In this document: piece after piece, positions 1 to 64,000 of the stretch | How the letters are laid out: each line of letters starts with the position of its first letter | Position numbering within the stretch: the stretch's first letter is position 1 | Source: Chrysomallon squamiferum | Taxonomy: Eukaryota; Animalia; Mollusca | Direction of reading: 5' to 3' | Length of the DNA: 64,000 bases | Assembly (NCBI GenBank): GCA_012295275.1 | Contig: CM022679.1 | Coordinates: forward strand, 27,218,001-27,282,000 | Made by a program: the position numbers and the translations under genes | Notes under the pieces: model-generated | Databases searched by the model: none | What the model was told of the DNA's origin: nothing | The model's input: the letters and a program-made list of their open reading frames with translations, nothing else

Positions 1-69
1 ATTTAAATTAAACTAAAATTAATATTAAATAAAATAAATTTAGATAGTTTTTTTATTTACGAATTATAG

Positions 70-1640
70 ATGCAAGAATGAAGAAAAAAATATTTTCAGA
101 GTTGTATGTTTAATATTTTGATATGCTGAGTGAAGGCAGATATCAACCTTCAGCTACTTCATCTTCCTGTAAGTAATTTACTTATTATATATTTTTAAAA
201 ACGCTTTATATTAAAATAATCATTTTATCTTACAAAACTCAACAACAACAACAACAATAACAATAAATTATGAAACGTCTTCTTCCATCAATATTTTTAG
301 AATTTTTCCTCATCACTAGTTTTATTTTCTAAATTATTTATTTATTTTATTATTATTTTTTTTTAATGTTTTTGATGTTTATTTATTTATTTAATATCAC
401 ATTTTATTATTATTTTCTTTATTTTCTTTATTATTTGTTTTGTGTTCTTCCTAAAATACATATAACAAATTTATTTATTATTGTCAGTTATTCTGTATAA
501 TTATTTTTTGTTGTTGTTGTTGTTGTTATTACTACTGCTACTACTGATACCATTAGACCTACTATTATTATCATTATTATAATTTCATTGTTACTTTTAT
601 CATTATTGTTATATTTATGATTATTATTATTATTAAAGCTTCATTTAATATACTGGAGGATGAATCGAAACAGAAACTGGGTTTTGATTTAGAAAGTTTA
701 GAGCAGAGATACAAAAATATCGAGGACATCTTGTTAAACCTGAAAGATGACTTTCAGGATGCAAAGACAATGGGAATGTCACAGGCACACTGTCATCTTA
801 AAGAGATAATTAAAAAACCATCACAAATGAAAACATGTCCATGGTTTCATGCTTTAACGACAAAGAAGCACTGGAGTCTGTTAATGCAGGTTTGATGAAT
901 AGGAAAACATTTTTGTTAAATCATTTTAGTCATATTATGTTTTATCATTTCTTAAATGTACATTAGGAATATGTGTTTGTTAAATCATTTTTGTTATATT
1001 ATGTTTTATCATTTCTTAAATGAACAGTAGGAATATCTCTTTGTTAAATAATTTTGGTCGTATTATATTTTTATTTCTTAAATGTACATTAGGAATGTGG
1101 TTATTAAATAATTTCTGTTGTATTATGTTTTATTATTTCTTTTATTTTGTTTGTCATAATATAAGGAGCAAGTAAAAATGTTTCATATTAGTTTGTTTCT
1201 TTGTGTTTGTATATAGGTACAGGTGGGTGTGTAAGTGTGCTGTGTGTGTATGCTGCATATCCATATATGTATGTATGAATGTACATAATGTATGTTTGTG
1301 TGTGTCTGTGTGTATGTTTGTATGTATGTCAGTTTTGTATTTTATTATTATACATTTACCGAATTTCAAATTGCTACCAGATGAAAGATATGTCCATATA
1401 CATTTGTATGTATATGTGTATGTATGTATGTATGTATTATGTACCTATATAAGTTGTATATTTTATCATTATGCATTTACAGAATTTTGCAAACTGTCAA
1501 CAGATGAAAAAAAGAAGAAAAAATCAAAGCTGGAGGAACTACGTAAAAAGTTTGTACACGTGTATGGCTGCCTGGACAAACTGAAGAAAGATTACATCGG
1601 TTCAAAAGGATCCTCACCTGCCAAAGATGTGAACAGATGA
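70..1640 (+). pseudogene. 3' exons of an unidentified, possibly disabled coiled-coil-like gene (5' part outside the window)
   Basis: AG/GT-bounded exons 70-168, 639-889 and 1483-1640 (TGA). Exon 70-168 has an in-frame TAA at 111-113. The helical-looking frame of the last exon (FCKLSTDEKKKKKSKLEELRKKF) needs a phase-1 donor, which implies a frameshift near the A6 run at ~812-817. No family recognised. Confidence 0.45.
900..1140. repeat. Intronic degenerate tandem repeat, ~62-bp unit x4
   Basis: aggaata..ttgttaaatcatttt..tattatgttttatcatttcttaaatgtacatt recurs at about 901, 965, 1029 and 1091, starting ~10 nt after the donor at 890. Confidence 0.75.
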
Positions 1641-1799
1641 AATCAATGATCAGCATTGTTCTAAATGACAAAGAGTTGCTGCTTTAAAATGTGCTGATTT
1701 ATCAATGGTAACAAAGTTGGTGATCACATCAGCTTTGTAAAGGAGTTAATTTGTTTAGAACTAATGAAAAACAAATATCAAAAAACATTCAGTTAATTG

Positions 1800-2240
1800 C
1801 TTCTGAATTCATTGTTTACACTTAGTAATGTTTGTTTTAATAATTAAGTAGGTTTTTTTAAATGTGTTGCTGCTAAATTCATTGTTTGTATTTTAGTAAT
1901 GGTAGTTTTGATATGTTCATTTTTAAGATGTATTTGTACTGAATTTGTTGTTCATACTTAGTAATAATTGTTTTAATACCTAAGTTCATTTTCAAAAATT
2001 CATTTCTACTGAATTTGTTGTTCATGTTTTAGTAAAGATAGCTGTAATATCAAAGTTCATTTCTAAAAATGCTTTTCCACAAAATTCATTGTTCATACTT
2101 AGTAATAAGTTTTAGTACCTAAGATGATTTTTTTAAAATAATGTTAGTTTTAACAGCAAAACTGATTTTAAAAATGTGTTTCTACTAAATTCATTGTTCA
2201 AACTTAGTAATAATAGTGTTAATAACCAAGTTAATTTTTA
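1800..2240. repeat. Degenerate ~70-bp tandem repeat in the 3' region
   Basis: Core aattcattgttcatacttagtaat recurs about 6 times (about 1805, 1877, 1941, 2011, 2083, 2188). Confidence 0.65.
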
Positions 2241-3820
2241 AGTGTATTAATAATGTCTAAATGTGAGAAAAGAAATTATTTCGTCGAATTACTGTTATGT
2301 CTTCATTTTTCTTTTCTTTATTGTATTTGTAATAAAACCATGCCTAAAATAAAATCTGTTTATCGAATTTGTTATTGTTTAAACTACTGTCATGCTCATG
2401 TTTTATTACACATCTTCCCTTTCCATTCCAAATTATTGTTTGAAATGAAGAGAAATGATTATTATTATTACTACTGTTGTTTATTTGTATTTCTTCGAGT
2501 TATTATACCAATTCCTTTTCCATTCCAAATTAATGTCAGAAACTGTATCAAATTACAGCTGGATTTGGAGAAAATATTAACAATTGTTTCTAGTTTACCT
2601 CATGAAACAATGACAAGCAAACTTATTTTGAGTTTCTTGGTGTTTTTTAGTTGTTGTTTTTTGGGGGGGGTCTTTCTTTTGCATCATGGCTTCAGAATAG
2701 CTGGATTTGGATTTTTTAATATATATATATATATATTTGTTTTTTTTTATTAGTGGCAAGATTTTTGGCTCCATTTATAAAAGTTTTTTTTTTCTGAAAA
2801 AAGTCAGTTTATAGATTATATTCAATACCATGAAGCCATATGGTATCATTAGTGTCCCAATTTCTGAAAACCAGTTTCACTAAAATGTTAATAACTATAA
2901 ATATTAATGTGAAATCTTCAGATTAAAGTCTAAATATTGTGACACAATCTGAAAATTAATAATTCAACATGGAAAGTAATATTTATTAATCACAATTATT
3001 ATTTAATTTAAAAAGTAATAAACAAAAACTCTGATCTTATCAAGCAAAATTATTTTATTATATGTTAGAAATTTAAATGACAGTATTCATCAAGTTCTGG
3101 TAACCAACATACATACATACATGTTTTTACCTCCTAGTGAAAAGAGAAGAAAGATTTTTTATTTCCATTGATAACAAATGTATTAAATATTTTGCAGCTT
3201 TTATCCTGTTATTTTCTTAGGGCAGTATGTAACATTTTTAAATTTAATTTATTCTTAAAAGTTTCCTGACAAAAAGGTGTTTGATGTTTTCTAGAATTAG
3301 TCAAGAATATGTCATTTATTCATTTCCATCATAACTATTTATTTTTAAAATTAAATTAATAATTATATAAACAAAAACCTATTACAGACAGGCCAAGAAG
3401 GGACTAGTAAAGAAAAAAAATAAAATAAAATAAAACAGTGTTCAAGACCAACATAATTTCTCCATACTGGTTTATATACCTATATTATATATACATATTC
3501 TTATCTCGATATTTCAAGTAGATATATGTAAATAAAAATTTAGCTACATAAAATTATCTCAAATTTGCACTTCAGGATCCATTTTAATCATAATCATAGT
3601 AAACTGAATCATTTGCTGGTAGTAAATAAAAATAAATTAATAAAAATAAAGTACTGAATATAAGAAATATATATATATACATCTAATACAAATCTTTAAT
3701 TACCTACATTAAAAAAAAAAAAAAAAAAAAAAAACTACAACAATAATCGAACAAATAAAAAAGAAACCAACTACCAAACACTGTAATTATATATTTACAT
3801 TAATAACAAATAATGTTTCT

Positions 3821-4501
3821 TTATTTCAAGCTTGAATCAAAATTTTCAGTGACAATGTTTTCAATTTTCTTTTTGTAATTTTCCACAGTGAGTTTAGCTT
3901 CACTGATTATCTGTGAGTAACTAAGTGAAATCTTTTCTAGTACTGTTTTAGATAACAAGTTATCACAAACTTCTGTTTTCACTCTCTCACTTTCTGGACT
4001 GGTGGTCAAATCATCCAGACCCAAATCACTGACCACTGACTGATCGTAACAAACTGCACACTGGCCTTGACCATTACACAAACATACAGGTGGAGAAGTG
4101 GACATGTCACGCTGTTTAAAAACATCAGTTTCTGAACATTTGGTTAGAACAGATTTTTTAAGATCTTTCTCAAATTTAATGAGGTTTTCCAATATGTCTT
4201 CCAGCTCAAAACGATTTTTCTCTGTTAGAGTAAATACTGAATTCTGTGTTTGGCTTGATGCTAAAATGGCACTCACAGTTCCCCGTAGCTTTCCTGTTTT
4301 GTATCCAATAGCAACAGCTTGTTTGTAGCCGAAGTTAAATCCATCCTGCAAAGAGAGCTCCTCTCCCTGACTCACTCCATTTCTAAACTGTTCTTTCAGC
4401 AGCCGAGTTCTTGTTTTATTCCAGTCTCTTTGTTGTAGAAGACTTTCATCAGCATCCTCATCAAACACGTCATCACAACTACTACTACTACATTCTGCCA
4501 T
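3821..4501 (-). CDS. YAE1: YAE1 homolog (Yae1 domain protein; CIA-pathway adaptor for ABCE1/Rli1 Fe-S maturation), 226 aa, single coding exon
   Basis: Acidic N-terminus DDVFDEDADE..LQQRDW followed by the Gx3 repeat FRNGVSQGEELSLQDGFNFGYKQAVAIGYKTGKLRGTVSA typical of Yae1_N. A splice acceptor (ttttctttcttatatAG, AG at 4532-4531) lies 29 nt upstream of the ATG. Confidence 0.88.
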   Translation of the reverse strand: MAECSSSSCDDVFDEDADESLLQQRDWNKTRTRLLKEQFRNGVSQGEELSLQDGFNFGYKQAVAIGYKTGKLRGTVSAILASSQTQNSVFTLTEKNRFELEDILENLIKFEKDLKKSVLTKCSETDVFKQRDMSTSPPVCLCNGQGQCAVCYDQSVVSDLGLDDLTTSPESERVKTEVCDNLLSKTVLEKISLSYSQIISEAKLTVENYKKKIENIVTENFDSSLK

Positions 4502-5064
4502 TGTTACTTTAATAATGTTCTCTTAAATTACTATATAAGAAAGAAAAATACACTGAAAGCACAAAAATCAGTGTGGTAAGAATACAAATCTGAGAACACA
4601 AAATATTTTAAATCTTGTTATTTAAAAAGGGAAATAAATTTTATATAAAGTAATTGATGAAAGAGTTAAAGCGTTTTGCACTTGACAATAATTATTTATA
4701 ATGCAATTCTGCTCGAGCTCAAGCTACAAATCCTGTGAGTAATAGAAAAATTAACTGAAAACTCAAAATTTCATTCACCTTTTTACAAACCTTTTCTTAA
4801 ACGATGTTGACTATTCAAGAAATGAAATGAAACTCTAACATTACATATAAGTAACAGTTCACTTATTTTCTAACACAGTGTCCAGTACACACACAAAAGG
4901 AACAAAATAAACAAATCTTTTTTAAGAAACAAAAACTTGGACAAAATTCACAAAATAAAAGTCTTAAAAATACTTTTAAATAAAGTTTTTACAATACAAA
5001 AAAAGCCAAAAGTCTTTGGACACAGATTGTTTCTGGATATCAAGGTGGATGTTAAGTCACTAAG

Positions 5065-8000
5065 TTACAGAGCAATCCCACCCAGACAGCGAGGGGAGGG
5101 GTCAGTCTGTTTTGAACTCTCCCACTGTTCTGGAGTTTTAGCCTGAAATGTTAATAATTAAACAAAGATTGAAAGCCATTTAAAATTCTTTAATACTGTA
5201 AATTTCAGATATTTAAATATTTATATACAAAATGAGGGAAAAATAAAATAAAACCAAAAATAAAATAAAATAAAATAAAATAAAAATTAACATTAGAAAG
5301 AGAAATAAGAAAAAAATATTTTGTACTGCTATTAAATTATTTTCCCAAACTCAGTATTTCTGTACATTTCCTTATGTTGTTACACACAGTAAAAGTCCAT
5401 TACTTAATATACAGTTTTGATTTTTTAATCTCAATCCATTTTCAATGAAGTTATCTTCAATTACACTGCGTAATAATATTAATTTGGAAACACTAATTAT
5501 GGTATTGTTATTTAAAATTCTGAAGAATATTTTATTTATTATGTAGGCTATGATTTTAAATGAAAAGTTGTTTTGAAAGGAAAAATTTACAAAACATTAC
5601 AACCAAACATATATCACAATGGTTACATTACACATAAAAAAGATATAATAATAACAGTTTTAAAAATTGTGAAATATTATTAAGAATTTTTTTTTTTAAT
5701 AATATCATCTATGATAATGATATTTAAAATTCAAAAAAAAAAAAAAAAAAAAAAATATTCTGTATATTGATAAAGTAAGTAAAAATTAAAGATAACCATA
5801 ATACATATTAACAGATTCAGCATTTTTATAAACGTTCACATACATAAAGATTATCATATATATATATATATATATATACATATATACAAACATTTTAATT
5901 GTAAGGAAATAAAAAATAATCAAATGACAAAGTTTATTTACCACAACAGACAGAGCATGAATTGATCCACTTAGTTCTTCCTTTAAAATTTCATTTACCA
6001 TCTGGTGTCTCTGAAATATGTAAATGAGGACAACTGTGAGAGATATTTACAGTTAGAAACATGTGGAATACCTATAGAGTTTAATTTTTGTACAATATAT
6101 ATTAAAATTAAAAACTGCGAAATATTTATTAAAAAGAATATCATCAAAAATATTGAATATTTACAAAATTAAAAATTAATTTTGCAAAAAAAACAACCGA
6201 AAAAGCAAATAAAACATGAACATAAAGCACTCTTGCTCATTTAATTTAAATACAGAACTAGAATATATGAGAGAGAGTGAGCGAATGAAAGAAAACTAAA
6301 TATTTGATAAAACAAAATTAAGTTTTAAAAAAAGAAAAAAGCTAGCAACTTTTTGTACACTGTCTTCTAATAAAATGGAGTAATTTGATTACTTAAAATT
6401 AAATTGTTCTTACCTTAAGGACAGGTTTATCCTTAAACACATCAGACACAACAAGCACTTTGAAATGTGTTTCTGATCCTGTAAATACAAATTTATTTAT
6501 TTAGTATAAATGATTTCATCGTCCAAAATTAACATTCAGATGCTTTCTTTTTTGAAAAATACATTTTTTAAACTTGTTATTAGAAATGAACTGAAAAAGT
6601 AAAAAATAAAAGTTATAACAAAATAAATAAATAAGTAAATAAGTATTTATATATCTTTTTTCTTCTTTTTTTATGAAAAGATGATAGAAAATTGATACTA
6701 TGTTTCAATCCACTATTTAAGATAAAACAAAATAATAAATAAATAACAAATAAAAATTTACCTTTAGGAACACAGTGCATGTAACTCTCATTGACAATAT
6801 CCAGAACTTTTGGCTGAAATTATCAACAACATAAACTTTACAACAACCATAAACATAAACAAGTTCTTCTCTACAGACCCTATCATGTTTTTACCATTAG
6901 TGTTTGCAATTAAATTATATAAATAAAAAGAAATGTATTGTCCAAAACAAGCCTTGGTAATTTTTTAAAATGAATAAATCAGAAAGAAAGAAGAAAAATC
7001 TGAGGTATACTGCAGGTTTAATGGAGATTATCATTATATAAATATGCTACAGAATTATGTTATTACCTGGAACGTCTCTGTCAGCTTTCTTTTAATTGAA
7101 GCTTCAATTGGTTTCTGTTAAAATAAAAATTAAAAAGTATTAAAATAAAAAAATTAAAAATATCTATCATTCATTCATTGTAAGTACATACATTATCTTC
7201 ATTCAGTTTTAATTAAAATTAAAAAATTATATCACTAATAATAGTGCAGTTTAAAAATATTTTAGTTTTTGACATTTTTCTGTATTCGTATTATAATATT
7301 ATTGCTTACATATACAACATATTTCAATTTGCTCTGTTGTCAGAAAAATAAAGCAATCAATCCACCAAATACACAATGACAAGATGAGTCCATGTTTGAA
7401 GGGTAAAATGACAACATTCAAATATTTTGTAATGATTATTATTTTTCTGTAATACTTTAGGAGTGATAGTATATCACGCAAAGCAATAAAATGTATGTAA
7501 AACATTATCAGACATTGCTATATAGCAAAACTTTTAAGCACTTTGACCACTTTTTTTTATTTTTTTACAATAAAACACTATATATCATAGCTATATAATC
7601 AAGATATTACCTACCTCGGCGGCTATGGCAGCACTCATATTTCTGCAGATCTGGGAGATGCCAACCTGAGCTATACGCTGTCCTCGTAAGATAAATGCTG
7701 AAAATCAACATGGATGTTTTAAACTTCATTGAATATAATCAAGTGTATTTATATATATATATATATTATTATTATGTTTATTTGTTGTTGTTTTTTCATT
7801 TAAAGGTGTAGATGATTACAATTTACAGGCAAAATTATGAGTTTTAAAATTATAATTTAATAATATATGTACATAAATAAATTCATTTTTGAACTAATAA
7901 CATCATTTATATAATATTTCTAAATATCTACTGGTGCATGTAATTCTATACTATTATATACTGAACATCTGAAGATATTTATAAGAATGTCTTTTGTAGA

Positions 8001-8688
8001 AAACTTTAACAATCTATAGTATATATATTTTACATGGTTTATGAAATTAAAATGTTCAGATAATTTTATAATTAGTTTTTACCAATCGTTAAAATTACTG
8101 TTATAAACTTACTTCATTATATGTAATTTGTAAACAATAATAATAAATTAATAATAAAATTTAACAAAATTAACATTAAATTTATAGATACTTTATGACA
8201 GATGTTTAAAAATAGTAAGACTGTTTAAAACTGGTTCATTTTAATACAAATTAATATAATATTAAATTTATCATTTATCATTTTCGTTGTTTTATATATT
8301 AAAATATTTATATTTATAAGAATTAGTTTTTTTTTACCAAATACTTTTACTAGATTTAGCGATAACACCCCTACGAGCTGATAAACAACCTGAACACTAA
8401 CATTATTACGTTATTATTATACTTCAGTTCAATGTGGAATTGCTTAATCATCATGAAGTAACATTATTTATGAATATGAAGTACAATAACTATCACGATA
8501 AATGAACATGAAGTACAAGAAATATCACGATAATTGAACATGATTGAACAAAATTAATGTTCTTTGCGGTTATTAATACTAACCCATCTCTTTTTACATT
8601 AGCTCTGACAACTTTATATGTAATACACAGTGAAAAACAAAGCTTAAACGTTAAATTGTAAAAACGTTGTTATTTTACCTGATGTCAT
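5065..8688 (-). CDS. BOLA1: BolA-like protein 1 (mitochondrial BolA), 134 aa, 7 exons
   Basis: Phase-consistent exons 8688-8679, 7697-7615, 7114-7067, 6813-6762, 6478-6414, 6010-5942 and 5142-5065 give MTSAFILRGQRIAQVGISQICRNMSAAIAAEKPIEASIKRKLTETFQPKVLDIVNESYMHCVPKGSETHFKVLVVSDVFKDKPVLKRHQMVNEILKEELSGSIHALSVVAKTPEQWESSKQTDPSPRCLGGIAL*. NES..H.VP.GSETHF, RH.MV, IHAL and SP.CLGG are BOLA1 hallmarks; the Arg-containing, acid-free N-terminus resembles a presequence. Confidence 0.93.
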
Positions 8689-8882
8689 TACAGTGATTGA
8701 GTGTTAAAACTTTCCACAATCAGTTAAATTGCATCATATCATTTGCATCATTCTATTTCTATCAATCACGTTTTTTGGATTATCCAGACCATTTTACTAT
8801 CTAGTTCTTTCAAATCAAGACTACTTCCTCGGTGCTCCAGCTTTGTAGGAGGAAATTCTGTAATACTGAAAGAAAAGAAAAT
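8689..8882. promoter_or_regulatory. Bidirectional promoter between BOLA1 (-) and DCTN4 (+)
   Basis: Only 194 bp separate the two divergent ATGs. ETS-like cores ACTTCC (8823) and GGAGGAA (~8848) are present; no clear TATA box. Confidence 0.8.
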
Positions 8883-11800
8883 ATGGCTACCTATATCGAT
8901 ATTAATTTGGTAAAATATGTTTGTACATGTGGTAAGAAACAACCATTTTGCAGATTGTATTTATGCAGGCACTGTTCAGAACTTAGATGCGTGGACTGTG
9001 TACAACACGAGGTAAATACAGTACTGGTAGCGAAGATAATCAAAGAAACTGAGCTAGATTCAAGCATGCAAAGTACTAAGTTACAAGTAGGACAACCGTT
9101 GGTCGTTACAATTTTTACCGATCCAGCCCAAAATCTGCGTCGATGTGTTCCAGTTTCTCACTCTGTTTCTAAAAGTTGGAATATATAATGTTAGAAATTC
9201 AATAACCTTAAATATTTTAACTTAGGTTTATGACAGTGCCATAAACACTCGACTCGCTGTCACCATGATTGAACGAATGAATGATCATACAGCCAAACTG
9301 ATACTGTCATGATTTAAATTAACCTGATTAATTATTAAAATGATCCTGCAGACCAGGTTCGGTCAATAAGATTACTCAAATTACTATTTCAAAATTTAAC
9401 TACCACTGTGCAGTGTACCAGTAAATTGTGTAATTATCAGTTCCACGACTATGTTAGTTTATTATGTATGTAATTGATTTATAATTTGTATAAACATGAT
9501 AAACCACTTTTACTAGGTTAAAGCATATACTAGGCTTAGTTCCTGTTCTCAACCCAAACACTGGTTAACTGAGAATCTGTTTCTGCTGTGTGGCTATTTA
9601 AACTCAGACAAACATTTAAAAACTAATATTCACATATTTGCAGAAATATCAACAGACAAAAAAAAAGAAAAGAAAGAAAAGGAAATTAACATTAACTATA
9701 TTTATTATAAACTAATAATATTAGCTCATTTCTGTGGCAGATTTAAACATTACAAAGAATTTAATTCCATTTTCTGAATAAACAGACTGTAAGATTTAAT
9801 GTATTAACACTAAAATCAAAATTGAACAGTTTATTTCCAGTAAAATATAAATATGTTTGTTTTCTAGGGAGACAGTCACTACTGCACTCACTGTCTGGAA
9901 AATATGCCGTCTGCAGAGGCAAAGATGAGAAAAAACAGGTAACCAAAAACGTTTTCTCTTTCTCAAATTCCATAATCAGTATTATGCTCTTGTAAGGTTG
10001 TTGAATGTTCATAATGTTATTGATATGAGTAGTACTGTATGTATGAAACTGATTTAATTGTCAACTTAGCATTATAAATGTTTAAAAACGATAAAATAAA
10101 AAATAAATCAATTAAATTAAATTAAATTTAAAACAAATCAAGAAATGTAAAGATTCTCAGATTTATTGTTGTTGTTATTTAAATTAGTATTGTTTATAAT
10201 TAGAAGTAAATTAGCAGTGAACACTGAAAAACTGGTTCGTGTGTTAAAGGTGTTCTCGGTGTTTGGATTGTCCTGCCTGTGGAAACACTCTGATGACTCG
10301 GGCTACCAACATGATGGTGACATCATCACCTGACCCGAGTAAGCCATCGACTCCGACAACTCCGAAGAAAATGTATTACTTGGCTTGTGGATTCTGTCGC
10401 TGGACAACCAGAGATGTGGGCATACCAGACCAGACTGTGGGTACGTGACTGATATCTGAACACACGTTATTTAAATTCATAAAATTTTAGAGTATTTGTG
10501 TAAGTAAGCTTAGAACAGAAAATGTTTATTGTCAGAATAATATATTTTTCTTAATTTAAATTTTAAAGTGTTCTGTATAAGTAAGTTTAGAACAGAAAAT
10601 ATTTGGGTAATTTAGAATAAAATATCTTTTTTTAATTTAGAGTATTCTGTACAAGTAAGTTTAGAACAGAAAATATTTTGATAGTTTAAAATTTAGAATA
10701 TTTTGTACAGCTCGGTGTTCTGATGACATGAAACTTTATGTAACTTGAGACAGTGCATTCAGAATGAGAAAACAAATAGATATACATGTAATTAGTTAAT
10801 TTTTATTTTAAATGAAAAAAAAAAGAAGGAAAAATGAACAAGAAAGAAAAACCTTTTTATGGGTTTTTAAATAAATACTGACAGCCTTTAGCTCTGTTTT
10901 TTTCTTTAACTGTGTTTAATCTAAACTTGACAAAATAAAACTTTTATAACTGGAATAATGAAGAGTTTGATTCTGATGGAAATGTTAAATAAAAAACTGA
11001 AACATTTATACAGAATATTTTAAATTAACAACGTCTGATAGAAATATGACGAACACCAAAATGTTACGTTGAGACCAAATTTATGCTGAATATTTTGATA
11101 TCTGACATTTCTAAAGTTATAATTTATGGGGTTGCCAATTATGTTGACTGTTTAATGGTGTTACTTATTTTATTTTTTTATACCTATAATTATAAATTTT
11201 ATTTTTCTGTGTTTTTATAGCAAGTGGAGGTTTGCCAGAACAAGAAAATGAAGCTAACAAACTGGTAGAGCACATTTCTTTCTCGCAAATATTTTACCTT
11301 CACTGAATCACTTTTTACAGTTTTCTTCAGTGAACTCACATGTTTATTTTCTATCATGTCTCCATTGATGAATAACTATAATTCAGTTAGTTGTAAGAAC
11401 ACTGGTTTTCTGAGATAACTTGAGCTCAGTGGATCAGTCATCCCATGTGTACCCATTCCCTTTTTTCACAATCCAGCCAAGTGCCCCATAACTGTTTCAT
11501 CAAATGGCATTTTGCATTACATTTTGCAGTGTACAAGAAGGTTCATATAAAAATGGATATTCTACTTTGTATTATTATTATTATTATTATTATTATCTAA
11601 CAATTGTTAATCATTTACATGTGGAAGTGTCATTAAACAAATTTATTTATTTATATATTTATTAAAATCATTCTCTCCAATGACAGATTAGAACGTTGAA
11701 GCAAAGGTTAATTGCTTGATTGAATGAAAATGTTTGTGTCTGTTGACAGATTGGTCCAATACTAGAATATTACCATCTCCTGGCACAGAAAGAGAAGACA

Positions 11801-11922
11801 GAAAAGGAACGAAAGAAATATGTCAAGCGAAGAAGTCATCTGTATTACGCTGCAGAAAAAGTTTGTTCATTTTAATTTACTTTTTTATTTAATTATTTTT
11901 ATTTTATTTAATATTTTTATAT

Positions 11923-11965
<43 letters not shown>

Positions 11966-14900
11966 TCTAAATATTTATTTATTTATCATTACAATTATTT
12001 ATTTATTTATTTATTTATTTTTTTATTATTTTTCATTATTATTTTTATTTTTGTAACCTCAGAATTCATATGAAGCATGAAAATAACATTAAATACTGGC
12101 TCTAACCCCTTTTTGTGTTTTATAAATGATGTGGCTCTCACAAAATGTAGACAGAAAGGAGAAGAAATCTTTGACAACCAAATATGAAGTCGTATTAATA
12201 AAATAACAAATGATATGTTTTTGTTTGCTGTTCAATTCATTTTTAGTTTGAATACCAATAATATGAAAATATGTGAAATTACTGTAGTCATGATGATAAA
12301 CTTTAATATCAGGTTTTGGCAGTACATTATACAGTATTTTTTATTTATTGCAGGACAAATATGGACTGATTTCTGTGGCTATGAAAAAGACTTCCCTAGC
12401 AGCTTCAATGCAACCTCACAGGTTAGAAATATTTTTTTGATTTTAAATGATTTTCACTTTTCTACTTTTAGTGAAAAAAAATGCAACAGAAAAAAACTTT
12501 ATAATAACAATAATAATGTCCTGTTTTAAATCTCACAGATTTATTACTTTAGTTTTACATTCAGTTTTTGTTAATAAAATTTATTTTATTTATTTATTTT
12601 TTTATTATTATTATTATTTTATTTTTCACTTCAGGTATGTGTGTTTGTGTGTGTTTATATAAAATGTTTATAAATATCAGTATTAACAGCTAATACAATT
12701 AAATATCAAATAAGATGATTATTCCTTAGATAATTTAAAATTAGTGATCTGTTACCGTGGATGCATTTGTTAAAATTATGAGTTGCTGTTATTGATTTCT
12801 TTATCTATCGGAACTGGATATCTAAGAAAAGCTCTGTTTATAGTTCTAGTCTGAAGGAAGAGGAGTTAAACAGCAAAGTGCCAGTCAGAGAGACTATCAC
12901 AAACTTTGAATCTCTTCCTGACAGCATTTACACAGAGCCACTGGACGTGCTAACAGGTTAACACTAATATCTGTCTTTGTGAATCTTAAACTTGACACTC
13001 ACACACTCACACACACACACACACACTCTCTCTCTCTCTTTCTCTCTCTCTCTATCTGCATCTATTTATTTATTTGTATCTACATCTGTAATGTCTAAGT
13101 CTATTAATTTATCCATATCTTGTTCTGTTTAATCAACCTATCTACTGCTCATCTACATCTTTATCGATGTCTGTCTGTCTGTGTGTGCAGACTTTCTGCT
13201 TCTATTTATCAATCTCTCTCTATGTCTGTCTTCTGTACACGTGTTTGTTTTTCTGTCTGTCTGTCTCTGTTCAATCTTTCTATCTTAGTCTATTAAGCCT
13301 TCTCTTGCTGAGTCTTTTGTCAACAACAGTCTTTTTTGCTATCTCTCTCTCTCTCTGTTAAACATCTTTATAGAATTGGTAGTTAAATATTCTAATACCT
13401 ATCTAAATAATAAATAAAATAACTGAGTTGTATTCATTTTGTATCGTTTTCTCTGTGAAATTTCAAAATATGTCATCTTTCAGCTGTAAGACTTCTTTTT
13501 TATTTTTCAGTGACAACAATGTCTCAGCGACTCGCAGACTGTGAGTTTCAGCCGACATCCATGTCAGCACTGTACCCTCAGCGCAAACATCTGCTTCTTA
13601 GAAAGTCCCTTCGCTGTAAGGTAAACATCCATTTCTTAGAAAGCCTCTACACTGTAAGGTAAACATCCATTTCTTAGAAAGCCTCTACACTGTAAGGTAA
13701 ACATCCATTTCTTAGAAAGCCTCTACACTGTAAGTTAAACATCCATTTCTTAGAAAGTCCCTATGTTGTAAGATAAACATCTGCTTCTTAGAATGCCTGC
13801 ATTGTAATTAATTTCAGGATAAGAAGAGATCAGCTTAAGACTACATTACTAAGAATAGAAACCTCTAATTTTTAGAAAGTAAATATTTAATCAGCTGGTC
13901 CACATTATGCATCTTCTTCATAGATTTATAATCAGAATGTCACATAAGTATGACTGTTTTGTTGTTTTTATTTTTAATTTAGGAATGTGAACACAATCTG
14001 ATTAAACCAGATTACAACCCACTGTCCATCAAGTTTAAGATTCAGCTGAATGCAATGTAAGAGGTTTTTTATTTTTTCTGGAGAAGAAATTGTATTCAGA
14101 TTTCTCTGTTCTCTGTTTTCATTATTTGCTTTCAAACTGTTTATTACTGAAGTTTAGATAGAGACTAATTCTGAAGTCTTCTGCAGTAATATAGATTTGG
14201 ATATTATAATAATAACATGAATTCATCGATTTTTTTTTTTTTCTTCTTTTTTTCTTTTTTTTTTTTAATCTTTCTTTTTTTGTTGTTATTTGTTGTTGTT
14301 AATGCCAATTTTTTTTTTTCTCAAAAGTATTTAATAAAAACTTTCACTATTTGAGAATATTTTATCTACTAATTTGTTTAAATGTGACAGTTTTGATATA
14401 GACAGTTGTTGCTAAAGCAATTAGAACACTTGCTTGAGGCATGATTGGTCACAGGACCAGTTCATTTAAGTGTTTATGGAGAGCTGTATTGCAGTCTAGC
14501 CAGAGCTCCTTGTCTGGTTTTAACCAAGTTTATCACAGACAATTCTCTGCCTGTGGGAAGGTTTATGTAAAGATTTCGTCCTAACCAGTAGGAATAACTG
14601 ATAACTGGTAGTACTACATTTCCTCTGATGTTTAAACATTATAGTAGTACCTACCTAAAACATCATTTACTGTTAATCACATTTTTTTCATTTGACTATG
14701 TGCTCTGTGTCTAATAACAGACTAAAATGTAAATTTTTCTTTGATTTTTTTTTTACAGAAACTTTGTTCCTGACATTCATATCCAGTCACCAGCTGTTTT
14801 CATGAAGAATAAAGTAAGTTTTATTTTATTTTATTTTATGTTTTCACTTAGTGTCAGTTTATATCTAATTTTACACTGTCATACATTTTTAATTTCAAGC

Positions 14901-15739
14901 ATTGTTATTTTACTTTATTGTAGAATAATCCTTGGAGATGCCCTATTAGTTTTTGCTCAACACAAATATCATTAAGTATTGCAATCAAAATAATCTAAAT
15001 ACTTCAAAATCTGGTACAATTTTTGTATTGTGTTGTGTATTATGAAATAGGTATTTGATTGTCATCTGAATCCAGATAAAACATTGCTTGTATCATAAAA
15101 TGATAAATTAACCACATGTTCTACTTATAAAGATTGCTCTTACACGTAAACAAACCAAATATATTTCTGAAAATAATAAACTATCTTGTCATATTTGTAA
15201 ATGTAATTAAAACGTAAAACTGTCGAGACGTGTTTGTGTTTCCAGGAAACCCTGGTATGCCTGACTGTGAGTAACCCATCGGTGTACAACATGGCCATAC
15301 ATCTTCTTCCTGTAGAGGGCATTCTTGATCCCCTGGTCACAGCCAAGGTTGGTTACCATAAATGTTTAAACAAGACACGTTTATATCTTATATCAGATAT
15401 GTAATTTACCACTTTGTTTACAACTGTTTTGCTTTTAACATTTGTGTGTACAAGGTCGTCACTACACAAACAATGAGATAACATCTGTACATCCCAACAA
15501 CCAGATATTTTGTTGATATTCTTTAGATAGTGATAAAGATTTGTTACAAAAAAAAACATTAAGTGATTACATGCAGACATACAAATAGACAGACAAACAC
15601 AGAAGCATACATATTAACACACACACCAACACAGAAGCACAAATACACACATACACAAGGTGAGACAGACACACATATACACACACAGACAGAAAAATAT
15701 AAACTAATATAATTGATACACATATACGCACACAGAGAG

Positions 15740-15770
<31 letters not shown>

Positions 15771-16448
15771 AACTGTACACATTTTTATATTCCCACCCCA
15801 AGTTCCCTTTTTAATCTTCCCTTTGCCCGTCTGCCCTTGCCACACCCCAAATTTACTTCTCATCTGCCCTTCCCCCATCTCCAGTTAACTTACATCTTCC
15901 CCCTCGTTGTTTCAGATTGATCTGCCCAGACAGGAGATTGTCATCTGGAAACGTGATGATGCTGCCATGTATGACGATGCATCACAGATGCAGCATGAGA
16001 TACGCGATGACCCCAGGTTGGTATCACGATTATGTTATAACCTTAGGTTAATAAAATGAAACACGTTTATTTTGTTTTTTTAAATATGTGAAATGCAATA
16101 TGGCCTCTGATTATTTATAATGAAATATAAAGTTGCTGTTTTTGAAATATTGGCCTGGTTAGATTCGCAATATGTAATAATTACTTTTTGTCGTATTTTA
16201 TGACCTCGGGTAAATTGCATGACACCATGTATTTAACTTCTGTGAGAAATGTGTGTTTCGACCTCTGCTAAATTACAATAAGTAAATGGTTTATCCTTAC
16301 AATATGAAATTATTTATGCTACCTTAAGTGAAAAGTCCCACCAGGCTGAGTTACTCCTGACCTGTGGGAAGAGCATTTATTTATTTATTTATTTATTTAT
16401 TTACTTGTTTATTTATTTATTTATTTATTTACTTACTTGTTTATTTGT

Positions 16449-16489
<41 letters not shown>

Positions 16490-19123
16490 TTTTTAATTTT
16501 TTTAATTTTTATTTTTTTTTTGGAATTTTTTATCAATTTTATTTCAGCTGTTGCTGCATTTATTATTGTTGTTGTTTTGTTATTATTTTTATTGCCATTA
16601 CTATTATCTTTTTATACTATTTTATATATCAGAAAATTCAAAATGGTTTTTCTTTTGTGGTTGTTGGTTTTTTGTTGTTTTTTAAGTTAATCTGTGATAA
16701 TATCTCTTTAAAAAAGAATCTCTCTTTTTATTATTCAGTTTGGTTGCTTTTCGAAAAGCAAACAAGATTGGACTATATGTGAGGATTGCACCCTTTATTG
16801 ACAAGGGTGATGTTACGGTAATTATAAACTTTTACATTTATTTTTCAAGTTATAATGATAATAATAGTAATAATAAGAATGATCACAAAATTATACCTAC
16901 TCTAAATCCCGAGATTTATTATTATTATTTCATTTTTGTTTATTTTTTTTTTATTATTTTATTTTTTCCATATTTCATTTATTTTTTCCAAATAGTATGA
17001 AATAATGTTAAATTTTATTTTTACTAAACTTTAATGGCTTAGAAATATATCTCATGGTATTTTTTAGGCTGTTTATTTCTACTACCTTAATTACATATTA
17101 ATACTACTTTTTCTTTTTCTTAATGATAAAAAAATAATGAAAAAAAATTTAAATCAGAGCTACGGCAGTTAAATAATAACAGTATAAAAGCAGTAGCACT
17201 AACAGTATATTCTGATGATTTATTGAATACATGTTTTAACAAAGTCTGAACACATTTTACAGTCAAAACTTTGTATTGCCCCTTGTATGCTGTCATATTA
17301 ATTTTACTGCCTGATCACAGTTTAAATGTAAACACACAGTAAAATTACCTGATAAAACACCATTATGTCTGTGATTATGGAGCCTATATATATTTATTAT
17401 CTAAACTGTCTTGGCATGGTTCCACCAAACATTCAATATGTAATGACAGGGCATAAATCCACTTTATTCACATGGTGTATGATTCAGCACGTTTAACATT
17501 ATTCTCTAACAAAATAGGTCTTGGGTTTGGCATGTGAAATAATTTATTATTATTAGTAAACTCATTTGAATGCCAAAATCTGTTGGTTACTTGAATACCA
17601 ATGTTTTGATAGAGAGAGAGACAGACAGACATACAGACAGACACAATTCAGAGATAAATCAGGTAACAAAATGAAGCTTTCCAAGTCACAAATCTGATTT
17701 AACATTTCACATATCTGTTTGCTGTATATTAATATATAATTAAGGTAGTGCAAATATATAGGCTAAATACTTCCATGAGATATATTTTTTTCTAGACACC
17801 AAACTTTACTAAAGAACCTCAGTCCGTTAACATTCATAATTCTGTTTCACCCTTCACTGTCTTTGGATTAAAATGGGCTAAGTGTTACAGGTCACTGGTT
17901 CCTTTACATACGAAGTAACATGATTCACTACCAAGATAGGGTATCACCATGAAACAGCAAAGATTTGAATTATTTTAGAAGCACATTATACAAGGAAGTA
18001 ATAATACCAGGCTGATGTCAGTCATATAAAATGAATAAATAAATGAATGTTTAAAAACATCCAAGCACAAAACAAAAACAAATGTATGTCAGCTACCTGA
18101 TGTCAAAACATTGGTAAAGATATAATAACTAAATGTACATTAATATATTACAGCAGCTAAAGTGGTTTTAGGGGAATTTTGAATCTTGACAGCTATAATA
18201 ATAATGGCTATTGAAAGTACTTAAAATACAGGTATTCTGAAATATGGGTCTGACAGTGATATTTGATAGTGAAACAAGCATTGTTTTGTTGGTATGTTGA
18301 GCAGTTCCTAGTTATCCACAGAGAAATAGTGTGAAGTTTACCTCTGTTTGATTAGACCATTCCTGTGTGGACAATAGTATTTAAAAACTGATTCTGCTGT
18401 TACTGGTCACTCAGCAAAGTACTCATACTTCAAAACATTTTATCAGATAACATTAAGTAATTTTCTACTTTATAACAGTTGAAAAAGGAAGTTCAACACT
18501 CATGTTTACTGATAATAATAATTGTGTGGGTAAACACAAGGAAGTCTGCTTAATACAGATTTTCAGTTTAATTAGCACAGAATGGTCATTTTTCATATTT
18601 TACAACAACAAAAAAAAATGTATATTATTTAGTTATTATGCAGGTATGTATGTATATATGGTTTCATGGCTCAGAGAACATAAATAATACTAAATGGGGG
18701 GGAATTACCTAAAAGAAATATTTGCTTATGATTGGTCCAAACTAGTAAACAAACAAAAAAAATCTTGCTTTACTTATCAAAAGATAAACATACAGTCCTA
18801 TCCGGTCTGTTGACTTGAATACATTCAGACAAAGCTCACAAGAAATACAAGACGAGCTACACTAACAAAAAACATTTTCTTTGTTTTTACGCTTTTAATT
18901 CCTCATCAGTATTTCTATGACTTATGTACATATTTTTTAATAAAAAGAAATTAAAAAAAAAAAAAATAATAATAATTTAAAATTGCTTTTTTTCTAGGTA
19001 AACTTTCTAGTGAAACACGAGTATCGCAACACGACGGCTACAATTCAGTCAGAAGTGAAAGAACCACCGGTTTTGTGGCTGGAACATCAAGTGTTTGTCA
19101 CAGTGGGCAAAATACAACACTAA
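8883..19123 (+). CDS. DCTN4: Dynactin subunit 4 (p62), 457 aa, 14 exons
   Basis: Exons 8883-9011, 9868-9938, 10250-10440, 11221-11264, 11750-11860, 12354-12421, 12844-12956, 13511-13620, 13983-14056, 14759-14813, 15246-15347, 15916-16016, 16739-16817 and 18998-19123 are all GT-AG and in phase (1374 nt). Motifs LYLCRHCSELRC, DSHYC.HCLENMPSAEAK, YYLACGFCRWTTRDVG, RKSLRCKECEHNLIKP, FKIQL and FRKANKIG match dynactin p62. Confidence 0.96.
10487..10710. repeat. Intronic degenerate tandem repeat, ~55-75-bp spacing, ~4 copies (DCTN4 intron 3)
   Basis: tttagagtattctgtacaagtaagtttagaacagaaaat recurs. Confidence 0.65.
11385..11645 (+). mobile_element. Highly decayed SINE-like interspersed repeat; similar remnants possibly at ~14410-14640, ~18040-18120 (-) and ~36500-36760
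   Basis: GC-richer intronic patch (ccagccaagtgccccataactg...catataaaa...gtgtcattaaacaa) resembling, from memory, tRNA-derived SINEs of gastropods. Box A/B not intact; not verified by a search. Confidence 0.3.
13585..13806 (+). repeat. 38-bp tandem repeat derived from the DCTN4 exon 8 3' end plus splice donor (~5.8 copies)
   Basis: Unit gtaaacatccatttcttagaaagcctctacactgtaag; the first copy lies in the exon (aaacatctgcttcttagaaagtcccttcgctgtaag). Confidence 0.92.
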
Positions 19124-19690
19124 CCTAGCTTAAAACCTTTAAGAAACACACCGTTTTCACTAAGCTTTCCCCTTTTTCAGGTTTTAAAATATTTCACAAA
19201 TTATTATTGCTATGGCTACCAGTTTTTGATTTTGACTATTCCTACAAGACAGTGAAATTCTGATTTCATTTTGGATCAGTACAACACTAACTTAGCTTAA
19301 ACCTTTAAAAAATATATTTTACTGTTTTCAGTAAGCTTCAGCTTTTCAAGTTCAAAATATTTTTTAAATTGTTATGGTTCTGATTACATGTTTGTTTATG
19401 AATATGACAATAGAAAATTGATTTAATTTTGGATTGGAGTTGGAAAGTACAACACTAACTTAGCATAAACCTTTAAAAAAAAAAATTCAGTAGTTTTCTT
19501 TTTTCTAAATATTTTTGACATTGTTATTGCTATGGCTACCAGTTTTGTTTTTCAAGATTACGACAAGACAGTGAAAATTGATTTTACTTTGGATCAGCAA
19601 TGGAATATACAACACTAACTTAGCTTAAACCTTTTAAAAATATTTTTTGCTGTTTTCTGCAAGCTTCTCCTTTTCAAGTTAAAAATACGG
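19113..19690 (+). repeat. ~165-bp tandem repeat (~3.5 copies) in the DCTN4 3' UTR, starting at the stop codon
   Basis: tacaacactaac(c/t)tagc(t/a)taaa recurs at 19113, 19280, 19448 and 19608, with shared internal blocks (ttattgctatggctaccagttt, caagacagtgaaa, ttttggat). Confidence 0.88.
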
Positions 19691-20053
19691 TTACTGTTAA
19701 ATGAAGATTTAACCAGTAGAACCCTAATATCCTAATGTTCGTGTGTTTGCCTGTCTTGGGTACCTTGGTCAGTAATTGGCTGCTTGTCATCCACATCTCT
19801 GACATCACTAGCAATCTCTTCAGGCTCACCTCGTGATGACTGTTTCAGATTTGTGGCCAGTATTTTGGCTACTCGTGGATATGTTTATGTGTTTCAGCCT
19901 TTTGGGTATATATATGCTTTTAATTCACGGCCAATTGGATTCTTGGGATTAAATATTGTGAAGCCACAGAATGAATTGTTTTGTTTTTGCTAATTCTAGT
20001 TGATGATCATTTTGTAAATACTTATTTATTTATTTGTTTATTTATTTGTTTTA

Positions 20054-20101
<48 letters not shown>

Positions 20102-21124
20102 TTCTGGTGCTGTTGGTAACGTTATTTAAATAGTATAACCATTCATTTGATATCTTTGTTCAGATAATTTATTTAAGTGTAATGTCTAGAAAATTGTGTC
20201 AGTATGAATATATACACACATGCATGAAATCATACACATACATATAACATACATATATACACATACACATGCACACATACATTCATTCATTCATTCATTC
20301 CTACATTATATATATATATACACACATACAAATATGTTAGAAATATTTATCTTTATCCCACTGATACAGAAAAGAATAATAATAAAGCTTGTATTTTGTT
20401 AATGTTTTGACATGGTTAATATAGATTATAATTAGAAAGTTTTTGTTCTTGTGGTAATGCTGGTTACTGCTGTTCATTTTCTGTGCAATATTAAATAAAT
20501 TAAACCATAATTTTTATTTTGTTGTTACTTATCCATGTTAAAATATCTACTTGATACACACACCACACAGGGAAATGGAAATACTATTATGTCCTGTTTG
20601 TCAATAGGAATGATTTCGTTTTATGAAACATGATATTCCAGTAATTAATTCAGATAAAATGAAGAAACGGTATTTAGTTATGAACAACATTTCTTGTTAT
20701 TTATTTGTTTGTTTGTTTGTTTTAGGATTCATATGACGGTCTTTTTAATTACAGTTTCGACTGCATTATTAAAGTGAAGTCATACACTATAGTTATTTGT
20801 TGATTATACTTTACCGGTTTTCACAGTTTTTCCCGATTCGTCGGGAATTTTTAGCCGATGAATCAGTCGGATGTTACGTATTAGAGAATGTTCCGCTTAA
20901 CGCTGTTTTTAGCTTCAGTACAAGGAAACGCTACTCTGTAAAAAAGTAATTAACAAAACCTCGTCGTTCTCTCGAAAAAAATCATCATTATATAAAATGG
21001 TCTTTCACTCTTAAGTATTTCCAGAATGTATGCTATTTTTTCTCATAACCCCCATCCAGTCGAACAATTTTGATGATATCCCATCCACCTTTGATTTCAG
21101 TATCAAGTTAACAATATTTCTGGT

Positions 21125-21205
21125 GTAATACGTCATTTCATTGTGACGTCATTGGATGGGTTAAAGCGTGCATTTGCGAATTACCCCCACTCCCCCACCC
21201 CGGTT
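21125..21205 (+). promoter_or_regulatory. Candidate promoter motif cluster
   Basis: TACGTCA (21129), full CRE TGACGTCA (21144-21151), ATTGG (reverse CCAAT, 21151) and CACCC/CCCC boxes (21184-21201), with donor-like sites downstream at 21343 and 21370. Confidence 0.45.
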
Positions 21206-22071
21206 AAAGTGAGCTGAAATCAGTGAAATTGTTAGTCCAGGCATAGATGTGTGTGGTCTGTTATTTGAGAACAGCAGGGAAACCAACGAGAAATAAATTA
21301 TTTAGATATTTTAAGAGCTTCAGAGCGTTTGCTAGGACTAAGGTACCTCATGATATTAGCTGAAACCTATGTAAGCTGTAAGCTGAATATTTTAGTATTA
21401 TTATATTTATTTATTTATTTGTTTATCTTACTATTATTGTTATTTGTTGTAATTTATTTTTAAATTGCGTTATAATTTCTAAATTATGAATTAATGAATA
21501 TATATATATTAAAAATAAAATAAAATAAAATAAAATAACAAAACAAACACACCACATTAAACAACGATCATTAAATCCGTTTGTATAAAACATTCAACTT
21601 ATTTATATGAGTGTAATGCTTATTTTTGTACAGGAATGCTTGGTATTTGTTTAACAAGTAAATCACTTGCCAAGTGCCTTTAGAATACCTCCTTAAACCA
21701 GAAATGTATTTAAACAGCAAACGTCAGTACTAAGAATGGTAGAGGCAAACAAGGGGAGCACGTACATAATGTTTTTGGGGGGGTAGGGGTCTGAAGCTTG
21801 AACTGTAATGGCAGCTCTTCACAAATAACAGCGCCTTCTGGTTAACCATAGTTATTATCTTCTATGGCTTGATCGGTGATTAAAATTTTGAATTTATGTG
21901 AACTAAAATTGCTTCTAGGACCCCTTTGGGTTATGTACTTTCATATTATTAATTTATTTATTTTGTTTATTTAAATTTTATTACTGTTATTATTTGTTAT
22001 TATTGTCAGTGATGCTTTTGTTGTTAGTGCCGTTATTTATTATTGTTGTTACTGTTGTTGTTGTTGATCTT

Positions 22072-22147
<76 letters not shown>

Positions 22148-23272
22148 GTTAGGTATTTTGCTATTTCATAAACTGACTTTTTTCATAATCAACAATTATA
22201 AATGAAAACACAACCCCTTGATTGCATTTTATTCTTCTCTATTATTTAATTTTTTTTTTTTTTCAATTTTTTCAAGATTTTATTTTATTTTATTTTATTT
22301 TATTTATTTATTTATTTTATTTTTTTTTTTTTTTTTTCACTCTTCGATCATTTCGTCACTTTATTAACTGACGTTTTCAATACTTTTTCATTTAGTTTTA
22401 TCGCGTTTTTATCACTTACGTAAGTTTTCGTATGAATAATAGTTTTACGTTCTCTCCGTGGTAAGATTAGTCAACAAATATTTTATTTTAGAGAATTAAT
22501 TAATTAAGTGTTTATTGAAATTACTTGAAAAATCGTTTCCTTATAAGGAATACAGTACAAGGGGAATAACCGCAATTTACAAGTGTTGGTTTCGGTTTCG
22601 TATAACAAAACATGTTTAGACATATTCTGTCATAAATAATTATCCAAGAAACCATATAAATGAAAAAAGTAAACACATTCATCCACAATGTATCCAACGT
22701 ATTAGCAACATAATAGACACTGAACAAACATCAAAAATTCACTTCAGTCGTAAAGCAATAATTTAAATATAATGATTGGCAACAAAGAAAATTAATAATA
22801 ATGACATTTTTAATTAGGTATATAATTTTAACTTTTACTTTCAATTTTAACTTTCAATTTATCTTAAAAGAGGCAACACCTTTTTAATTAAATAGTTATA
22901 TAATGTACTTTTTAGCACGTGTATATAAAATATATATCAAATAACGTAACTAATCTTGTCAGTTCTGAATAGTGAGAAAAGATATTTGTTTGCGAGTTAT
23001 ATAACAAAATACAAGATGGTTTATTTCATTTGTCGCTGCTGCTGATGATGATGCTAGAAATCAAAAGTGTGTTTAGTGCGAAATTAAGTGTGTGTGTCTT
23101 ACATATCGTACGCATATTATAATATAGAAAAAAAGGAGAAAAAGAAAAGGTCTTCAGAATTATAAAAGTAATATGAAATTAAAATTAATATACCGTACAT
23201 ATTATTCATAAGGTCTCCAGATTTAAGAAAGAAAAAAAGCATAAAAATGAATCGCATAAAAATAAATAAATA

Positions 23273-23334
<62 letters not shown>

Positions 23335-25214
23335 TGATGATGATGATGACGAAAAAGAAGAGACGGTTTTACATTAAAGCTGCCTTCTCTGTCATTACAA
23401 TTAACAGACATAATAATAACTATAATAACTAACTAAATAAATAAATAAAGACAAATTTAAATATATTTTGGATAATTAGATTTTATATTACTACGCTGTT
23501 ACCACATTCACATAAACAGTGAACAAAATGGCGGAATCGTTAGTAGATATTTAAGTCTGGCTAAAAAACAAAAAAACAACAAAACAAAAATCGCTGATTG
23601 ATTTATGTTTCTTAAAATGATAATATATCATTATTTTAGTTATGTATCGTATTTAAGAATGTTTACAGTATTGCAAAGTCTTTATCGATTGGTTGATATA
23701 AATACGGTTATTCCCCCTCTTGGAAAAACCCAGGATAAGACGTAAAAGAGTTATTCTGCAGACATTCTTCGCAAAGGTAATTATAACTTGTTTTTACATT
23801 TGATTTTACCGTTTTTTATACATGTAATTTAAACTCTTTTTCATAATAATCAATAGCAATATCTGTTCGATGATACTTTTTCCCTATTTGGATAGTAAAT
23901 GTTTTAGTTATTTCTTTTTTCTGAAGCAGTATTCACATTATTTGTAAAACTTAATTTTGTCAGCTTTAGAACTCAGATGATAGAGTTAATTCATATTTTC
24001 TTCTTCTTCTTCTTCTTCTTCTTCTTCTTCTTCTTCTTCTTCTTCACAATTCAGTGTAACTAAATATCGATTTATCGATATATTTTTATTGTTGAAAATC
24101 TGGATAATTTTCTATTTTGTTCAACTCTTTATTACCGATAGGACTATCTAAGTCTAGCGTCCTGGTGTAAAAATACTGCAACTACTACTACTACAACTAC
24201 TACTACTACTACTACTACTACTAATAATAATAATAATAATAATAATGATACCTATAACATTTAATTGTAATCATCATAAAACTATAATATGAAATATGAA
24301 ATAAAATGTAAATACTCTTGTTAATATAAAATAATAAAATGTGTAAATACAAAAAGAATAAGTGCTGCCAGCTGGCGTGTAAAAATGTTTGTAACAAAAA
24401 ATAAAATAAAATAAAATATAATAAAATGATAAAAATTAATAACTACGAATACTAACCGATTACACTAACACACGATAATTTATTATATAAAAACATAACA
24501 TTTCTATCTTGAAAAATAAGATTTCTCACTGTATTTTTCTTTACAATGTTACTGTGTGTGTGCGTGTGTGGGTGTGGGTGTGGCTGCGGGTGTGTGAGTG
24601 CGCGCGTGTTTGTCGGTGGGAGTGTCTGTGTCTGAATAGCATAATTACACATAAGCACATCTCGTGATATTGGTGACGTGACACCTATTACTTTACAAGT
24701 ACAGTTACATCAGTTGAATATTTGACATACGTTAATCCTAGCAGTTGTTTTAATTTTTCGAACAGGTAATCATAATGGTATTTTATTTTAGTTCATTTTA
24801 TTTTATTTTATTTTTTTTATTTAGTTATTTATTTATTTATTTATTTATTATTATTATTATTATATTTTTAAAGTAGTGGTTAAGTTACATATATATATAT
24901 ATATATATAATTTATTTTTAAATCTTCCTGTATCTCACTGTGTGAAGAACGCCCCCCCACACACACACACACACGTGAATGATATTAACCTTATATTAAA
25001 ATGATGCTCGATTTGTTCGATTGTATGTTAATTGTCTTTGACCTGTATCACCTGATACTGATCATTCCACTTAAACAATAAAATGTAATGATATAGCGAA
25101 TCACGGGTTTTGTTAATCTTGTACTATATATTTTGCTTACGTGAATATTGTTCCTAATAATAATAATAATAATATCTATATATATCTATATGTAATATTA
25201 AATCTGCCATTTTG

Positions 25215-25357
25215 TAAAAGGTTTATTCAGATAATTAAATACGTTTATAGTGATCGCTTCACTGAACATTTTAGAACGAAATTATAAACCAAAAATCCAG
25301 TTTAAAAAGATGTAAATTAATTTTAAGAAATGAAAATAATTATTAAATGCCTTCATC

Positions 25358-25388
<31 letters not shown>

Positions 25389-26965
25389 AATGAGAAACGA
25401 AAGGTTAAAAAAAAAAAAAAAAAAAAAAAAGAGAGAGAAAGAATTGAAAAAGAAAAATTATTAATTTTTCATGGGAAAGGAATACAATAAATGTCAATTT
25501 TCAATGAATAAAAAGATAGTCTCAAAAGACGAAAATTTAAAATGAAAAGAAAAATGATAAAAAGTTAAAATCTATATTTTAAAAGAAAGAATGAATGATA
25601 AAACTAAAAGTAAAAATTGTCAAAAAAAACAACACCAAACAGTTGTTTTAAATCAGAGGTATTTTTTTGCTTCAAGAATAACTGATTTATCAAGCAAATT
25701 TTTCAACTTTTTTTTCTTTTTTTTCAGAAAATATTTAGAAAGCAATTTTTGGTTTTTTCTACGACATACCTGTAAGTATAAACATTTTTATAAATCATTT
25801 TAAATACTAATAATAAAATAAAAAAAAAAAAAAAAAAAAACATATTTTAGGGAATTCCCCATTTGGAAACTTCCAAAACATTCTCGAGAGGTTAAGGGGG
25901 ATACGTGAGCCTCTGTTTTTTAATAACTTTGTAATCTGAAAAAATTACGTTGTTGAAACATCAAATTACATTTTTTAACTGTTACTCTTTCAACTGAGAG
26001 ACAAATTTCACGTTCTGACAACAAATTAGACATTTTTGTCGTGGCAAAACAAAAGAGCCAGCTCGCCATATTGTTACTCACTCTATACTGATTTTACTTT
26101 GTTAAACTGTTACTACAATTCGACGTTATTAACTGAGTTAAATTTTTGTCACCTGTGGATGCTGTAAGGTAACTAACTGTAAGGGTTGTTGTAGTTATAT
26201 TATGTATTATTAGTAAAAAATACCTATACGAATATTTTCGATTTTATCATGAAATAAGAACGTGACTGAAACATATGGTGCATTGTATTTTATACGTTGA
26301 GTAATATACGTCACGTTGTTTTAGTCTCATGATAAGATGTTGTGATTCATGAAACAGATATATATATATATATATATACCAAGAAAAAGAAAACACTGTA
26401 CACTATCTTGGCTTAAAAGGTTTATTCAGATAATTAAATATATTTATTGAAGAATTATCTTTTTTCCCCCAAGTTTATTTCTTGAATTTTGTGTTATTCA
26501 AACATTATAAACTTTTTGTCTTTAATTCAGCTTTATTTTAAACGAAAACAAGAAATATACGAAACAAATAAAAACATAAAAATTAAAATTAAAAAAACCA
26601 ACAATTTTTGATGGAAAGGGCATACAATAAAAGTGATTTTTCAATGATTAAAAAGATAACTCAAAAGACAAAAATAAAAGATAAAACAAATATTTTAAAA
26701 AGTTAAAATCCTTATTTTAAAAAAAAAAAGGAAAAATTAAAAAAAAAAAAATATATATATATATATATTTGTATTAAATCAGAGGAATTATTACTTCAAT
26801 AATGACTGAAGTGTTAAGATGTATTTTTTGTTGTATTTTTTTTTTGTTTTGTTTACAACATTAAGAGAGAGGTAGAGACAAAGTGAGTATAAACATTTTT
26901 CTACATTATTTTAAACAAACAAAACATCATTCAACCAAACTAGAATCTTTTAGGGAATTCATGGA
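25215..26965. repeat. Diverged local duplication (about 25215-25860 and 26414-26965)
   Basis: Collinear shared blocks taaaaggtttattcagataattaaata, tacaataaa..ttttcaatga.taaaaagata..tcaaaagac, aatcagagg, gt(a/g)agtataaacattttt and tttagggaattc; offset 1.1-1.2 kb. Confidence 0.8.
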
Positions 26966-27459
26966 AAACAAAATATGGTTTCATTCCACGTTTACGTTTA
27001 CATTCATTTATTTATTTACTTTATTTAAAAAAAAAAAAAATTACTCACATATATATATATATATATATACACATACACATATCCATCCTTTCATCCACCA
27101 ACGTCTTTATTAATTTTTGGAATATCAGGCTTAGTTCTCAAGCTCTGTGGACAATTCTAAGGTTAGTACTAGTCACACGGGACATCGTTTGCTGTACTGG
27201 GCAAGTCATTAAATAATCACTAAACATATCAGTTTGTTGCCGCATTAAGATAAAAATGAATTACAAAACTGAAGTATAAATTGATCAGTGTTTACAGGAC
27301 GAATCAGTTTGCAAATAATCTAAGAAACTGAAGAGAATGTAACAAGATTAAAAAAGTAACAGCATTTGACTGAGTAAGCGTTTAAAACTGAACGAGTCGT
27401 AACATGAAAATGCAACATACTGAACAGAAAGTAACGTATTTCGACGATGCAGCCCAATC

Positions 27460-27790
27460 AGCAGAATGTAACGTATTGGACAACGTAACACGGACTAAGG
27501 AAAACAACTCATTGCACAGTATAACACAGACAAGAGAAACAACACATTGTACAATGCAACACAGTGAAGAGAACACACTGTACAATGTAACAGTCAAGAG
27601 AAAACAATGGACAATGTAACACAGTGGGGAAAACACACTATTATAATGTAACACAGCTATGAGAAAAACAACACATTGTACAGTGTAACAGTCTAGAGAA
27701 TCACAATGTACAGTGTAACACAGTGGACAATGGAACAGACAACAGAATGCAACACATTGGACATAAATGTAGCGGTGAACAAGACTAATG
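27460..27790. repeat. Degenerate ~30-bp minisatellite
   Basis: aacacattgtacaatgtaacacagtg-like unit recurs about 10 times and explains the ORFs called here. Confidence 0.7.
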
Positions 27791-28424
27791 TCACGTAACA
27801 GCGATGAAGAAATTTCAGTCTGCGTAGTTTGCAAATCGTTGAGGGGAAGTAACTCATGGAGCTGGAGGATAAGCAAGATGTATACCTAATCGAAACGAAA
27901 GGTAAAATAGTTAGTAAAACGAAACACAGTGAATAAAATGAAATACAATGAGTAAAATGAAACACAGTGAGTAAAATTGGAAACACGTTTTGGTGCAGTG
28001 CAAATGTGATAAAAAAAACCCACAACAAATTAATGAGGAGAAAGAACTGTACGTGGAATATGACTGATTCAGAGAAAATGTGGATATAACAATAGTTAGT
28101 GTGAAAGAGTCACGTATTTGGGAAAAAGATTAGTTATTCAGTCATTCTACCTTGACCAGGAAATAACTGACATTTTCCTCAAAAAATCCCGAACGTAATA
28201 CCTGACTGTTTCGAAAAACAGTTGGAATAATTTCAAAATTTAAAATGATTCAAAAGTGTCATATCTATTTTTAGAACCTATCCCATTGGCTCGTTCCAAC
28301 AAGTGTGATATATTTTAAATTTGATTTCATTCAAACAATTTTTAAATACCTCCTCATTTCACTTTCGAAAAGAAAAATATGGGGTAAGAAACAAAATTTA
28401 AAACGTCTTAGCTTCATTAATAAC

Positions 28425-28470
<46 letters not shown>

Positions 28471-28842
28471 GTTATTGTTATTGTTATTGTTATTGTTATT
28501 GTTGTTATTGTTATTATTATTATACTGAAAACATAGAGATGTTAATTTTAGTGAAAAATATATATTTTTTTAAATCAATGTTTAAAATAACTGATCTTGT
28601 TTTACTTGCAGCTCTCATACCAAAAACCAAAATGGACGCTAAGGTGAACAACTGAATGATAAATGAAGGGTAAGTACATTAATTAGACAAAAAAAACCCT
28701 ATACACATACAAAAGCACACACACAAACACACACACACACATGCATACACAAATACATGCAGTCTTAAAAACGAGATTAATTCAAAAATCTGTTTAAAAT
28801 ATCACTTTGTGTTATTTTCCACGATATCGGAAATATTTAATA

Positions 28843-28873
<31 letters not shown>

Positions 28874-29815
28874 AACTATTATATTTAAAACTATTCGATT
28901 CAGTCGCTTCTTTCACATTTAAACCTTTACAGAAATCGTGCAGAACAATTAAGCCTTCGAGAGTTTTTGCTAAAATTATTTTTGGTAAATTAAATCGCTT
29001 TAATTAAACGTTTTAAATTCAGGTAGGAATTAACATTGTATTTCTTGTTTGGTTTTTTTTCAGGTGGATCAACAGTTTTTAAATAGCATTAAACTGGTCT
29101 GAGTAAGTGACTTTATTTTTTATATTTAACTTTATTACCATTATCTTAAACATGTTAAACGTATTATCACGTTAATAATAATAATATTAATAATTGTAAT
29201 AACAGACATAATAATAAATGTTAGACACACCGTATGCTCTTTTTGAGCATAACTATGAAAATAAACAGACAGAATATTTCGTTTCTACTACTGTAAACTG
29301 ACATATACTAGCTACCGGATAAAAACAGAAAAAGAAAATAAAAAAAATAATAATAATAATAAAAAAAAAAAAAAATAAGTAAGAAAGAAAGAGGAAGAAG
29401 AAGAAGAAGGACAAAAGAAAAACGAAAATAAAATCGAAAGCACGACGTGGAAAAAAAAAAAATAAAATAAAATAAAATTAATCAGCAGCTAAAACCGATA
29501 CTGAAAGTAGAAACCTAAAATGGATGTTTATTGACGTTAGCCAGCAATTTCGCAGTAAAACATATTTGAATTAATACAAATCTATACATATAATCATTAA
29601 TATTTCTGTGATTTAAAAGTGTAGTAGGTAAGTATTAATAGAAAATAATTATAAATTTATTTAATATGTGAAGGTAAATCACATTTTACGGTTTTAATGA
29701 GTACGATAATATCTCAATGTCAGACGACATAACCAAGACAACTGTTACAGGTGAATATCACAAACATACATACTTATACACATATATGCTTATTTCTTTT
29801 TACTTTTTAGTTTTT

Positions 29816-29846
<31 letters not shown>

Positions 29847-29997
29847 GTTTTATATTCTTTTAACCACTACTTTCAGATTTTCTTACTTTTGTTTTTAATT
29901 GTTGTTTTTTATTTAACTTTTATATACATATTTTCTTTCTTTTTCTCAATGTTTTGTTTAGTTGTTGTTTTATCTCTTCATCATCATCTTCTTCTTC

Positions 29998-30041
<44 letters not shown>

Positions 30042-31504
30042 TCTTCTTCTTCTTCTTCTTATTATTATTATTATTATTATTATATAAAATCATAGTTTAT
30101 AAAGCAAACACTTTTAGGAAATATTTACGTCAAAAACAATTTAATATTTGACCTATTAACAAAGCGTACTTCAAGGTTATCAACGGACCTGGACTATTTT
30201 GTTACGAGTTAGATGTCAGTCTAATGCAGACGTCGGCAGAGTGGATATAGAATGTCGAAGGTCTGAAATATATTATTAATAATATTTATTTATTGGTTTA
30301 TTTTACATGCAAGGGATCGATGAAGAAAGAGATCGGTGGTCTAAAAAATGTTTGTTGATCCTAGTAGACCATGCACCATTGTTACGATGCGTTTATAACA
30401 ATACTACAATAGAGACCGGGGGAAACCCGAAAGTAAATCCCGAAGAACTCATTTACTTCAAAACAATTCAACTTAGTGTATCTTTTTGTTTAATTTTATT
30501 CCCCGAAAGTGAAGAAGTCGCTATTTTCTGTAGAATTTGAGAGCGAGAAATACATTTCATGACTGGTGTGGTAGTAAGTCGTGTTCGTCTGCAATCGTTT
30601 AATCGCCTATCAAAAAATTTAAACGCAGTTCTGGGATGTGTAATTATATATATATGATAATTAAATATCATCGTTAACATCACTGCCATTAATATTATTT
30701 ATGTTTTGATGTTAAAAATTAAATAATAAATTTGTAATGGATCCAAATTAAATTATTGTTCAATTTATTGTGGCTCAAAATCTAAAAGTCGACATTTAAA
30801 ATATTTAATTTATTTATTTATTGTGAAACAGAAATCATTAATATTTAAACTGAACAGCAGTAATGGTAAACAAAATACCAAATACTTTTTTCACCAATCG
30901 AACCTCTCTGTTTTGTTCGAATTTACCAGTTTCAATAAATTAAACAAGTTAATGATGAGTTGAAATATTAAAGTAAAAGTTATATAAAAATATACAAAAT
31001 ATACTTAGAAGTAGTGACTTATCAAATATCACTAATATGCAACAAGGCCTGTTTTGTTGATTTTTCCGTCTGTCCTTTTTTCTTTTCTTTTCTTCTCTTA
31101 TATATATATATCATGTTTACACTATATATATATATATATATATATAGTGTAAACATGATATATGCATCCATCAAAGAACTTGAAAAAAATTAAAGCACCA
31201 AATTAGCATCCTGCATGAACTGGCGCATGTAATAAAAAATAATGGACTGTCCTGGTAAATCAGGAAGCCCAACAAACCTCTTCCTATTTCGTGTAGCCGA
31301 CTTGTACAAATATGTAAAACATGATCAGAGTGAGAAGTAATCGGTGAAAAGTTGCATGTAAGACGATATTAGTTAATTAATTAATTTATTTATTTATTTA
31401 TTTCGTTGTTCTGAATGATGCGAATATTTTTCAGTAAGTTTTTAATGGCTTTTGAATGGAATAGAAAGTTTGCGTCAGTCTTTTATTTTATTTTTTTTAA
31501 AATT

Positions 31505-31810
31505 TAAAAAGGAGGAAGTAGAATTTGGGAATCCCCTCTTTTGATTTTCCGCCAAATTAATTGGAGGGGAAATATAAATGAAATGAACAAAAGCAGTAAT
31601 GATAAAAATATACAAAATATTGACGTACTTCTATTCTAAAATAAAATTACGTTACTTCGTTTAAAATATCTTTGAAAGGAAGTGTATTGCCTTTAGCTGT
31701 GTATTTCGTAATTCCGGCTTTCCGGAAGTTGGGATTACTTGAATGTATTTGACAATGCTCCTCGTGGATTTAAGAACATTTTTCTGTACTTTGTGTGACA
31801 GTAAAGTAAA
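31505..31810 (+). promoter_or_regulatory. Proximal promoter and probable non-coding first exon of the TNIP1-like gene, with a kappaB site
   Basis: GAGGAAGT (31512), GGGAATCCCC (31527-31536, fits GGGRNNYYCC), CCGGAAGT ETS site (31722-31729), donor-like GTAAA at 31801/31806; the next acceptor at 32557 precedes the ATG. Confidence 0.6.
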
Positions 31811-32298
31811 TTTCGTTTACATATCAGACAGCAATGATTAATCTTTCTGTACGCGGGGTAAAAAAAATATTATTAATTATATCTGGTATGTTCACGTGAA
31901 GCTGTTTTAAACGGTTTGTTGACCTTTTTATTTTTATTTTATTTTTTATTTTTAACTTAAATATTTTAAATTAATTGTAATTTGTAGTCTCGTTTGTAAT
32001 AATATACTTTTACATACCTACAATTGTGTATCGAACCTGTAAATAGTTAAAAATAGAAAATATTGCCATCGCAGTGAAATAGTTTAATCTATTAATAGAA
32101 TATTAGTATAAAACTGTTTATGATTCACGTTTTCTGCGCAGACTTAAAAAGGATTGTCACTATTATTAGACAAGAATAAATACAATGTCACAAAGATATC
32201 ACATGAAATCAGTTAGGGTTTAGCACCTGTAATTATAAAACGCGTTAGTGATACGTATTTTACATGTATTTTATTTTTATTCTTTATTTTTCATTTTC

Positions 32299-32353
<55 letters not shown>

Positions 32354-32669
32354 CATTAATTTTTATCTCTGTACAAATTATTGTAAGGTCTGTCTCTTTC
32401 ACACACATGCAAACACACTTGTCCACTTTTGTATAATAATATTCAAAAATAGATGGTATTTATCCATATGAAGTTGTATGTTTGAAGTATATTCTTCTTC
32501 TTTATTTCTGAAAGAAAATATGGTATAATTTGTATAAATGATTAAAAATATTTTCAGGTTTTTTTAAAAAGGCACCCTATCCCAAAGATTTGGTGAACAG
32601 ATCTTAAGAACAACAACTAAGAAATAAAAGAAAAGAACTTAAAGCTTGTTCTTAGAACTGTTGACTGAA

Positions 32670-46792
<14,123 letters not shown>

Positions 46793-46807
46793 AAAAGCAG
46801 CCTCTTG

Positions 46808-47440
46808 GTGAGTATCAAGTAAATAATAATAATAACAACATGTGGATACTGTTTAAAATGTCATAAATGGATGAAATAAATGGATGAAGAAAATATCACG
46901 TATTCTTGAGGGGAAAAACAAATATTAAGTGAATAAATAAACACACGAAATGAAAGATACCTGTATTTATACACACATAAGCATACATTAACATCAGTGA
47001 AAAAAACAAAACATTTCACAGCTGTTTTAGGAAGTTGTGTACATTATGAAGAATAAAATAGAAGCATTTTAAATATAATTTGTGTGGATGGGTTTCTGTA
47101 TATTTTTTTTACTTTTTTTTTTTTCGGTTTTTATTATTATTATTATTATTATCATTATTATTATCATTATTATTAATTAATTAATTTATTAAGTTGTTTT
47201 ATTGGTTTTATATTTCCTTACTTTCATTCTTTCATCATTTTTTAATAATTTCTTTTTTTTTCTTTTTTTCAGCTTTTGTCAGGTTCCTGGAACCATTTCG
47301 CTGTCCAGCCAGACTTGGGGCCTGGAAGAAATGTGATCAGGACAAAATAACATTAACTTAGAAATTTATATACAGTCAACCATAAAAAAATATGTAATAC
47401 ATGTATAATAATAACAATAATTTATGAATTGTATAATAAA
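46808..47440 (+). other. 3'-UTR intron (46808-47272) and terminal non-coding exon of the TNIP1-like gene, with AATAAA at 47435-47440
   Basis: TTG|GTGAGT donor 15 nt after the stop codon; long polypyrimidine tract ending in CAG at 47272. Confidence 0.6.
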
Positions 47441-48479
47441 AATACCCTTTTTTGTAAATCAGTTAATTGAACTTCAACATCTGTGTAGTAGCCAATGAAA
47501 AGTTGACATTTGTACAGTAAAGAGCGGAAACAACCAACACGTACAGTAAATGGCTCAAAGTCAACATCTCTTGAGGCAGAGTTTGAAAACAAAACCGAAA
47601 CTGTCGATTCTAGAAAGGTATGAATCGATTTTCTTTTTGTTTTTGATCTTTGGTTTATTGATGGAAGAAAGCGATAGTTTTGAATGTCGTCATGGTTACG
47701 GAAATGCTATTGGCTTGTGTGTTCTGATCACGTTTCTTCCAATCTCAAATAGTTTAAACACACAGTAAGAAATAATAATACACACACACACGCGCACGCA
47801 CGCACGCACACACACATTTTTCATACAGCATAGTAATCTGTATGGACCATAAAGAAAAATAATGTTTAAAACGTAAACAGAAACGTAACATTTATCGGAA
47901 CACAAAATGCAGTAATACATTTTGAGAAAGACCATGTGGAAATGTTAGACACGTGAACTTCTACTTTTAGTATACATTTTATAAAAAAAATTGTGGTGGG
48001 GGGGTTGTAATTTGATTTTGTTTTGTTTTATTTTTTAAGGTATTTTTTTTTTTTTTTTTTTTTTTTTTGGTTATATTTTGTGATTTCAAAATAACCTATT
48101 AGTTCAGTTACCCATTTGCAGAGTAACTTTATTGTAAAATTATATTTGATCATTGATTTGCAGAATACCTATTGTACTGTTCTTTTTTTTCTTTTACCAA
48201 TTTGCACAATGTTTTGTTTATTCATTTTTGCTTGATATTTTACTGTAGATAGAAGATATTTTGAAATAATTGATAGAATATTGATTCTGACTGAAAATAA
48301 TGTTCATTCTTGTGACACTTATAGACCAAAATGAGAAGTATTCTGTGTAAAACATTATACAAACTGTGACAGATAATATATGAAATTCTGTTATGAAACG
48401 GGATTGAAACTATAATACGTTTAAACGTAAAAAAAAAAAAAAAAAAATTGATATGTTGTCTGAAGTCTACTGAAAATGC

Positions 48480-49260
48480 ATGCTGTCTTTGAAACAAAAC
48501 ATGTGGAACCTGATCCAGAATTGGAACATGTCAGAAAAGTTCATATGTACCTCGAGGTTTAAACGATGGACAAAATTGATAAAGCTATGGGAAAAGTGCT
48601 TATCGGTATACATTAACTGGACCCAACATTGGTCAGTTGTTTTTTTATGTACAATAATACGACGTCACAGGGACGCAGTGGATAACTGGATAACAATGCT
48701 TGAAGATTTAAGCCTGGATCAGACTGTCTACCAGCCATTTCATCCACGTCATTTCCACGCCGATATCTTCAAAATGATGGTTTTTTCCAGACGAGGGTCG
48801 TGAATCGGAATATGCTGGAAGAATCTGAACAGCACTTCTGGATTTCTGAACTCTCATGTCCTCTGAAGGAAGATCCGCTCCTGCAAACGAAAAATTAAAC
48901 TAAAAGATGCTGGTAGAATTTAAACAGAATTTCGAAGATTTAATCCTTTGCATCCTCTGAGGAAAAGATACACTAAAAGATCCATGAGCAATAATAAACG
49001 TTTTTGAACAGCTTGATGTTCACGAAATTTTAACGAATATTCAGTGCAGCTGACTGGAATTCAGTAACGTAATCCCAAACTCGACTGTTCCAGGTTCAAA
49101 TCTCAGCAGCGATTTTGTTATGCAGCTTTCGCACCATGATGAGTTTTTCGTTTTCGAAGCCGAAGAAATAAAAAAAGAAGTTTATTTGAAAAAATAAAAT
49201 AAAAAAGCCCTGATGACAAGGTTTTTAATGGATTGGTCAGATTTATGAGATAAACTTAAA
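48480..49260 (+). pseudogene. Decayed intronless coding remnant, family uncertain
   Basis: Complex, GC-richer 0.8-kb block with protein-like pieces in shifting frames broken by stops (EPDPELEHVRKVHMYLEV*TMDKIDKAMGKVLIGIH*LDPTLVSCF; LEFSNVIPNSTVPGSNLSSDFVMQLSHHDEFFVFEAEEIKKEVYL). Confidence 0.35.
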
Positions 49261-49549
49261 GCACTTTCTGAAGGGAAATGTTCTGTTCTTTATAGATACT
49301 CTTTAATAAACAGTGGAATTGAAAAGAGGGGAAATGCATTACAATAATAAGAAAACAAAACAAAATAGATGTGGTTGTTTATTGCTATACAAAGGCTTGA
49401 GTTTTGGGATTACGACTTGTCTGAACCTTAATAATTTTTTTATTTTTTTATTTTTTATTTTTTATTTTCTATTTTATTTTATTGTTTTGTTGTGTTTTGC
49501 TTTGTTTTGAAAGTTGTTTAAAAATGTTTTATATATATATATATATAAA

Positions 49550-50800
49550 ATCAACTTTATGCAAGAATTCTGAATAACTTGTTCAAAATTACAAATATCG
49601 GGATAGATTTTTGAGAAATACAAATTAAAAATAAAAGACCGATGTAATAAAATTCGTTACTTGTTTTTAATTTATTTTACTTTTGACATTAATAAATGTT
49701 TAAAATTTGGAAAATAAAAGATGAACAATGAAAAAAAAAAATCTATCTAGAATTAAAAGTTGAGTTAAACAAATCTTGCATATATTGTTTTAAAACATAT
49801 TAAAAAAAAATAAATAAATAAATAAAGGTTTATAACTAATGTATGTTTCTTGTAGATAATTATGTTTAAAAATAAGCTTTCTATTGAATTTTGATTTTTT
49901 TTATGTTGAAATTGTCATGTGCTGCTGAATAAGCGAATTTATTAATAAAATGAGCAGAAATAATAATAATAAATCATAATCTGCTGCATCAATTTTTCTT
50001 GTGGTACAGATTTATTTTCTTTGGTGAAGCGAGAATATAAATATATTAAAAAGGAACATAATTAATGATTTAATTAACATAATGTAAATATTTCTTTAAT
50101 AACGATGTCTTAACTATGCTTATTAGCAGCACTGTCATATAACGAAAAATACTTAAAATGCTGTGTTAGATATATTTTAGTAAATATGATAATCCAGCTG
50201 AATTCCTTATAACTATATTTTTTGTATTACGACTGGTCTCTGAACCTGAGTAATTTCTTTTTTCTTTTTCTTTTATATTATTATTATTGTTATTATTATT
50301 ATTATTATGATTATTATTATTATTATTATTATTAATTTTTTTTTTTTTTTTTTATTGTAATGCATATTCAGATATTTTACGTAAACTCTGTACAATTAGG
50401 TTATGGGTTTCCAAAATTAATTTTTCTTTTATTTGATATTACTTTTTTAAAAATATTATTATTAATAATTATTTTGTTGTTTTTTTTGTTTGTTTTTTTG
50501 TTGTTATTGTTGGGGTTTTTTAATATTGTAATAGCTTATTCAGATATTTTACTTATATTCTATACATAGGTGTAGGGAAGGTTATGGGTTTCCACACATA
50601 ATTACTTCTTTTTTTTTCTTAAATAAACCAACTTTATGCAAGTATTCTGAATAACTTGTTCAAAATGACAAATATCGTGACAGATTTTTGAGAAATAAAA
50701 ATTTAAAAAAAACCCCCAAAAACCGATATAATAAAAACTCTTTTCTTGTTTTTAATTCATTTTACTTTTGACTTTAATAAATAAATTAAACTTGAAAAAA

Positions 50801-50832
<32 letters not shown>

Positions 50833-51525
50833 AAAAAAAAAAAAATAATAAAATAAAAAACGAATAAAAAAATAAAAAAAATAAAATCAGCTAACTAATT
50901 TTGCATCCTAACCGGGTGCGTTCAATGCAAGGCAGCGCCGCGAACGTTTTTTCTTTTTTACTTCTGGAAACCATTGATTTTAGTTGGAGCATCCTAACTG
51001 CACGCGTACACTAAAACTGTTGAACCTTTACGCGTGTTGTTTCGATGCTGCACATGAAATCAATGGTTTCTAAAAAAAAATTAAAAAAAAAAAAAAAAAA
51101 ACGCTCCCCGTTAGGATGTAGCATAAGAGTGTAACAGTTCATTCATTGCAACCAAATAAAACAACAACACTAAAAAAAAAAAACCATGTATAACTAATAT
51201 TGTTAGATTTTTTCAAAAATATTTAAAATGTCTGTTGTAATTGCGTAGATAATAATTATGTTTTAATTTGACAAAAAGATTGCTGCTGAATAAGCGTAGC
51301 ATTTTATGAATATATTAATAAAATGAGAAAAAATCGACAGAAATAAAAATAAAATAATAATAATTAATCATAATCAGCTGTTGTTATTATTCATTAAACG
51401 TACATCAGTTTTTCATTAAGTACAGTTTCATTGTCTTGGCTGAAGCGAGAATTTTAATTAATTAAAAAGAAACATAATTAAAGAGTTATATAATATTCCT
51501 TTAACTATGCTTATTAGCAGCACTT
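49550..51525. repeat. Local duplication (about 49550-50135 and 50630-51525); the second copy is interrupted by a palindromic element
   Basis: Collinear shared blocks aactttatgcaag.attctgaataacttgttcaaaat, gctgctgaataagcg, tgaagcgagaat and ttaactatgcttattagcagcact. The offset grows from ~1.08 kb to ~1.39 kb across the insertion. Confidence 0.85.
50904..51118. mobile_element. Palindromic MITE/foldback-like element (~215 bp)
   Basis: TIR catcctaaccgggtgcgtt / aacgctccccgttaggatg (17/19 complementary), with nested inverted pairs gaaaccattgattt/aaatcaatggtttc, agcatc/gatgct and cacgcgta/tacgcgtg. Confidence 0.75.
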
Positions 51526-52690
51526 CTTTACATGTGTAGTTTTAATATCACCATTATTATTAAATAAAAATATGTAATTCTTCAATAAAAATGTATTTGT
51601 AACATTAATAAAGTGTTTTCTTACATGATGATGTATTTTTTTGCAGTCATTATTAACATTTGTATCACTTCTAAATATCCCAGTCTATTTAACAATTTAA
51701 CGATTACTAGGTGTGCAAATCGTTTTTCAAAAATAATATTTAACTTTAAAAACATATTTTGAATGTGGCTGTGATGTTGGTCATAGACAGAACTGCAGTA
51801 CCACAAGCCACAGAGCTGTAGAGCTTATCACAGTATCAGCTCTGTGGTTCACGATGCTCCCGGTTTTGTTCGTTATGTTCAAAAACCAGACATAACTTAC
51901 AAAGGTTTACTGAAAATTTATTGTTTTTGTTTCAATATATTTTATATACAATAAATGACATTGCAGCTTTCTTTTTCTTGATGTTGTTTTGCTGTCATGT
52001 TGTGTTTGATGTTGCAGTTTTCTCTTGATGGTCATCATCACAGATCTTACATTAATCTTGTATTATAAAAGGGAACATAAACCTAAAAAAAAAAAAAAAA
52101 AAAACAACCTGTGATTTGATTATTTTGTTTTTGTGCTTTTAAAATATTTTTTGCTTAGTATTTAATCCCAATAAACTTTTATGAATTCATTTGTTTTGTT
52201 TTATTTATTAATTACAAAGAATATTTTTTGTTATTAAAGGAAATTTAAACAACACCTTAATACATTATGTTAAAGGATATGCTGTGGCATTTTCATGTTT
52301 TTCTAGCGACTTACAAAACCTTGCTGGCTGTTTCTGCACAGCTTAGCAGCAAGAGGTGTTATGTGTGTGCCTTCCCATAGACAGCTGTGCTCGGTGGTGT
52401 GAATTCAATCAAGAACGCGCGTACTTAATGGATGTTCCGAAGATGAATAATTATTTGATTCTATTTTGTTGCCTCATTTCTTATTTTATTTTATTCATTC
52501 ATTTATTCATTCATTCATTCATTTTATATATTACATAGTTCATTATCATTATCCTAATTATTATTATTATTAATAATTTTTCGAACACGTACCACTGTCT
52601 ATGATTTTTAATTTTAATTACAATTCTACACAGTTACAAATGTTTGCTACAGCCTGACTTGGAGAGTCTTCCGCAAGACAGTATCATTTA

Positions 52691-52843
52691 TATAGATGCA
52701 GATAAAGATATACAGGGTACATCAGATGTAGATATTCGAGGTTCACATTAGGCTGAACAAAATAGTCACACTAGGGCAAAATGAGACAATAAGACATAAC
52801 CAAGCCTTTGTCACTAACATAAAATTAAGCATCTGCATCTATA
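52691..52843. mobile_element. Small MITE-like element with 13-bp inverted termini
   Basis: tatagatgcagat (52691-52703) and atctgcatctata (52831-52843) are perfect reverse complements with TA outer ends. Confidence 0.45.
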
Positions 52844-53443
52844 CATCGATGTTCTGTTTCTAGAATATTTTTATAGAGACTGATGCATTAATGATAAAAT
52901 TATTTATCAAAACTTTTTACGCTTATGTTTGTATACGATTACTTACAGCCTTTTTTCTCGAGTCTCGGACTTCTGCTTACCTTGGTTTGTGAATTGTAAT
53001 TTTCATGTAATTACGTACAGTCAGTCATTTTATCAAGTCCATCTGAGTTAATTTAATCTGCATGAAAGTTTACAAAAAAAAAAAACCTGTGTTTATTGTC
53101 AACCTCTAATCACAACGGTAAAACACTGCATTTTTTCAGCCAGTCAGTCATACAGTTGGTCATGTGGTTTATTTAAAAAAATGTAATTTGATGGAAATGA
53201 CGGAAATCCGATGGCCGATCGCCAAATGTAGTCACGTGATCGTTTGACAAAATGGAGGCAAAAGTGTATCGATACTTTCAACTTCCAAGTGGTTATATTT
53301 ACTACTACTACTACTACTAATAATAATAATGAAGGCAACTTAGAACTTCGCCATGGGTTAAATTTAGTAAGGCGAAGTTTAGTGCAATAGGGCGAGCATT
53401 TCGCTTATGTTGCCCATCGCTCGAACCCAGCATGTCTACATTA

Positions 53444-53487
53444 ATAGTTACCTGGTTTTGATTTTTTCTACAGCTAAGATGCATACA

Positions 53488-53561
<74 letters not shown>

Positions 53562-53942
53562 TGTAGTGATCTTAGCTCAGTAGAAAATCTCAAAACCAAG
53601 TTAACTATATATACACTATATGCATCTTAGCTCAGTAGAAAATATCAAATCCAAGTTAACTATATATACACTATATGCATCTTAGCTCAGTAGAAAATAT
53701 CAAAACCAAGTTAACTATATATACACTGTAGTGATCTTAGCTCAGTAGAAGATCTCAAAACCAGGTTAACTATATATACACTGTAGTGATCTTAGCTCAG
53801 TAGAAGATCTCAAAACCAGGTTAACTATAAATACACTGTATGCATCTTAGCTCAGTAGAAGATCTCAAAACCAGGTTAACTATATATATACACACACTGT
53901 AGTGATCTTAGCTCAGTAGAAGATCTCAAAACCAGGTTAACT
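53444..53942. repeat. 55-bp minisatellite x7 plus one inverted copy across a (TA)n tract
   Basis: Unit ctatatatacactgtagtgatcttagctcagtagaagatctcaaaaccaggttaa; atcttag occurs at 53569, 53624, 53679, 53734, 53789, 53844 and 53905. An inverted copy lies at 53444-53490. Confidence 0.93.
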
Positions 53943-54879
53943 CTTAAATTCTCACAAAACTGGATCGGTCGCGAACACGCTTCACTCTATGAAGCCAGAC
54001 CTGGGAGACTGAGTGGCGGTCCTCCTGCAGTTAGTGCAGGAAGGATGAGACAGTCTTGTGTCTTACTTATTGAACCCATTCATTCGTCCTGAAGAAGGAC
54101 TGTCACCTCAGGGTGAACACCACTGACAGTGTAGTGTAACGGTGCGCCGCGTTTTTGTCTTAAGCAGATTAGGAAAGATATATCAGGTCAGTTAATGTGA
54201 TGGAATCATTTCGATTCCATACTGAACTTGTTTTAAAAAATGTTGAAAGTTACAGAATCTCATCATTGGTTTTAATTTAATGAAACTGTGATACTTTTTA
54301 TTACTGCACAGCTCTTTTCCACTGTGTTTTAATTAACTTATAAATTTGTATATATAAAGTAATCTTCATTTTGTTTATTTACTTTTGTTTGGTTTGACAT
54401 GTCGATATGTTTTTCGTGCTAGGATAACGTTAAACGTTAATTCAGTCATTCATTCATACACTGACATTTTTGCCTTTAGGCGTTTCTTTATAAACATTTT
54501 GAAGTGATTTTCTTTTCCTTTTCTTACATTTTATAACGTTTAAGGCATCTGGTTTTTTTTTTTTTTTTTTGTGGAGGTTGTATTTTTCCATTTTTTTTCT
54601 TTTTATTACTTTATTTTCATACATTTTTATTTTATTTATTTATTTATTTATTGTGTACGGCCATAGAGGTTTTGATAGTTTGAGGCAGTATTTGGAATGA
54701 TAAATAAGAAGTATATAAACAAGAATATTTTAAAAAGTCAAAGATAGTTTATTTTCATTTACTTATTTACAGACACTTAATATTTATATACAAAAATTTA
54801 CATTTGTGATTTCATAAATAAAACTGTACAATAAAACAAAGCACCACAGCCGTCCATCACAGATTCGCTTTCACAGTTG

Positions 54880-54913
<34 letters not shown>

Positions 54914-54940
54914 AATAAATAAATAAAAATAAATAAATAA

Positions 54941-54974
<34 letters not shown>

Positions 54975-55378
54975 GTAGTAATAATAATAATAATAAAATA
55001 AAATAAATTAATAAAAATCTGAGGAATGACAATAAAATAATAAAAGAGTTAAAACTTATAAATTTTCAAATACTTAAAGCACAAATAGGTTAACGAGATT
55101 CTCAGTTTATTGTTATATCCTTTTAACTTCGATAATTATTTCCTTTTAACTTCGATAATTATTTCCTTTCAACTTTTTCTCACGTCGTTTTTCTTCTTTT
55201 TTTTTCTTCTTCTTTTTTTCTTTGACTCTGAACACCCAATAATATCACTCGACGACGTGTATCAACGACATGTGTTGCTTTCGTCACAATTGCATGACGT
55301 CATCTTCACTGAAAGACATCCGGTGGTAAAGTTTTTTTTTACATGGTATTACGTCATTGTATGACGTCATAACCATTA

Positions 55379-56297
55379 TTACCTACATCCACACTCGTCG
55401 GCGATCATTTCTTCGTGGTGGCGTACGACAATTTCGTCGTATTCAAAGTATAACATGCTCAACGGTTTCAACTTGACGGGGACACAACATGGCAGCGGCG
55501 CGCTCTTCGGCTTTTTGATTTTCATCAACGTCTGCAGCATGGCGTGGTTGGTGGGTTTGTACTTGACGTCCAGAGGCGACGGGCACTCCCCGTAACAGAA
55601 ACGAGCATTGAACCTCTTCGGGTGAATAATCCACTGTCCCCATCCGATCGTGTTGAAATCGATTTCGTACTCGTACCGTTTGCACCCGTCTTTGTATTTG
55701 TTCTTCCGCCATTTGTTCCGACCGCGCGCCCTCCGACCTTTCCTCGGAGTTCTTCGGTCTCGCGACGCGACCGTTTCCGGAATCGAACGTTCGGCTGCGG
55801 TGTAGCTCTTGTACATGTTTCTGAAGAAGTCGTGGTCTTGAAGATAGAAAACAATGAGCGAGTCGCTTTTGTTCATTCTCGAATTCGTCTCGGCGTCTCT
55901 CTTGTACGGCTTGGGAAGGCGAATGCGAATTGTCACGTTGCCGTGATAACGGTTGATCCACTGCCTGAGCACTCGGGTGATGTCGTACACGTCGTACTGG
56001 TCCTGCGTCGTGGCTTTTTCTCTGACGACGATTTTTCTCACGAAGGCGTTGGATTTTGTGACGTCAAGTCGTAGCTTGATTCTGCGGCCTGTCGTGGAGT
56101 CGCCTGGACGTCGAACAAAGCGCAGTTCTGCCAGTCTCAGCACCTCGTTGCGTGGTAAGTAGGGAATTTTGAAAACAACGCCTTGTTTAAGGTTCGATTT
56201 CTTTTCATCTGAAACAGGAAAAGTGAATTCATTTAACAACCGTTTGTATGAATAATATATCCGTCGATTTGTAAATATACATTTGTTATTGTTGTCG

Positions 56298-56334
<37 letters not shown>

Positions 56335-56510
56335 AAATTTAAACATTCATTATTATTATTTTAATTAGTCTATTACCACTCATCCTTACCCACTTTTCAC
56401 AGACATAAAGACATGACTATAACAACATCAATAATGACAATAATGATGATGATAATAATATGAAGAACAACAACAACGACAACAACTGTTATTGTTGTTG
56501 CGTTATTAAA

Positions 56511-56562
<52 letters not shown>

Positions 56563-56631
56563 GTTGTTGTTATTATTATTATTTCTGTTTGTCTTTCTGC
56601 CTACCTATATAATCACTCACTGTTTTGTTCT

Positions 56632-56666
<35 letters not shown>

Positions 56667-56819
56667 TTTTATTATTTTTACTGATTCATCGATTAATTAC
56701 TCTTTTTTATTTGGATCAGAGAAAAAGAAAAACTGGAATTATTTAGAAATAAATAAACTATATGTTGTGGAACGAAATAATAACAACAACACATCAACGA
56801 CAAGGACAACAACAACAAC

Positions 56820-56851
<32 letters not shown>

Positions 56852-57472
56852 TAATTTTATTAAATTCTAAAATGATTCTAAAATCTGGAATACAAATTAT
56901 TTAGATAAACGGTTAACGCTTTATATTCTATTAATTTTTCAATTCTGGATTTAATTCTAATCTAGGCAATAAATTTAAAGTCATATAAATCTGTCATTTA
57001 TATTTTCAACGATTATAATTTTTAATAAGTGGGGCAATTATATTCAAAAAGGTTGTGCTTTCATTGTGGGGAATATAATTTTAAAGATACAGGTAACATT
57101 ATTAAATATTTATAGCTAAAATAAAAAATAGTTGCAGGAGATGCATAGATTATAATGAGACGTAGTGTATATTAAAATTTGATATTATGTAAATCTGCAT
57201 GAAACTATATAAGTGAAATGACCTATATTTTCCGCTGTATATATTTCGTAAAATACAAATAAAATTATATAAACCAAAATATGGAAAATAATATCATATG
57301 AAACAATGTACTTTATACTTTTAATTGATTTTTTCAACACATTTTAAACGTTATATGTATATATTTACTAACATATTAGTTTGTTGAAAATAAAATATCT
57401 CACGCGCATTTTTACTGCATTTTAAATATTCATTTTCATATTTTTATAATAATATCAATGTTTATTACAATG

Positions 57473-57507
<35 letters not shown>

Positions 57508-57551
57508 GTTAATTAATTAATAAATAAAATAATAATAAGAAGAAGAAGAGA

Positions 57552-57605
<54 letters not shown>

Positions 57606-57920
57606 CTCATCATCATCATCATAATAAAGACAATTGTATTTTATTCATTTATTAATTCAGTTATTAAGGTGAACTTTTTAACTATTAATATTCTAATCTT
57701 CCCTGAAAAAACCCAACTAAAGATGTGTTTAAATTTATTAATAAAGTTATAATTATTATAAAGTCGTTTGAATATATTAAATTTTGGAATTCATTTGATT
57801 AAATTGTAATTATTTATTTTATTAATGCACATGATCTATATATATTATTATTATTAAATTAAATATCCGCATATATACCTTTTTATGATTTTTCAGCTGT
57901 GTTATTTCAAACTGATTTCC

Positions 57921-57964
<44 letters not shown>

Positions 57965-58418
57965 GGTAGTTTAATCATTAATAATTTGTTAAAATCGCTT
58001 TATATAATATATTTAAAAAAAGAAAAAAAAGTAATAATAGCAGCCGTACTAACTGGCATGATAATAAATAAATATGGTTGTTTAATTGTTGTTGTTGTTG
58101 TTGTTGTTATTGTTAGTTTATTATCATCATCATCATTATTATTATTTGTTCATTATGTTTATATTATCATTATTTGTTCCTTATCATTTATAATGTATTA
58201 AAGTAATAATGACTTTTTTGTTTCTTTAATTGAACAAAAGTATATTTATTTAGCATAAATATTTTTAGTGTTAAAGTTTCTTAATAAAATTATTTATATT
58301 TTAGTTTTACAATTACTGTTTAATTATTTTTCTATTATTATAATTTTATACTGATAAGTCACCTCTATTACTATTATTATTATTATTATTATTATCATTA
58401 TCACCACCATCATATTCA

Positions 58419-58463
<45 letters not shown>

Positions 58464-59475
58464 CCGACTTTCGATAAAACAGTTACTATATAATATTATT
58501 CAAATGCTTACAACAGAATATCTTTTACATCGAAATAAAATTTATTTTGACAAGCACTCTAAATCGTGTCGTTTATCAGTTTTAGCATTTAAAATCCGCC
58601 AAGAGATACAGAAATATCCCCGTTTTACATCCTGCATAAAGTTATTCAATAGATGGACATGAAATTCGGCTGTCGGAGATATTGTCGTTGCTCGTATTGA
58701 CTGGGGGATGAAGGTTGCTACGCAATTCATCTCAACTGATACCAGTCAAATAAAAAGATGTCGTCTGAAACTTTAGTAAGTCGCGGAAACTTCGTTTGTG
58801 ATTTCTTTGTTTGCGTTAAACTGTGTACCCCGTTTATCTACGTCAGTTTGAAATGCGGGAAATAGAGATTTAAAGACTTGTAATCCCAGTGGATATAGCG
58901 GGGTAATATTTATCTATTGAGGGCTTGCAACTGAAAACTGATACTATGCAAGTGAGAAATACGAAAAATAGTTCAGTTGAGGTAATGTTTGGTTAATAGT
59001 AATAATAATAATAATAGAAACGTTTATAATAATAATAATAATAAAAATAATAATAATAATAATAACTATGGTAGTTTAATCATTAATAATTTGTTAAAAT
59101 CGCTTTATATAATATATTTAAAAAAAGAGAAAAAAAAGTAATAATAGTAGCCGTACTAATTGGCATGATAATAAATAAATATGGTTGTCATTATTATTAT
59201 TATTATTAGTTAGTAGTAGTAATAGTAGCAGTAGTAGTAGCCGTAGTAGTAGCCGTAGTAGTAGTAGTATTGAAACAATGAATATTTTTAGGCCGTTTTT
59301 AATAACGAATTTCTTTATTAAAATGTTTGTGATTAAAAAAAAGAAGATAAATATTTAATAAATAAAAAATATGTTGTTGGTGATGCATAGGTATAATATT
59401 TAGTGAATGTTAAAATATAACTTTATGTAAATATTCAAGAAACTGTAAGTGAAATGGACCTATATTTCCGTTGTA

Positions 59476-59518
<43 letters not shown>

Positions 59519-60113
59519 AAATGCGAATGAAAAAAATATAAATCAAAACAAGGAAACTAATATTTAATAATACAATTAATTTTTGCAATTAATCGTTTCT
59601 CTTTTAAAAATCTATAAATCCTGTGTATAAATTCATGGTACTTAAGTATTAAAAGTAAGTTGGTTTAGAATAAACATTTTTAATGATAAAATTTGAAAAT
59701 AATATTATTTTTGTTTTTGTTTTACAACTTCAGTTTCTTCTTGCATTATAAAATTATATTCGTAATCTTCTCGCATTTTATACGCAGTTTTATTTAATTA
59801 TGATTTTGGGTATATTTTTGAATTATTTTATTTACTTGTTTATATTTTATTTTCATTTTCATTAAATATATATATGCATGTATTATTCTATAATTTTATT
59901 TCTCAGAACTTTCTTAAATTTTTCATGCATATTCTGTAGGAATCTTTATAATACTTTTTTTCTTTTTTTAATGTTAATTAATATGACTCATTTTATTGGA
60001 ATTTATCATTGCTACTACTACTACTATTATTATTATTTCGTTTTTCCGATTTGGTCAACAAATTATTTCTTTCTTTATTATTTATATATTTATTGTGGAC
60101 GGTACTGTTTTTC

Positions 60114-60159
<46 letters not shown>

Positions 60160-60815
60160 TCATTAAATCTGATCTCGACATTTTTATTATTATTATTAAT
60201 AATTTGTTTATTTAAATATTTACATTTGAACTAATATTAACTGTTAATTATTATTATTATTATTATTATTTGTCTCACATTTAAAAAGATAGCAAAAGAT
60301 TGTGCGTGTTTTACAAAGATAACGAGAAAATAATATTATATTATAAAATTAAAATTCAGACGATAAATTATTAATGTGCAAATTAATTAATGATTAGCGG
60401 AGAAAACAACGAGTTATTTTACAGATAACTTACCACTAGCGGAGAAACTGCGGATGGTATCCGAAAGTTTAAAATCGGGTTTCTCCCAAGTTTGGCCTGC
60501 GGCTTTAGCAACGGACTGAGTTTTTTGTATTCCGTTAAACAGTCTGATCATAAAAACTGCCGAGGCCTTCCTGAAATCAGTGCCCGTGTGTCTGTTCTTA
60601 AATATGTCATGTAGGACGACATTTTCGTCCAATATTTCGTGTTTCGTTGTCGGGTGGGTTTTGGAATTCAACCAGAAGGACGTAAAATCCGCCTTTTTGG
60701 CGTGCGCACCGCCGGCACTAAAAAGTATCGTTATTGCAACCATCTTCAACAAGTGATGTATCATGTTTTTACGAAGAACAACAGCAGCAGCAGCAGCGAC
60801 ACCATTCGTTATCAT
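55379..60815 (-). CDS. nodal: Nodal (TGF-beta superfamily ligand), ~403 aa, 2 exons
   Basis: Exon 1 60815-60434 (signal peptide MVAITILFSAGGAHA; prodomain FMIRLF, SDTIRSF) joins in phase 1 to exon 2 56208-55379. Furin site RDRR; 7-Cys knot with IDFNTIGWGQWIIHPKRFNA, C.GECPSP, PTNHA, CCVPVKLKPLSMLY and RHHEEMIADECGCR, characteristic of Nodal. The start may instead be the ATG at 60764. Confidence 0.92.
57962..59188. repeat. Near-identical ~120-bp direct repeats (57962-58081 and 59067-59188) in the Nodal intron; a second, older pair at ~57120-57290 and ~59365-59560
   Basis: tatggtagtttaatcattaataatttgttaaaatcgctttatataat...gccgtactaa.tggcatgataataaataaatatggttg occurs twice. Confidence 0.85.
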
Positions 60816-60859
60816 GGTACCCGTTTAGATTGCACTTGGCTGCTGTTAAACAACTCTGA

Positions 60860-61080
60860 TGCAGTTCTCCGCACGCGCCCAAGTTTTATACTAACCAATG
60901 GGCTTTTGCCGAGAAGAATTAACAGTGGAACAATGGCCGAGCTGTTATGGGGGACGCTAGAAACGTCCATCCAGCCGGCCTAATAATCCTGCCTGTTTCA
61001 GTAATGAAAAGCAAATCATTGCACCAATGATGGACACACCGCGCCTAAGGCGCAGTAAAAACAGGCGAAATCTGAGAGTT
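60860..61080 (-). promoter_or_regulatory. Nodal core promoter
   Basis: TATAAAA on the minus strand at 60890-60884, about 70 nt upstream of the ATG; CCAAT at 60895 and 61024; TAATCC at 60984; CpG-rich. Confidence 0.7.
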
Positions 61081-61472
61081 TTGTTTCAATCAGTGAAAAC
61101 GTATATCTGTCTGAGTGGTACTTTACCGTCAGTTGAGACCAGTGAAAATATTGTCTGTCTAGGAAAAAAATAAACTGATTGTTTTGTAGGTGGGGTGGGG
61201 TGGGGGGTGGTTTAGAAATAAGGCGCTTGAAAAAATAAGATTATTGTGCCATTTATTTTGTTTTTCTTAATTGTATTCGGTATTAATGACATTAATGAAT
61301 GTGGGAAAAAAATATATCTTTTTCTTGGACCGTTTTCTTTTTTGTTTTTTTTATGAATTTCTTTTTGTTAGTTATTGTATTTATTTATTCTGTCAGTGTT
61401 TCATAACTGATTTTAAAATAATAGTTTTTTTTTGTTTTTTTAACGTTTGAATTTATTATTATTATTATTATT

Positions 61473-61551
<79 letters not shown>

Positions 61552-62206
61552 CATATTAATTATATTAATAATTATTTATTTCATTTCACAAGTTAAATTA
61601 ATTATTTAGAAAATAATTTTCTGATATTTTTTGAGATAAACAAATTTAATATGAAATATATTCGATAAACCTTGTTTTATGAACAGTTTTGTTTGCAAAA
61701 TTATTTTGCAATCATTCTGATTTTAATATATTTATCTACATATTCATTTATCGACTTTTTAAATTTAAATATTTATTTATTTAGTTATTTAAATAATTGA
61801 ATTAATTTAATCTTAATTTATTTTATTTTATTTTATTTATTTATTTATTGTTTTATTTATTGCTTTAATTTATCATCGTAAAAACCATCATTATTATTAA
61901 TTAATGCAAATTTAAACAAAAAGAGAAAATTCAATTGTGTGCGTGCATATGTAGTTTTTTGTGAATGGGTCTGTACTTGATAAGAATTTTGGGTCAATAA
62001 ATAAATACGTCAATATTTTTCACTTTTATTCTTCCTGTTTTATTTGTTCATTCGTTCATTATTTATTCTTCATAAAAAATCAATTCTTCTACATTTCTTA
62101 TTTATTTGTTTGTTTGTTTGTTTATTTTAGAGAGTTTTATTTGTTTTTTATTTATTTGTTTATTTGTTTATTATGATGATGATGATGATGATGATTATTA
62201 TTATTA

Positions 62207-62257
<51 letters not shown>

Positions 62258-62359
62258 CTATTTATCTATCTATATCTATCTATTTATTTATTTGTTTATT
62301 TTGTTAATTTTAATATATTTTTTTTTTATGGAAACCAGATATTTTCTGCAAACTGTTAC

Positions 62360-62442
<83 letters not shown>

Positions 62443-62899
62443 TCTATATCTATATATTTATTTATTTGTTTATTTTGTTAATTTTAATATATTTATTTTT
62501 TTATGGAAAAAAATATTTTCTGTTTATAATATTTTTGTTACTTATTTTAACATCTAGAGTGTATTAATCTGCACGCATGCGTATATTTAAATTTACTTTA
62601 AATTTTGAACACATTTGTTTGCTGTAATGTCAGTGTACATTAATGTTCAGTTCAGAATCGTAAAATATCAACATCCTCACTGTGTTATCGTTTATTTATA
62701 AACCTGGTCTGTTTGTATAAAATTATAATGTCACTTTTTTCTACACTAACTTAACCTGAGAGTACAATAAAGAAAAAGAAAAAGAATTTGAGCTAAAGAC
62801 AGAAAAAGGATAAAAAAAAAAAAAAAAAATCATTCAAATTCCAAACATGTTTTTCTTAGGAAGGGTAAGGGTCAAAAAACAACAGTTTAGTTTTATTTA

Positions 62900-63870
62900 T
62901 CGCGCATTTTCTCTTCGAAGTTTATTTTTAATTTCGACCTGTTCTCACACTCGGCCAGAAATTCAATCTGCCCTCTGCATGCTCTCACATTTGGCTCCGT
63001 CGCTCTTTTCTGTGAATCTACGGAAGCACAAACCGACTTAATCCCAGGGATTATCACACAAAACATGCTGATTTATTGCATCCGACTGTTTGATTGGCTT
63101 TGCAATTGGATCTGGTTTCGCTACGCCGAATCGGACCAATCGGCGAGCGCCTCTTTCTCTCCGCTGTCTTTCCACCCTATCTCCGAGCGCATCGCACTCC
63201 ATCACTCAAGACAAAGATAACAAGTGCGGTTGTTCGCCGCTAGAGGCGTCTTCAAGCTTGTTTTACATCAACGCAGAGATACAACAATTACTCTCGCCGG
63301 CCAGATAGCAAAACGAAGACCAATTCCGATGTCCATGGCCAGAGGCAAGAATGTTGAGAAATAACGTAACTCCTTTCCCCTTGATTTCCCACCCCGGCGG
63401 GAAGTCCATGCTTGACCAGTTGTTAGGCTAAGTCTGACTTGAATGAAAGCATCAAATGTTCGTTATTTAAAAAGAACCCACAGCAGGTAGTCCGATAGGT
63501 TTGAACAAAAAAAAAAAAAGAAGAAGAAACCCAGTAATAAAATAAAAAAAAATATTCGCCTAACGAAACGAGCGAACTTAATATGATTGCTTGTCAAAGC
63601 TGTTGATCGCACCAGAAAAGGTGTAATGCTTTCTGATGCAATTTGTGATTGAGCACTTTCGTTTAAGGGTTTAATTCACTCGTGTGCGAGGCTGCGGAGA
63701 ATTGCGATTTTTTCCCTAATCTGCACTTGATCCTCGACTACGAGGGCAATTGAAACGGCTGGTAGCGGGTCGCGATTACGGTTCCCAGACACATCAAGTG
63801 GCTGAGGTTAGCAGTACATTTCTGTAATCAACCCAGTGTGACGTACTTCTCATAGCTGCCCGTATAGTCA
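62900..63870. promoter_or_regulatory. CpG-rich non-coding island 2-3 kb upstream of Nodal (candidate enhancer or promoter)
   Basis: Sharp rise in GC/CpG content without a credible ORF; palindromic TAATCC-cag-GGATTA (63039-63053), CCAAT/ATTGG motifs and GTCTG/CAGAC motifs. Confidence 0.45.
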
Positions 63871-64000
63871 TTTTTATTTATTCCTTAACGAGGATAAAGA
63901 GAACAATCATTATCATTATTAGCGTCATTTTTTTTATACTAATCTTCGTTATTATTTATTTATTTACTACGTTATTATTATTAATCACAACGATGATGAT

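What the first reader, a model, noticed from the sequence alone, without database searches (positions are those of the whole stretch)
3821..8688. BOLA1 and YAE1, two Fe-S biogenesis genes, appear to share one transcription unit
Seen: the YAE1 ATG lies 563 bp downstream of the BOLA1 stop on the same strand. I find no AATAAA or ATTAAA on that strand between the BOLA1 stop and the YAE1 acceptor, and no promoter-like island. YAE1 is preceded by a good splice acceptor (4532-4531), so it needs an upstream exon. Model A: a bicistronic mRNA with a small intron from AAG|GTGAAT at 4778 (a donor hexamer also used by the TNIP-like gene). Model B: BOLA1 exon 1 (ATG ACA TCA G, phase 1) splices directly to 4530, giving a 5-codon uORF MTSVI* in frame with and 21 nt before the YAE1 ATG; one promoter would then choose between two unrelated proteins by splicing. 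An in-frame TAA excludes a fusion protein. Known: BOLA1 works with GLRX5 in mitochondrial Fe-S assembly, and YAE1-LTO1 recruits the CIA complex to ABCE1. Inference: an operon-like coupling of mitochondrial and cytosolic Fe-S maturation.
Basis: partly seen in the sequence, partly recalled or inferred. Interest (0 to 1): 0.8.

Follow-up and report, generated by a model that had tools for sequence, protein, structure and literature searches.

The report
Snail BOLA1–YAE1 two-protein message

Summary
The anatomy holds: a seven-exon BOLA1 (134 aa) is followed 563 nt after its stop by an intronless YAE1 (226 aa), minus strand. In 3 of 3 RNA runs laid (one study) a single contig joins spliced BOLA1 exons, crosses the spacer unspliced and enters YAE1; one holds the whole YAE1 ORF; introns 3-6 are spliced out. 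Neither proposed splice (4778 or 8678 to 4530) appears, so 'YAE1 needs an upstream exon' is not supported; rare isoforms cannot be excluded. The spacer is ATG-poor (3 vs 8-12 expected), and spacer and YAE1 are CpG-poor like gene bodies. Best reading: a ~2.5-kb dicistronic mRNA from the BOLA1/DCTN4 promoter (about 0.75), with YAE1 likely translated by resumed scanning or internal entry (0.5 for the whole model). Contigs cannot prove one molecule; an internal YAE1 promoter is the main rival. Conservation in molluscs could not be tested; the one other locus found has no BolA neighbour. Closest precedent: Drosophila BolA-like CG33672-mevalonate kinase, an unrelated pair. Fe-S co-regulation is untested. 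New member of a known kind.

The parts
8679..8688 (-). BOLA1 exon 1, coding part (start codon, phase-1 donor at 8678); 5' end inferred at about 8759-8777
   Evidence: model; contig overhangs of 162-180 nt beyond exon 3 equal exon 2 plus 81-99 nt; only the first 30 overhang letters were shown, so exon 1 itself is inferred
7615..7697 (-). BOLA1 exon 2 (predicted mitochondrial targeting stretch)
   Evidence: loose end at 7116 in X1, X2, X3 reads into the 3' end of this exon
7067..7114 (-). BOLA1 exon 3
   Evidence: joint 6813-7067 in 3 of 3 RNA runs
6762..6813 (-). BOLA1 exon 4
   Evidence: consecutive contig pieces in X1 record 5 and X3 record 16
6414..6478 (-). BOLA1 exon 5
   Evidence: joint 6010-6414; BolA-family PDB hits, weak, best E=0.075
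5942..6010 (-). BOLA1 exon 6
   Evidence: joints 5141-5941 and 6010-6414; 10 of 10 PDB hits listed are BolA-family or BolA-like chains, best 1v60 E=0.0033 (identity of 1v60 and 2kdn as BolA proteins is recalled)
5065..5142 (-). BOLA1 last coding segment with TAA stop (5067-5065); start of the long terminal exon
   Evidence: best PDB hit 5lci 'BolA-like protein 1' E=0.00092
4502..5064 (-). 563-nt intercistronic spacer, exonic and unspliced in RNA contigs; 3 ATGs only (4846, 4841, 4774; uORFs of 1, 8 and 3 codons), none in the last 269 nt; no stable fold in its 3' half
3821..4501 (-). YAE1 ORF, intronless, 226 aa, start context with A at -3 and G at +4
   Evidence: Pfam Yae1_N; 48-49% identical to Gigantopelta aegis XP_041363985.1
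3043..3820 (-). 3' UTR; AATAAA at 3059-3054, predicted poly(A) site near 3043
   Evidence: aligned parts of X1 and X2 contigs end at 3044 and 3043 while DNA-like X5 goes on (both one study, X1 record has 67 further unplaced letters: weak hint)
8689..8882 (.). 194 nt between the BOLA1 and DCTN4 start codons: predicted bidirectional promoter and leaders
   Evidence: DCTN4-like ATG at 8883 on +; Dynactin_p62 hit for the exon at 10248-10445; CpG o/e 0.86-0.95 in flanking 7698-8678 and 8883-9300

Best explanation
Assembled RNA runs from the spliced BOLA1 exons unspliced through the 563-nt spacer into the intronless YAE1 frame, so the locus likely makes one ~2.5-kb dicistronic mRNA from the promoter it likely shares with DCTN4, and YAE1 is likely translated from it by resumed scanning or internal entry across the ATG-poor spacer. 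BOLA1 is the first cistron and would be read by ordinary cap-dependent scanning. Because its stop lies in the last exon, no exon junction follows it and the message would escape junction-dependent nonsense-mediated decay. Leaky scanning past BOLA1 is unlikely (7 internal ATGs in its coding region). The pairing is most simply promoter sharing by two small housekeeping genes; iron-responsive coupling is not shown. Shown: both ORFs, splicing of introns 2-6, continuous RNA across the spacer. Inferred: one molecule, the start and end sites, the translation route.
For:: X3 record 16 (1832 nt) covers 3750-5141 plus exons 6, 5, 4, 3 and an overhang reading into exon 2; X1 record 5 (1561 nt) covers 3998-5141 plus the same exons; X2 record 13 (1110 nt) covers 4449-5141 and carries the same three joints at its depth. 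The bins wholly inside introns 3-6 have depth 0 in the RNA runs (one bin 0.6 in X3) while DNA-like X5 covers most of them, so the spacer cover is not DNA or pre-mRNA. No canonical poly(A) hexamer in 5064-4532, several after YAE1. Spacer ATGs 3 vs 10.4 (mononucleotide shuffle, P=0.004), 8.2 (Markov, P=0.03), 12.1 (BOLA1 intron rate, P=0.002); 2.8% of 562 like-GC windows have 3 or fewer; the YAE1 3' UTR has 22 in 771 nt. CpG o/e 0.30-0.31 in YAE1 and spacer, like gene bodies here (0.29-0.36), unlike promoter-near DNA (0.86-0.95). Precedent: Drosophila CG33672 (BolA-like) is dicistronic-only, 397 nt ahead of mevalonate kinase (PMC4528330 File S1; PMC2276209).
Against: Only contigs were available: a contig across two genes does not show one molecule, and poly(A) tails, short leaders and rare forms are dropped. 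All three RNA runs are one study. 563 nt is longer than the -34 to 319 nt given for obligate fly dicistronics (PMC4528330 section 6; one File S1 pair seen at 351), and the fly BolA precedent has an alternative promoter for its second gene. ATG depletion is clearer in the YAE1-near half (1 vs 6.1, P=0.017) than the BOLA1-near half (2 vs 6.0, P=0.06), which also fits a leader from an internal start. Reinitiation after a 134-codon ORF is generally inefficient (PMC2276209 passage on uORF length; own knowledge). The CpG contrast is weak on a CpG/GpC test (P=0.15). No stable structure for an IRES (z=-0.12).
Confidence: 0.5

Rival explanations
1. Structurally dicistronic, functionally not: BOLA1's only mRNA carries YAE1 in its 3' UTR, but YAE1 protein comes mainly from a shorter mRNA started at an internal promoter in the spacer, as for Drosophila CG33672/CG33671.
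For: The fly BolA-like pair is annotated exactly so. ATG-free last 269 nt. TATA-like words at 4700 and 4647 and Inr-like words at 4758 and 4556 (common in 26% GC DNA). Spacer longer than obligate fly pairs.
Against: Spacer and YAE1 are CpG-depleted like methylated gene body (weak). The BOLA1-near half of the spacer is also ATG-poor (P=0.06).
Confidence: 0.25
2. Two separate monocistronic genes whose transcripts merely overlap: BOLA1 ends at a variant poly(A) signal in the spacer and YAE1 starts upstream of that point, so short reads assemble into one contig.
For: Variant hexamers at 4867, 4798, 4775, 4700, 4645; absence of canonical hexamers has 5-28% chance; contigs drop poly(A) tips.
Against: Needs both an unseen poly(A) site and an unseen promoter overlapping by more than 31 nt; three runs give one unbroken path.
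Confidence: 0.14
3. One reading: a 4778-4531 intron (A) or BOLA1 exon 1 spliced to 4530 (B) is the main source of YAE1 mRNA.
For: The AG at 4531 has a better pyrimidine tract than the six real acceptors and lies 29 nt before the ATG (3% by chance). Model B gives a short uORF suited to reinitiation. Contigs drop rare variants.
Against: No joint or loose end at 4530 or 4778 in 3 of 3 RNA runs; contigs cross both sites. Model A would put an exon junction 287 nt behind the BOLA1 stop, a usual trigger of nonsense-mediated decay (own knowledge). Exon 1 lay outside the stretch laid, so model B could only have shown as a loose end; the loose-end table was cut (35 rows not shown), though RNA records only partly laid number just 1, 0 and 3.
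Confidence: 0.08
4. Operon resolved by spliced-leader trans-splicing at the unpaired acceptor 4531, which would cap a monocistronic YAE1 mRNA.
For: An acceptor-like site just before the second ATG with no cis-donor in use is the layout of SL operons (PMC12460157 passages for chaetognaths); a leader under 31 nt would be lost from contigs.
Against: No paper on SL trans-splicing in gastropods among 5 listed or in molluscs among 8 listed, by titles and abstracts; no upstream poly(A) hexamer for BOLA1; spacer fully covered in RNA.
Confidence: 0.03

Closest known systems
Drosophila CG33672 (BolA-like, called a BOLA2 orthologue in PMC13240139) - CG33671 (mevalonate kinase) dicistronic locus
   Same: Small BolA-family ORF first, unrelated housekeeping ORF second, spacer of several hundred nt (397 vs 563), upstream gene apparently only on the long mRNA (PMC4528330 File S1; PMC2276209).
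   Different: BOLA1 not BOLA2; partner is YAE1, also an Fe-S factor; first ORF spread over 7 exons; the fly second gene has a documented alternative promoter, untested here; the fly pairing is conserved to honeybee ESTs, conservation here untested.
Drosophila dicistronic loci in general (159 pairs, 2.5% of protein-coding genes with a polycistronic transcript; PMC4528330 section 6)
   Same: Two non-overlapping ORFs on one processed RNA, no trans-splicing; 82% of fly loci join dissimilar genes; mitochondrial proteins are over-represented (PMC2276209).
   Different: Spacer longer than obligate fly pairs; mollusc host; single-molecule support lacking here.
MOCS2A/MOCS2B bicistronic mRNA (functionally linked pair; PMC4528330 section 6, PMC2276209)
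   Same: Two proteins of one broad cofactor pathway on one message, if the Fe-S link is meaningful.
   Different: MOCS2 subunits form one enzyme and the pairing is conserved across eukaryotes; BOLA1 (mitochondrial, GLRX5 partner) and YAE1 (cytosolic, ABCE1 maturation; PMC6205161) act in different compartments and conservation is not shown.

Membership tests
Animal dicistronic mRNA (FlyBase sense) | Two intact, non-overlapping, conserved ORFs in tandem on one strand, no fusion protein | tested here: met
   no BOLA1 donor joined to 4530 gives a fusion (6 of 6 donors hit a stop)
Animal dicistronic mRNA (FlyBase sense) | Processed RNA continuous from spliced first gene across the spacer into the second ORF | tested here: met
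   3 of 3 RNA runs laid, one study
Animal dicistronic mRNA (FlyBase sense) | One molecule spans both ORFs (cDNA or long read) | tested here: inconclusive
   only short-read contigs held; one 1832-nt contig spans both
Animal dicistronic mRNA (FlyBase sense) | Both proteins translated from that molecule | not testable with these tools
   indirect only: ATG-poor spacer, strong YAE1 start context
   7 internal ATGs in the BOLA1 coding region, 3 in a 563-nt spacer
Shared-first-exon alternative splicing (model B) or spacer intron (model A) | Splice junction ending at 4530 | tested here: not met
   no joint or loose end there; contigs cross the site; rare forms not excluded
SL trans-spliced operon | Spliced leader added at the downstream acceptor | not testable with these tools
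   contigs drop short leaders; no raw-read run was offered
Functional gene cluster (operon-like Fe-S unit) | Adjacency conserved across species | tested here: inconclusive
   no mollusc genome reachable; 0 of 1 other locus has a BolA neighbour within its 7077 nt; 0 of 31 YAE1 homologues scanned carry a BolA domain from merged gene models, 4 of 31 carry other domains
Functional gene cluster (operon-like Fe-S unit) | Co-regulation by iron or Fe-S status | not testable with these tools
   Rfam scan of 2900-9300 found no IRE or other element; 1 sub-threshold snoRNA match, E=0.31
BOLA1 subfamily | BOLA1-type C-terminal extension | tested here: met
   last exon matches 5lci 'BolA-like protein 1' E=0.00092 and 1v60; no BOLA2/BOLA3 chain among 3 hits

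The most novel reading that the evidence does not exclude
A gastropod-conserved Fe-S 'mini-operon': one mRNA ties the mitochondrial factor BOLA1 to the cytosolic adaptor YAE1, and ribosome re-entry across the ATG-poor spacer sets YAE1 output according to iron or mitochondrial Fe-S state; since YAE1 matures ABCE1, the ribosome-recycling factor that governs post-termination ribosomes, low ABCE1 activity would raise re-initiation on YAE1 and close a feedback loop.
Probability: 0.1. Interest if true: 0.8.

Novelty: new member of a known kind. Interest (0 to 1): 0.42.

Why it matters
Nuclear dicistronic mRNAs are well catalogued in flies but none from a mollusc turned up in the searches run, and no paper links YAE1 with 'bicistronic' or 'polycistronic'. 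The locus is a compact test case for how a second full-length ORF is translated behind a multi-exon first gene and a long spacer. YAE1 is needed to mature ABCE1, which recycles ribosomes after termination (ABCE1 role from own knowledge), so if YAE1 depends on post-termination re-initiation the arrangement could regulate itself. If YAE1 simply has its own start in the spacer, the locus is ordinary tight packing of housekeeping genes.

Tried and rejected
No whole genome is held for the window. Synteny in molluscs: metagenome scans gave 0 loci with the broad alignment (588 pattern matches, none confirmed) and 1 locus with the narrow one (scan stopped at 29 of 64 parts); a homologue search with the frame holding BOLA1 exon 6 gave 3 candidates, none at E<=10, so BOLA1 accession numbers could not be set beside the YAE1 ones. 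Pfam did not recognise the single short BOLA1 exons or DCTN4 exon 1. Contig depth is higher on YAE1-only contigs than on the BOLA1-plus-spacer contig in X2 (93 vs 48) and X1 (70 vs 47); not used, since contig depth cannot rank parts of a gene and GC differs (37% vs 26%). Gaps in RNA cover of the 3' UTR fall at simple repeats and were not read as ends. The 3' half of the spacer has no unusual fold (z=-0.12). ATG-free sub-windows (215 nt, P=0.01; 269 nt, P=0.003) were chosen after looking, so the fixed halves are quoted instead. Fish YAE1 proteins named 'OTU deubiquitinase a' (14 of 48 hits) were considered as a parallel shared unit, but this may be a naming carry-over and was not tested. A fusion protein is excluded. 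No fold or complex job was sent: no binding is claimed. Earlier-findings look-ups near the locus, by sequence and by the words YAE1+BOLA1+bicistronic gave nothing.
Full report
Observation. On the minus strand a seven-exon gene (8688-8679, 7697-7615, 7114-7067, 6813-6762, 6478-6414, 6010-5942, 5142-5065; all GT..AG) gives a 134-aa protein. Its last exon matches human 'BolA-like protein 1' (5lci, E=0.00092) and exons 5 and 6 match BolA-family chains, so BOLA1 is the right name. 563 nt after its stop starts an uninterrupted 226-codon ORF with a Yae1_N domain (E=1.2e-8). Its best relative is Gigantopelta aegis XP_041363985.1 at 48-49% identity, so the host is likely a gastropod (inference). DCTN4 lies head to head, its start codon 194 nt from that of BOLA1.

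RNA evidence. Five runs hold 3800-5200: four RNA runs of one study and one unlabelled run of a second; all are kept as contigs. I laid three of the four RNA runs and the unlabelled one on 2900-7122, a stretch that leaves out exons 1 and 2. In 3 of 3 RNA runs one contig carries the BOLA1 splice joints and continues unspliced through the whole spacer into YAE1: X3 record 16 (1832 nt) to 3750, past the YAE1 stop; X1 record 5 (1561 nt) to 3998; X2 record 13 (1110 nt) to 4449. Each has an overhang at exon 3 whose 30 shown letters read into exon 2. Bins inside introns 3-6 are empty in the RNA runs (one at 0.6), while X5 covers most of them and shows no splice joints, i.e. it behaves as DNA. So the spacer is exon. 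No joint or loose end is listed at 4530 or 4778. Table 8 lists 5 of 5 records for X1, 8 of 9 for X2 and 3 of 4 for X3, none ending at those sites; the loose-end table omitted 35 rows and the piece table 68. Limits: a contig over two genes does not show one molecule; rare forms, poly(A) tips and short leaders are dropped; one study only. Aligned parts of X1 and X2 contigs end at 3044 and 3043, about 10 nt behind an AATAAA at 3059-3054, a weak hint of the 3' end. With a 5' end near 8759-8777 (arithmetic on overhang lengths) the message would be about 2.5 kb.

How it most likely works. The spacer looks like a leader: 3 ATGs against 10.4 (shuffle, P=0.004), 8.2 (Markov, P=0.03) or 12.1 (intron rate, P=0.002) expected; 2.8% of 562 comparable windows are as poor; the 3' UTR has 22 in 771 nt. 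The three ATGs open uORFs of 1, 8 and 3 codons ending at least 261 nt before the YAE1 start, which has A at -3 and G at +4. BOLA1's coding region has 7 internal ATGs, so leaky scanning is unlikely. By fixed halves the depletion is P=0.06 near BOLA1 and P=0.017 near YAE1. CpG o/e is 0.30-0.31 in YAE1 and spacer, as in gene bodies here (0.29-0.36), and 0.86-0.95 beside the BOLA1/DCTN4 promoter, though the CpG/GpC contrast is weak (P=0.15); reading low CpG as gene-body methylation rests on my knowledge of molluscs. No stable fold and no Rfam element. I commit to a dicistronic mRNA (about 0.75 that it is BOLA1's main message) with YAE1 made from it by resumed scanning or internal entry (0.5 overall). 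Leaving the spacer unspliced keeps the BOLA1 stop in the last exon, whereas model A would place a junction 287 nt behind it, a usual decay trigger (own knowledge).

Conservation. It could not be tested in molluscs. The single other locus found, L001 (7077 nt, gene-dense, 30% GC), has an intronless YAE1 between a DUF1674 gene on the other strand and an asparaginase-family gene, with no BolA match. Of 31 YAE1 homologues scanned with Pfam (30 picked from the 150 listed plus P0002 for length or N-terminal extensions; one more) none carries a BolA domain, and 4 carry other domains: Peptidase_C101 (hake), MEA1 (a fungus), Ala_racemase_N (wild rice), ANTH (a fungus). These are probably merged gene models; they show that YAE1's close neighbours vary. 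That the pairing serves Fe-S control is untested.

Comparison with what is known. FlyBase lists 159 dicistronic pairs; 45 are obligate, obligate spacers run -34 to 319 nt, 82% join dissimilar genes, and internal initiation is postulated for most (PMC4528330: passages, section 6 whole, File S1 part 1 of 6 and searched rows; supplement 1 could not be searched). File S1 has CG33672 as dicistronic-only, 397 nt ahead of CG33671, which has an alternative promoter; CG33672 is BolA-like and CG33671 mevalonate kinase, the pairing reaching honeybee ESTs (PMC2276209, passages); PMC13240139 (passages) calls CG33672 the BOLA2 orthologue. So a BolA-family first cistron with an unrelated partner is known. 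Not found in print by these searches: yae1+bola1 (4 papers, by listing none on a shared transcript; passages read for one), yae1+bicistronic (0), yae1+polycistronic (0), yae1+otulin (2, unrelated by listing), polycistronic+bicistronic+mollusc+transcripts (15, 11 listed; the snail paper PMC10875847 concerns mitochondrial RNAs, passages), dicistronic+mollus (15, 14 listed, none by title on a nuclear mollusc gene pair). For SL trans-splicing I saw listings and passages of PMC7854359 and PMC12460157; PMC7986045 has no mention of molluscs. PMC4528329 was seen as abstract and outline only. The library lacks most subscription papers, and annotation tables in supplements I could not search may already show this pair.

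Verdict. New member of a known kind, interest 0.42. The boldest reading not excluded is a conserved, self-regulating Fe-S unit in which ABCE1 activity tunes re-initiation on its own maturation factor (probability 0.1, interest 0.8).

Noticed in passing
window 8689-8751, minus strand: Five ATGs within 63 nt upstream of the BOLA1 start open uORFs of 2-5 codons; if the inferred 5' end (8759-8777) is right, BOLA1 itself sits behind a uORF cluster.
   Followed up: partly
window 8883-10448+, plus strand: DCTN4 (dynactin p62) head to head with BOLA1, 194 nt between start codons; a TATCGATA word (DRE-like, label recalled) at 8894, 1 of 3 in the window.
   Followed up: partly
window 37564-41024: About 3.5 kb GC-rich tandem repeat with long open frames on the + strand (up to 843 codons); probably a satellite or minisatellite.
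   Followed up: no
window 55379-56338 and 60414-60824, minus strand: Two exons of a TGF-beta family ligand, BMP/nodal-like by eye from the translation; no family scan run.
   Followed up: no
window 8397-8458, minus strand (BOLA1 intron 1): Sub-threshold match to C/D-box snoRNA SNORD37 (24 bits vs gathering 45, E=0.31); may be chance or an intronic snoRNA.
   Followed up: no
proteins P0107, P0002, P0197-P0216: Fish and shark YAE1 proteins are named 'OTU deubiquitinase with linear linkage specificity a' (14 of 48 hits) and one hake model fuses Yae1_N to Peptidase_C101: adjacency or a shared unit in fishes, or a naming carry-over.
   Followed up: partly
window 4478 and 4161 (run X5): In-frame 3-nt deletion in the YAE1 serine run and a 4-nt insertion at 4161 in X5 contigs; the latter would shift the frame, so a null allele or an assembly artefact.
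   Followed up: no
L001 1268-6344: Very gene-dense eukaryotic contig: RINGv, an unnamed ORF, DUF1674, YAE1, asparaginase-family and peptidase S26 genes within 5 kb.
   Followed up: partly
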